A DNA stretch of 64,000 nucleotides from Isurus oxyrinchus (lineage: Eukaryota), in NCBI GenBank assembly GCA_026770705.1, contig JANJGN010000025.1, positions 28,954,001 through 29,018,000 of the forward strand, read 5' to 3'. The notes under the pieces are model-generated. The model searched no databases. It saw only the letters and a list, made by a program, of their open reading frames with translations, and was not told the origin of the DNA. The position numbers and the translations under genes are program-made. Numbering within the stretch: the first letter of the stretch is position 1; each line of letters begins with the position of its first letter. Below are positions 1 to 64,000 of this stretch, piece after piece.

Positions 1-1213
1 CCTTATATGCCATGACATCACAAGTGCACATCCAAATACTTCTTAAATGTTATGAGGATTTCTGCCTCTACCACCCTTTCAGGCAGTGAGTTCCAGATTC
101 CCACCACTCTCTGGGTGAAAAAATTCTTCCTCACATCCCCTCAAAGCCTCCTGCCCCTTACCTTAAATCTATGCCCCCTGGTTATTGATCCCTCCACCAA
201 GGGGAAAAGTTCCTTCCTGTCTACCCTATCTATGCCCCTCATAACTTTATACACCTCAATCATGTCCCCCCTCAATCTCCTCTGCTCCAGGGAAATTAAC
301 CCCAGTCTATCCAATCTCTCCTCATAACTAAAACTCTCCAGTCCAGGCAACATCCTGGTAAATCTCCTCTGCACTCTCTCGAGTGCAATCAAATCCTTCT
401 AATAATGCGGATTTCAGAACTGCATGTAATACTGTAGCTGTGGCCTATCCAGCGTTTTATGCAGTTGCAGCATAGCCTCCCTGTTGTTATATACTATGCC
501 TCGGCTAATAAAGGTAAGTATCCCATATGCCTTCTTAACCACCTTATCTACCTGTCCCGCTACCTTAAGGGACTGGTGGACATGCACACCAAGGTCCCTC
601 TGATCCTCAATATTTCCCAGCGTCCTACCATTCATCGTGTATTCTTGTGCCTTGTTTGTCCTGCCCAAGTGCATCACCTCACATTTATCTGGATTAAATT
701 CCATTTGCCATTGATCAGCCCATCTGACCAGCCCGTCTATATCATCCTGTAATCTAAGGCTCCTCACTATTTACCACCCCACCAATTTTTGTGTCACCAC
801 GAATTTACTGATCAACCCTCCTACATTCAAGTCTAAATCATTTATATATACCACAAACAGCAACGCACCTAACACTGATCCCTGTGGAACCCCACTGGAC
901 ACAGGCATCCAGTCACAAAAACACCCCTCAACCATCACCCTCTGCTTCCTGCCACTCAGCCAATTCTGGATCCAATTTGCCAAGGATTCCATGGGCTCTT
1001 ACCTTCGTTATCAGTCTCCCTTGCGGGACCTTATCAAAGCCTTGCTGAAGTCCAAGTAGACTACGTCAAATGCATTGCCCTCATCTACACACCTGGTCAC
1101 CTCTTTGAAAAAGTCAATCAAATTGGTCAGACATGACCTCCCCTTAACAAAACCATGCTGACTGTCCTTGATTAATCCCTGCCTCTCTAAGAGTAGATTA
1201 ATTCTGTCCCTCA
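1..1213 (-). mobile_element. CR1 LINE, 3' part of ORF2 (reverse transcriptase), frameshifted
   Basis: Consecutive minus ORFs contain QHGFVKGRSCLTNL, DVVYLDFSKA, SGVPQGSVLG, WQMEFNPDKCEVMHLG and LEQRRLRGDMIEVYK, all typical CR1 ORF2 motifs. Runs off the window start. Confidence 0.95.
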
Positions 1214-2523
1214 ATCGAGTCGATACTGACATTTGCATACATTTGATGAGAAAGGGCACCACCATTGGTTTGGGAACAGGAGTTGAGCTGTTCTAGAATT
1301 GAGTCAGATGTGTGAAGATTTTACAGATTGGTCATCAGCTGCACTTGGAATTCCTCTCTTTGGTCAGGCTGCTTTAGGGAGACACATTGAATTTCTCCCT
1401 CTTGGACTTTTGGACCTTGAGATGTCTTTATGCTAGGTGGATGTTCATCACCTCGCATAAACCAATCCTGTTCCCTTGGTCTATGTTCACACATGTGTGC
1501 ATCTAGAAGGAGTTTCTCAATAGCAACCGATAACATGTGCCAGAGTTGGCCGTGACTCTGATGTCTGGAATGGGGCTATTGGGAAAAATGAATGGGAAAA
1601 GCCAATGCAAGTGGCGTCCTCCTGCTGACAAAGTGTGCTCAGCATGGCCTCATTATAATAAACACCCTCTTCAGTCAGAAGGAAAAATACAAAACCACAT
1701 AGAGGCACTCTAGATCAAAGCATTATCACCTCCTGGATTATGTCATTCTTCCAGTCAAAGATGTAAGAAATGCTTATAATCACTTGATCCATGTGGGGGA
1801 CTGATGCCTTCTGGACAGACTATAGACTTGTTCAATCAGTGATGAACATCCACCTAGCATAAAGACATCTCAAGGTCCAAAAGGCTTCTCTCTCAGATAA
1901 TTAGGGATTTCCCCATGTGAATTAGTCATTCAGCTAGACCGTTAGATCTAGGATAATGAGGAGAAGTAGTGTGACCGATATTACACTTCTCACACACATC
2001 CTGAAATGGCTTACCAATAAATTTGGGACTGTTATCCGTAATTATCTCTCTAGGCACACCAAAAAAAAACTGAAAATAAAACTTAGAGCATGCATGACAG
2101 TTGTGCTTGACGTATTGTGCAATTGTCGAATAATAGGGTACTTGATAAAGCAGCCAATGATGACAATGAAGTCAGTGCTATGGACATGAAAGAGGTCGGA
2201 TGCAGTTTTGAACCAAGGATGGATAGGAACTTCATATGGAATGGTGCTTTGTGCTGACATGGTTTTTGCCATGCCTCACACTTCTTGATGATGACTTCAA
2301 TGTCATTGTTCATATGCTGCCAATAGGCTGTCTCTCATGCAAGTCTTCTTGTCCAAACTATACCCATGTGTGAATGATGAAGTTATTGAAGAGTATCAGG
2401 TGGCAAAGATTCAGGAATGATGACCAGCCTGCCTTTAAAGATGACTTGTCATCCTGGTGAGGCCAAAATGGTCTAGCGTGTTCATGGATATGCTGTATTG
2501 AAGCAAGCCATCTTTTAATGAAG

Positions 2524-3232
2524 GGGCAGAGTCTTCTGCCTGTTGGGCGGGCTGGTCGGGAGCGGGTACAGGCAGGCGCGGAGCCGATCGTCAGCTGCGA
2601 TCGGCTGCATGCCGCCATTTTACATGGGCGGGCCAATTAAGGTCCACCCAGCATGACGTGCGCCTGGGAGCACTGAGCGCTACCTGTGTGGACAGGGGGA
2701 GGAGGGACAGTGGGGGTCTGAGCTCTTTCACGTCATGTGAGCGGAACAGCGCAGAAATCTCCCTGAGGCATGGAGATGCCTCAGGGAGATTAATTTCAAT
2801 CTGAAACTTTAAAATAAAGAAAGATTGAAATTATTTAGACATGTCCCCTCATGTGACAGTGTCACATGCGCTGGGACATGCTTATGAAATGTGCAAAAAA
2901 TACTTATTAATTTAATCAAACCTTCATGAAACCTCATCCCGCCCGTGGATGAGGCTTCATGAGAAACACGAAGGCCGCTTGGGCTCTTCACCTGCCCACC
3001 AACCTTAAGGTTGGATGTGCAGCCCTGTCAATTAGTTCAATTGGTTTATTAGTGGCCTCAACAGGAATTTAACAGTTCGGCGGGTGCACAGCTGCCTCTG
3101 GCACGCGCCCGCCAGATGGAAGATCGGAATGATGCGTGGTGACATTGGGACGCACGCCCGACATCACCGCGTGTCATTTTACACATTGGCATGCTGGGCC
3201 CGCCCCTGCAAACCAAAGAGAAAATTCTGCCC
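2524..3232. mobile_element. Non-autonomous Harbinger-type MITE inserted in Gypsy pol
   Basis: Terminal inverted repeats GGGCAGAGTCTTCT / AGAAAATTCTGCCC; CpG-rich body interrupts the pol sequence; clearly homologous to 31691-32347. Confidence 0.8.
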
Positions 3233-5961
3233 ATGGTTTTCACCGTTTCTGTAGTATGGAGACTTATACCATTTCTTCTTGTGGCTGCTGGCATTTATGT
3301 TGCCCAAAATGTACCACATTAATTTGGAGCACACCTTCAAGTTTGATTTCAATGAAGTCTACTTGTTGATCCAGGGATACCTCTTCCATTTTTGCTGGGT
3401 TCGGCAACCTGCTACATGTTTCCAATATGACCATCAAGTTACCTGGTTTGTACTTGATCTCACAATGGTAACCTTGAATCTTCATCAAGAGAATCTTGGC
3501 AGTGGTCAATGGTTTTCATCAAATCATATCCAGTGGCTTGTGGTTTGTCTCTACCATGAATCTTTTGCCAAATAGATAGGCATGAAAGTGTATGATTCCA
3601 AACACTAAAGCTAATGTTCCCCGCTTGATGTTAGAGTAGTTGGATTACAGGCAGAGATTGTGAAGCATTTGCAATTGGTTTGCCTTTTTGTAGTAGGCAC
3701 GGTCCCAGAGGCATCTGTGAGGCAGCTATCTCCAGGGTCGTTGTCTTGCTAGAATTGTAAAATTGCAATGTCGATGCTTCTGATAATGACTGTTTCATTG
3801 CTGCGAAGAGGTATCAATGGTCTTTGTGCCAAAGGAAATTCTCAACAAATTGCTTAGCAGGGACAATTTTTGAGCAAAATTTGGAATGTATGGAGACAAG
3901 AAATTAAAGAGACCTAGACATCTTTGAAGTTCGCCCTTATCTTGAGGAGTTGGCATGGCTATAATATCCTATATTTTATCTGGATTGGGACATATGCCAG
4001 TGCTGGATTAAAGGGAACCAAAGAAATGAATCTGCTGCATGTTTATAGCACATTTCTGATTGTTGAACAACGCTCCTTCATTACATGCTACTTACATCAG
4101 AAGTGCGATTATGGTCATGTTCTTGCATTGTTCTTCCCACTATGGCAATGTCATCAGTGATATAGATGCATCCTGGCGCAGTGCATATATTGCAGTCCAT
4201 GTGAGCTTGAAAGAGATCCTGGCTAACAGAGAGCCAGAAAGGAAGTTGTTGAAAACAGTATTGTCCAAATGAGTATGGAATACAGTAAGCTTTTAAGACT
4301 TCTCCCACGAAATATACTGACCAGCAGCCATACTTGGCATCAAGCTTAGAGAAGAATTTTTCACCTGCAAATTTTGAATTTAACTCTTCTAATGTGGGTA
4401 TTTTGTAAGGTGGATGTTTCGCCATGGCTTTTTATATCTGTCGATAAATGTCTTAGAATCCACAGAGGCTGTATATTGGCACTTGCACTTCTGTCAATCT
4501 TGGCCAATAATGAGTAGTTACCAAATTTCTTAGGGCAGATCATTTGAATCTTGGAAAACACCTCAGATGGTGTGAAGGCATCTAAATTTTCCATGGGATT
4601 GACGGTGTGAAACGTGTTCACCACTCTTCGTCTCACTGCGTGCATCATTGTCTTTTGCTGGTTTGTCGAACATCTCGTGTATATGTTACTGACGGATGGA
4701 AGGTTCTGGTTGTGTACGGTCTGTTTGGATCAGTGCACAGCCCTTTGTAGCTGTATCAACCTTTGCTCTAGTGCACTGCTGCTGCCAATGGCCCTTTCTG
4801 CCACATGCTTTGCAGGATTGATGGAAATCTGGGCGTTTCCTTGGTGCATGCAGAAGGCCACACCTCCTACATGTCTTGTTAGGTTTGGTTCTTTTAGTTA
4901 GTACTTCACCATTGGGGTTGTGCTTAAGACCCGTATGCTTCATTGACCTGCGAGGATAGCTTTCTGCTTATGTCCATCCTTGAGTAGCTTTTCGATGCTA
5001 TATTTTAGGGCTTGTCATGCAGATCCTGTTGAAATGCTTTCAAGGGAACAGATGCAATCACCAACTCAACAATTCTGTCAGCTAGTTCTGCGTTTGAAAA
5101 ATCACAGTACATACCCTTATCTCTGCATCTGCTGATAATGCGGTATATGGATTCTGTAGGTTGTTATTGAAATGACATGAACTCTAGTCAATGAATATGG
5201 AAGTTTAACCTGACTCTGAACCAGTCTTCCAATGTAGTCCATATCTTTTGGGGATCTTTTAGCTCCATTGCTGTTAATCCTGACATGTTTAGCCTGTGTA
5301 GACCTTCATCCCCAATTGCTAGGTGAATTTTTATGGTTGCCTGTCTGGATCAGACACATCTGAATCAAGAAACCATAGCTCAGTGTGCTGTTTAAACATT
5401 TTGAATTTGGTTAGGAGGCCAGTTGCATCCCAATTCAAACTCGGGAACTCTGTGGACATTCTGACAATACTCCTTTGACCTCCCTTCTCGTATAGTGCCT
5501 GGGATGATTGTCACCGTACTCACTTTTGTGAGCTTTCCCAAAGCGCTGCTCATTATAACTGCAACCTTCTTGGTCTGATTTTTATGACTTTTTTTTTGTT
5601 GTTTGACTCCTTCTCACTCACTATCAATCCGGCCCATCACCCTGGTCCCTCGCTTATCCTGACTGAATTAACCCGGTGCTGGTCCTCTCGATGCCCTGTT
5701 CCAGTCGTTGAATTGACAGGCTATGCACTGCAGTCTCACCATGAGGGATTCGTCTGCTTATCAGCTCTTTACTTGAGTACTATGTCACTATGTCTTCCAA
5801 GCTTTACTGCACAGCCAGTGTGCTGCATTTGCAATGCTCTCCGATGCTGTGACTTCGTAGTGGCCTGACGGAAATGTTGAGGGTCGCCTCATGCCATGTA
5901 GCACGCTCTGAGGCTGTTCACCATGTCTTGCCTGTATTTAATCTTGCTGCCATGTTTTTTG

Positions 5962-5978
5962 ACCACCTCTGAACACCA
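5962..5978 (-). promoter_or_regulatory. Primer-binding site of the Gypsy element (tRNA-Leu-like)
   Basis: Minus strand reads ...caaCA|TGGTGTTCAGAGGTGGT directly after an LTR-like end at 5979, resembling the TGGTGTCAGAAGTGG tRNA-Leu PBS. Confidence 0.6.
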
Positions 5979-6149
5979 TGTTGTGTTGCTACACTGATAT
6001 AAACACCAATCGCTCATGAGGGATTGTGTGAGCATGTTGTGGGTTCACTTATTTAGACTAGACACGTGAGCACAAGCTCCCATTGAAGCATGGCAGCATT
6101 AACATTAATGACTGGGAGGAGTTTGTTACCAGTTGTTCAAAATGATAAC

Positions 6150-6392
6150 AACTTGTCCATCAAGCTGCTTGAGTCGAAACACATTAACGATGAGGCAGAG
6201 CGTTGGTAGAGAAAGAAAGGAAAGGAAGCAAATCCTGCACTCATAATCCCACTACCTCATGGGCCATCCTACCCCGTGTGTCCAAAGTTCCGTGTGAGTT
6301 GGGATTCGGCCTGTTCAGTCACAAGAAGACCCATGGCAGAAACCCATGAACCTGCGTAGACAGCATCCTCGAATTGAGGGATAGCCACCACT
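6150..6392 (+). mobile_element. RTE LINE 3' end fragment
   Basis: Decayed C-terminal zinc-finger-like segment (..PVCPKF..; GLFSHKKTH) followed by a short 3' tail; resembles the end of the RTE at ~46.7 kb. Confidence 0.55.
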
Positions 6393-9300
6393 GCCATCAA
6401 CTGGCTTGTCAGATGTGATCAGTTGATAGCACTGACGAGACATTGAGCCAAGGACCTGCCTACTCAGTGTGGTCCACTGAAGAAATTAAGCTTGTGAGAT
6501 AATGAAAAGATTAAAGATTTTAAAGTTTAGAAAATGTGCAGAAGGTATTATCTTTAATAAAGAGAACATTTGACAACAAAGCCATAGAATGCGGCTTTCA
6601 ACAATATCTTACTATTGGGGAAATATTTAGACTCCTGTTGGTTAACTTTCATATCCTACAGAGAATATTTAATATCTAGGTATTATTGTAACACGGTGAT
6701 CTCATTGAGGGTCAGATGACATTATGAACTGAGTAAAAAGCCTATGCATTCTGAAACTGTCATCTGAACCATGAGATGAGATTACAGCCTTGAAATGACA
6801 CCCATTTTGTTGCTGTCTGTCACTTTGCTGGTGGACTCTGAGAACGGTAATCTCCAATCTTTAATGTGTGAGGGCGCCCACACTCAGAAGTTCAACAATT
6901 TTTTGGCATTCACTTTGAATATTTTGAGTGCTTGCCTAACACCTCGTCATCAGGAGATATAAGTTAGCTTATATTATTTTCAATTTTCAATGAGTTTTCA
7001 GAGTAGCAACATGTGTGCTTTATCACAATGCAGACATTTCTTACTATATTATGCTTTTAACTTTTGTCACTATGGTTTTTATGGTGGACAGTAATAATTG
7101 GAAAGTTCCAATGATCTGAGAAGCAATGATATTTTAATCACATGACGTGGAAAATAGGAATATCAGGGTGTACTTTATTGACAGATGCAGGGCAATATCA
7201 TAGTCCCAACCCTTACGTCAACTTTTGTCTTTGTATTACATGGTATTATGTTAAATTGCGTTTTGAGATATCATGATATATTTTATATTCGATATTCAGA
7301 ACAAGCTTTACAAGGTACTCTGCTGTTTGTGCCAATATCATACCATGTGGCTAATATAAATAATAAAATGGTGCAGGATTATTTTATTTATGCCAGGGGC
7401 ATTTTTGAAATTTGCCACATAATGTTTCTATCATAATCAGTCTGACTGAAATCTTGCAACATTACTTGACAAATGGTCCAAGAAATCCTGGCAGAGGATG
7501 GTTGGTGAGGTACGAAAAGTTCTGATTATTTTCCCATTAATCATCCTGCATTTACATCCTGGTCAGGTATATTTCTTCAGAGAAAGAGAAACTGCACTGA
7601 GCCAATGCATGTTAGGCCCTCCTCATGTGTTCAGTGCTGATAGCATGATGCTATACTGTACATGTAATGAAGGAGCTGTTCTTAAATTACTTAAGTTAAA
7701 TTAAGCCTTGAATGGTGATTGTCTTGGTAAACCTTATACTGCAGGGCAATGTAAGACTTAACACAGTCGTTGTAATGGCTTGAGAAGAATTTTACTTGAG
7801 CTGTAGTTTTAAACCAAAAATAACAGCTTACTGATTATTCTGCTAACATTACGACACAAAATTCACTGGTTCCGAGGAATAATTATTGTACCCAGGATGT
7901 CAGGTGGTGACAAATTGGGTTCAGATGTTATACTGCTGTTTCAGTTGTGAAATTATTGTTAAGTTTAAAACCAGTCGATTGTCAGTCTTCCAAGTAATCT
8001 GATTTGGCCGTTTGACAGGTGGGGTAAGTCCATTGCATTAGACAGGTCTGCCTGGCTGGAGCACCTTTCAGACACTTCACTTCACCTGCCGACATGTTCT
8101 TTCATCAAATACTGCAATAAACTGCAGCTAATTGGAAGGTGATGACAGCACAAGCAGGCATTCAATTCACACCAACTTTTCTGTCTTGTAGTCTGCTGCA
8201 GGTACAATGATCACTGACCCCGCAGGAGAAAAGGCTACTAGTGAGTGAGTCTTGCTTTAAAAAAAAAATGCACAAAACTTTATCGCCTGTGCCTGTTTTG
8301 AAAAGACAAGCAGTAGGCAAGGTTGCACAAAGAGTCATTTACAAATGCTGAGCTGCGATGTAAATTCTATAGTTTGTATTTGTACAGAAATATTTAGTAT
8401 GGTGTATATAGTCAGAGCAAATGGCCCCTATTCGGAACACAAGGCCATATTAAGTTACAGGTAGTTGATAGCTGCCAGGACTTAATACTTAGTGTGGTTT
8501 TCACCTGTTGTTATACATACAGATAATTTTAGCAAGTAATTCCAATAGAAATGTTATACGTGGTTGGACTGAAAGGGAAGCTTTCTTGCTGTTGTGCTTA
8601 ACTGCTGTTCGATCCATTTTGCAGACTGGGGCTTAGTTACCGCAGAGTCCTCAATTCATAGCTCTGAACAAGCTTGCACAAAGCAGTTTATTGTGTTCGT
8701 GCATCTATGTTGAGGCTGGAACAAAGGGTAGAAGCTTGCCTTCCACTCTCAGAAAGGTTTTGCATAATGTCATCTGGGGTGTTGATCCAGATTACATGTG
8801 TTAGATGACGTAGCGTGATTTTTCATAAGGGCCTTTACTAGTGTGCATAGCTGATATGTTTAGGGAAGTGATCCATTTTACAACTTGTTAAATATTTACC
8901 ATAAAAATTGTGGTTGGATTTATTCGTAAAAAATTATTTTTTTCTTTAGTCTGATTCCTCTACTTCTTTTCATCCCAAGAGTGTTTTTTTATATCTGTGA
9001 TTTCTCTCATACCATTTGTTACCATTTTAATATAGTGATATTGGAAAGCGAATTGTCTGATGAATTTAATAAGTTCCTTCTTTACAATGTGTAGTGCCTG
9101 TAAATATTCCAGCCTTGGAATAGGTTTAGGACAGCCTAAACTGCTTGGAGTTTGGGTTTTGGAGTGGGTTTAAAATGTTAATAAATTTTGGTGCTGAAAT
9201 GATGTTGTGGACTCCAAAGCATGAACGCTTAGCAGACGGGGGAAGATCAAACTTAAACATTATGGGGAGCCATTAACCTGCTTATTTTAAACTAATTAAC

Positions 9301-9864
9301 ATCACCACTGACATAGAGGGAGAAATTTCCAATGAACTGATTTCAGATGAGCTTTCACTCAGTATAATGTCTGGATTCTTCATTAGGCTGATTTTAGGGT
9401 GAAATATATAAGCCAACAATTTACAAATTTACTGGGTTATGACATTTTTAACCTATTTTTTGAATGCAGCTTCTTGTGTTATTTATGATATATTTGGTAT
9501 TTTCTAGGGATGGCATGGTTCAATGCTTTGTTTAGTAATTGCAAATAATGGTATCATAACTTCTTTAAATGTCATGAAAATATTTCTACTTTATTTGATT
9601 TTGAATATCTTTTAATAAGGTGTATGTGATATCTCAGGGCCATAATTAAAACAAATATTTCATGAATGTAGGATAATTATAATTTATATTGAATAATATT
9701 TGTTTGTACTTCTATTGCATTTTCACCCCCTCTTCCACAGCTGGCTAACTCATGCTGGGATGTGCTTTCAAGAGTCTCTGCAGTCTTCTAATGCCTCACC
9801 CAAGTAGTCACTTTTATCTGTCGTCCTAGACAGTGAATGTTGGCAGGGCTGTGTGACCTTTGGA

Positions 9865-10346
9865 GGGGAGGGGGCTGGTGTCATTGATAGGGGGACATGG
9901 TTCCTGAGGTCAGCCACAGAGTATATTGGGTGAGTGGCTATGGAGGTGGTGTGGATTTATGAGGGGGTGTAGGGAGCGAGTGAGGAGATTGAGTTGGCAT
10001 GAGGTCTGTGAGGGGGCATGGGGTGTGGGTTGGAGATGTGGGGTGTGGGGGGGTTTGCGGTGAGGGCTGAAGGACCTAAAAACTTGTACAACAGGGCTGA
10101 AGTCAAAGAGAACTGAGGCAGAGCTTCTAATCAGCCCTCCTCGACACTCGCTCACCCCCCTGGCCACCTAGCTCTGCTTCTGGAGTCAGCGGCCCCAAAT
10201 TGACCCCACCCCGCACACCCAGTCCTCTCTGTCCTCCTCATGGAATGAAAATTAGGCATATCGGGCCATTTTTTAACCAAGGAAGGTCTGGCAGGTCAGG
10301 ATATTTCCTGCCTTGAGCTACCCACCTCGATAGTGAAAATACCCCG
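9865..10346. mobile_element. Old Harbinger-like non-autonomous element fragment
   Basis: G-rich ggcatg/gggtgtg block and a GAAAATACCCCGCCC end like the TIRs of other copies; similar to 39830-40296. Confidence 0.4.
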
Positions 10347-11829
10347 CCCACTCCGACCGAACCACTGTTGGTCTTGCTAATGGAGATCACGGGCTGGTTT
10401 GCTCTGAAAGAATCCCACTGTCATATTGGAGAAAGAATGATGGAAACTGATGAGAGTCAAATCAAAGAGGTCAAAGCCAGTGAGGGGCTGATGAGATTGA
10501 AGGAAAAACCTGGGCTGCAATGAGGGGACAGTTCCAAACTCAAACATTTCCCTTTGCACCATAGCAAAGAGACAGATCAGATTTTATTGCTCTAGTTACT
10601 CACAGCCCATAACTTTGCCAAGGACGAGGAGGAAATGGGTTTACAATAAATGTGGCCTCTTGTTCAGCTTTTGTAGTCCAATGGTTTATGCAACTGCTGT
10701 GCCTTGTTGTGTATGCAGAACAGAGCTTGCTGAAAAAGATCTAAAGCTTGTACTTTGGGCAAGATCCTAATGGCTCGTGTCCTGCTATACTGAATGCTGA
10801 CCTAGTTCTGTATCTCAACAAATTGCCTTAATTTCATTCAACTGAGCCCAGCACACCATCTGAACTTGGCAAGAAAAGGTGGGAATCCAGGCACGCTCTC
10901 AGTGGCTAGGAGAACTCGCACCACACGTCCATAGAAAATTTACAAGATGTTATTGTAATAAATACTTTCATCGTGTGGGGGGGTTTTTGAAGAAAAGGCA
11001 CATATAAAAAATAACGCTAAATGGTCATATTTACCAATGCAGCCATCGGAGAGAATAGAAAATTTAGCAATCTTTCCAATTTATTACCTCTGCAGTGTTC
11101 TCTTCTGAAATAAGTGACTTAGAATTTTGGCCCACTTTCAATTGCTCCCTGTGTGCTCAGTATGCATGCTCATTACAAGCCTGAAGAGCACTCCCTGTTG
11201 GAGAACTAAAGGCTAAAGGCAGCAACCAAATCTGAAACAAGAATCAGGCCTATGCGTATGCAAATAAGGGCCCTCTGAAGCGACCAATACAAGATCATCT
11301 TTGCTCTGAGGCAGCAACATCACTGCTGTCTCTCAACCTGATCGATCACCCTCTCCTTTCCTAGTTGCCCCCTTCTCCACTTACTCAAGAGCCAATGCAG
11401 GAATCTTCAATCCTGCTTTGCCAGTGAGCTGCCTGTTAATCCCAACCCTCCATAAGCTTAATGGAAATCAGTCTGAAGGCCCAATATCAGGGACATCTCA
11501 GGCTGCACCATTCAGGTGCAAATATAATTCCACTTAGCCCCCGCCCTGTTTCAAAGGTCATCATGCCTGAATTTCTAGGCCATTGGCTCTTAATGGAGTA
11601 CAGCTTTACAGTTGGCAGCAACCACCCAAAACCTCACTCAGGTAGCCATTCTTTCATGTGAGCTTCATCCATAGGTTTATTATGGAATGAAATTGTTCCG
11701 GGGATGTGGTTCATCTCATCTTGTCCTGTTAATCACCTAGATGTTATTCCTGGCAGTCATCAGTCGTAAACATCCTTAGATACATGCTGAACCTATCCAT
11801 CTGACTACTTCTGCCAGCATCCTTATTTT

Positions 11830-13107
11830 ATGATCCTAGACCAGAGCCTCAAGGTAAGACCCGGTTAGGGATCAATAATATTTTGTTTAAAGTAGACAAA
11901 GTTTGAGATTCAAGACACTTTCTAAGAGAATAAAGCCACAAGATTCTAAGGGTTTTGAACAAACAGGAATAAACTTTACTACACAAGGTCAGAAAGATAA
12001 AACAATTTACAATGTCTATCTTATACTCTTATATTCAGTGTTAATATGAGGTGCATGTGAATTAACAGGCAAACTGTGGTTGAACACACCACATAGTACA
12101 ATAAATAGTAAATGCGACCAAGAAGATCCCACAGATTTCTCAGCAACACACCCAGAAGTCAGTAAATACTGAGTCAATCAATTTCATTGAAACTTTGTCT
12201 TCCTCACAAGGGACTCCAAACTTTCACTTTGGACGGCTTCAATGGCTGCACACCTCCCAGGGCTTCAACCTCAACTCTCAGTACTACATTCCAGCCCCCA
12301 CTTCCTGGCGCTATTACGGCTCCTTAATAGCCAACGAGATTCACTGAGCTGGCACTGCCCCTAGATTTTCACCAAGCTCCAATCTCGCCAGCTACACCAA
12401 GCAATAAATCACTTCCAAGGCTTCTTCTGAGCCCTAACCCTTGCTAGCACAGAGCCAGTGACCTTCAGCCACCCTCTCAGCTCCCCAGGACTTCTCCTGA
12501 GCCCTAACTGCACAGATCCAGCTAACAGCAACACTTTTGCTGCCTGGAGCCAGCTAACAGCAGCAACTTTTCTGCAAATCTTTTCCTCCCACCACTGCAG
12601 AACACACTCCCCCAGCAAACACACAGATAAATTGAAACCCTAGAACTTTCTTAAGCTCCACCCACCTCCATGACAATGTATAACTCCCAAAACAAAACAA
12701 CTCTCTGGGCTGCATTTCTTTGTAAGCAGTGTAGACATTTCATCTCCAATTCTCCAGCTATATAAGCCAACCTGCTGTTTTATGATCTTACCTTTCTGGC
12801 TGTTAACCACTTAACTCAACAGCCCTAACCTTTTAAGTCTAATTGTCTTCAAGCTGTTTTGCATTTATATCATTTTTGACAGATAAACTTCAATCTTCCC
12901 AGAATTAAATATTACCTCTAAAATATTTGTATAAACCACGAAGTAAGTGGTTCCAGCATTGTAACCTATGGTTATCAAGGCCAGGAATGATGAATGATCT
13001 TTTTTCTCTCTCTGGCCCAGGAGGTGGATATAATGTAATTCCTTCTCTACTGCCTGAGGTGGGATCAACCAATTTAGCCCAATCTAGAAACTAAACCCGG
13101 AGCATCA
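11830..13107. mobile_element. Probable solo LTR (~1.3 kb)
   Basis: Compositionally distinct non-coding block ending ..GCATCA with LTR-like layout; no TSD confirmed, boundaries approximate. Confidence 0.35.
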
Positions 13108-13116
13108 ATGATTTTG

Positions 13117-13345
13117 AAATAAAAACAGAGCATGCTGGAATTACTCAGCAGGTCAAGCAGCATCTGTGAAGAGAGAATCAGAGTTAATATTTCAGGTCAC
13201 AATAGCTTTTCAACGGAACAGAAAGATTATTGACCCAAAACGTTAACTCTGTTTCTCTCTCCACAAATGCTGCCTGACCTGCTAAGTATTTCCTGAATTT
13301 TATGTTTTTATTTCAGATTTCAGCATCTGCAGTATTTTCCACTTG
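13117..13345. repeat. Penelope-type inverted-repeat (hairpin) element
   Basis: Arms of about 85 bp, 13117-13203 and 13229-13315, are reverse complements (..gcagcatctgtgaagagagaatcagagttaa / ttaactctgtttctctctccacaaatgctgc..). Confidence 0.75.
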
Positions 13346-13716
13346 CCTTCTGATTCTGCCCTCACTCCGTGCAGTGCGTTCGCCCAATCTACCATGGAGA
13401 GCAAATACATCAGAATCTAGTCAGATTTTTAAGTTGATTATGGCTGTCATCTTAAGGAAGTCGCTGAGATTTTCTCCATACATGAAGTTAGCAGCATTTC
13501 CTGGGTCAGATCACAATCTGACTTTGTAGCTGCCATGGGAAAAAAATGTTGCCTTTGCAATGTAGTATTGTTTGTCGGTATGCTTATTAAATAGATGCTG
13601 TTAAATGAGGAGACAAATAACTTCCCTGGAAAATATTTATTCAGTGATAATCTGCTGGTTAAAGCAATGGAAAAGGTGGCTGATAACGCATCTGGATGGC
13701 ATCACGGCTTCCAAAA

Positions 13717-13985
13717 AGGACAAAGGCAGCAGATGCATGGGAACACCGCCACCGGCAAGCTCCCTTCCAAACCGCTCACCATCCTGACTTGGAACCGTAT
13801 CGCCGTTCTTTCACTATTGATAGGTCAAAATCCTGGAGCTCCTTTCCCGTTGGTGTGCTTACACCACATGGACTGCAGCAGTTCAACAAGGCAGCTCACC
13901 ACCACCTTCTCAAGGGCAATTAGGGATGGGCAATAAATGTTGGCCTAGCCAGCAATACCTACACCCCATGAAAGATTTTTAAAAA
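13717..13985 (+). mobile_element. 3' tail of CR1/L2-group LINE
   Basis: HHPDLE..SKSWSS..PHGLQQFNKAAHHHLLKGN* then gggcaataaatg..tail; same family as 29590-31500. Confidence 0.85.
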
Positions 13986-14234
13986 GTTTTTCCTGTCCTG
14001 TATTTCTAATGGAGCTAAATCTCAGTGTCTTATTGTGGATATGATCATTTAGGTACCACAATCAGTTTGTACAATCCTTGAATGGAGAGTGCATTTTTTT
14101 AATGTCACAATGATTTGGTAACACATCACCACTATTTCACAATGAGTATTTCTAAGTATAAACTTATTTTACAAGTAACATTTGATATGGAACACCCGAT
14201 GAGAATTCACTGTGGTGATTTTGTTGTCAATAGG

Positions 14235-14705
14235 CAACTACAGCAGTTCACTTTTATATACCTTTAACATAGCAAAACGTTCCAAGGCACTTCACAGGAG
14301 CATAATCAGACAAAAACTGACATCCAGCTGAAAGAGGAGACATTAAGACAGCAATCCAAAAACTTTATCAAAGAGATAGGTTTTAAGGGAAGTTTTAAAA
14401 CGCGGAGGGAAATGTAGAGAAATAAATAAATAAGGGGAAGGAATTCCAAAGCTTAGAGCCTAGAAGGCTGAAGCCGCAGTCACCAATGATATAGAGCAGA
14501 GGGCCAGAGATGGAGGAACACAAGAGTTCTTGAAGGATTGTAGGGCTGGAGGGGGTTACAGATTTACAGAGGGATGAGGCCAAAGAAGGATTTGAATACA
14601 AGGGTGTGAATTTTAACATTGGGGTATTGGTGGAATAGGAGCCAATGTAGGTCAGTGAGCACAGGAGTGATGGATGAATACAACGTAGTGTGAGTTAGGA
14701 ATGGA
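14235..14705 (-). mobile_element. L2 LINE 3' end
   Basis: Minus ORF ..FSLLGSKLWNSFP.. and an L2-type tail (aagtgccttggaacgttttgctatgttaaagg). Confidence 0.7.
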
Positions 14706-17606
14706 CAGTGAAAAACAGCATTATCCTTCCGTTTATATAACAGACTGGAATTGTGTTCATTTTATCTTGTAGTGTTGGCCATGTCGATGCATTTGCTTCC
14801 ATTATTTTCTGCCATTGGTTGTGCACCATTTCTTTATCGACAGAAATGACAGCCTTTCCTATTTAGGTACGTGATGTGAATAATGGCAACCACATGAATG
14901 GTCACATGCATACAGTCAGTAATGCCTTTATCTAGGGGAAGGTTTAGTAACACTAATTTTTCTGCTGCTTATGGCTACTGATTAAGTTTATGTCAGCAGG
15001 TAAAAGCATTATAAAACTAAGCTTCAGTTAGCTCCTTAATGGAGTGAAGGATGGTAAGGGGCCGGAATCTTATAGGGAAGTGGAAGGAATAAAAGTTGAG
15101 CAGTATGGATGGTAAGTTGTCCCTGTACATCTTTCATGAAGCAGATTGCAAAAGCTTTCCTTTCCCTCATCATGCACTATTACCACTTTATGTCCACTAA
15201 TGGGCTTTTTTGCTATACAAGTGCTACCTGGGGGTAGCTTCTACACCTTACAGGCTGTGATGTTCTCCTGCTCTAGTTGCACTATCAGATAACTGGCAAT
15301 AAATGCTGCTCTCATTATGAGGCTGAAAACGCCAATGTAAGATGTACTTCAGGTGCTATAGTGATACTTCAAAGTCTTGCCCTTTGTTCAATTCACTATC
15401 ACCAATTATGAGCTAGAGTCCAGAACTTGTTTGTCATTTGTATCCCCTCCCTCATACTTCAGTGAGAGATTGCTCTTGATTGGCCTTTTCCATGCCCTTA
15501 ATAAGCCTTAAGAAGCAAAAAAGGCTTTCAATGAACATGTTTCTGGATGGCAGAATGACTCAGAATTGCTGTGTGAATGGCTAAAGAGTCTATCACTGAC
15601 ATCTATTGTTTGTTCACATGCACACTTTTTCATCAAAATTAACACACTGAGGATTTCTTGCATTGAATGTTCCAAACAAATGGACCTAATATTTCTTGAG
15701 GAAAACTGACAGTGCAGACCCATCCACTGATGAAAGAGCCTGAGTTACTTGTTACTTTCTCGGTGGTGTGATTATAAAGATGTCTTCTCTTTAGATCAAT
15801 ACTATCTGTGGACATTTGTATCCCCTCCCTCATACTTCGGTGAAATCAATACTATCTGTGCATCAGCCAGCCAGCTAAAGAATCCTCTTAAAGTCATCAC
15901 ACATAAAATTGCAGCTTAAATCTGGAAGGTTCTAAAGTTTATCTGCAATCATTGAGGTGTGAGACATTTGGTCTACTATTAGGCAGCCAAGCTATGCATG
16001 CACTGGGACCACTGAGGCCCAAGGGAAGTGGCAGGTCAACTATAAATTAAAAGAGAAAACAGTATTTTAATATTTAGGTGGTAATTGTTTAAACTTAGGC
16101 TATTACCAGCCATGTAATTGAACTATTCAACCCATTGGAGGTTTCCTACCTAATGTACTTTTGAGCCCATAGAGGTTTTGTCAGTTCTGCACTGCACGGT
16201 CAGACTCAGTCATCCTCTGGTACAGTACAATCTGGATAGATGAATATCATAGTCAGTCATAAACCTTTTCAAACAGACAATTTCATTGCATGATTCCCAT
16301 TTACTGCCATTTCAGATGAGTGTTAATCCAAACAGTCATCATCCAACAATTTATGTGATCATGCACTTGTAAGTGTTTAACTGGGCTGTTGCATTAGTAG
16401 AAAGAGAACATTGTAAAATTGCTTCATCAGGATTCAGCAGAGTTAAAAGTCTTAATCGTATTGTCTTTCCTCCATCACAATGTAACATTAGCACAAAGGT
16501 TTGCAGTGTTGACACAATACATAGTGAATGAACCATCTAAAATTCCCCTATCAGTGTTTGTGCCTACCTGAGTAATGGGCCATCCTTATTATAGAAGTGA
16601 TGTGCCACCTTGTACAGCAAAGCTTTATAGGGAATTTAAAACAAAGTTTGCAGATCTAAAGAGGAACGTTAACTCTTCTATGCTGCGAAAGGAATTTATT
16701 CCTGGCCACACAGATGCTGAAAGCTGGTTGGAAATGCATTTAAATTTGGCAATAGTTATTACTTCACTGGTGTTGATCATGGCGTGCTGCTATTAAATAG
16801 AATGGAATTGTGCACATGATGTATAGAATTGCAAGATTTTAATTTAGCTCAATATGTAACTTTGGCTGCACACCTGGCTTCAGTTATTGTTATACTACAT
16901 AAACTGTAACTATTATGAAAAAATTTATTTGTCAATGTAAGGAGAATGTTAATGAAGCTTACATAGAAAATATAATGCTTTTTCAGAGATGTGAATTATA
17001 TCAATGTGAGGCCTCCAAAGTGTAGGAGCAATAATGGCAGTGTTTGATTTTTCCACCTATTTTATCCTTTCCACCATTGAGGGTGTGATAAACTCTGGGT
17101 GCAAATGTATAGATGTTGCCAGTCTTCTGGTAATTTGCCTACCATTTTTCACGTGTGGAACTAGTCAATCAGTGTCAACCAAGTTACAATGAAGGTCATC
17201 ATGGGATAAATTTCATTAGTCATTGCAAAATCATGGAGCCTTGTTTGACAAGGGTGGAGGCATTGATCCCAACACACAATTTCCTCCAGCTATTGAAAAA
17301 TTGGGAGAACCACCAATTAGACGGACCAAAATGTATGATTGTGCAATGTTTCCTTCAGCAGAGTGAAGTGCAGCAGTAAGAGAGCTAAGCCACACTTTTC
17401 ACCCTTACAGCAATTTTGGTGTTGTACTTTCATTGCATACTGCTTTGGTCACCCTGTACACAGAAGACAAGCAAGCACTGAAAGGATACAAAGAAAAGCA
17501 ATAAGAATGATTTCATGATGAAGATTCTTTAAAAAAAATTCTATTTACAGAAAAAAAATATTTAAAAGAGACATTGCTGAAATATGTAAATATATAATGT
17601 AGTAGG

Positions 17607-17936
17607 TGTTGTATTTTCACAGCTGAGCATTATGTTGTGTTATGTGTTCGCTCCAGCTGTGGTGTCTCAATGATGAGATCTTGAGACCTGTATGTTTAAA
17701 CATGAACCATTTATTGTTAATCTTTAACTATTTACAGATCCCAGTTTACTATCATGCATGGTGTTGCTGCCTCTATGCAGGCTGCTTCCAGAGCGTTCTC
17801 TCTAGACTGTTCTGAGCCTATTACCATGTGACTCTATGTATCATACCGTGGGGCGTGCCATTCTCCAGTCCCACATTAACCCTTGCACTGCTAAGCACCT
17901 TTACATTACAATGGCATTCAGGCACATAATACAGCA
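17607..17936 (-). repeat. 3' LTR
   Basis: Shares long blocks with 22091-22389, e.g. atgaaccatttattgttaatctttaactat and agcacctttacattacaatggcat; AATAAA on the minus strand. Confidence 0.9.
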
Positions 17937-18529
17937 ACCCCTTTCTTCTCCAAAGGAAACTTTCCTCCCTTCCAATGGAGTATTCCAGTACAATTTTGAC
18001 TTTCTATCCCTTCACCCCCACTGTAAATCTCAGACATTACAAATTATGACGGCCTTGAGGCTTGATGGTTCTTCCACATCTCAGTTTGTCATGTTTGGTG
18101 GAATGGCAGTAGTACTCTGTGTTTCTAGTACTTGGTTATGTCCATTTGATTCGCTTTTTGCACTCCGAGTTGCATTTCTCTTTTTTAGCAACCTGTCTGC
18201 TTTTTTCGGACACTGTGGGTTTGTCCTGTTCCTTCCACAAGGAATGTGCACTCCGTTCATTCCTAGAGTGGACTGGAATTTTTTTTTTTCAATGTGTCTG
18301 CCATGTTCTTACTGGATGTATATGTTTCACAAATGGAATCTTCATTTCCACGTGTTTCACAGTTTCAGCCAAACACTTGTTTGCTGTTTTATTTTTTAAA
18401 CCGTTTTGCAAACTTATGAATCTCATCATTCAGCTCAATGGTTCTCATTATGTTGCAGACGCCCAGTGCTCTTTCTTCTTCCGGTTTCTTATACTTCAGT
18501 GTCGGATTCACATTTCCTGATCTTATTTC

Positions 18530-19171
18530 TGTCTTTTCTTTCTCTGACTGTAACTTAGGAAGTTCTACGGCTTTTTCTTTTAACGCCTCTTCATTTTCAT
18601 TCAACTGCTTCTTCAGCTTGTCAGTCGGTTTCTTGCAGCTCTCGGCTTCACCCTAGAATATGGAACGTTCCTGAGTCTTCTCTGCCAGCTGGTTCTTCAG
18701 TTTGCTCAGAGTGATGTTAAATTCATTTTCCTTAACTTTGTAATTATCCAGAGGTACAGATTTTTGTCCTAAGGGATTCTTATAACATATGAAGATTCTT
18801 CAGCAGGTTTCCTTTTCTTTGCAAGACTCACTTGCTTCATCTTGAACTTTCCTGTAATTCGGTAGAGTCTCCTTGAGTTTCTTTTGTTGTGCCTCCATTC
18901 TACCGTTTAAGACAATCTTCACTTCTTCGTGTTGCTGAATGGGTATGCATTCCTTTTGCATTTGATCTTGAAGGTTAGTCAGCAGTTCTTATAATTGTTT
19001 ATTTTCTTGTTGACCTCTTAGCAACTCAATCTGGGCTTCAGTGCATCATTTCATTGCTACTGATAATTCCAACATAGCTTTTTCTGAAGTAATGTTCAAC
19101 GTCCTTTTTAGCTCCTCGTGTTTTTACATGGCTACACATTGATTCTTCAAGGAGTTTTTCAGGGTTGCAAC
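18530..19171 (-). pseudogene. UACA-like coiled-coil fragment, distal part (stops and frameshifts)
   Basis: Manual translation: LKNSLKNQCVAM*KHEELKRTLN..QMQKECIPIQQHEE..TLPNYRKVQDE..VPLDNYKVKENEFNITLSKLKNQLAEKTQ..DKLKKQL. Collinear with human UACA as recalled (NQYVPVKTHEEVKMTLN..ILANYRKGQEE..FKATEKELKDQLSEQTQ..DKLKKEI). Confidence 0.75.
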
Positions 19172-20590
19172 TTTTTTTTATTATTCATTCATGAGATGCG
19201 GGCGTTGCTGACTAGGCCAGCATTTATTGCCTAACACTAATTGTCCTTGAGAAGGTGGTAGTGAGCTGCCCTCTTGAATCGCTGCAGTCCATGTGGTGTA
19301 GGCGCATCTACAGAGTTCCAGGATTTTGACCCAGTTGAAGCAAAGGAATGGCGATATTATTTCCAAGTCATGTTGGTGGGTGTCTCGGAAGGGAAATTCC
19401 AGCTGGTGGTGTTCCCATGTGTCTGCTGCCCTTGTCCTTCTAGGTCATAGCAGTTGTGGGTTTGGAAGGTGATGTTTTAGGAGCTTTGTTGACTTTCTGC
19501 AGTGTGTCTTGTAGATGGTACACATTGCTGCCATTGTGCAATGGTGGTGGAGGCAGTGAATGTTTGTGGATGGGGTGCCAATCAAGCAGGCGGCTTAGAC
19601 CTGAATGGTGTCAAGCTTCTTGAGTGTTGTTAGAGCTGCATTCATCCAGGCAAATGGCAGTGTAGATGGTGGACAGGCTTTGGGGAGTCAGGAGGCAAGT
19701 TATTTACTGCAGGATTCCCAGCCGCTGACTTGGTCTTGTAGCCACAGTATTTATATGGCTAGTCCAGTTCAGTTTCTGGTCAATGGTAACTGCCAGGATG
19801 TTGTTAGTGGGGGATTCAGCAATGGTAATACCATTGAATGTCAAGGGGCAATGGTTAGATTCTCTCTTGTTGGAGATGGTCATTGCCTGACACTTGTATG
19901 GTGTGAATATTACTTGCCACTTGTCAGCCCAAGCCAGGATATTGTCCACATCTTGCTGCATTTGGACATGGACTGCTTCAGTATCAGAGTAGCTGCGAAT
20001 GGAGCTGAAAATTGCACAAGCATCAGTGAACATCCTCACTTCTGACCTTATGATGGTCATTGATAACGCAGCTGAAGATGGTTGGGCCTAGGACACTACC
20101 CTGATGTACGCCTCTGGTGATGTCCTGGATTGTGATGATTGATCTCTAACAACCACAACCATCTTCATTTATGATAAGTATGACTCAAACCAGTGGAGAG
20201 TTTTCTCCATGATTCCCATTGGCTCCAGTTTTGCTGGGGCTGCTTGAAGCCCCACACAGTCAAATGCTGCCTTGATGTCAAGGGCAGTTCTCTCACCTTA
20301 CCTCTGGATTTCAGCTGTTTCATCCATGTTTGAACCAAGGCTGTAATGAGGTCAGGAACTGAGTGGCCCTAGCGGAACCCAAACTGGGCGTCAGTGAGCA
20401 GGTTATTGCTAAGCAAGTGCCGCTTGATAGCACTACTGATGACCCCTTCCGGCACTTTTCTGATGATTTAGAGTAGAGCATTTGGCTGGGTTGGATTTGT
20501 CCTGCTTTTTGTGTACAGAACATACCTGGGCAATTTTCCACATTTCTGGATAGATGCCATGTTATAGTTCTATCAGAACAGCTTGGCTAG
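19172..20590 (-). mobile_element. 5'-truncated CR1/L2-group LINE inserted into the LTR element
   Basis: RT fragments LDIKAAFD, IRSEVRMFTD, WADKWQV and the family 3' tail with an A-rich end at 19172-19180; homologous to 29590-31500. Confidence 0.9.
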
Positions 20591-20900
20591 GGACAGGGGC
20601 CTTTTCTGCCTCCTGCTTTGCCTGGCTGTGCATCTGGTTGAGGTTTCCCAGCTCCTGCTTTGATTTGCCAGCTGTGGAATCGAGGGTCATTATTTCCTTC
20701 TGGTACCTTGGTCTCGTCTCTGAAATTTGATTGTTCAGATCTCAAACAGCTTAGTTCATTGAAGACTTCAGTTGACATGCATTTTCAGGGGCATACACTC
20801 AGCTTGAATCTTGCGCCTCAAATCTTCCTGTTCAGCTGTGATGTGAACGTTTCCTGTAGAACAGCTTCATTTACTTTTTACACATTTGCTTCTTTTGAGT
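20591..20900 (-). pseudogene. UACA-like coiled-coil fragment, proximal part
   Basis: Manual translation: RRKIQAECMPLK...YQKEIMTLDSTAGKSKQELGNLNQMHSQAKQEAEK, matching the UACA segment (HEKEIIALKSNIVELKKQLSEL) that directly precedes the distal part. Confidence 0.6.
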
Positions 20901-21730
20901 TACCTCAGATAGCCATCTGCTCACCCCATACAGCCATCTGCCTCCCTCGCTCTGGGTTCTTTTGGCTCCCTCTCTCTCTGGGGTTTTCTGCTGCCCCCAT
21001 GCTGGAGTCTTTTACTGCCTCGCTCTGGGGTCTTTTGTTTCCCTTTCACTGCGGTCTCTGCTAATTTTCTGTCCAGCGACTTTGTAAGAGACTTGTTGCT
21101 GGGGAGATTTTTGGTTCCTCAACTTTGAAAAAAAAAACTTTGGAGGTGTTGTATTTTGCAACAAATAGATCAATCCAGGTACAGAATGTTCCAGCTATTC
21201 TTACTGCACTGCACCGTGCTTGAGGCTTGGCTATCACTTACTTAGGGACAAAATCTGCTCTCCACATTTTAAAATATGCATGTCTGTAGCCATTTCCTTT
21301 TCGTTTAGAGCGCTTTTAAAACTAAGATTTCAGCATTGCCAAAAATGCTTGGGAGGGTTGTACTCACGGTCTGTGTTTTAACTCTGAGGAACTTCTAAAA
21401 CAGCAGCAATTTGTTCCTCAGTACAAGAGGCTAGGGACCCAATTGGAAAAGGTTCCCTTTCCCTTAAACTCTGCAGGCTTTTTACTTTTTTAAACTGTAC
21501 TCTGCAGGTTTCTCTCTTCATTCTGCCAGCCAATTTTTATTTAACTTTTTTTAACTTCGGCCCAGCCACCATGTGTTATGGTGCGGCTATTGACTCCCTC
21601 TGTTGCTCTCTTTCAGCTGCCCTCTGGATGCTGAGCCCTAGGACTGCCACTTACTCTAAAATGTAAGCACAGCTTCTTTTTGGTATTTTTACTCACCATC
21701 TCATATACTGCCCAGGTCCTTTGACTCTGT

Positions 21731-21895
21731 GTTACTCAGGCTCTGCAATTTCCTGTAGTGTTGCTCACCTTACTTGTGATCTGAGCACTTTTTTTGCTCT
21801 ACATCACTCAGGAGTTGTGCAATTTTTATAGTTGTGCTCACCCGTCCTTGTGATTTAATCAAGTTATTTTATTCTTTACTTGCGTCACTCAGGGG
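21731..21895. repeat. Degenerate tandem repeat (~75-80 bp, about 2.2 copies) inside the LTR element
   Basis: actcagg..tgcaattt..tgctcacc..cttgtgat recurs at ~21734 and ~21806, with a third start at ~21887. Confidence 0.6.
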
Positions 21896-22090
21896 TCTTG
21901 CATGGACTTCCACTCACTCTGGTGGATTCCTCAACTTTTCAGTCTGTAGTGAAGCTTCTTCAACTGTTTCTTCTTAGGCACACATCTCCCTGGTTTGGCT
22001 TCAGCTGCTTTTAGTTTCTCATACCTTGGGATACTGTTCTGGGTTCATTATTTAAAATGTCACCTTTCATATCATCGCTACTGCTCACCA

Positions 22091-22389
22091 TGTTGCTTTA
22101 TCACTGCTGATACTGTATTATTGTGCACAGTGATCCCTCAATGCTGAGGTCTTGAGGCTTGGATGTTTAAATATGAACCATTTATTGTTAATCTTTAACT
22201 ATTACAGAGCCCAGGCTACTGTCATGCATGCAGGCTGCTTCCAGAGTATTCTCTCGACTGTTCTGTGAGTCTATTACCATGTGACTCTTTGCATCGTACC
22301 ATATGCAGTGCTAGTCTCCAGTCCCATGTTGACCCTTGCTCTGCTGAGCACCTTTACATTACAATGGCATACAGGCACATACTACAAAA
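22091..22389 (-). repeat. 5' LTR
   Basis: Direct repeat of 17607-17936; adjacent PBS resembles the tRNA-iMet complement TGGTAGCAGAGGATG with indels. Confidence 0.9.
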
Positions 22390-22744
22390 GTAGGAAGCAA
22401 TAATTTGAAAGACAAAAACAAAGACAATGAGCTGAATTTTCTGCTCTGAAGTCTAAGTTCGTTGGCAGGTATGGAAATGCAAGTGATTCCCACAGGGGGA
22501 TGGGATGGCTGAATACGTGTGAGCTGGTGCTGTTCAGCACTTATGCACTTGTGCGGAACATGGCAAATCTCATGGTGGGTGCCATAGTTAAAGGGCACCC
22601 AGACAGCCTGCCTCTCTTCCGCCCCTACCCTCCAACCCACCTGCCCTGTCACCTTTGCCTGCCTCCCAGGTCCAGCCTCTGCTCCACCCTTCCACCCTAT
22701 CCCCCATCCAGCCTTTGCACAGCATGTGCTACCGGTGCCCTTTT

Positions 22745-22920
22745 CCTTCATTCATGGGAGGCGGGTTTTGCTGGCTGAGACAGCATTTATCCCTAGTTGC
22801 ACTTAAGAAGGTGGTAGTGAGCTGCCTTCTTGAACCGCTGCAGTTCATGTGGTACACCCAGAATGCTGATTTTGACCCAGTGACAGTGAAGGAAAGGCCA
22901 TATATTTATGCTGGTGCCTA
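22745..22920 (-). mobile_element. LINE 3' tail fragment
   Basis: PHELQRFKKAAHYHLLK motif plus family tail. Confidence 0.75.
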
Positions 22921-22959
22921 GGTCGGGTCGTCCGGTTTCTTTCCTTTTTTGAGACCTTC

Positions 22960-23600
22960 TGGCGATTTGATTCAACTGAGTGGTTTGCTAGGCCATTTCA
23001 GAGAGCATTTAAGAAGCAATCACATTGCTGTGCATCTGGAGTAACTTTTTTTTATACATTCACAGCATGCGGGCTTCGGCTCGCTGGGCCAGCATTTGTT
23101 GCCCATCCCTAGTTGCCCTTGAGAAGGTGGTGGTGAGCTGCCTTCGTGAACCGCTGCAGTCCATGTGGTGTAGGCACATCCACAGTGCTGTTAGGAAGGG
23201 AGATCCAGGATTTTGACCCAGCGATGTGAAGGAACGGCAATATATTTCCAAGTCAGGATGGTGAGTGACTTGGAGGGGAACTTTGAGGTGGTGGTGTTCC
23301 CATGTATCTGCTGCCCTTGTTCTTCTAGATGATAGTGGTCATGGGTTTGGAAGGTGTAGGCTGGACCAGGTAAGGGTAACAGATTTCCTTTTCTAAAGGG
23401 CAATAGTAAACTGGATGGGTTTTTACAACAATCAACAATGGTTTCATGATTATCATTAGACTTTTAATTACAGATTTTTATTGAATTCAAATTCCACAAT
23501 CTGCCATGCTGGGATTTGAACCTGGGTCCCCAGAGCATTACCCTAAGTCTCTGGATTACTAATCCAGCAAAAAAAACCCCACTAAACCATCACCTCCCCT
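22960..23600 (-). mobile_element. tRNA-derived SINE (probably MetaSINE-type core) split by a LINE tail at ~23046-23357
   Basis: Minus strand has A box tggtttagtgg and B box ggttcaaatcc; the core ..ggaaatctgttacccttacctggtccagcctaca continues after the insert as ..actccagatgcacagcaatgtgattg..aaatggcctagcaaaccactcagtt. Confidence 0.75.
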
Positions 23601-23619
23601 AAATGAGTGAAGTTATGAG

Positions 23620-23961
23620 CATGTCTACTGACCTCAAAGTCATGGAAGACGTGAAGCTCGCCAAGTGCATGTGGTGAAAGTGAACGTTCTAGCTTCCTGC
23701 TGGTGGGTAACTTAATTTGTAGGGGGAACCTAATTCCAATGACGTGGCCTTTTAATGAGCATGCATGACATGCTATTGCATGCAAAAGGGCTTCCTGACA
23801 TTGTTCGTCGAGAAGCTTGACCCGTCCTTAACCTGCCTTTAAAGTCCCAAGAACAGAATTCCAGCAGTGCATCCCGACGTTGGGAAACTGATTTTTGGCC
23901 TCACGCCAAAGTAATTTCACCTATGCATTCCGCTGCTGGCGGGACCGGAAGATTCTGCCCA
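23620..23961. mobile_element. Harbinger-type MITE fragment
   Basis: Ends in GGAAGATTCTGCCC, the same TIR as 3232. Confidence 0.55.
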
Positions 23962-23967
23962 ATGAAT

Positions 23968-24420
23968 CTATACAAGACACTAGTTAGGCTACAGTTGGAA
24001 TGCTGCTTGCAGTTTTGAGCATCCCGTTATCAAAAACATGTAAGGGCAATAAAAAAAAGGTGAAATGCAGATACACTTGAATGACACCAAGGATGAAAAG
24101 ATATTGTTGTTATGTGAGACATACAAATCTGTAACTTTATTTATTGGAGCAGTAAAGATTAAGGAGGAATTGAGTAGAAGCTTTGAAATTTTAAAAAGGG
24201 TTTGAAATGAATAGAATGAAAATTCGGGCAGGTGACTGGTTCCACCAGACCCCCTGGCCAATGATTGGTGATATAGTTGGAGATACAAGTTCATCGAATG
24301 TGTTATAACTTTAGCAAAAAGCAAGGTGTGAAATATCAAAAACTGCATTACAAATGTACAAGATGACATTTGGTACCATAAAAATACTATAGGACAGAGC
24401 TGGATGTTCCCAACTGTTCT
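23968..24420 (+). mobile_element. Ancient CR1 3' fragment
   Basis: Starts YKTLVRLQLECCLQF, a decayed CR1 YKTLVRPHLEYCVQFW motif. Confidence 0.55.
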
Positions 24421-24747
24421 AGGAAATAAGCCCAAATGAGAAGTTAGTAATATCATGATATAAGATTAGACACTGGCCCTTTAAACCCCTTTTTACTTTT
24501 CCTCTCTCATGGGCACTCTCCCTTTCACTATTCTGGCCAACAGCACTGGTTCAAGGATTGAACATAGGACCTTCCTTCTTAAAACTCAACTATGCACCAA
24601 ATAAGCCACTGATACATTAAAGAAGTGGTTTTAATATCACCTCTTCATTGTTTTGTTGCAAACAATACTTATAAGACTAACCAGTACTTTGTTGCTTTGC
24701 AATTTGGTTTCAGATTATTTGAAGTGGATTATGTTTGAGTATCCCTG

Positions 24748-25366
24748 AAATAAGAGACATGCTGTCAAAGCTTTTCATTTTGCACTCATCAGGATACCTC
24801 TCAAGAAATTACAAACTGCAACGGAGGAACAACAATTTATACTGCACTAGAATAGAATGCTGATTAGTTGGCAACCGAACTCCGGTTGAGGCATAGGGAT
24901 GGAGAATGCAGCATGGAACAGTTAACTGCCCAGCTTTGTTCAAACTCAAACTGGGTTGGTCGACTCTGATTGGTCAAAGAATTTCCCTAGGGCATGAACC
25001 AGGGAATGACAGTTCCATAAACTTTTGTTTGATTGAAAAAGGCACAAAGTGTGTACATGTCCTTTCTATCTGCAAAGGACATAGCTTGTGTGTGAATATA
25101 TGTGACTTCTAGCATGTGTAAGTGAGCTACACTGCAAGCCCGACTGACAACTTTAAATTGTTTTTCAGTGTAATTCTTAATTCTTACTGTTCCATGCTGC
25201 ATTCTCCATGACAATGCCTCTACCAATCAGAGTTCATTTTCCAACCAATCAGCACTCTCTTCTCATGCAGTATAAATTATTATTCCCCCATTGTTGTTGG
25301 TGATTTCTTGTGAGATATTGTGATGAGTGCAAGACAAAAAGCTTTGATTGCATGTCTCTTTTTTCA
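24748..25366 (-). mobile_element. Penelope-like element remnant: GIY-YIG C-terminus between inverted ~180-bp terminal repeats
   Basis: 24748-24922 and 25186-25366 are inverted copies; the internal minus frame QFKVVSRACSVAHLHMLEVTYIHTQ.. resembles Penelope endonuclease C-termini. Confidence 0.75.
24762..24797 (-). ncRNA. Minimal type I hammerhead ribozyme motif
   Basis: Minus strand gtatc-CTGATGA-gtgcaaaat-GAAA-agcttt-gacag, with palindromic stem III AAAGCTTT; weak stems I and II. Confidence 0.5.
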
Positions 25367-25844
25367 ACAATACTTAAGTTCTGCACTACTAAGCGACTAC
25401 TTGGGTTATGTTTCTTCCTATACTGAAATTTCTGTTGTGACCTTATTTCTTGATGGAGTTGATGTACAAAAGCCAAATTTCAAATATGAAAAATTAGGGA
25501 AAAAAATTCAGATTCAGGAGTAACTCATGTGTTACTTATGGTTAAGTATACATCTTGGAACACTTGTTTCAATCCAAATGGTACTGTGTTAATCTGTCTC
25601 CGAATTAATGTTACAACATTTGAAAGGCTATTCTGTTTTATAAAATACATTTCTACATAGGGTCATATTTACTGGCAATTCATTGTCAATCAGTGTAAAA
25701 CCAAGTTCTCAACATGCAAACTAGGTTGCCAGATTATCAGAAAGAAGCATTTTTTCTGCTTTATGTTTATCTTCAATTTGCAACCAAACTGGTGCACATA
25801 ATAACTAACCAGGCATCCTAGTAATGAATTATAAAAATATAGCA

Positions 25845-25950
25845 TAGAGGGAAGCCATTCAGCCCATCATGTCTGTGCTGGCACTTTGAATGAAAGAGCT
25901 ATCCAAGTTGTCCCACTCTCCTGCTTTTAGCCCATAATCCTATAAATTTC
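25845..25950 (-). mobile_element. CR1 3' UTR fragment
   Basis: agccattcagcccatcatgtctgtgctggc, typical CR1-type terminal sequence. Confidence 0.5.
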
Positions 25951-26799
25951 TCATTAGTGGTTTCACCAATTTTGCTTATTATATGTAATTGAGGAAGCAA
26001 ATTGATAAAATATAGAATGTATCAAGTCCTGGGCAAAAACGATCTTCCCTTGGTCAATGTGCAGTACTTCCTCATTGGAATGGGAGATTGACTGGATTGG
26101 GTGCAACAGCAAGACTGGCATTGGTTAGCTGCTGCCAAGCTATGTTTTGGACTTTGGCAAACACTGTCAGCACATTGCAAAATTGCTCATGTCAACATAC
26201 CAAGCTCTGTTAAAAATAATGCCAATTTGCAAGTTGTAATCGCTGGTGATACTTGGATTTCTTAGGTGGATAAAGTGGTGCTCACCCTGCATCCAGGAAT
26301 TGGGAAAGTCACCACTGAATTGCTGCATACCTTCTTGTTTCTTTATTTATCATTGTCCAGTCATATATAAGAAAATACTACATGATTGTGTTACATACAG
26401 TGAAAAATTATGACTACTTAATCACTAAAATCTGTAATAGTTGGACCAAGGCCGCAAATCTGTGTGTCCACTGTCACCCACAATAATAGCTTAATTTTAT
26501 CAAAATCAATTCTTGTATAGGCTTGAAATGATTTCAATTGATTTTTCTTGTGACATTATGTGACATTGAAGTCAATTCAATTTAAATGAACTGATTCAAA
26601 TCAGTTGTACCCTTTTCTTCTTTGTTTTTTAAAAGATATATTTTCTTTTGTTTTCTCCATCTGCCTTTTCCTCAGTAAGGCAGAGTGAATTCTAGCTGAT
26701 GACAGGTAGATTCATGTGTGGGGCCATTTGACTGGGGAGGCTATATTGTGAGTCAAGGTGGAACTATTGCTGATTTCCCCTATCCCTTTGTTGCTTGTG

Positions 26800-27272
26800 T
26801 AGCTTCACCAACAACACTCATGAAGCTTGACACCATCCAGGACAAAACAGCCCATTTGATTGGGCCCCCACCCACAAACGTTCACTCCCTCTACTATCAA
26901 GGCACAGTAGCAGCAGTGTGTGTCCCATCTACATGACACGCTGCAGAAACTCACCAAGGCTCCTTAGACAGCACGTTCCAAACCCATGACCACTACCATC
27001 TGGATGGACAAGGGCAGCAGACACATGGGAAGACTACCACCTGGGAGTTCCCTTCCAAGCCGTTCACCATCCTGACTTGGAAATGTATCACCACTCCTTC
27101 GCTGTCGCTGGGTCTGAATCTTAACTCTCTTCCTAACAGCACTGTGGGTGTACCTACATCACATGGGCTGCAGCAGTTCAAGAAGGCAGTTCACCACCAC
27201 CTTCTCAAGGGCAATTAGTGTTCGACAATAAATGTTAGCCTAGCCAGCAACACTCACGGAAAGATTTTTTTT
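26800..27272 (+). mobile_element. LINE 3' fragment
   Basis: PTTLMKLDTIQDKTAHLIG and the family tail. Confidence 0.85.
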
Positions 27273-28998
27273 AAAAGTCTGCCTTGTGCTCAATACTGTA
27301 TCTGATAATCCTGAGAGCAGCAAGTCATCATTGTTTGGAAGCACCTAATGTGAACAATGGTCATCATATTCCTTGTTTGTAAAAAGTGGCGGGGAACTGT
27401 GCCCACTGCTACTGCATATTGGATTAAACCAGAGTAAATTTGCCTGTAATTTTCCATCCATGAATTCAATAGACCAAAAATAGCAAATGATGATCCCATG
27501 ATTTTCCAATATGAGCTGTCGGTAGGTGAGTTTTCCCATTACCAGCAAATGCTTGGAAAATTGTCCCAGGGTGCAGGGAGTCTAAACTTTCCTTGTGGGG
27601 TCCAGGGGAGTATGCCCGTTCCTCCACAATGATAGTAATCAATATTATCTGTTTGGGCCTGCTCTGGCCCTGTCTCCTTTTCTTGTTGTTTTAGCCTGGC
27701 AAGAAAACCATAACAGACAGGTTACCAGTTAAAATTACATTCAGAGCCTGATGGCATCATTGAGCCTTGGTTATTTATTTGCTTATTTAAAGAAGAGCCA
27801 AGGTGGGTTCGATGGCATCCTTGCTTCCTACTCAGCAGACTGCAGGAATGGTGTGGAACATCAGTGGGCAAATCCAGCCAATAGTAACCACCCTCCTACC
27901 TGGTTTCCACAAGGTAGTTAGGTTTAATATCACCCCTTAAGCGTTTGATATTAGAGGTACAAACTCTGGGTAAAAATTGCGCCTGGTTTAAGGATTGTAC
28001 CCAAAGCAAAAGCTATACAACTGTTCGTTAGAAATATTTATCTGAAATCAAATTTGTCCCTCATAGGGTTAATGAACTCAGACTGATGTGTAGTGCGCTC
28101 GTGTAATGATTAGTCAATTAATTGATTGTTAATTAGAATAATTGCAGGCTTTGCATTAAGATTCCCCAATTCCCAAACCCTTTTTGTGCTGATTTGCTGC
28201 TTTTGAAGTACGAACATTGAGTGTACAGCTATATTCATTACTGACTGCAGAATCTTGCAAATTTGCGCTTTTTGTTACCCTAGAATTGCATAATGGAATA
28301 ATGCTGATATTATGGTCTTTTTTATGCAGCTGATAGTAAGGAATCCTACTATTTAGCAGATAAAATAACGCTCTTTACACTAATGAACTACAATGAAACA
28401 CAGGTTTATTATTGTTAATGAAGGTGAGAAACATTTAATCCCAGCTCAGGTATAACATTATTTACATGCATAGAAAAGCTCTTATTATATTGTCGCAACA
28501 AGGAGAGGCTAATCTAATTCAGGTACCAAGATGACATTATAAACAGTGAGGGTGAAGACTGAACCACTTACACCCATCATCAAAAGACTGAGATTGTATT
28601 ACAAAGTTAAATCACTCCTCATTTTGCTCATAAATTAATGGTTTTGTTTGTTAATTCTGTTCTATCAGGTTTTCTTTGTTAGATGTCACACAAAGATCTT
28701 TAAATAAGAGACATAATGATTTTTGACCTATGTACAGCAAGTTTATCAAGAAATAATTGTCACTTGTTTATTTGAATATTCCATAGTCCCTATAGACTGC
28801 TGGCAACGATCAGCTGCTTCACAGCGAAACCCAATGCAACCTCCTGACCAATGGTGTCAAATAGAATTTGAATTGATGGACTTAAATATTAAGGATGGAT
28901 TTTGGCTCCAGAAATTTACAAGTACAATAGATATAAGCTTGGGCGCGATGTAGCAATACAGTTCAAACCGATAACAATCTACAGAATTCTGACACTTC

Positions 28999-29112
28999 AG
29001 CCAGAATTTTCCGGCTCTGCCATGGTGGGTTCACCCGCAATGGATGCGGCAAGCCAATCAAACATTCAGCAGGGACGGAAGATCCCGCCAGTGAGGGGGC
29101 CGGAAAATTTCC
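28999..29112. mobile_element. Short Harbinger-type MITE
   Basis: gccagaattttccggc ... gccggaaaatttc inverted ends. Confidence 0.55.
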
Positions 29113-29114
29113 AC

Positions 29115-29350
29115 CTTTATCCCTGGTGCCTTGGTCAATATTAATCCTTCAATCAACATCATGAAAAACAGATTATTTCAAAAACATTATTATTATTGCT
29201 GTTTGAGGGAGCTTGTTCTAGACACACTGGCTGCCGTGTTTCCTACATTACAATGGTGAGTACATTTCAAAAATATTCCTTTTGCTGTAAAGCGCTTTGG
29301 GACGTCTTGAGGTTGTGAAAGACGCTACATAAATGCAAGTCTTTTTTTTC
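29115..29350 (+). mobile_element. DeuSINE-like SINE 3' half
   Basis: attgctgtttgagggagcttg..tggctgccgtgtttcctacattacaa..tgtaaagcgctttgggacgtc..aaatgcaagtcttt, Deu-domain-like core with an L2-like tail. Confidence 0.7.
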
Positions 29351-29599
29351 CCCACTGACACATTCAATGGGAAACCACATCAAAACAGACTTTGGAACCA
29401 CAAATACATTCTACCAGGTTTGTTGTTTGTATTGCACACCGGAATATGTATAAATTTATTGAACACACTCATCAGAATAACTACAAAGTCACCTCCCCAA
29501 CAGGATTACTTGCGTGCCAAAAAGCATAAGTAGAAAGTGAGAGTCAGAGCTAAGTGATCCCACAATCGTCGGATCAGATCTAAGCTCTACAGTCTTGTC

Positions 29600-31505
29600 A
29601 CATCCAGTAGTGAATGGTGGTGGACAATTTATTGGAGGAGGAGGCTTCATAAATATCCCCATTCTCAATGATGGAGGAGCCCAGTACACCAACGGAAAAG
29701 ATAAGGCTGAAGCATTTGCTACAATCTTCAGCAGAAGTGCTGAGTGGATGATCCATTTCAGCCTCCTCCAGAGGTCTCCAGCATCACAGATGCCAGTCTT
29801 CAACCAATTTATTCACTCCATGTGATATCAAGAAATGGCTGAAGGCACTGGATACTGCAAAGGCTATGGGGCCTGACAATATTCCGGCAATAGTTCTGAA
29901 GACTTGTGCTCCAGAACATGCTGCATCCCTAGCCAAGCTGTTCTGAGTACAGCTACAACATCAGCATCTACCGGGCTTTGTGGAAAATTGTCTAGGTATG
30001 TCCTGTACACAAAAAGGAGGACAAATCCAACCCAGCCAATTATCATCCCATCAGTCCACTCTCTCCACCATCAGTAAAGTATGGAAGGGGTCATCAACAG
30101 TGCTATCAAGTGGCACTTGGTTAGCAATAACCTGCTCAATGATGCTCCGTTTGGGTTCCAGCAAGCTCACTCAGCTCCTGACCTCATTACAGCCTTGGTT
30201 CAAACATGGACAAGAGAGCTGAACTCCCGAGATGAGTTAATAGTGACTGCCCTTGACATCAATGCCACATTTGTCTGAGTTTGGCATCAATGAGCCCTGC
30301 CAAAACTGGAGTCAATCAGAATCAGGGGGAAAACTCTCTGCTGGTTGGAGTCATACTTAGCATAAAGGAAGATGGTTGTGGTTCTTGGAGGTGAGTCAAC
30401 TCAGCTCCAAGACATCACTGCAGGAGTTCCCCAGGGTGATATCCTCAGCCCAACCACCTACAGCTGCTTCATCAATGACGATTTTTCCATCATAAGGTCA
30501 GAAGTGGGGATGTTCGCTGATGATTGCACAATGTTCAGCACCATTCACGACTCCTCAGATACTGAAGCAGTCCATGTCTAAATGCAGCAAGACCAGGACA
30601 ATATCCAGGGTTGGGCTGCTAAGTGGCAAGTAACATTTGCGCGCACAAGTGTCAGACAACCATCTCCATCAAGAGAGAATCCAACCATCGCCCTTTGATG
30701 TTCAATGGCATTACCATCACTGAATCCCCCATTATCAACATCCTGGGGTTACCATTGACCAGAAACTGAACTGGACTAGCCATATAAATACAGTGGCTAC
30801 AAGAGCAGGTCATTAATTCATAGGATGTGGGCTTCGCTGGCTGGATCAGCATTTATTGCCCATCCCTAGGTGCCCTTGAGAAGGTGGTGGTAAGCTGCCT
30901 TCTTGAACCGCTGCAGTCCCTGTGACTGGTCAGAGACTAGGAATCTTATGATGAATAACTCACCTCCTGGCTTCCCAAAGCAATCTACAAGGCACAAGTT
31001 AGGAGTGTGATGAAATACTCCCCATTTGACTGGATGAGTGCAGCTCTCACAATATTCGGAAAGCTTGACACCTTCCAGAACAAAGCAGCCCACTTGATTG
31101 GCACCACATCCACAAACATCGTCTCCCTCCACCACCATTGCACAGTAGCAGCAGTGTGTACCATCTACAAGATGCGCCAAGACTGCTTCGACAGCACCTT
31201 CCAAACCCATGACTACAACCATCTAGAAAGACAAGGGCAGCTGAAAGATGGGAACACCACCATCTGGAAGTTCACCTCCAAGTCAATTACCATCCTAACC
31301 TGGAAATATATCACTGTTCCTTCACTATTGCTGGGTCAAAATTCTGGAATTCCCTTCCTAACAGCACTGTTGTGTACCTACACCACATGGACTGCAGCGG
31401 TTCAAGAAAGCAGCTCACTGCCACCTTCTCAGGGGCAACTAGGGATGGACAATAAATACTGGCCCAGCCAGCGAAGCCCACATCCCGTGAATTAATAATA
31501 AAAAG
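29600..31505 (+). mobile_element. CR1/L2-group LINE, 5'-truncated ORF2 (RT), decayed
   Basis: KDKAEAFATIF, KAMGPDNIP, FGFQQAHSAPDL, LDINATF, AGVPQGDILSPT, MFADDC, KLDTFQNKAAHLIG, 3' tail with A-rich end. Confidence 0.92.
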
Positions 31506-31690
31506 TACTGATTTAGAAGAAGTTTACAAACAAGCAATCCTGATTGTAAAAATTCTGCTGAATTAAAAATCCTAGCAAACTGATTTTTGAAACAGATCAT
31601 TTAAATTTGTTTTTGAACCTTTCAATGGAGAATTGTATGTTTCGGAGTTTATATCATCAGCTTTTTTTTTGTAAAAGAAAATGGAAACGT

Positions 31691-32347
31691 GGGCCTGAAT
31701 TTTTCCAGCGTTGGGCGGGCTCAGCGGGGAGCGGGCAGGTGCGGGCGGAGAACTGCCCACCGCCTGTGATCGGCTCCGCACCGCAATTTCAGGCGGGCGG
31801 GTCAGTTAAGGCCCGCCCTGCGTGGATCACGAGCTGTAGCATCGAGCGCCACCTGTGCGGGCGGCGGGAGGTGGGACAGCTGGGCCTGGGGCACAGTTCG
31901 AGCATGCGGGTGAAAAAGCGTTTCAATCTCCCTGAACACGGAGCTGCCTCAGGGAGATTGAAGCGTTTTTTTGAAAAAATGAATAAATACAGTAAAAGCT
32001 AAATGAAACATGTTCCGTCATGAGATGGGACATGTTTTTCGTTTCAATAGAAAGTTTTTATTTAATTTGTAATAGCTTTAGGAAACCCCGTTTGGCTCGT
32101 GGATGAGGTTTCCTAAAATTGTAAAGGGCGCTTGGCCTTTTCCCCTGCCTGCCAACTGTTAGGTTTGACGGGCAGCGTAAATTTTGAAATTAATTAGGTC
32201 CTTAACAGGCCTTTCAATTATCGGCGCGAGCGCAATATCGCGGGACTGCGCGATGACGTTGGGGTGAACGCCCGACGCCATCGCGCATCATATTACTTTC
32301 CAACGTGTCGGGCGTGCTCCCGCATGCTGAATGTAAAATTCTGGCCA
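31691..32347. mobile_element. Harbinger-type MITE (same family as 2524-3232)
   Basis: TIRs GGGCCTGAATTTT / AAAATTCTGGCC; internal aatctccctga..tgcctcagggagatt hairpin shared with the 2.5-kb copy; CpG retained. Confidence 0.8.
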
Positions 32348-32416
32348 CAGAAAGTTTAGTTAAATTAACATTGATTTTAATACAACACAGTTAATGAAAA
32401 AATATGTTCCTGTTTT

Positions 32417-32688
32417 GTTGGGTTGTCGCTCCCCGTGGTATGTACAGCTTAGGCACTATTAAGCAGTTTCGTAGAAGTTATCAAGAAGTGTTCATTAATA
32501 TTACTGAACTATGTACATATTTAGAGTAGAGGGTATGGAGAGGACACCCTGGCATGCCCTTACATGCCGCTCCCTAGCCCCACACTGCTGACCTAAGCTC
32601 TAGGTCAGGTGTCTCCTTACATCACCAGTGGGCGGTACTGTACTCAGTCCCAGGTTAACGCTTAATATACTATATTATTCTAATACAA
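32417..32688. mobile_element. Possible short solo LTR
   Basis: TGTTG...AATACA ends; the 3' part (gggcggtactgtactcagtcccaggttaac) resembles the 17607 LTR; no TSD found. Confidence 0.35.
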
Positions 32689-32992
32689 TTCCTATTTACA
32701 ACAAAATGAAAGAATATTCCTTGGATAAATTGACATGACAACATTTAATTGTGCAAAAAGCAGTAGTTATTATGATATTTTGAGCTGTCCTTTCTCCCTT
32801 GAGATGTTGACAGACGTTGCTAATATTTTCTATCAGATTTTCAGCATTTACTGTTCATTTTCTTGATCACCATCTGTCTTTTATTTTTGTAACCCAAAGT
32901 TTTTTAAATCTTGTAGCACTATTTTCTATAAGTCGGTTGCAATAGGTGAGATCATCATTCATCTTGATCAAGAAAGTACCTTTTGTTTAACT

Positions 32993-33410
32993 CCATTCTT
33001 GGGATGTAGACATTGCTGGCTAGGCCAGCATCTATTGTCCATCCCTAATTGCCCTTGAGAAAGTGATGGTGAGCTGCTTTCTTGATCCACTGTGGTCTAT
33101 GTGGGGTAGGTACACCCACAGTGGTGTTAAGGAGGGAGTTCCAGGATTTTGACCCAACAGCAATGAAGGAGTGGCGATGTAGTTCCACTTCCAAGTCAGG
33201 ATGGTGAGTGACTTGGAAGGGAACTTGCAGGTGGTGCTCCCATGCATCTGCTTCCTTATCCTTCAAGGTAGAGGTCACAGGTTTGGAAAGTGCTGCCGAA
33301 GGAGCCTTAGTGAGTTGCTGCAGTGCATCTTGCGGATGGTACACACTGCCATCACTGTGCACCAGTGATGGAGGAAGTGAATGTTTAAGGTGATGGATGG
33401 GGTGCCAATC
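32993..33410 (-). mobile_element. LINE 3' fragment
   Basis: HHPDLE..VGSKSWNSL..KKAAHHHFLKGN. Confidence 0.85.
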
Positions 33411-34954
33411 TACTACAAGAATGACACTTTGAGGATTTTCATTTCATTCTGTGTTTTTCAAATTTGATCATGTTGTTGGAGAACTTTTCTGGAAAAAAGC
33501 ATTTAACTTAGCTCTTGATTTGGGGAGTGGGTAAACCGATTTGATTTGTGTCACCTTTGTGCTGAGGCATAAGAACAAGTGAAAACAATATCACACAGCT
33601 TTCTTAAAAAAATGTTGAATATTTATGAGATTAAATCTCTTGTATTTTATAGCTTTGCCTTATTTGTCTCCAATAAACATATTTTGACAAATTTTTGCTA
33701 CCTCCTTTGTTGCGATTCATGCATTAAGTTGCACAGTTTATTTTTACCTGTATGTATCAATGCTATAGAGCAGTATATACCTGGAAGTGATATGGCTCTC
33801 AGTAAATGTTATGAGTGGCAAGATAGTAGAGAAAGAGGCTGCCAGTATGAAGTATTTATCCTGCGTGTAAGTCCACAAAATGTCTTTCTGAGCAGACTCC
33901 TATGTTTGGAAAATGGTCATTAGTTGAAGATCTGCTCTGTGAAGCTGGCATCTGTGACGAATGGATAAACTCCATGGGGCTTCCTTTAAAAAGAGAGAGA
34001 CAAATGGGATGTTATGATGGAACATCAATGGCACAGCGCATGTGGATTTGTGCTTGTAATCCTCACACTGCTGGGTTCCAAAAATCAACTACAATTATGG
34101 GAAAGTATTGAATGGAGCTCTCAGGCTTTCTTGGGGACAAGGTGGTCAGGAGTTGGCATGAATAAGGAAATCTGGAAGGGAGAACCATCGCTCGGCCACT
34201 TCTGTGTGTCTTTTGGTCACTAGCTCAGCTTTGACAGAGACCTGATAACAACTTTATCTGCCTGTTGTCTTGAGCACAGTGGGTGTGTAGCTCACAGAGA
34301 CCAATGGAAAAGGAGTTAAAAAGGGACCCAAACTCTCAGAAATGGAGCCCACTGATAGCTAATACATTATGATGATCCACCATCCTATGTTAGCCATCAA
34401 CTTAAATAAAGTAACACTCTGCTCAGCCCCACAAAGGGGTCCATTCAAATCTAAATATTAGACACAGATAGCCTGGTTATTTTCTGTGCTCACAATACCT
34501 CAGTTTTTAAAATTATTCCCTCTAATACCAGTCCTCATTCATTAGAGCCAATGCTCTGTGCTAAGCTGGCGTATAAACATTTTAATCAGAGACTATATTC
34601 ATCACAAATAAACAGTTACCAACAAGTAATTTCCAAGTCAGAAGTGGTTCTAAAGGTTACACTGGTGTGGGCCAAGGAATTTGGGAAAATCCAATTTAAC
34701 AAGATTAACATTAAAAATGATAATACATTGTTTTACCCTTTAAAAATAGCCACATTGGCTGGAAGGAAGGAGAAAATGTTCCAGTATTTATACATTTCTT
34801 TTATTATCATTTTGGTTAAAATGCAAATTATCATTTTTTTTGCACTACATCTCATTGTTAAATGTTGTAAAGACATATTAAACACTTTTCTTTTAGACAT
34901 GTTTTCTCAAAAACTACAAGTCAAAGACATGGGCAGAAACAACTGAAAATAAGC

Positions 34955-35041
34955 CGATGCTGCCAGACCTGCTGAGTTTTTCCAGGTAATTCTGATTTTG
35001 TTTTGGATTTCCAGCATCTGCAGTTTTTTTGTTTTTATTTA
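34955..35041 (+). mobile_element. Short Penelope-type tail insertion with 11-bp TSD
   Basis: gatgctgccagacctgctgag..atttccagcatctgcag flanked by TGAAAATAAGC at 34944-34954 and 35042-35052. Confidence 0.8.
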
Positions 35042-36484
35042 TGAAAATAAGCTAATTGTGTTTTTCAGACAAACACATTTTAGGTAGATTGATTGAAAAT
35101 GCATTCTTTGAATTATGTGTAAATATGTTAGAAATCAAAAGATTGCTTCTTATTTTCTTACTTTATTGGAGTTCAGCTATTTGTTAAACAGTTTTTCTGC
35201 CTGATTGCCAGAGCAAGAATCCTGACACCTCTGATCCTTCCTGCCAAGAACATTAAGTATCCAAAAGTGATAAAGCTTCAATTTGCTAGACCATTAGACT
35301 AATTACTGAAATAATTAAGTAACTACTTGATTAGAACTAATGGGTACCTAATTATCCAGGAAAAAGTATCAGGTGGTTAATTAATAGAGTAGAGTTGGTG
35401 CTATATGACTTGAAACCCAACAGCAAGAAGTGAAATAGGGAAGAAACAAACAAAAGTTATCTTAAACCTCATTAAATGGAACAACTTCATTCAGTGGAGT
35501 TCAAGTAGGGCTTCACTTTTTTTTAGAAAATGTTGTGTCAGTGACACTGTTACTTGTTTAATTTTTACAGAGAATATAAAGTCAAAGCCTTTCATGGGGC
35601 CTGGATTGCATCCAAATTCACTTCAGTAAACAGAAATGATTTCTGATTAGCAGTCCCTGTAGAGGCTTACAGTATCACCAGACACAAAAAATAATCACAA
35701 GTGTTGTAATAGAGCTGGCAATTTATTGAACATAAAAGGTATTAAAATATTGATTGATTAATTAAAATCTAATCAATACATCACGATATTGACTTGTTCA
35801 CTCTGATCCCCGGTACAACAGGGTTTGTGGCTGTGCTACCTTATGTAGTGATAATGGTGTTGTGGTTTGCAGAAGTCCACAATCTGAAATATAACAGCTA
35901 CTTACAAAACATGCACTGGTAATTAACCGAATCAATGCTCTTTCAGTCTCTCTGGGTGATTCAATGCATATATTTCCCATTTAAAATCCTGTAAGCACCT
36001 GTGTAAACATTTACAAACTACCATGCGAGTAGTGGTAGATTCTTTGAAAGTTGCTACGCAGAGAATTTATCTTTTAGCGGCCATTGGAAGAACAAATGAC
36101 CAGTTGACCTTCAAAATGTCCATTACCTTTCTTCAAGTCCTTATCATTTTATTTCAAATTCTCTACTCTCTTGGGGCTAAAAGAAAGCACAGTCCTTCCC
36201 TTTTAATTACACAGCAGCAGGACCAAACACTTTATACAATTAAATAGATGAGTCAATTAATCAAAAAAGGCATTTAAATCAATATGATACTGTTTTTTAT
36301 TATATAGCATTATGTTTTTGTAGGTACTTTGGTAGCCTCATTAATAAGGCTGCTTTTAATATAGTTTGTCTCTTCAGACCCACAATTGTCCTATAGTGGC
36401 AATCTGAGTAGAAACTTTATACATTATTTTGAAATATATGTATTAAATATATGGATATATATTTTAGCAAGACAAAGCAATAAA

Positions 36485-38427
36485 TGAAAAAAAGCAACCA
36501 AGTATTTATTACAGGAAACAAAGAGGTTTTACATGCAATAACTTTGTCATTAAAACAGATTTCTTTATATGCAATAAATATTTTTAATCAAATTTATACA
36601 AGAATAAATGTCTTATCTTACAGAGACTGGTATTTGTGACAGTTTCACTGGCATTGAAGTAGAAACTTTTTATTAGTATATCACAATGATAGGCATCTTT
36701 TACCACTGACACTTTGGCATTGGCAGAGATTACAAAGCAGGCTGTATGCTCATTCTCAGTCACAAAATGTAAGAGATAAAATGTAGAATTAAAATAAACC
36801 AGTGAAGTTAATATGTTCAGTCAAACAGGCAAATATGTGCTTCAAGCTTGACCCCACAGACAGGCAGGAATGGAAATGGTCCATGAACATGACTTAACCA
36901 TTGAAGGGGGAAAATTAATTTGGTCATTGTGTTTAATAAATACAATAAATGTGTCAGTAAAGAGTTCATTGTCGAAACAAAAGGAAGATCCAAAAGATGG
37001 AAAGCTCTATCCTAGCTCTATTGTCAAGAAAGGCAATCAAATGAAATGAAGGCTAGTTATTGGGATATCAGCATTTTGGTGTTGGTGATGTAATGTTTCT
37101 GGTATTGGACCAGGATCCCAGAGATCACAGGTTCAAACCCCCATGTGAAACATTGTGAAATTAAATTCAATAAATCTGGTAATGTGTAGGCTGACTCAAG
37201 GTGAATGTAATGACCATTAAAACTCGTCATAAAAATCTAACTGGTTTACTAAAGTCCTTCAGGAAAGGGAACCTAGCACTCATACCCAATCTGGCCGCTG
37301 ATTCCATTTGCTGAAGATACTTTCAGAACATATTTACAACATTACAAGAAATAGAGAACAGAGCAAACCTTCATAACCGTATTTGTGACCAGAGGAATTC
37401 TTACTTGAAGGTGAGCTAGATGTCCTATAGAACTCTTTATCATTCTTAGATTGACATTAAATATTTCTTTTCTCACTTCATAACAAAAAAATGCTAAATG
37501 CAATGTAACCATTGCTATTTCATGCTTTTGGGGCAATATATTGTCTCTTTTTACTTGAATTCAAGTTGCTATAGAGTTGTGGTGCTGGCGAAGTACATTG
37601 AAAGACAACTCTTGTAAGTGGTGTTGTGTTTGAATCCTTGAATAGTACAGATAGGACAATAAGAATTTTAATTTTTTTGTAATTTTTAAAAATATCAGTT
37701 ATTTACTGAGGTAAATGTATTTCCTCTGAAGGGAATAAAACATTCTCCATTAGTTGCTTTTAATACAAATCTTTTATTCCTTAAATGCCACGTGTGGAAC
37801 ATTCTGTTTTACTGATTTTGTTTCTTCATGGTACTTAGAGTATATTTTCAATTGGACCATAAAACCATGGACCTGGGTTAGCTGTATGTGAATATTAGCA
37901 GAAAGGCTGAGCAGAAAAGAAGGGCTGAAACTCATTCTAAAAAAAGATGAGAGAATGAGCTGCAGGCAAGATTGTAGAAAAGGAAAGAAAAAGGGATCAT
38001 TTACAAGTCAATAAAAAAAAATCTTCCAAACCAGGGAAGTCTCAGGACTGATCTGTTGTCTTTGCCAAGCCAGATGATCTTAGCTGGGTGACGATATCAT
38101 TAATGAGTCACCACTGCTGAAGGGTGTGTGTATGGATGTAGGTTGATAACAGGATTATGCTGTGCTGTGATGACTTCACTACCTCCCTCCTTCCCCCTGG
38201 AGTGCAGGGATTTTTTGACATGCACTGCCTAAATTTGCACTAGAAGAGTCATCACTGGGACAAAGTGATGGAGTGCTGTCAGCATCTGTGAAATCGCAAC
38301 TGCACAAGAGTTTGATTTCTGATGAATAAGATGAAAGTCTCTGGTGCGAAATGAGTTTGGGGAGTCTCAACCCAGGCCCCGCTGGGTTTGTAGTTCTACA
38401 TTAATCACTGTGCCAATTCAGGAATAC
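36485..38427 (-). other. Candidate terminal exon / 3' UTR of an unidentified host gene
   Basis: Minus strand: acceptor ttattcctgttagccattctcAG near 38428 with early stops in all three frames; distal end has TATTTATT and TGTA motifs, AATAAA at 36510-36505 and a downstream T/GT-rich tract. Confidence 0.4.
37083..37296 (+). mobile_element. Old tRNA-derived SINE (same family as 23360-23600)
   Basis: B box ggttcaaaccc, then aattcaataaatctgg..actggtttactaaagtccttcaggaaagg. Confidence 0.6.
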
Positions 38428-38914
38428 CTGAGAATGGCTAACAGGAATAACGTACTACTGCACATGGAGTTAAGACATGTTGTTTGGCAGTGTTAAGGAG
38501 TTCTGCTGTGCATTTAACCTCTACTGCACCTATTTTAGCAGAGCTCCAGGTACTTCCCTGCCAAATAAATGTACCCTAAAAGGGGAGTGAAATTTTAAAA
38601 TAAGTGGAATGGAAAAAGCAGACATAAAATGGTAGAGATAAGGGAGAGCGGAAAGAGATAGAGGCAGGAATGAAATGGAGAAGGGTCAGAGAGGGAGGGA
38701 GTGTGAAAATAAATATTTCAAATGCAGGGTTACTCCATTAACAAAAATCAATTTGGATTAATGTAAGTAAAAACATAAGGACTATTGTTGAGAAACTGAC
38801 TATAAACATCTTGAACTTGGTGACTATTGAAATTCTACAGCCTTTACTTAATGGTGACAATCAGACACAGTGGCTCAAATGGAGAGCCTGTCCCTTGTGG
38901 CGAAAATAGTAGAA

Positions 38915-40296
38915 TTGCCCAAAAATAGCAAGTCTTGCCCCTAAACTCGACGCTTCCTATTTTTGTGGGGGCAGGAATGTGGATGTGGCACTTTTTGCAC
39001 ATGTGCCTTTTGGGGAGGCCATTTAAATCATCAGCTGCCTCCACTGAAGTGGAATTTTGGTAGATTGGCATGTGAAATCTGAAGTGTGCAGATTATATCA
39101 GGTAAGAGCAGGTCTGAACTTTGTAGTAGCTAGGGTTGATCTCTGGAGATCTAAGGTACCCCTTTGGATCTGGTCTTGGGACACCTTTGGTGGGGGTAAG
39201 GTGCCCTTTGGAATTATTAAAAGCAAGTGTAAATGCACATAAAAAGTGTATAAATTCATTACTGTCAAGCTCATTGGAACTGCCAAGAGACTTGTCAACA
39301 TCAATTGTCAGAACTGTCAGAAGCATCTGTCAAAAGGACCTGTTAAAGGGAACTGTCAAAGGGAGATGTGAAGAGGGACCTGTCAAAAGCATCTGTCAAA
39401 GGGACCTGTCCAGCTATCAAGGTATTTAAAATTCCTGCCCTTTAAATATTTGAAAAAAATGTCTGGAGTGTTAAAAAAAAAAGATTGCTTACAATTTCAT
39501 TCTGTTTGTTGATCTTAACCTGAGGGCTTCAACTGCTGGTTTAGTGCTGCATTACTGATTTCACAACCATCCATTATCACAGTAGGGTGCCATTTCACTG
39601 TTTGATTGACAGCTACAAGTGGTTCTAGATTGTTTGATGTAGGATTATGAATTCCAATGCTTGTGCACTTGAATGAAATGTTTGTTGTTACAAGGTTTTA
39701 TTTAGCTGAGCAATATAAATGTAGTAAATGGGTTTTTAAGGGTGAGGTTATGTTTATTCAATATGGTGAAATCTGAAACTTTATTTTCTAGAACTATATT
39801 TTATGTCTTCATGAGTTCTGAGGTCTGTCCATCATAGGTACTAGATGAGTTGGCATGGTAGGTATAAGGGCAGAGAGTAGTGGGTTGGAGCATGTGTTGG
39901 CATGAGGGGTCAAAGGGGTTGTTTGGGGCATACTTCGGCATGGGTGGCATGAGAGGCCATGGGGGTTGGGTTCAGGGTATGAAGTGGCACGGTTTGGCAG
40001 GAATGGGGCATGGGTGAATGTGTGGGAGGGACGGGGGGGCTGAGGGCTGGAGGGATGTTTCATGTTTTTTATATTTGGACACAGTGCTGGAACCCCGAGG
40101 TGGGCCTTCTGCCCGGCCCACCTCCGCATCTGACATCCTCCTCAACCCTTCCTGGGTCACCCACCCTGACTTATAATCCAGCTCGCTCCCCGAGACTGAA
40201 AATCTGATAGCTGGGCAGCCATTTTTAAAGGTAGGCTTTGTGGAGCCGGGAACTCCCCCCTCTCTGCACACCCGACCTGGGAGGGAAAATCTGGGC
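38915..40296. mobile_element. Long non-autonomous Harbinger-like element
   Basis: Right end GGGAAAATCTGGGCC; ggcatg-rich block; mirrored by 62971-64000. Left boundary uncertain. Confidence 0.5.
39261..39423 (+). repeat. Degenerate minisatellite of CTGTCA-containing units (mostly ~14 bp)
   Basis: ctgtcagaa gcatctgtcaaaa ggacctgttaaag ggaactgtcaaag ... ggacctgtcaaaa gcatctgtcaaag ggacctgtcc. Confidence 0.8.
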
Positions 40297-42267
40297 CAGT
40301 GTATATGGGATGCAATGAATGGGAATGTGCTCTGATGTCTTGGGCAAGGTAACCTCTTGTGTGGAGCAAAGGGAGGTTGGATTTAAAAAATATATATATA
40401 TGCAAAAGTGAATAGTGCTGCTATAAAATTGGATCTTATAAATATTTTAATATTTTCTTTGCTAATATTAAAATTTAAATCACAAGAATTAGTCACTGTA
40501 TCTATATTTGACAGAAATTAAATAAAACGTGAGTTGAATGATTGAGAGCAATGACAATAAAAAACATAGCATTACTTTTTCTTAATGATTGGAATAAACT
40601 GAAAAATGAACAAAGTACCAAACTTATAGCATATTAAGTGACATGGTGCAGACTGATCATTAAAAATTAATTAAATTTAATAAAGTAAATCTAAATTGTT
40701 AGAATGATTAAGACAATATGTGAGTTTCTAATTTGTTATTCAATTGTAGTTGTTGTGAGATGGACTGCTGACAAGAGTGTACATTAAGCAAAATATAACA
40801 TGGTTTGGGCCTTAGTGAAATAATAATATCAAAGAATGCAAAAGAATGTGATGCTTTTGATCTACAGGCATTTTATTAATGTTCATATAACATCAGCCTC
40901 AAGGTTGGTCATAAATTAAAGCAGAGAATGGAGGTATAAATTTTTATGAGAATGAGTCATACATTATGTGCTTAAAAATGAAAGAATTACTGTGATTCCA
41001 ATCGGGCCTGGAATTGTTTAAAATCCATATTTATTCAAGCTGGTTATGAGCAGGTTATACTGTGATACAAGAAATGAGCTGTCCTCTCAAGCCAATGGGG
41101 AGCCTTCATCTGAGCTACAAGCTGACACAGATAACCTGCTGAATCTAATCAGTGAATCAGCAGAGGCTGCTTTTGTATTCATTTCTGTGTAGTATTCACA
41201 TTGTGTATTGGGAAACACTACTACCACAGATAAGAGAAAGAGAGGAAAGCTTCAAAATGCATGCCTCATATTCCACTGAGAGTGTTCTGTAAGGTATTAA
41301 CAAGATGGAAATTAGGGACCAAGTTAAGTTGTCTCCTTTGCTTCGGTCAGGCTACTGCTTAAAGCACTTTTGATGTCAAGATCATCTAAAAATAGCTCCC
41401 TCCCTCTGAAATTTTGAAGGGCCAAGACTGGCTCTGTTGCCTCTCCTTTGACAACTGGATGAGGTCTCAATTAAAGTGAATGAAGCTTACAATGTACGTT
41501 ATTTCTGATACACAAAAAACCCAGTGGAGACTCCTTTGAATCTTGAATCATTGTGGAAAGGCCAGCTGAAGTGTTCTGTTTTATTCCTCCCACAGCCCAC
41601 AAGCAGTTAAGGAATGACATTAAAAGGGTCAGGAACTGTTTGTGTTGGAAGGCCAGTCATATGAAGCGCACAGAGGAAAGAAAGAGAATATATAAAAGCA
41701 TATAGAAAAATAAGTGTGAAAGATTTTGATTGTTATTTTGTTCGAATTTCTTTTGCAATTTTTGCAATAGAACAGCAGATTACAGTTCAGTGATGATTAA
41801 CAAGAGCCATCTGTCAAAAACAGATATCAAAATAATGAGTAAAAGTATTAGTCTCCTGACCTTTACTATTTTTAGTGGATGAGATTACACCATAACTTGT
41901 TTCCTATCTATAAGTAATTATAATTTCAGAGCCTAGAGAGTTGGATCACCTGAGAAGAATATTTCTGCATTATTGAGTGTGATGTTGTATTGTTGAAATC
42001 AGGCTACTGCACATGAACCAATCATTGAGTTTTTTAAAATAATTTCTGTGCCTGTCGGATATTCATATTTGCATTTGCTTCTAAGGCTCTTAGGTCAAAT
42101 ATGGCATGAGTTAGATGCACAGTAAAGTTGTCTTTACACTGCCTCAACAATGCTTCTTAATCTAAGCATCAGTAGAACTATTACATTTTCATTTCTCACA
42201 CCAGCCATTCTTGTGGCTTCAAAGTAGAACTGGCAATTTACTACCAATAATCAATGAGTATGGGTGC

Positions 42268-42411
42268 TTGGCCTAAATAGCCAAGTGGTTATGGTACTCG
42301 GTTTATAACCCCAAGATCAAGAGTTCAAATCTCACAATGGCAAACTATGAAACAATGTAACTTCATCTGAATAGGAACAGATGGAAACGTGTTTGTACTT
42401 GAAAGAGTTAC
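42268..42411 (+). mobile_element. Short tRNA-derived SINE-like element
   Basis: A box TAGCCAAGTGG, anticodon-arm-like ggtttataaccc, B box GTTCAAATC; no acceptor-stem pairing. Confidence 0.6.
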
Positions 42412-43399
42412 ATCTAGTGATGTTGAGGCAAGGTGGTGGTATAGCAAGATACCTTGAAGGACATATGAGCTGCTTCCACCACCCATAAGACAGCTAACAG
42501 CCACAAGAACAAACAGATGTTTTCTATTTTTTCATTGTTTCTTCCCTTCATTAAGGATAGGGAGCCACTGGAAGTGTTGTAAGAATAAAATCATCATGGA
42601 AAATTGGTTAGAATTTCCAATTAAATAATCAGGCAAAAATACTGAATCAACACTAATGGGTCATCTAAAAACCAACCAACACAAAACAAAAGCAGAGTTA
42701 GGGAAACTTAATGGGTAAGTGCTAATAAAATGTACCCAATGGCTCCATGATTCCACTGGTTGTGTTGGCCACTCAACCAGAAGTTTCAAAACAAAACTTA
42801 GTGCTGGCTGAATTTCAGATTATAATGTCCTCAATGAGTAGTTGGCTAATTCCCAGATGAGCTATGGGGCTATGAACATTAAAAGAGTGGAGTCCTCCAC
42901 CTCTGGATCCTGGAAGCTGAGGGTCAGTCTAAGTATATCTTTTGTTAGTTAATCACTGGTGGTGGTTGTGGACAAGTCTACATTCCTAAATGTCTCCCCT
43001 CCCAACAAAAGCAACCAAATGGAGCAGAGAATTGATATACATTAGTCAGCCATACAACATTAGTCAATAGCAGCTTGTCCAACATTCAGTCTCTTGCACT
43101 CCCCCCGACACACTCAAACTTTTGCACTCTCTTCCCCACACAGTCAGTCACTTGCAATCCCCCCCACCCCACCACCCCCCCCACCCACACAGACACACAC
43201 AGAGTGTCTCACAATTACCCCACACATACACAAGCTCATGCACTCCCCACACACACAAGGAGAAGAATTTTCCCCCCATTGGAGGGGAAGTGCAGGAGCA
43301 GGCGCATGCAGGCATGCCTCCGATTGGCGCCCCCGACTCAGCAGCAGGTATGGATTCACTGGGAGTTGTAGCTGTGAACCTGCACACAGCTGGCTCAGG

Positions 43400-46300
43400 C
43401 CATGTGGTCGTTTCTCACTGGAAGGAAAGAGAATTGGAAGATGGCAGCTGGCTGAGTGACTGAGGAGACCTTTTTCAGGACCACACTGCTCATATCCCTA
43501 GTATGAGGAAGGAGCTAGAAAAAGGTGCCCCAGGCATTGTCTGCTTCACCTCCCTGGCCATCAGGCTGAGGCTGGCAGGGATCCTATCAATGGGGTCGTA
43601 AGTCAACCTAAAAAAAAACTAAAGATGACACCGGTCACCATTTGCACATGGAGCATGTGTGCACCCTTATGGATGACACCACAGTTGACTGACCTGAGAG
43701 AAGAACTGCTTTTGTGGGTAGAGGGCTGGCTAGGTACAATGGCAAGATTGCCGCCCTCAGTGAGACTCACCTATGTGAGGAGGATCAGCTCAAGAAAATT
43801 GACGCAGGTTACACATTCTTTGGGAGTAGCCATGGAAGAGAAGAATGGCGTGAAGCTGGTGTAGGCTCCGTTGTCATGAATAATCTTGTCAATAAGTTGA
43901 CCTGTCTTCCCAAAGGTATTAATAATCATCCGATGGTTCTTATATTCCGCCCTGCATGGCAACAGGCAAGCAACTCTCATCAGTATGTACGCCCTTACCA
44001 TGACCAACTCTGATGAAGTCAAGAATAAATTCTATGTTGACCTCCGCTGCTTGATTGCTACTGTGCCAAGATTAGACAAATCTAATTATCCTTGGTGACA
44101 ATGCAAGAGTTGATTCAGATTACAGGTGTGGGAAAGGGTCATCATTGGCAGTTGTAATGATCTCCCCTTGCTGAAAATATGTCCTGAGCATGTACTCTTA
44201 ATCACCAACACAGTTTTTCATCTCCCTAATCATAAGACATCTTGGATGCACCCATATTCTATGCATTGGCATCTAATCAATAATGGCTGAGGGACAGGCA
44301 GGATGTATGTGTAGTGAAAGCCATGTCAGCGGTGCTGACTACTGGGCTAACCACTGTCTTATCATTTTGAACCCAAACATCAAGTTCTCTCCCCCCAGAT
44401 GCTCCCAGGACATGAAGGTCTAGAAGCATCTTAAAGTCTCAAGGCTCAAACAAGCAGTCATGAAGAAATCGCTCTCAGAGAAACTCGTGAGTTGCTTGTG
44501 TACAATGAAAATGGCCTCTCACTGTATTGAGGATGACTAGGCAGCTTTCATGGATATACTGGACTCCACTGCTCTAGAGGTCCTTGGCCCCACCTCTCAT
44601 AAGCATCAAGATTGTTTTGATGATAACAATGAAGTAACCAGCTAATAGAGGAGGAATATTTCCTCTACAGGGTATACCTCAATGTCAAGTCATCACTATT
44701 TAAACACAATGTCTATTGAAAAAGCCGCAGGACTGTCCAGTGCAAACTCAGAGAGGTGCAAGACAATTGGCTGAATCAGAAAGCAGACAAATGTCAGACA
44801 GATGCAGACCACAAGGACTGGGATTCTACGATGATCTGAAATCTGCCTCCTGGTCCCAATCTACTGGTTTAATCGCCAATTCTTGGTGATGACTGGTTAA
44901 TACTCCTCACAGAATGAGCCCAAATACTAGAAAGATAGGCAGAGAACTTTTACCAAATCCTCAATCGGCCTTCATCCATAAATGAAGAAGCAATCAACAG
45001 GCTGTCACAGGTTGCCATCAATTGGTCTTTGTTGACCCTCCCACTCTGTTAGAAATGATGAACACAATCAAGCTTCTGTCTAAAAGTAAAGCTCCAAGAG
45101 CTTATGCTACCCCAGCTGAGGTCTACAAGACTGGAGGTCAATGCTTGATCAAGAAGTTCACTGAAGTCTAGCTGTGAGCAAGGCACAATCCAGTAAGAAT
45201 GCAAAGATGTCCACCTGTACAAGCAGATAGGAACTTGCCAATCTTGTAAAAATCATAGCAGAACTTCACTCTCTTCAACACTGGTAAAATCTTCACCAGG
45301 ATCCTTTTGAATCACTTAGTGCAACACCTTGAGCAGGATCTGCTGCCAGAAATTCGGTGCAGTTTCAGAAAAGGTCGAGGAACCACTGACATGGTGTTTT
45401 CAGTTAGACATCTCCAGAAGCCAAGAGCAGAACATACACCTCTATACGACCTGACCAAGGTCTTTGACACAGTCAGCTGTGAGGTCCTTTTGAAGGTAAT
45501 GGAAAAATTTGGCTGCCTGAAGAGACCCATCACATTGGTTCGACAATTCCATGAAGACACTTGTGCATGTCATGGATGATGGTGAGCCTTCTGACCCATT
45601 CACAGTTATTAATGAAGTTAAACAGGACTGCGTGCCAGCAGCAACCCTCCTCAGCATGTTTTTCCCCCTGCCATGCTCTCCAATGCCTTCCATGATGGTG
45701 ACCCTGGCATCAAATCAGACACTTCATGGATGGGAAACTGTGCAATCTGAGAAAACTCCACACAAAGACAAGGGGCATGATTTTCTGGCCTGCCCACCAC
45801 CAGGATTGTCTGGTCCCACAAAAAGTCAATGGACTTTTGACTGGCAGGGCTGGAAAATCCAGGTCAAGGTCTCCAACAACACACTTCGCGGTTTCCTGTT
45901 TGCCAATGACTGTGTTCCAGCTGCCGGTTCAGAGCTGGACATGCAATGTAACATGGGCTTGTTCTCTAGAGCATGTGACAAATTCAGCCTTATGACCAGC
46001 ATGAAGAAAACTGAAATAATGGACCAGCCTGCTCCAGAATGGCCCTATTTCAAGGCCAATGTTTCAGTTCATGACCAGAACCTAAGCAGTGGATAAGTTC
46101 ATTGATCTCAGTGATCACATTCCCTTGAGCTGTCTATATTGACAACAAGACACATGCAAGAATTGCCAAAAGAAGTGTGGTCTTCAGCAGAATCGAACAT
46201 CATTCTGGGGATGAAAGTCTATAGAACACTAATCCTTCCCACTCTGCTCTACACACGCAACACTTGAGCTGTACACTAGCATCATCCCAAGCAGATCAAC

Positions 46301-46880
46301 CGCTTTCATTTGAGCAGCATTACAGAATCTTTTGAAGATCAGATGGCAGAATACCAGACACTGAGATGCTCACCCAAGCTGGCATGCCAAGCACCCACAC
46401 CATATTGAGACATTGACAACTGAGTTGGGCAGGTCATGTAGCCAGAATGCCTGATACTCGCTATCAAAGTGAATCTTCTATGGAAAGCTTGAGTCTGGGC
46501 TACACTCTCAGAGCAGCCAAAGGAAGAACTATAAGGACACTCTGAAGGCTTCACTTTGTAGTTTTGATATCGATTCCAAGGCCTGGGAGAAGCTTTCCCA
46601 GCATTGCTGTTCCTTGTGCAACTAAATAAAAAATGGTGCAACCTCATTCAAAAACAAACACATATCAAAGGTAAAGAGAAAACACAAGGAGAGTAAATCC
46701 TGAGCCAGCAACTTGTCCAAATCTCAATTGTCTGTGGTATCCCATCCTATTTGCAACAGGACCTTCCAAGGACAGATTGACCTTAGCAGTCACCTCAGAA
46801 CCCACTGGAACCCCACCAAACACCCCAGATGGTGAACATGGCCATTTTGCCTTGAAAGACAAACAAGAAAGAGAAAGCAA
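43400..46880 (+). mobile_element. Near full-length decayed RTE-clade LINE (APE endonuclease + RT)
   Basis: ERRTAFVGRGLARYN..IAALSET..AGYTFF, YALTMTNSDEVKNKFY, SWMHP..HWHLI, LLPEIRCSFRKGRGTTDMVFSVRHLQ, DLTKVFDTV, VKQDCVPAATL, FLFANDC, LSWAGHVARMPDTR, C-terminal zinc finger remnant. Confidence 0.93.
45773..45865. mobile_element. 93-bp Harbinger-type MITE inside the RTE ORF
   Basis: GGGCATGATTTTT..GAAAATCCAGGTC flanked by AAG on both sides; RTE-like sequence resumes (KVSNNTLRGFLFA); related to 49426-49552. Confidence 0.75.
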
Positions 46881-48204
46881 TTAAAGGAGGTAAGGTAAAC
46901 AATTCTGCTCTATTACATTTCCTAATTGTGCTGAGTCATGGGAAATCTGACATTTGTGATTATGCAAATGAGTGTGGGCAGGACCTGGAACCATAAATTC
47001 ACTTTGAAAACAAGTTCAATTTACCATGCAATTTGCGCCCAATTTGCCGATTGTGGCCAAAGTGGAATCTCTACCCCAAGCTGTGAAACAATAGGCTATG
47101 GGATAAATTCTTTTGAGCAACTTGATTGGTTCATCTTCTCCCCTGTTTTATTGGTAAGCTTTTGCTGACTGGTTATTTAGGATTAATTGTTTTATTTCTC
47201 CTGTCAGTAGTTTAACCCATTAACATAACCAAGACGCCACCATATCCACACAAACTGTACGGCATCTGAAGAATCAAAAATATCTCAAGATAATTCAAAT
47301 TTGAAATTCAACATCCAGGAAATTGAGTATATCTGGGGTTTATATTATTAATGGTTATCCCATGTCATTTCTCCCATTGATTGGAAGATATGCTGTTTTA
47401 TAGAGATGTTCTGCCACAGAACACACAAAGTATTATGAGGGTTGTTGATTTACAGTGACTTGAATAAGTCAAATTGTTTTTGCTGCACGAGTTTCTGAAT
47501 ATTTTACAGATGTTTTGGAGATTTCATAAATCTGTCTATGCCTCTTGATATCTGTATGAGTTACTATTATATTTTCGCTTACATATAAATTTAATTGTGC
47601 TTTTTTTGAAGCTCAAGATGCAGGAAAAGATGGTATGCAACATATGATAAATTGCAAGAGACAAAGTAGAGTTTAGCAGTGATGGGGAGGGGCTTTGAGA
47701 GAACTGGACACCGTAATGAAGGTCCTGCCTCCATGGGCTTTTATTGGGCCTGTGTGAATGGTAGGCAGGGTTGGAAAAATCAATCTACCAATAGATAGCA
47801 TACCACATTTTCCAGTGTGTGTCTTTGGTAAAAAAGGATGAGACTGCACTATAAGAGAATACATTAATTCATTAATAGAGCATTAATATTAATGCCGTCC
47901 ACATTGAATCATGCAAAATTTTGCCGCGTTCAAGACTGGATGTTGAATAAGCATTCTGACAACATAAAGAAAGTAGTGGTATCAAGACAGATGGTGGAGA
48001 GGTTGAGATGGGTGTTATCAGTGTACATGTGAAAGTAAACCCAATATCTATAATGACGTTGACAAGGGGTGGGCAGCAGGTAAACAGGAAACAGGAAACA
48101 GGCAAGGATAGATCTTTGACGGACACTGGAGTGATGTCCCCACTAACTACTAATTCATATGCATAGCTAGCTTATTGCATTACACGGTTCCTTTAAGATT
48201 GATG

Positions 48205-48314
48205 CGCAACCGTGCATTGTAAAGGGAACATTGCTCGTTCCCTGTTTGTTCCCTCGGCTGCACATTCTCAATTGCTGCATGGCCGCACAGCTGCAGAGTT
48301 TAGAGGGAACATTG
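48205..48314. mobile_element. Possible hAT-like MITE end fragments
   Basis: AGGGAACATTGCTC occurs twice (~48223, ~48304); reverse complement CAATGTTCCCTCTAA resembles hAT-type TIRs. Confidence 0.35.
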
Positions 48315-49052
48315 CTCTGGAGTTAATGGTTCAGACTGATAGAGAAACTATTGCTGGAATATGCTCCTGCATTGATCGTATTGGCAATAGTGGATCTAAA
48401 TGAGAGCTGTCAGTACTGCAGCTCATGGCAACCTACAGCTCTTTAAGAGCTGCAGGTTCTTCAAAATTTATTTCCCATCCAAATGTGCTGCAGGCGATCT
48501 CTGCCCAAGCTTTTCTTGGTTCAGCAGCCTATTCAAATTAGGGAGAAGGGCTCTTATAGGAAAGTTTGGTGCAGTCAAGTGAGCTGATGGAGTAGGTGAG
48601 CCAGTGCAGTAAGCTAAATCAAGCATGTTGTACTGAGCTTGGACTTTCAGGATGCAAGCATATATCAGGGAACAGGATTAAATGAGGATATGTAACTGAA
48701 CCATGGGATGCAAACATAATTCAATACCTACTTTATAATAGTACACTTGCCTTTTATTTTATTTAATGCTTGGATTTAATATTAATCTTTATAATTAAAT
48801 GGCAAATCCTCTGGAAAACAAAGAGAAGAGTTGCATTTATATAGTGCTTTTCATGACCTCAGAATATCCCAAAGCATTTTAAAGTCAATGAAGTGTTTTT
48901 GAAATGTAGTCCCTGTTGTTAAGCCACGAACAGGACAACCAATTTGCACACAGGAAGCTTCCACAAACAGCAGTGTGATATTAGCTGCATTATCTGTGTT
49001 TTGTTGATTTTCAGTGAGGGATAAATATTGGCCAGGACACTGGGGATAACTC

Positions 49053-49296
49053 AGACAAAAGCAAAATAGTGCGGATGCTGGAAATCTAAAATAAAAGCAG
49101 AAAGTACTGTAAATACTCAGCAAGTCTGGCAGCATCCTTGGAGAGAGAAACAAAGTTAGCATTTCAGGCCTGGGTCTATTTTTCTATCTTTCTTCAGTTC
49201 TGATGAAAGGTCATCTCAACCTGAAACGTTAACTCTTGTTTCTTTCTCCACAGATGCTGCCAGGCCTGCTGAGTTTTTCTAGCATCCTCTCTTCTT
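49053..49296. mobile_element. Penelope-type hairpin element with ~15-bp TSD
   Basis: Inverted arms ~49088-49169 and 49220-49290; flanks CACTGGGGATAACTC (49038-49052) and CACTGAGGATAATTC (49297-49311). Confidence 0.8.
49196..49234 (+). ncRNA. Minimal type I hammerhead ribozyme motif
   Basis: AGTT-CTGATGA-a-AGGT-catctca-ACCT-GAAA-CGTT-AACT: both core boxes, 4-bp stem I, 4-bp stem II, palindromic AACGTT stem III. Confidence 0.65.
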
Positions 49297-49425
49297 CACT
49301 GAGGATAATTCCTCTGCTCTTCTTTGAAATGGCGCCATAGAATATTTCATGTCCACCTGAGAGAGCTCACATGGCTTTGGTTTAACGCCCCACCCAAAAT
49401 ATAGGATTTGGGAGGCTGAGAGGTA

Positions 49426-49552
49426 GGGCAGGATTTTCAGGCTCTGCCTGCTGCTGCGATTGTCTGATCCCGCCGAAAGTCAATGGGCCTTTGGCTGGGC
49501 TGCTGAAAATCCTGGGGTGGGTCCCGCCACAACTGGGCCAGAAATTCCCAGC
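49426..49552. mobile_element. Short Harbinger-type MITE
   Basis: GGGCAGGATTTTC start and aaagtcaatgg..ttt.gctgg core as in 45773-45865. Confidence 0.6.
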
Positions 49553-50299
49553 CATAGAGTTGGTCAGGAGGTTCCCAACCATACAGCCCAAGGAATTAAA
49601 GATGTAAAAATAAGACACCGCCACAGGCAAGATGGTATAATTACAGCATGACAAATTTACATGGACAGTTTCCTTGAGAACAAGGCCATAGGTATTTATC
49701 ATGGAAAATGTTGACACTGAAGTGTGGCGTAAAGGTATAGTGACAGGAACTGGATAAATGTGTAAGATTTTTAATATTACAGGTAGGTATAGATATCTCC
49801 CTGGGCTCCATTGAGAATCAGAGATTGTTCACATGACAATGATGACATTTCAACTATTACATTTCACTCATTGTAATCGGTGCTATCTTCATAGTTTGAC
49901 TGATGACTTCTTTCCCTTGGCAAGTAGCCACATAAAATGGCCACCACATCATGCAGAAATCAATCGGTGGACATTTATCTGATAGTTACAGCCAGAAGTA
50001 GAAAATCTGCGATTGAATTTTCTACTGAGGGTAAATTATTATTGTCTACACAGGCATGAGCCAGACTCTAGACAGCAATTGCATAATCGCACTTCACTGA
50101 TCATGTAACTCCAATCAGACCTGTTATGGGCAACAACTGAACTATCCGCTGGAATAAATTTAGATCGCTAACAGATTTACATTAAATGAGTCACTCTCAA
50201 TATAGATTGTTTTTAAAAATACCCTCTCACCATGATTTTCCCTCCTCACTAGAGAAAGATCATTCTGAGAATCATGTGTACAACTGCCGCTTTATTTTT

Positions 50300-50390
50300 T
50301 GCTCTTGACAGATGCTGCCTGACCTGCTGATTTCCAGCATTTTCTGTTTTTATTTCAGATTTTCACATCTGAAGTATTTTGCTTTTCTGT
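50300..50390 (+). mobile_element. Short Penelope-type tail
   Basis: cagatgctgcctgacctgctga..ttccagcattttctgtttttatttcagattt; imperfect flanking repeat gccgctttat / gccaccttat. Confidence 0.7.
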
Positions 50391-51465
50391 TGCGCCACCT
50401 TATCGGCACTGGGATAGCTCGAGGTCCTCATTTAGCCAGGCTGGTGGTGGCCTTAACACCGACGGCTGGCTTCGCTGCTCTAAGTAGCAAAGTCTAGGAT
50501 TTGTATTTGTGCCTGTCACTTTTTGAAAGGTTGGATCAAATGAAACTGTACCATTTACAGCAGAAAACAGCAGATGAATTATAGGTTAATTTAGCTTCCA
50601 TTTACTGCTCTAAATGGGGTAGAAGATTAGTACCGAATTCACGGTTTCTGATTTCAGCAAGATGAGTAGATCAGTTTTTTTTAGGCCAACAGCAATAGTA
50701 ATCCGCTAATGGCTTTTAATAGCTACAGTTTAAACATGCTTACAACAAAGTTACAATGTGTGAATTGCTCTGAGGTTCGACTTAATGGTGTCTGTACTTC
50801 CTATTGTGAAAGGAAAATCATCCAAAAAGTGTGTTAGAATCATTTTAGAAGTGTTATGTCTTGGAAAATGAAGGAAAAAGCACTTGTAGTACGTGGGGAG
50901 TGTTAGAATGGGAGAGCCGAAGAGAAGGTGATCCTTGTGTTCTTTAAGATTTAAAACTGCTTTTCCTGAATTATGAACGGAGAGCCATCAAAATAATCAC
51001 AGACTTTTATTTTCTGGATGTGTCACAGCAAACAAACCGATCTTAATTATGTACAGTATTCTTCAGTAAAAGCTAGCAACAGACTCAAAATGCTGAAGGC
51101 TTTAAGGCAGGAATGTCTTGTTAAAAAGTGAAACGATAACTGTCTGAGGGTTTCAGCCATTTCAAAAGAATTCATAGGGCGGGATCCCCTTCAACCCCCC
51201 CCCCCCCCCCCCCACCCGCCACTAAGTGTGGTGGTGGGCATGAAAATCAATGTTTTACTCACTGGCCGCAATGGCAGGCTCTCGCTTTGTATCGTCCGCT
51301 TCCAGCCTCATTAAATATGTACACAAGGGAAACATGCCAGATTGCTGGCGGGCGGTCTCTGTCCTGCCGAGAGCTCACCGATTCCTCACTCTAGGTGCCA
51401 TATTTAAAGTGCAGCCGCGCACAATGTTTTCAATGTCTGCAGTCCAGCACTGCTTCACTGAAGAC

Positions 51466-53250
51466 ATGGTCCTGAAAACCAAGAAGACAGCAGCCCCTAA
51501 ATTCAGTGATGTCTCACTGGAAAGCCTTCTCGACGCAGTTGCAGCCCTCCGCGATGTCCTCTACCGTCACTCTGGCTGCAGGCGGTCCAGCAAGCTAACC
51601 AATTCAGCTTGGGAGGCGGTAGCAGTGGTGCTCAGTGCCAACGCTGCACTGGAGAGGTCAAGCACCCAGTGCAGAAAGAGGATGAATGATTTCATCTGTA
51701 CCCCCAGGGTAAGTCAACCATCTCATCACTCTCAGCTCACACACTCACAAGCCCATCATTCACTGGCATCTCACTCACAGCCAGCACAAGGGACATCACC
51801 ACTCAGTCTCACACATACCCGCACATCTCCATCTGGTCTCATCTTCTCTGGAGATCACGTCCTCATCCCATCAATGGCTCTCCTCACCACCCACAAATGC
51901 CAGACATCCTTATCATCTTCCCTGTCATGCACCTTGTTCAGACTCTCTCCATCCGTCTTTATGCAGGAGAACATCGCACACAATTGCAGGGAGAGGTCCC
52001 AGATTGGCGGGGGGGGGGGCTGCTGGATTGCCAGAACTCAAGGCCCTTTCTCAGTTCGAAAACTGAGCCATTTTGCTGGCCAGAGAGGACGTGGACCATA
52101 CCTGTGGCAACTGTAGTGTCATCAACAAACACCCACGTGAGGATCCTGCACCAGCTCATCCCTCAGACAACCATGCTGTGAGTGCATTGACCTGTTTTAT
52201 AGCTGCCAATCATGAGCTAATTATCTCTACTTTCTTTCATAGGAACCTCAGGCAAGCACTCGACAGCCTCAACCAGCCTAACCCTTAGCTTAAGCCTGGA
52301 CAACGCTCTGGATGAGGATCCTGAGGACACCACATCAGAAGACCTGGCACAGCACTCAGCAACATCCTCCACCAGCACAGAGACACACACCTCAGAAGGA
52401 CCTAGTTCTAGATTCAGTGACATAATCTGGTGAGCACAGCACACAATCTGGTCCGCAGCTGACAGAGGCAGGGACACCTGAGGTTGCCGGCACTTGGAGG
52501 ACTGCTCCTCCAGTACTCTGCTGAGTCTGAGATGATAAGCCTCTGGACTCAGTCCTAAATCAGTTTCTGGAGCTGCAGTGACAATCACAGGAACATCAGG
52601 GAGGGATGTCAGCTGCACTCCTCAGATTGTAATGGACGATGGAGGAGTCCCTCCTCATTCAATCTGAGGTGATAGTGCCAGCATGCCAATGTACTGTGGT
52701 CAACACTAGCAGGGTGGCAACTGCCATGGAGACCATGGTCCAGGGCATCAGGCCTGCACTGGTGCAGAAGACGACCTCCATTGCTGTAGCTGTTGGTGGC
52801 ATCCATCAGTGGCCATGCGAGAGGAGAGGGGGCTGTGCACTGAGATCTGACTCCATCTACCCCTTCTCCTCAAGGAGTCAGCCAGCGGCCCTCAGGCACC
52901 CATTAGGAGAACCAGCAGATGGACACCCTGGGACTATCCACCCAGGTGACTCCAGGAGTATCCAGCTAATCCTAATCTCCTCTCCTATGACCCCATCATC
53001 TCCAGCTCCACAGGCCGAGGAGGGTGAACCTGCCCCACAGAAGGAGACCCAAGGCAGGCTGGGGCCCTCCAATTCTCGGCCCTCCAGAGGATGTCTCCCA
53101 AAGTCATCAGAGACAACAGGACATAACAGTCAGCAGGCTGCCTCCACCTCTGCTGTGGATGTCAGGGATGCACCCAGACATAGCAGTAGAGTTAGGAAAG
53201 CAAAAAAAAATCTAGGACCCAACGGGGGCATGGGTGTTCACAACATGTAG
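51466..53250 (+). pseudogene. Harbinger Myb/SANT-like DNA-binding protein, three exons (51466-51708, 51967-~52177, ~52243-53250), decayed
   Basis: AAPKFSDVSLESLLDAV..AWEAVAVVLSA..RSSTQCRKRMNDF; donor AGG|gtaagt at 51709; acceptor atgcag|ENIAHNCRERSQIGGG; second intron gtgagt..tttcatag; frameshifts and stops downstream. Confidence 0.85.
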
Positions 53251-54961
53251 ATAACGTTCACAAATGTAAATAGAATTACACCCATTTCACACCTCTTGTG
53301 TGTGCCTTCTTTTTATGATGAACCATGTTGCTGTCAATCAAATATGACATCATGGTCCTTCCCCACACTTAGCATAGCTGTCACTATCATGGACCTCTCG
53401 TCTATGTCGTGTGCTTCCATATCACCACAGTATGTGCCCCTTTCTCAGATCATTTTTGACATCAGTAATGCCTCGACCTTAATGTTCAGTGTGCTTGTGG
53501 AAGGAACCTCGTTCACATGCTTTGCAGGGTTATGTCATGTTTATTCTTGGCTGGAAAAGTTTTAGGCAGAAGTCCGCTCAAATTTCATCTGCATTCTTGA
53601 AAGGTGAAGATGTAGTGTAAAAGGAGAGATATGTTTATACTTGGAGAAGGGTCCTTTTCTGGGATGCAGTTCCATGGAACTTTTGCAATCAAATGATTAT
53701 TCAATTTTGAGCTTTGATTGTGAATGTAAGCAACTTTAATCACCCATGTCATTAGAACACTTTCAGTTCCTCTCAGGAGGTGGTGGCATAGTGGTAATGT
53801 CTCCATGTGCTCTCTATCATCCGGCAGGGCTTTCATGCCGGGAGCCCATATTCAGAGCTCGTGTGCGCTCCTGTCTGCCAACCGCGTTTCTGACTTTCTG
53901 AGTGTACATCTGCTAAGCTCACTAATAAGTGGGAGCACTTTGCCACCTCAAGGGACCAAATCTCTGCCCCTCGCAACCACATTATTGCCCTGGCACTCAA
54001 ACCTACAACCTTGGTCGTTTCTCAACGTGTAATTGCCTGGATTGCGGCCACAAGACTCTCATCACAACATTGGGATGCAGCACTGTGTATTCTATCACCT
54101 AAACACTCACCGGGATGTATGGTGAAAATTACAAATGGTGATTTCTGGCAGTAAATAGAGCCTTTGAGCACGCTCTGGAAACGCACGTTGTAGCTTTAGA
54201 CAAGGTTAAGGGGAGCATTGGGATAGGAGCGAGGATGTACTGAAGCTGAAGTCTGCTCTTTATTAGCAATGACTGGTCACCTCAAGGGCCTCATGGCTTC
54301 TGAGCATTTTGGAGTTTTCAAGGGCCAGGCCTGGCCACAAGGGCACATGTGTGTCTTGAAGAGGAGGGATTTTAATATCTGGCACACAAGCGGCTGAGCA
54401 TCGTCATCTTCAGGTGGTCCACATGCACAGTAAGGTGGGGATAAGAGCAGACCAGCATTCCTAACTGAGAATGCCGAATGTTAATATGATAGAGAAGAAG
54501 GTTGCACAGAGGATTGAATTATCTCTGAATAGATGCACACCTGCAGAACATCCTTGGCTGCCTTGGCCCAAGTGTCAATGTCACCAGCGAGGTTACACAG
54601 AATGCGTTGTCCCATTGTTGGAGGTGGATCTCATTGAGGAGATACATCACATTGAAGGCATAAGCTACGAACCCACTGAAGAAAGTGGAACAGCTCCTGG
54701 CTCTTGTGGGGTGTCGTTGTGACTGGGATGCTGGAGAGACGCTTGAAGGGGCAGCACCTGCGTGTGGTGCCAGAACTCCCTCCTCCAGTTACACCTCATC
54801 TCAGCAAGGGCACATGCTCCTTAGGTTTTAAAGGATCAGGACATTGTGATCCTGATGTGTAACCATTCACTCCCGTATTGAAATGCAGTTTGAAATGAGA
54901 GGAATAGCAACCCTGGTGTTAATGTTGGCCTTTGATGGAAGGCACTTGTCCAAGAGGGTAC

Positions 54962-55850
54962 TCATTGCAACTCGTCATCCTCCTCATGGAATCTGGTGAC
55001 TATGATGGCCTTACATTCATGCCTGCCTTTTCTGGCCCACGCTATGGTCTCTTCTCCTGCAGCTTTGGCTTCCTCAAACTCAATGTCCTCATCCCTTTCG
55101 ATCTCCTCCTCATCGGAGGAGATGTGCAGCTCCTCCATGTTGGCATCTGGCAAATCCACCCCCTTTGCAGCACCAGGTTGTGCAGTGCACTGTGAGCCAA
55201 TGTTATCTGTGAGACCCTCTGGGGGCTGTACTGGAGTGCTCCGCCAGATCTGTCCAGGCGTCAGAATTGCATCTTAAAGATGCCAATGGTTTGCTTCAGC
55301 AAAGCTTGGGTAGTGGCATGAGCATAATTGTACCTTCTCTCTGCAGGTTACTGTGGCTGCTGTACGGGCATCATCGGCCATGTCCTTTGTGGGTACCTTG
55401 TCACCAAGGAGCTCCCCCCACAGATCCTGTGTGGTCACGCAAAGATGTCCAGTATCTGCAATCTCCTCAAGGTGTATGGCTCCTGGATCCTTCCTGGGTA
55501 TCTGGCACAAATCTGCATGAAAAGTTTCCTATGGTCACAGACCAGCTGTACATTGGGAGAGTGGAAGCCTTTCCTGTTTATTTGTTGCAGTGCCTGTTGC
55601 CAAAGAGCTTTTATAGCTACATGAGTGCAGTCAATGGCACCCTGCACCATGTGGGCATCTGGAAATCGCTACAAAGCCCAGTGTTCTAGTGCGCTGGCCT
55701 GCTTGATCTCTGTCAAAGCTGACTTAACTGTGGGCTTTGGCAAAAAGGGTGCCTGTTACCTCATGTATGCATTTGTGATTGAACGCTTGAGAGATCCCGC
55801 AGAGGTCCCCAGCAGAGCCCTGGAAGGAGACACTCACATACAAAAACCTG
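54962..55850 (-). pseudogene. Harbinger DDE transposase (HARBI1-like), 5'-truncated and frameshifted
   Basis: SFQGSAGDLCGISQ, VQGAIDCTHVAIKA, NRKGFHSPNVQLVCDH..ICARYPG, LLGDK, acidic C-terminus SSDEEEIERDEDIEFEE. Confidence 0.92.
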
Positions 55851-55883
55851 GATCTACCCTGTGTCTCATTAAAATATTAAATA

Positions 55884-55885
<2 letters not shown>

Positions 55886-55918
<33 letters not shown>
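55886..55918. repeat. (TA)n microsatellite
   Basis: Uninterrupted TA run. Confidence 0.95.
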
Positions 55919-55922
<4 letters not shown>

Positions 55923-56595
55923 TATATCCTTTTATTAATCTCATCACCCATCTGAAATGGTGGCTGAGTTGTTAACTAATGGAATTTAATCATGATGGAT
56001 TTGTTTTCTTGACTCACATCTAATGCTTTATTGTTACTCTCAAAGACGACATTGGTGCATCCACAACTGCATTAGTAGAATCTTAAATCCTGTTATATAA
56101 CCTGACACTTTTAAATGTAATTGTATCTATGAACATGCTTTAATTTTTCAATAATCCATCGTGGAACCTGATGAGCATGAATGAACAATGGAATTATGTG
56201 AATATTCACAGCTGCAGTTGCTTATGTAAGTTTTCTTTCTCATTTACAACTTAACATGTCACCTACAAAAAGAAAAATCTGTAGTTTTGGAAGCAGCAAG
56301 TCATTTGAATACATTTTTTTCAGCTACTTACTGATTAATTGAAAAGTACTATTACTGGTAATGGACCACTGATTCTTTACTCTTCATTGTAATTCCCTTT
56401 GATGAAAACTAGGCCTGGAACAGGTAATGGTTTTATGGATTGACTGTTTGAGAGATGAACACATTAAAATACTCCCCTTACATACTAATGTTATAACAAA
56501 ATAAAATCAAAGGGTACTTATTCTAAGAAAAAGCCTGTCTTAAATCCATTACGAACCCGTGTAAGAATTTGTGACTTTGGTTATTGTGCTAATTC

Positions 56596-56742
56596 TTTTT
56601 TTTAATTCATGGGATGTGGGCGTTGTTGGCTGGGCCAGCATTTATTGCCCATCCCTAATTGCCCTTGAGAAGGCAGTGGTGAGGTGCCTTCTTGAACTGC
56701 TGCAGTCCATGTGGTGTAGGCACACCGACTATGCTGTTAGAT
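56596..56742 (-). mobile_element. LINE 3' tail
   Basis: VGVPTPHGLQQFKKAPHHCLLKGN and T-rich end. Confidence 0.85.
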
Positions 56743-57961
56743 GTTTTGTATGTTCTGTTCAGGTTGTAGCTTAACATTTTACAAAAACTATAAGGAAAGG
56801 CCGCAATAATACCTTGCTTGGGGTTCCCCAAGGAAGTCTCCACTGCCCCATAAAAAGTGATTTATGTTATGCTAAGATGGAGGGAAATTGACTGCTTTTT
56901 TCATTAAAAATATATATAATTTAAGCAAAGTATGAAGGTGCACCCTCAGTATGCTGCCTGTACATCCCTGCATGCTGTCTCTGAGCAAGAGGGATGTTAT
57001 ACTGAGCCTATTGCACTTGCTGCTGTGAAACATGCTGCTATAGAAACAGGGTCAGTCTGCAGGGTACAGAGGCACGTTACCAATGTCCTTAGTGCAGTTC
57101 CACCTTGGCAGACTAGCATATTAGGTGTTTAAGTAAAACATTAAAGATTTTTAAGTTTAAAGTTTGGTGTTGTTAAAGATAAAATTACATTAATGTAATT
57201 TCAATTACCAACAACATTGTACCACAATTTTCTGTTGTTTATCACCAAAACCCTAAGTTCTGGACCAAATGTCTGTCTGCATTCTCCGATGGTTTACTTT
57301 GTTTTTTCTTCCTTGCCCATTTTCCATTTCTCTTTCACTTGAAGGTGTTGATCCCTCATTGGGATATGTTTCCATGGGCACTGTATGGGCTCCAGTTCTT
57401 CCTTCATGTGGTCAATATTCATGTTTTGTTAGCACATCCCAGCAATCTATTTGAGGTATCGTGGTTGGGCCTGGATCCTATGCTCACAGGACAAACACAT
57501 GTTTGTACAACATTGTATCAGGATCCAGAGTGAAAAACCTTGCCATTCTTTCTGTAACCAATGTCTCTAACACTGCCATGGATGCCTTTAGTTAACTATG
57601 CATTGATTGAGGATTGAAACTCATTGGATCTGAATATTCCTCTTTTCACCATCACCCTACCTGAATTGTTACCATACTCCCTTATACATTTGCAGTATGC
57701 CCCCAGTACTGTTGTCAAGGTTGGTGCAAAACATTGCTTACAAGCAATTCAGATGGTGTGAAGTTTAAAGTGACACTATATTTGTGTATCATACTCATTT
57801 CAGCTCTAGTGTGTTAGCATTACTTAAACAAGATGTAGTGAGAAATGCAAGCAATTAACAATGCAAATTCCGTGTTTGCATGACCTTGATGGTTAGTGAA
57901 TACAGTACTGTTTGGATTGGTATTTGTTTTGATTCTGTTAATATCAGCTCCCCTTATTCTG

Positions 57962-58170
57962 AAACAACACCAACTTGTAATAAATAGCGCCTTTAACATA
58001 ATCAGCCTCCTAAGGTACTTGACAGGTAGCCAAATGAAAATCAATGCTGAGCCAGAAAGGACAAATTATAAGGGAAAAGACTGAAAGTTTGATTAAAAAG
58101 ATGCATTTGGGGGAACCTTTTAAAGGAGCACAAGACAAAGGGCTTTATGGAGGTATTTCCAGAGTTGGAC
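57962..58170 (-). mobile_element. L2 3' tail, old
   Basis: aacaacaccaacttgtaataaatagcgcctttaacata.., homologous to 14235-14450. Confidence 0.55.
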
Positions 58171-61100
58171 TCTTTTTGTTATGCACCATGAGAATGAACA
58201 GTAAGGGAAAAATTAACTAAATGCAAAGTCAGTTGTGATTCAGGATAATACTACCTTACCCAGCTCATTTTATTTGTTCATTCATTTTACTGTTTTTCTT
58301 GAAGTTTTAGTGGACTTACTTACAGTATGTTACATAACTTTAATAATATAGATTTTACAGTACCACAATAAGATAGTTAATTTCACACAGTGATGAAAAG
58401 TGATTATGATTCCAGTTTGTACAAAAATCTAAATGAGCAACTTTGGCAAAATAATTACTTTTTAATGGACAGTTTAAAAAAAACAGAGCTCTACAACTTA
58501 TTTTTAGGCAAGGACTCCTTCTTAATCCTTTTTAATTTTAACTGGATCAATAGATATTCAAACTCTTACAAAAACGCTGGGTGATTAAGTTGTTCAACAC
58601 CAGCTGCTTACGCCTGTCAGGCCCATCTATCTATCAGCCTAATTTAGTGGTGTCTGCTTATCTCAGGTGCGCCATGTGTTGAAAGAGCATAACGCCAGTC
58701 TGTGACAGTTAATAAACTCTAACATTAAAATCTCCATGCTTGTCATTTCCAGAGCATCCTTTGTGTTAATGCTTTATGACACAACCCTAGAGATGGGCAT
58801 AAGATGCCAGGCCCTTTCGGCCTGATCTTTTTCTTTTGATGTGCAAAAAAGATAAATGGGGAGAAATAATGGCACTCGAGCTACAACCCATTCCTCTCTT
58901 ACAGCATCTCACGGAGAATAAGCCAGGCACTTTTTATGTATAATTAAATCGAGCTGGCTTTCTGTAGGTATGCAGATTCTGAGAAATGATGTATGGTGCA
59001 ATAGTCTGGTAGGGGCTGATTTGATGTAAATGAAACTAATTAAGGAAATGTCAAACATAATTAATAAAACAGGTTTAAGTTGCAAAACATTGTCAGCTGA
59101 ATGAATGAGGATGCAATCCTTCCCATTGTTTCTGCTTTATTTAGAGCATTCAATTAGGTCACATATCTCTCTGAAGTGCTTTTTCCACCTCACCTCCTCT
59201 TAGCCTATTCCCAGAGTGGGGGAAAATAAATTTGCCTGTCTGTCTGGTGACTGAAAAAAATTAATTGCCAAAACCTCATCCTGTCCAAGTATTACATTCT
59301 AGTTGCAGGACATTAACATAACCAATTTGCGTGAACTAACTGGTGACTACTTAATAGAGCATCTGACCGCTGATAAGCCTCAGCTGCAGCACATTAACAT
59401 TTTCATAATATAAAAATATTATAGTTGTATGATTTGGCAATGGCCATTCATTATTGATAAGAACAAAGGTTTTATAAATTACAAAGGAGTGCATGACCTA
59501 TAATTACGGTGAGCAAATTAGGGTGTGCTGTGAAGTCAGTTACATTTCCCTAGAAGTAATGATGCTAGAGACCTTTCTCTCCCTTGGGATTATAAAAATA
59601 ATGGATTCCCCTACTGCTGCAGATGGGGTTGTGAATGAGCCAAGGCTGTCATCTTGGACAGTGTTTATACAGGCTACAGCTCATGGTTCCAAGCCCCAGT
59701 GATCTCCATCTCTCACCCACTTTGTTGTTTGGGGGTGTTGGGGGAGATGGGGGTGGTGCACAAAACACATATGCCCCCTATTCAATTTAAACAAGAATAT
59801 CCGCACATAATATATTATACTTGAAAGCAGTAATCGCAGGCAAATTAACAAGAGCAGGCTACTGTAAAAATGAAGTATCTTAGCATTAAAGGATTCACTA
59901 TTCATGAGCAGAGCTGCAAAGTACTATTGAATGCTGCAATTTGCTATGAAAGCAGCCCACTTTTACTGTATTGCCATTAAGCACCAATAGTTTCAAAAAT
60001 GAAAAGCAGTCAGAAGATTAAATATTTAATTTTACAATAATGGGTACAAATGAATTGATAAGAAAGCAAGTATTATTGCTGAAAACTGTTAATAAAGTGC
60101 CTACCTTGTTATGTTGTTGGTGTTGGACTCAGCAAAAAATGTGACTTGAGGGCATTAGCAAACAATTTTGTCAGACTGAAACCTAGATATTACCCACCAT
60201 TTACCCAAATCTGCAATTTAAGAAGGCACAATTTAATGAGGAGTAGTCTATTGGACAGGGCATGAGACACGGCTTCTCAGTAATGAGACCTTCAACAAAG
60301 TCATTCTGGTCTTAGATTAACTAAAGCCAAGTGACAAAAGTACTTTATCACCTTACACTGCAAGTATTATATAATAGTCAACAATGCCCTTCTCTCAAGC
60401 AGGCAGACACTTTCAAATTGTCCACGTGCTATTGAATTTAGGAAACATTCATAATCTTAGTTCTGTTGCTAAATTGTATAAATCTGGTTCCTCCTCCCCA
60501 TCTGACAGTGTTTGCTGCCTTCAGGAATAGATGGGCCATCTGATGGTTTGTAATCTCATAGGGTGTTGTTATCAAGTGGAGTCGACACTGAAGAATATTT
60601 CCAATTAAAAGCTGTAGAATCCCTTTAATCTTGACCCTAAAATTGAATATTAAATCTGCTGTGATCAGGTCTTTTCAAATTATTTCATGTAGTTTAGGAA
60701 TGTTCTTAAATATGTACTTTTTGCCTCTAAAATCTAAAAGACTTTCAACTAAATTATTATTAATAGAATTCTTAAAGCCCCATAAAACAATAATAGTTTT
60801 AAATTTAGATATAACTTTTAAGGACATTTGTAAGTTTTATTGATAAATTTCCTTCTTAATCTAAGAGACTTAACATGCAGCTATTTACATTTTAGATAAA
60901 ATAATCTAGTTAGCCTTCTTGTTGCAACAGTTGTATAAAAAAATCTACTGTACACTGACTCAGCGTTGTTCCAGAAAAGTGTGGTTTGACATCAGTCTTG
61001 GGGGCTCAGTCAATGTTCATAAACTAAAATACCTTGAAAACAAATTAAAATAAAGAGACTCAGAAAATCTCTATAGTGTTGATGACTATATTATTATTAT

Positions 61101-62564
61101 TCTATAGAATATTCTGTAAATATTCAAATCAACTAGCTGATTGAACTAGCACGAGGAATGATCAGTGCAACATATCAAATGCTCCCAAATTGTATTCCAT
61201 TGAGTCTGGTCTACTTGTATGTTTAATACATCAATACATCAATGTATCCCACACAATTATTTGTATGATCCTTTATCCAGCATAAATTTAATCCAAATAA
61301 TAATCTATTCTCTTTTTCCGTTTTGCATTCCCATTACGGTTTAAAGTGAAAGATCTTGCATTATAAAAGGGGGCCAGTTGAGTTAATTTATTGGGATCCA
61401 AGCTCTAGCCATAGGTGACAGAGCCTGTTGGTCATTTATCTAATTGTGCTATGCAGATAAGAATTAATTAGTCTTATTATTTTTCTCATTTTGGATGGCT
61501 TTCCCATCTGGATGGTATAAATTCCTCTGTGCAGGTGATTAATTGCTAGGCCTGTAGCTGGCTGATGTGGATGCTTTTACAGATAACCACCAAATTGACA
61601 ACATTTCTGATCGAGGATGACTGCCAGACTCAGAAGTAACATCTTATAGAATATCTTGAAAATTCTCACCATTATCTCCATGAGGTACTTTATTTTATGC
61701 AATTAAATTGCACCCAAGTTGGCTGAATGCATCCACAAGCAGAATCTAACAAGTAGCCCAACCTTGAGCATGAGTCACTTGTAATCAGCTACATGCCAGA
61801 GATGTATTTTTGACCAGTGTTACTGTCATTAGGATTATACCTCACCAGGCAAAGAAATATACTTGGGTTATTGGAAAAGGTAAACTTGTATTTCTTGTTT
61901 ATTTTTGGAACAACTGGCCTTGATCATATAGTTAGGCAAGAGGTTACTTGTGCAATTTCTTTTGAAGCAATCAATGCTCTGGGGGCGGAGGGCACTACGA
62001 AGGAGGAAGGTTCACATACGCTTTTGTGTCACTTCTGAGTCAAGAGAATGGGTCAGGTCTACGCTTGACAATTTACATATTCACCGACCACATGTTTTTT
62101 TAAAATATCCAATTTCAACTGTTTTTTTAAAAAAAACGTTCTTGTCCTTATCATATGCGGACTAAGGTTGATGGATAAGGGTAGGATTGTGCCTTAGAAA
62201 TGCTTCCTCTGGGCATTTGTCTAAGATTGTCAGAACTCGTTCTATTTAAGTTTCTTTACAACTATTAGCACAAAGTGACCTCAGTTACTCATCTCTGGGC
62301 TGGGATTAGCTTCAAATCTCCAAAGGTAAAGGGCTGTGTTGCCCATTTCTCATTGTTACTTAAACAAAACAAACTTGAAAGGAGTCATCTATTAGAATGC
62401 ATTATGAGCAACGCTTCCCCATGTGTTTAATGAGCTACAATTTGGTTGTTCTACTTATGGATCTTGTATCTTACTACGAATGGACTATACAGCGAACAGT
62501 TTTAAAAAATTTTTCATCAACATTTGGTAAAAAGGCAATTAGTGTGTTATAAACAAATAATTTG

Positions 62565-64000
62565 GCCCAGATCTTTGGGTCTCCAGATAGTCAGTGACTA
62601 GATGTACCCCTCAAGATAAGCCATGGGACCCCTCGGAAGTACCAACGCAATGACGCTATAGAAATTGCTCGGGAAGTTTGAACTTCAGATGCACAATTCC
62701 CCTGCTCCCCGGGACCATCTGAAAAAGTCTCGGACTCTGAGTTAGAGTCAGAGACTTTGGACAGTTCCAACTTACTTACCTGGGTAATTACCCAGGAAAT
62801 GTTACACAGAAAAAAACCTATTCTAACTCCGGGGTAACTATGCAACTGACTCCCCAATCATGCCCTGACTCCCCCAGCTAATCTTACACACCCTACCCCT
62901 TCTCCCACCCTAACCCCTTACACACTCACTTTCTCTCCATAGTTCTTCAAATAAGCTTTTTGAAATTTAGGCCTGGATTTTCACTGAGTTGGGTTGGCTC
63001 AGGAACTCTTTAAAGATGGTGGACCAGCCCTGATTCTGAGATTTCAGACTCCATTCTTGGGCTATCTAATTTTTGGGACAGCATTCCTGACCTGACAGGC
63101 TCCATTGCAGAGGTAGGTATCCTCTACTCCTCTGCAATTTTCATGAGGTTGGGCTAGGTTTTTAAAGAGTTATGGTTCAGGGCCCCTTAGAGGCTTCATG
63201 AACTCTAGTGTGCATTAGGGGACCTTTTAAAAGGTAAGTTCACATGGTCCTCTCATACTCCCTGGGCCAATTTACACCCACCACCCGCCCTCTATATCCT
63301 CTCATGTCCCCTGTGCCAAGCTTTGCCCTTCCACCCCCCTCCAGTGTCCCCTCATGCCATCTATGGCAAGCTCTGCTCTTCCATCCACCTGCTCAGGCCT
63401 CTCTTGCCCCCATGCCAGGCTCTGCACTTCCATGCCCATTGGCTCACTGCACATTTTCTAGAACTAATGAACTCCATAGTGTAAAGTGGTATGTGTAAAA
63501 AAAAAACTTTGAAAAAATGTAATCCATTGATCACTTACTCCTATGAAAAAAACAGTCTGGATGCCAAACTAATAAAAATGTCAAAAATCCAGGCCCTATG
63601 AAACTTAAAAAAACCATAAACCATTAATACTTGAAAATACGACTTATGTCAACAAACATTGTGAAATTGACCACAGTGATCAGAGATCTTGAGCTGTCAA
63701 TAAAGCAATGTTTCCTCTGGGGAGCAAGTGTTCTGTTATTCTAATAGATGACTGGACTCTCAGCCAAACCGTATATGTGCCACCTGGTTGGGTTACTGTG
63801 ATGGGCACTTGTAGCATTGAAAGATAGAAGTTTGAACTATATGTAGGTGAATCTGCTACTTGTTATGAAACCCAAACTTACCTTAATGTTGAGTGAGGAG
63901 GTTGGGTAGCTCAAGCCCTGACAAACCTCAGACTTCCCACGCACGAGCAGCTAGGGGGCAGGCTGCATCCGCACAATTCCACCCATCTGCATCTTTAAGT
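62565..64000. mobile_element. Harbinger-like non-autonomous fragments (62565-~62930 and 62971 to window end)
   Basis: GGCCCAGAT and GGCCTGGATTTTC starts; C-rich catgcc block is the reverse complement in style of 39830-40296. Confidence 0.45.

What the first reader, a model, noticed from the sequence alone, without database searches (positions are those of the whole stretch)
17607..22389. LTR retroelement that replaced its pol core with a captured UACA-like coiled-coil sequence
Seen: paired LTRs, GTAGG TSD, PBS and PPT define one integrase-mediated insertion, but the ~2.7 kb interior (excluding the LINE) lacks RT, RNase H and integrase core. About 300 codons in element-sense orientation translate to a coiled coil with the periodic 'xxPxxxHEE' motif. 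Known: that motif and the recalled human UACA sequence (ILANYRKGQEE, ELKDQLSEQTQ, DKLKKE) match it collinearly; LTR-mediated gene transduction is established in plants, flies and retroviruses. Inferred: a non-autonomous Gypsy-derived family transduced part of UACA (or a RAI14/ANKRD24 paralogue) and was mobilised with it. I know of no such family in cartilaginous fish, but cannot exclude that it is described.
Basis: partly seen in the sequence, partly recalled or inferred. Interest (0 to 1): 0.9.

Follow-up and report, generated by a model that had tools for sequence, protein, structure and literature searches.

The report
Shark retrotransposon carrying two host genes
This is a dead copy of a shark jumping-gene family, likely over a thousand copies strong, that carries pieces of two host genes (UACA and the nuclear-pore gene TPR, the latter without its introns) in one long reading frame, which selection likely kept open, probably to protect the element's RNA.

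Summary
Confirmed and extended. 17607-22389 is a minus-strand LTR element (LTR pair, GTAGG duplication) with a LINE inserted; it has no RT, RNase H or integrase. About 315 codons match one large exon of the shark's own UACA gene at 77% DNA identity. It is no one-off: one 18-mer hits 448 places (estimate about 1,200 copies). Gag remnant, UACA, linkers and TPR share one frame. Against 93 fixed replacement changes, no fixed stop or frameshift was seen (about 15 expected); all 8 shared deletions are in frame. Amino-acid constraint is weak or absent, so selection most likely kept the frame open rather than the protein. Database proteins from Scyliorhinus cross the same junctions, so the family is old. 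One subfamily moved the cargo onto another Gypsy backbone. Mechanism known (maize Bs1; LTR-mediated retroposition); the scale, age and kept frame were not found in print in the ten paper searches run.

The parts
17602..17606 (.). target-site duplication GTAGG (left)
   Evidence: read directly
17607..17936 (-). 3' LTR
   Evidence: aligns to 22091-22389, K2P 0.164
17937..17951 (-). polypurine tract
   Evidence: same purine run before the 3' LTR in other copies
17952..18325 (-). 3' tail; the family's long frame ends here in a motif like a Gypsy pol C-terminus (label recalled)
   Evidence: similar ending in a Pfam-confirmed Gypsy pol
18326..18393 (-). captured TPR remnant (host exon 12, about aa 418-440); a weak exon-10 remnant lies near 18420-18437
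   Evidence: 79% DNA identity, E 3e-13
18440..18553 (-). coiled-coil-like linker of unidentified origin, shared by the family
   Evidence: no donor found
18554..18617 (-). captured UACA piece 4 (aa about 1167-1188)
   Evidence: 78% to host exon
18609..19177 (-). captured UACA piece 3 (aa about 831-1020), broken by stops
   Evidence: 77% to host exon, E 9e-122
19178..20590 (-). later LINE insertion (3' fragment) that splits the UACA piece
   Evidence: absent from other copies; RVT_1 E 0.085; multi-copy in window
20602..20704 (-). captured UACA piece 2 (aa about 794-828)
   Evidence: 77%
20696..20913 (-). captured UACA piece 1 (aa about 689-763)
   Evidence: 78%, E 1e-43
20942..21057 (-). short tandem repeats typical of subfamily A, where other copies have the gag remnant and a linker
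21058..22072 (-). leader, shared in part with other subfamily A copies
22073..22090 (-). primer-binding site, decayed; tRNA-Leu type in better-kept copies
22091..22389 (-). 5' LTR
22390..22394 (.). target-site duplication GTAGG (right)

Best explanation
The stretch is a dead copy of a high-copy, non-autonomous shark LTR retrotransposon family that carries a piece of UACA and an intronless piece of TPR, likely picked up by template switching onto co-packaged mRNAs, in one long frame that selection likely kept open, probably so that the element's RNA stays translated and escapes nonsense-mediated decay. Shown: anatomy, both donors, loss of TPR introns, many independent insertions, one frame from a start codon before the gag remnant through UACA into TPR, no fixed stop or frameshift, weak amino-acid constraint. 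Inferred: template switching, mobilisation in trans by a Gypsy helper, and RNA protection as the reason. Coiled-coil mRNAs are likely favoured as cargo because their short shared sequences fall mostly in frame.
For: TPR piece spans 6 host exon junctions (introns 755-8476 nt); 58 of 63 spans are gap-free. Column counts: subfamily C (19 copies) has no majority stop in one frame over about 640 codons, from an ATG column (11 of 15) through gag remnant, UACA and TPR; subfamily A (19 copies) about 560 codons with one CpG-type column; the other two frames hit majority stops throughout. 93 fixed replacement changes on the family stem and the branch to A predict 7.2 stops and 8.0 frameshifts from per-copy ratios; none seen, P about 2e-7; all 6 stop-rich columns show a CpG-decay mix (for indels). 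8 of 8 shared deletions are multiples of 3. Amino-acid constraint is weak: odds ratio 0.52-0.55, p 0.01-0.02 in the first grouping but 0.56-0.80, p 0.08-0.55 with tree-defined groups; the gag remnant shows an excess of replacements between A and the rest (30.5 N, 4.5 S, p 0.03). Cargo is shed piecemeal: TPR shrinks to about 40 codons in A and is absent in D.
Against: No expression, translation or decay data were obtained; the NMD step is untested. Short shared sequences alone make 63-90% of such deletions in frame, so 8 of 8 has a chance of about 0.03-0.14 at typical values. The expected-disruption count assumes master lineages mutate like inserted copies. The frame tests used 19 of 38 A and 19 of 23 C copies, and hundreds of columns were weakly occupied; raw linker lengths between anchors were too variable to fix a frame. 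In subfamily D the short UACA frame and the pol frame are not continuous in the column count. The parent with these LTRs was not found.
Confidence: 0.5

Rival explanations
1. The chimeric protein itself helped the element: a Gag N-terminal domain on long coiled coils, with the TPR piece acting as a decoy for host TPR, which holds back unspliced retroviral RNA.
For: Frame kept open; odds ratios all under 1 for UACA/TPR codons. PMC3258255 (passages read): TPR regulates export of unspliced RNA and is anchored through L458 and M489; the captured piece ends near aa 441-446, just short of these (shark versus human numbering not aligned here).
Against: TPR is nearly lost in subfamily A and absent in D; constraint is not significant with tree-defined groups; the gag remnant changes freely and was detected in only 11 of 26 long A loci, not in the window copy.
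Confidence: 0.28
2. Neutral passenger: the cargo rode along and the frame stayed open through mutation bias and few master generations.
For: Short shared sequences are 63-90% in frame; dN/dS tests weak; Tan et al. 2016 (PMC5131818, abstract and two sections read) report that young LTR retrocopies are often in frame from the start.
Against: About 15 disruptions expected, 0 seen; bias explains junction phase, not the lack of point stops and 1-2 nt indels (333 of 401 per-copy indels shift the frame).
Confidence: 0.12
3. Camouflage: carrying sequence of needed host genes made small-RNA silencing of the element costly to the host.
For: Proposed for plant elements in a review (PMC13317346, passages read); both donors are intact host genes.
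Against: Does not predict an open frame; copies are now about 20% from the donors.
Confidence: 0.08

Closest known systems
Maize Bs1 retroelement
   Same: LTR element whose interior is a chimera of pieces of several host genes forming a new ORF, re-copied after capture (PMC5131818 discussion; PMC13317346 passages; the primary Bs1 paper was not held).
   Different: Bs1 has 1-5 copies (PMC5131818); this family has about 1,200 in one genome, several subfamilies, both captured genes in frame, and occurs in two shark orders.
LTR-mediated retroposition in metazoans (Tan et al. 2016, PMC5131818)
   Same: Partial mRNAs, more than one donor, sense orientation, flanking LTR parts, secondary copying.
   Different: Their cases are young or few-copy retrocopies; here the chimera became a long-lived major family with a frame kept open along its replicating lineages and passed to a second backbone.
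Gypsy/Metaviridae elements (K02A2.6/Mag-like group; group label recalled)
   Same: tRNA primer site, purine tract, 5-bp duplications, gag-like N-terminus; subfamily D carries RNase H and integrase of a full Gypsy family in this genome.
   Different: No protease, RT core or complete gag in any cargo-bearing copy examined; parent family not found.
LTR elements with extra captured ORFs in bdelloid rotifers (PMC5408684, abstract only)
   Same: Foreign coding sequence kept inside LTR elements.
   Different: Those are extra ORFs beside gag and pol; here host coiled coils replace most of gag and pol.

Membership tests
LTR-mediated gene capture (Bs1 type) | Host sequence inside an LTR pair with duplication, primer site and purine tract | tested here: met
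LTR-mediated gene capture (Bs1 type) | Captured from spliced mRNA (introns absent) | tested here: met
   TPR: 6 junctions, 58 of 63 spans gap-free. UACA lies within one exon, so it cannot show this
LTR-mediated gene capture (Bs1 type) | Short shared sequence at the element-to-gene switch points | not tested
   parent element unknown; only internal deletion ends were inspected
LTR-mediated gene capture (Bs1 type) | Secondary copying with the same switch points | tested here: met
   UACA piece starts and ends at the same host positions in most copies; distinct flank repeats
LTR-mediated gene capture (Bs1 type) | Chimeric ORF transcribed and translated | not testable with these tools
   needs RNA and ribosome data from the germ line
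Gypsy/Metaviridae | RT phylogeny and PR-RT-RH-INT order | tested here: inconclusive
   no RT core in cargo-bearing copies; D has RH then INT from a full Gypsy family with different LTRs
Gypsy/Metaviridae | Gag capsid N-terminal domain | tested here: inconclusive
   Atlas: DUF7041 0.93 with 145 shared features, Retrotrans_gag 0.90, ten of ten best hits in one clan; no Pfam hit in 14 members; model pLDDT 63
Non-autonomous LTR element | Lacks pol, keeps cis signals, many dispersed copies | tested here: met
Non-autonomous LTR element | Shares termini with an autonomous partner | tested here: inconclusive
   window LTRs matched none of 30 rve loci or 10 full Gypsy loci; no LTR match among the best hits of 30 H2C2 loci to the fetched copies; D shares its LTR with the full Gypsy family in 10 of 10 loci
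UACA (versus RAI14/ANKRD24) | Collinear best match to the UACA gene | tested here: met
   both hits are named UACA-like; host exon 84% to Mustelus UACA and collinear with the element; the paralogues were not fetched

The most novel reading that the evidence does not exclude
An ancient shark retrotransposon lineage built and kept its own protein from stolen host parts, a Gag N-terminus fused to UACA and to the TPR coiled coil cut just before its pore anchor, and used it as a decoy to get its unspliced RNA past the nuclear basket; the cargo was worth enough to be carried onto a second Gypsy family.
Probability: 0.15. Interest if true: 0.92.

Novelty: new variant of a known kind. Interest (0 to 1): 0.74.

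Why it matters
Gene capture by LTR elements is known mostly from a few low-copy or young cases. Here a two-gene chimera became a family of about a thousand copies that outlived the split of two shark orders, and its many dead copies record selection on an open frame in an element that cannot move by itself. That makes a standing question testable: why do non-autonomous elements keep reading frames, for RNA survival or for protein? It also explains false gene models in shark annotations (P0004, P0005, P0007, P0009, P0010, P0014, P0028).

Tried and rejected
Generic coiled coil or gag as the source: rejected. One-off insertion: rejected. Third donor for the linkers: not found by Atlas (best 0.90, unnamed, low recognition), profile search (one hit, itself family-derived; only 8,000 candidates of 318-2000 aa scored) or comparison with UACA and TPR. 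PDB sequence search for the TPR piece gave only weak keratin-type hits. Fold searches with the gag model gave nothing clear: best Z 7.7, no Foldseek match at E 0.001. Autonomous parent not found among 60 integrase loci, 2 perfect primer-site loci and 10 full Gypsy loci; these are a small share of 17,000-24,000 candidates. Anchor-distance frame test uninformative. The first dN/dS grouping misplaced at least two copies; the tree-based repeat is weaker and is the one to trust. Sequencing runs: no RNA holder listed. One tRNA check disagreed: of two loci, one was called Leu(TAG), one Trp. No absolute age: no calibrated rate was at hand, and several of the 25 LTR pairs ran beyond the LTR or were other repeats. 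Ten paper searches found no description; Repbase, Dfam, subscription journals and supplements were not searchable. Earlier findings of this scan: none.

Full report
1. Observation. The element lies on the minus strand between two GTAGG repeats. Its LTRs (17607-17936, 22091-22389) differ at 43 of 294 sites. A primer site and a purine tract sit where expected. A LINE fragment at about 19178-20590 splits the interior and is absent from other copies. Five window frames scanned in Pfam gave no LTR-type pol domain.

2. First donor, UACA. The main frame, read with X at stops, found 2 proteins among 2,944 candidates, both shark UACA-like, at 55% and 49%. The host gene has one 2.7-kb exon for aa 402-1310. 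Four window pieces, about 950 nt, match it in order at 77-78%. Residue patterns place the capture after the split from Heptranchias (14 columns against 3) and leave its side of the split from Mustelus unresolved (5, 2, 3).

3. A family. The window piece gave 3,460 first-look candidates. Two 18-mers hit 448 and 242 places, controls 0; their overlap on three chromosomes (16 of 44) gives about 1,230 copies, probably a floor. Of 30 loci found by the gag remnant alone, 28 carry UACA. 5-bp flank repeats with at most one mismatch were found in 10 of 19 copies with usable ends, 2.3 expected, all different. LTR pairs differ by a rough median of 0.18 in 19 copies. Predicted proteins from Cetorhinus and Scyliorhinus torazame cross the same UACA-linker and linker-TPR junctions and match the copies along their length, so the family exists in lamniform and carcharhiniform sharks. 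The host TPR reads identical to the Cetorhinus record over 465 residues.

4. Second donor, TPR. Downstream of UACA, longer subfamilies hit Pfam Nucleoprot-TPR (E 3e-19) and 8 TPR proteins, the seven from sharks and a ray at 56-60%. The host gene was located and its first 12 exons mapped. The element's piece covers about aa 97-446 and crosses six junctions whose introns (755-8,476 nt) are gone; 58 of 63 spans are gap-free. This shows capture from spliced mRNA. The window keeps 68 nt of it. The linkers before and after UACA look like coiled coils, but no donor was found.

5. Element parts. Upstream lies an 85-residue helical domain whose nearest Atlas clusters are DUF7041 and Retrotrans_gag; Pfam and fold searches did not confirm it. 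The primer site in better-kept copies matches a tRNA end called Leu(TAG) at one of two loci. The parent element was not found. Subfamily D (7 of 30 loci from the 18-mer search) has the cargo inside the LTRs of a full Gypsy family, joined to its RT end, RNase H and integrase. This shows that the cargo recombined with a Gypsy RNA at least once.

6. One frame, kept open. In 19 of 23 subfamily C copies aligned, one frame has no majority stop for about 640 codons, from an ATG column through the gag remnant, linker, UACA, linker and TPR; in 19 of 38 subfamily A copies, about 560 codons up to a stop shortly before the purine tract, with one CpG-type column; the other frames are closed throughout. All 8 shared deletions are multiples of three, but short shared sequences are 63-90% in frame anyway. 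The stronger test: 93 fixed replacement changes predict about 15 stops or frameshifts from the decay seen in single copies; none is fixed, P about 2e-7, and all six stop-rich columns have the mix expected from recurrent CpG decay. No small indel reached a majority of any subfamily. In D the short UACA frame and the pol frame are offset in the column count.

7. But the protein is barely constrained. Replacement versus silent changes fixed between subfamilies gave odds ratios of 0.52-0.55 (p 0.01-0.02), falling to 0.56-0.80 (p 0.08-0.55) with tree-defined groups. The gag remnant shows an excess of replacements and is missing from the window copy. TPR shrinks to about 40 codons in A and is gone in D.

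8. Mechanism. Shown: the points above. Inferred: template switching onto co-packaged mRNAs, as modelled by Tan et al. 2016 (PMC5131818; abstract, one results section and the discussion read); movement in trans; and selection on the replicating RNA for a frame that runs almost to the 3' LTR, most simply to avoid nonsense-mediated decay (general knowledge; a search for such a case in print found none). I give this 0.5, a working protein 0.28 (TPR limits export of unspliced RNA and needs L458 and M489 for anchoring, PMC3258255 passages; the piece stops just before), neutral carriage 0.12, camouflage 0.08 (PMC13317346 passages). That the family, both captures and the open frame are real I put at 0.95, 0.95 and 0.8.

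9. Comparison and novelty. It works like maize Bs1 and the LTR retrocopies of Tan et al.; Bs1 has 1-5 copies by their account. What differs is copy number, age, two in-frame coiled-coil donors, a kept frame along replicating lineages and transfer to a second backbone. Ten searches of the held library found no description (mostly listings seen); repeat databases, subscription journals and supplements were out of reach, so an unremarked library entry is possible. Verdict: real, a new variant of a known kind, interest 0.74.

Noticed in passing
L222-L227, L229; L232, L233, L240, L241, L244, L255, L256: Subfamily D: tandem repeats and a short UACA remnant sit inside the LTRs of a different, full Gypsy family, replacing its gag, protease and RT core but keeping RNase H and integrase. 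7 of 30 loci from the 18-mer search are of this kind.
   Followed up: yes
L262-L271: A large decayed full-length Gypsy family (protease, RT, RNase H, integrase by Pfam) with about 255-bp LTRs; a candidate helper, since it recombined with the cargo.
   Followed up: partly
L063, L064, L069, L077, L157, L159: In one subfamily the 3' end of the UACA piece lies before its 5' part, and L067 holds one part twice, which suggests an old tandem duplication of the cargo.
   Followed up: partly
P0028: An automatic Cetorhinus gene model starts with about 75 residues of this family's linker fused to an NAD(P)-binding domain: possible exonisation or a false model.
   Followed up: no
window 16800-17681: Contigs of runs under two organism labels bridge the left insertion edge with 10 and 15 differences in about 880 nt, so this insertion is shared with at least one other labelled organism.
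   Followed up: partly
L068 and L070: Two near-identical copies 0.9 Mb apart on C3, likely a segmental duplication; L070 was left out of counts.
   Followed up: no
window 51244-52116: 290-aa frame with a Myb/SANT-like domain (PF13873, E 3e-4, just under cut-off), probably a Harbinger-type transposon remnant (label recalled).
   Followed up: no
gag remnant, subfamily A versus the rest: Excess of replacement over silent fixed changes (30.5 to 4.5, p 0.03): relaxed or positive selection, or alignment error.
   Followed up: no

Follow-up and report, generated by a model that had tools for sequence, protein, structure and literature searches.

The window analysed here, a 64,000-nucleotide stretch of the Isurus oxyrinchus genome, carries on its minus strand what is, as read from its features, an old and decayed non-autonomous derivative of a Gypsy-type LTR element. 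Specifically, the features that place it with Ty3/Gypsy are a direct LTR pair, a polypurine tract (PPT) and gag and pol remnants homologous to integrase-bearing elements. In the 5′ to 3′ direction of the element, the parts are as follows:

22091..22390, minus strand: 5′ LTR of about 300 nt, ending in CA, its first bases decayed; 81% identical to the 3′ LTR over 270 columns
22073..22090, minus strand: PBS-like site, beginning with TGG immediately past the 5′ LTR
20923..21076, minus strand: decayed start of the open reading frame (ORF); a non-ATG codon at the gag start codon position of sister copies, gag core gone
20602..20922, minus strand: first two UACA pieces, both from the giant exon (nt 849-1078 and nt 1167-1274, with a 102-nt deletion between them)
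19178..20598, minus strand: later LINE insertion with a 5′-truncated RT and the 3′ end, interrupting the UACA segment
18536..19177, minus strand: third and fourth UACA pieces (nt 1282-1850 and nt 2292-2373 of the same exon, with a 450-nt deletion between them)
18438..18535, minus strand: remnant of a coiled-coil segment without a source match
18326..18437, minus strand: pieces of TPR mRNA, clear for exon 12 and weak here for exon 10
18136..18138, minus strand: subfamily-wide stop and end of the chimeric frame (29/36 copies)
18037..18325, minus strand: probably the 3′ remnant of pol/integrase; the terminal motif occupies 18078-18037
17938..17951, minus strand: PPT, read from the sequence
17633..17936, minus strand: 3′ LTR with TG...CA ends

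A TGG start right behind the 5′ LTR is seen in the window and in sister copies, no target-site duplication is recognisable in the window or in nine other records (the copies are about 20% decayed), and RT is absent from the element family. The LINE of about 1.4 kb at 20598-19178, presumably of CR1/L2 type, has no counterpart at the same place in the other 29 loci examined. The stretch at 20923..21076, past the lost gag core, consists of short tandem repeats and part of a segment without a source match. Further damage to the window copy includes five stops in UACA pieces 3 and 4, two 1-nt indels there that compensate each other, the lack of about 120 nt near 18554 that most sister copies carry, and a private frameshift near 18396 in the TPR part. 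Elsewhere in the window, positions 24735-25377 hold a pair of 154-nt inverted repeats, 79% complementary and 335 nt apart.

The first-pass annotation had recognised a UACA-like segment upstream of the terminal motif, and this identification is borne out by the protein and DNA matches. When 19171-18392 was translated with X at the stops, 48 of 53 protein matches were named UACA and the other five had no name; the segment, which resumes past the LINE and extends to 20922, is 73–78% identical in DNA to the giant exon of host UACA (C25:4.88 Mb), and element copies as a group are about 72–88% identical to it. A second host gene follows, as 18393-18326 matches host TPR (79% identity, E 7e-12), this being all of TPR that is kept clearly in the window; the TPR portion downstream of UACA is also found as Pfam PF25481 (E 2.6e-7). 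Neither the TPR piece nor the stretch of UACA past the LINE had been noticed in the first-pass annotation. The host TPR gene lies at C16:74.25-74.27 Mb, and two parental genes, on C25 and C16, contribute to one frame. In the elements TPR exons 3-10 and 12 are joined intron-free on the same strand as gag, and therefore a spliced mRNA was captured, corresponding approximately to residues 95-440 of the host N-terminal rod and reduced to about 40 codons in the short one of the two subfamilies, referred to here as short and long.

The order in the family is thus a gag start, a source-less segment, UACA exon pieces, a source-less coiled coil and spliced TPR exons. The two source-less segments, behind gag and between UACA and TPR, have no match in the protein search or the PDB, nor in the UACA and TPR proteins and loci, 120 kb at an ANKRD26-like locus or 80 kb at UACA; against Atlas they matched mixed coiled-coil clusters only. 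Microhomology of 3–13 nt is present at the internal deletions. A database protein from Lacerta agilis (P0067, ‘TPR-like’, 390 aa) also carries an N-terminal piece of TPR behind an unrelated N-terminus, which looks gag-like to us, and is perhaps an independent capture.

The gag N-terminus at the 5′ end of the elements comprises about 95 codons, and UACA lies behind it in 54 of 60 gag-selected loci, a few of which overlap. It is homologous to the gag of other LTR elements in the genome (E to 1e-18), including the gag-pol elements L247-L263, which we take to be Mag-type and with which the family also shares a similar pol end before the 3′ LTR. In L250, for example, a gag match (E 3e-13) is accompanied by Integrase_H2C2 (E 1.4e-8) and the same kind of terminal motif. 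Across these gag-related elements a Pfam match was obtained in just 1 of 17 scanned frames. Unlike the UACA/TPR family, L247-L263 retain gag-pol remnants; their identity to it is about 40%, so none of them is the direct helper. Likewise, the best 30 rve loci show neither similarity to the family nor the terminal motif, and 20 gag-related elements of the genome are only distantly similar. Among L245-L264 there are many gag-related elements with LTR pairs just 2.2–4.5 kb apart, suggesting more internally deleted families. The predicted fold of the gag piece has three helices (pLDDT 64), with no Foldseek match, a best Z of 7.2 that is uninformative, and nothing in Pfam. The gag core anchor is present in 14 of 30 short copies and missing in 16. 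At least nine of the copies without the anchor have, like the window copy, lost the core. Their first codons mostly remain, and in one of them the start and UACA share a frame; in the others private indels hide how the two are phased. With the core missing from 16 of 30, gag-mediated co-assembly was evidently not required in every lineage.

A DNA search of the 4.98-Gb genome returned 3,893 first-look candidates, 40 of them scored, and a search with the gag piece returned 7,069; both figures are candidates rather than copy numbers. LTR pairs are 78–86% identical in 10 short records and 67–83% in 23 long records; short and long copies differ by 22%, and copies within each group by 17–19%. None of 122 locus records (some of them duplicates) holds an intact ORF, the longest K/E/Q-rich open stretch being 305 codons. 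Pieces of the family also occur inside gene models of Scyliorhinus torazame and Cetorhinus maximus, which we take to belong to different shark orders; shark gene models sitting on decayed copies (P0055, P0057, P0065 and P0066) include the N-terminus of a Cetorhinus CLCA1-like model. Individual loci depart from the common plan. Five (L043, L044, L060, L208 and L212) have reordered UACA pieces, with exon nt 2330-2403 first, and longer TPR stretches, and are possibly older or separately shuffled. In the very short L090 (G000:C20:58732228-58735512), where a UACA/TPR match is absent, the gag piece and the first source-less segment are joined straight to the 3′ remnant. L005 (G000:C12:30870721-30874648) contains between TPR and tail a coding stretch, presumably histone H2B-like by its translation. 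We found no published account of a UACA/TPR element family in the literature searched; it may be catalogued in Repbase or Dfam.

When the copies are aligned, a single chimeric frame begins at the gag ATG and takes in UACA and TPR, although no copy among those read is intact. In the long subfamily the gag ATG is present in 26 of 34 copies and is separated from UACA by 699 majority-occupied columns, a multiple of three, over which the frame has two partial stops, the other two frames having 16 and 23 shared ones. From UACA to TPR, 537 columns contain one partial stop in frame and 23 and 15 in the other frames (21 copies). Short copies that have the gag anchor retain the ATG in 9 of 14 and show no shared stops, against 19 in each of the other two frames. 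In 26 of 50 single copies gag and UACA are in phase. It is the column counts that carry the case for a chimeric frame, because no phase predominates when single copies are read end to end (9, 15 and 11 in the short subfamily), and in the long subfamily the phases are scrambled too (11, 7 and 8). In each subfamily the frame ends at a stop of its own, only about 165–185 nt ahead of the PPT.

It is at this 3′ end that our reading departs from the first-pass annotation, which had proposed that the coiled coil continues into the C-terminal tail of an integrase in a single ORF ending at 18037. The minus strand does read KLRCGRTIKPQGRHNL* with its stop at 18039-18037, as described, and this stop lies about 85 nt before the purine tract at 17951-17938, close to the claimed 90 bp. 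The resemblance of the motif to a pol end also holds, as several gag-related LTR elements in this genome finish pol in a similar motif just before the 3′ LTR, one of them being the integrase-bearing L250. The coiled coil and the tail are not continuous: in the window the UACA frame holds five stops and ends at 18391-18389, and the motif is in a different frame, behind stops at 18291 and 18138. Nor is the break private to this copy. The stop at 18138-18136, 32 codons before that of the motif, is found in 29 of 36 short-subfamily copies (the alignment holds 37; 39 were cut and two with large insertions left out) and in 20 of 22 in another alignment. Two further sites have partial stops (9/32 and 13/35), which we read as CpG decay. 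Long copies have a sense codon at the position of the short-subfamily stop and a stop of their own further on; in their tail alignment (25 of 38 anchored copies, 12 lacking a tail match and one being too long) 20 of 24 have a stop in the TPR frame, and the motif terminates a +1 frame without stops over about 110 codons. The last 35–55 codons of long copies match the ends of pol in other elements, with E as low as 4e-6, and from the open +1 frame we infer a pol origin for the remainder of 18037..18325 as well. Because private indels scramble the per-copy phases, we rely on shared stops and column counts, and by these the tail is a presumptive pol remnant next to the PPT, outside the chimeric frame. 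Stops of this kind, shared and lying ahead of the motif, are what the first-pass annotation had itself named as speaking against a fusion.

The pattern of deletions and substitutions shared among copies speaks to how this frame persisted. All 12 of the common internal deletions tested are multiples of three (0.0014 under a null matched for microhomology length); among private large deletions 4 of 18 are in frame, one of them a 21-nt event. These 12 come from 15 shared clusters, comprising 11 real in-frame deletions, one artefact and three off-frame clusters on junctions already counted, with that 21-nt event, seen at two loci, as the twelfth. The artefact, an apparent shared deletion at UACA nt 237 that reflects a paralogous repeat, was excluded from the 12. 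On re-measurement one deletion is exactly 450 nt in 58 of 72 copies and another exactly 96 nt in 22 of 29; the three off-frame clusters, which lie on two junctions (a length of 458 nt in place of 450, for instance, in 4 of the 72), are counted against selection. Furthermore, after removal of CpG-like sites, the substitutions linked among copies include 73 amino-acid changes where 92.7 are expected (z −4.25), give an omega-like value of 0.43 for transitions and 0.50 for transversions, and introduce no stops where 8.6 are expected. For the neutral control, singletons were dropped as transversion-biased and weighted low-frequency changes were used instead.

This signal is uneven. In 71 copies with one common deletion the amino-acid deficit persists in UACA (55 vs 70, z −3.45), and TPR in the same 71 has none (38 vs 40, z −0.61). 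We also count against selection that stops return at looser linkage (6 vs 8.7, and 11 vs 6.8 in long copies). The stem of the short subfamily appears near neutral, with 26 N to 10 S and an even spread over codon positions (10, 15 and 11), and the linked changes show no clear shift towards conservative replacements (p 0.11). The lack of any intact ORF in the 122 records and the missing gag core of many short copies weigh on the same side. Some long copies were chosen by protein searches, which favour in-frame copies, and host mRNA captured anew on several occasions could produce part of the same signal. Taken at this strength, the sequences point to a likely element-selected chimeric coiled-coil ORF. 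We are fairly confident that selection on active source copies kept the frame; that the protein itself, beyond mere translation, was the target is a view to which we incline with considerably less assurance. Hence the accessory ORF proposed by the first-pass annotation survives in one part and fails in the other: a maintained frame rather than passive cargo fits the gag-to-UACA-to-TPR frame, the frame-keeping deletions and the stop-free, amino-acid-depleted linked changes, and the fusion to an integrase tail does not hold.

The reading that we prefer, by a modest preference, is that of a non-autonomous Gypsy-type element in which in-frame UACA and TPR pieces replaced pol, and whose likely translated coiled coil would have aided the copying of its own RNA by a helper. 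Capture would have occurred by template switching onto co-packaged mRNAs, as the spliced TPR exons suggest and by the route set out in PMC5131818. Translation from the gag start nearly to the 3′ end would have been a requirement of active copies. On balance they would also have relied on its product acting for their own RNA; summed segment lengths make this rod roughly 600–850 residues long. Acting in cis, such a rod might oligomerise and tie its own RNA to helper particles, which is a guess among several. A broader version, that an LTR lineage of sharks lost every enzyme of its own and, across more than one shark order, assembled from rods of several host genes a protein that it went on trimming, selected for the transposon's sake as a helper-particle tether or as a decoy for TPR, the nuclear-basket protein that retains unspliced RNA, is one we advance tentatively, as rather less than an even prospect.

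The main rival to a selected protein is avoidance of decay. Long 3′ UTRs trigger nonsense-mediated decay, and the frame may have been kept so that ribosomes travel to within a short distance of the 3′ LTR and spare the RNA this fate; the protein would then be junk, and coiled-coil mRNAs would be suitable because they tolerate deletion and recombine in register. The arrival of both subfamilies at the same short distance from the PPT by different stops is what one would expect on this account, as are the loss of the gag core with retention of the ATG and the shrinking of TPR to about 40 codons without amino-acid constraint. It does not predict an omega near 0.45 in the UACA part, or three separate sources that are all helical and K/E-rich, and we consider it unlikely, though a serious contender. 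It is less probable still that the captured DNA was passive cargo, its frames preserved without selection because of microhomology bias and the brief stay of the sequence in active copies. Words that recur within these coding sequences are 45–92% in frame depending on their length, and long microhomologies 73–92% anyway, which would lend this account some force, as would the near-neutral short-subfamily stem; the matched null, the missing linked stops and the cross-gene junctions, which are in frame too, argue the other way, and the divergence between and within the two groups indicates that active lineages had time to diverge.

A third possibility, which we regard as improbable to a greater degree again, is that the captured TPR rod acted as a decoy, pairing with host TPR so that unspliced element RNA is held less tightly in the nucleus. 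More unspliced Gag/Pol-CTE RNA is exported when TPR is depleted and, per a supplementary legend, the N-terminal region is needed (PMC3258255), and it is from this N-terminal rod that the captured part derives; against it, TPR is the most trimmed part and shows no amino-acid constraint, and a benefit in trans would be shared with competitors. Finally, the single ORF joining coiled coil to integrase tail retains next to no credibility against the shared stops of both subfamilies and the +1 frame of the long one, even with the final 14 motif codons of the short subfamily in register with UACA by column count (791 majority columns) and individual long copies reading through by way of private indels.

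It is informative to compare the preferred reading, a selected coiled-coil protein of a non-autonomous element, with known systems. The closest known case is maize Bs1, an LTR element with pieces of several unlinked host genes in one chimeric ORF, reported as transcribed and translated (PMC13317346, PMC5131818). The shark element likewise joins pieces of unlinked host genes in a putative chimeric ORF, and differs in being an animal element with thousands of candidate copies and relatives in the gene models of two other shark genera, in drawing on helical rods, in its repeated frame-keeping deletions among active lineages, and in having only dead copies among those read. The LTR-mediated retrocopies of Tan et al. 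(2016; PMC5131818) are similar in that internal ORFs are replaced by partial, sense-strand spliced mRNA, with multi-gene chimeras and further retroposition, as spliced sense host mRNA from two parental genes lies in frame in the shark element. However, those described there are young or few in copy number and constraint was tested on single inserted copies, whereas the shark signal lies in changes shared among mobile lineages. In Drosophila telomeric transposable elements, captured nxf2, piwi and aub fragments are linked to higher copy number (PMC13534243); these are non-LTR elements with fragments of 140–235 bp that act via piRNAs and need no frame, in contrast to the more than 1 kb kept in frame here. 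What appears to be new is the scale, the coiled-coil sources and the selection signal on mobile lineages.

With thousands of fragments that resemble UACA or TPR, the family can be a source of error in shark gene models, the Cetorhinus CLCA1-like model being one example. Non-autonomous LTR elements are usually taken as non-coding and captured host DNA as their cargo, while retroviruses capture accessory genes, a habit that the shark case parallels. With so large a fossil record of copies, selection acting on the mobile lineage can be measured separately from post-insertion decay. The outcome speaks for a multi-gene ORF that was maintained, which bears on whether gene capture pays for a transposon. 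If the rod-protein reading is true, sharks would harbour a non-autonomous element that invented an accessory protein and was amplified to thousands of copies.
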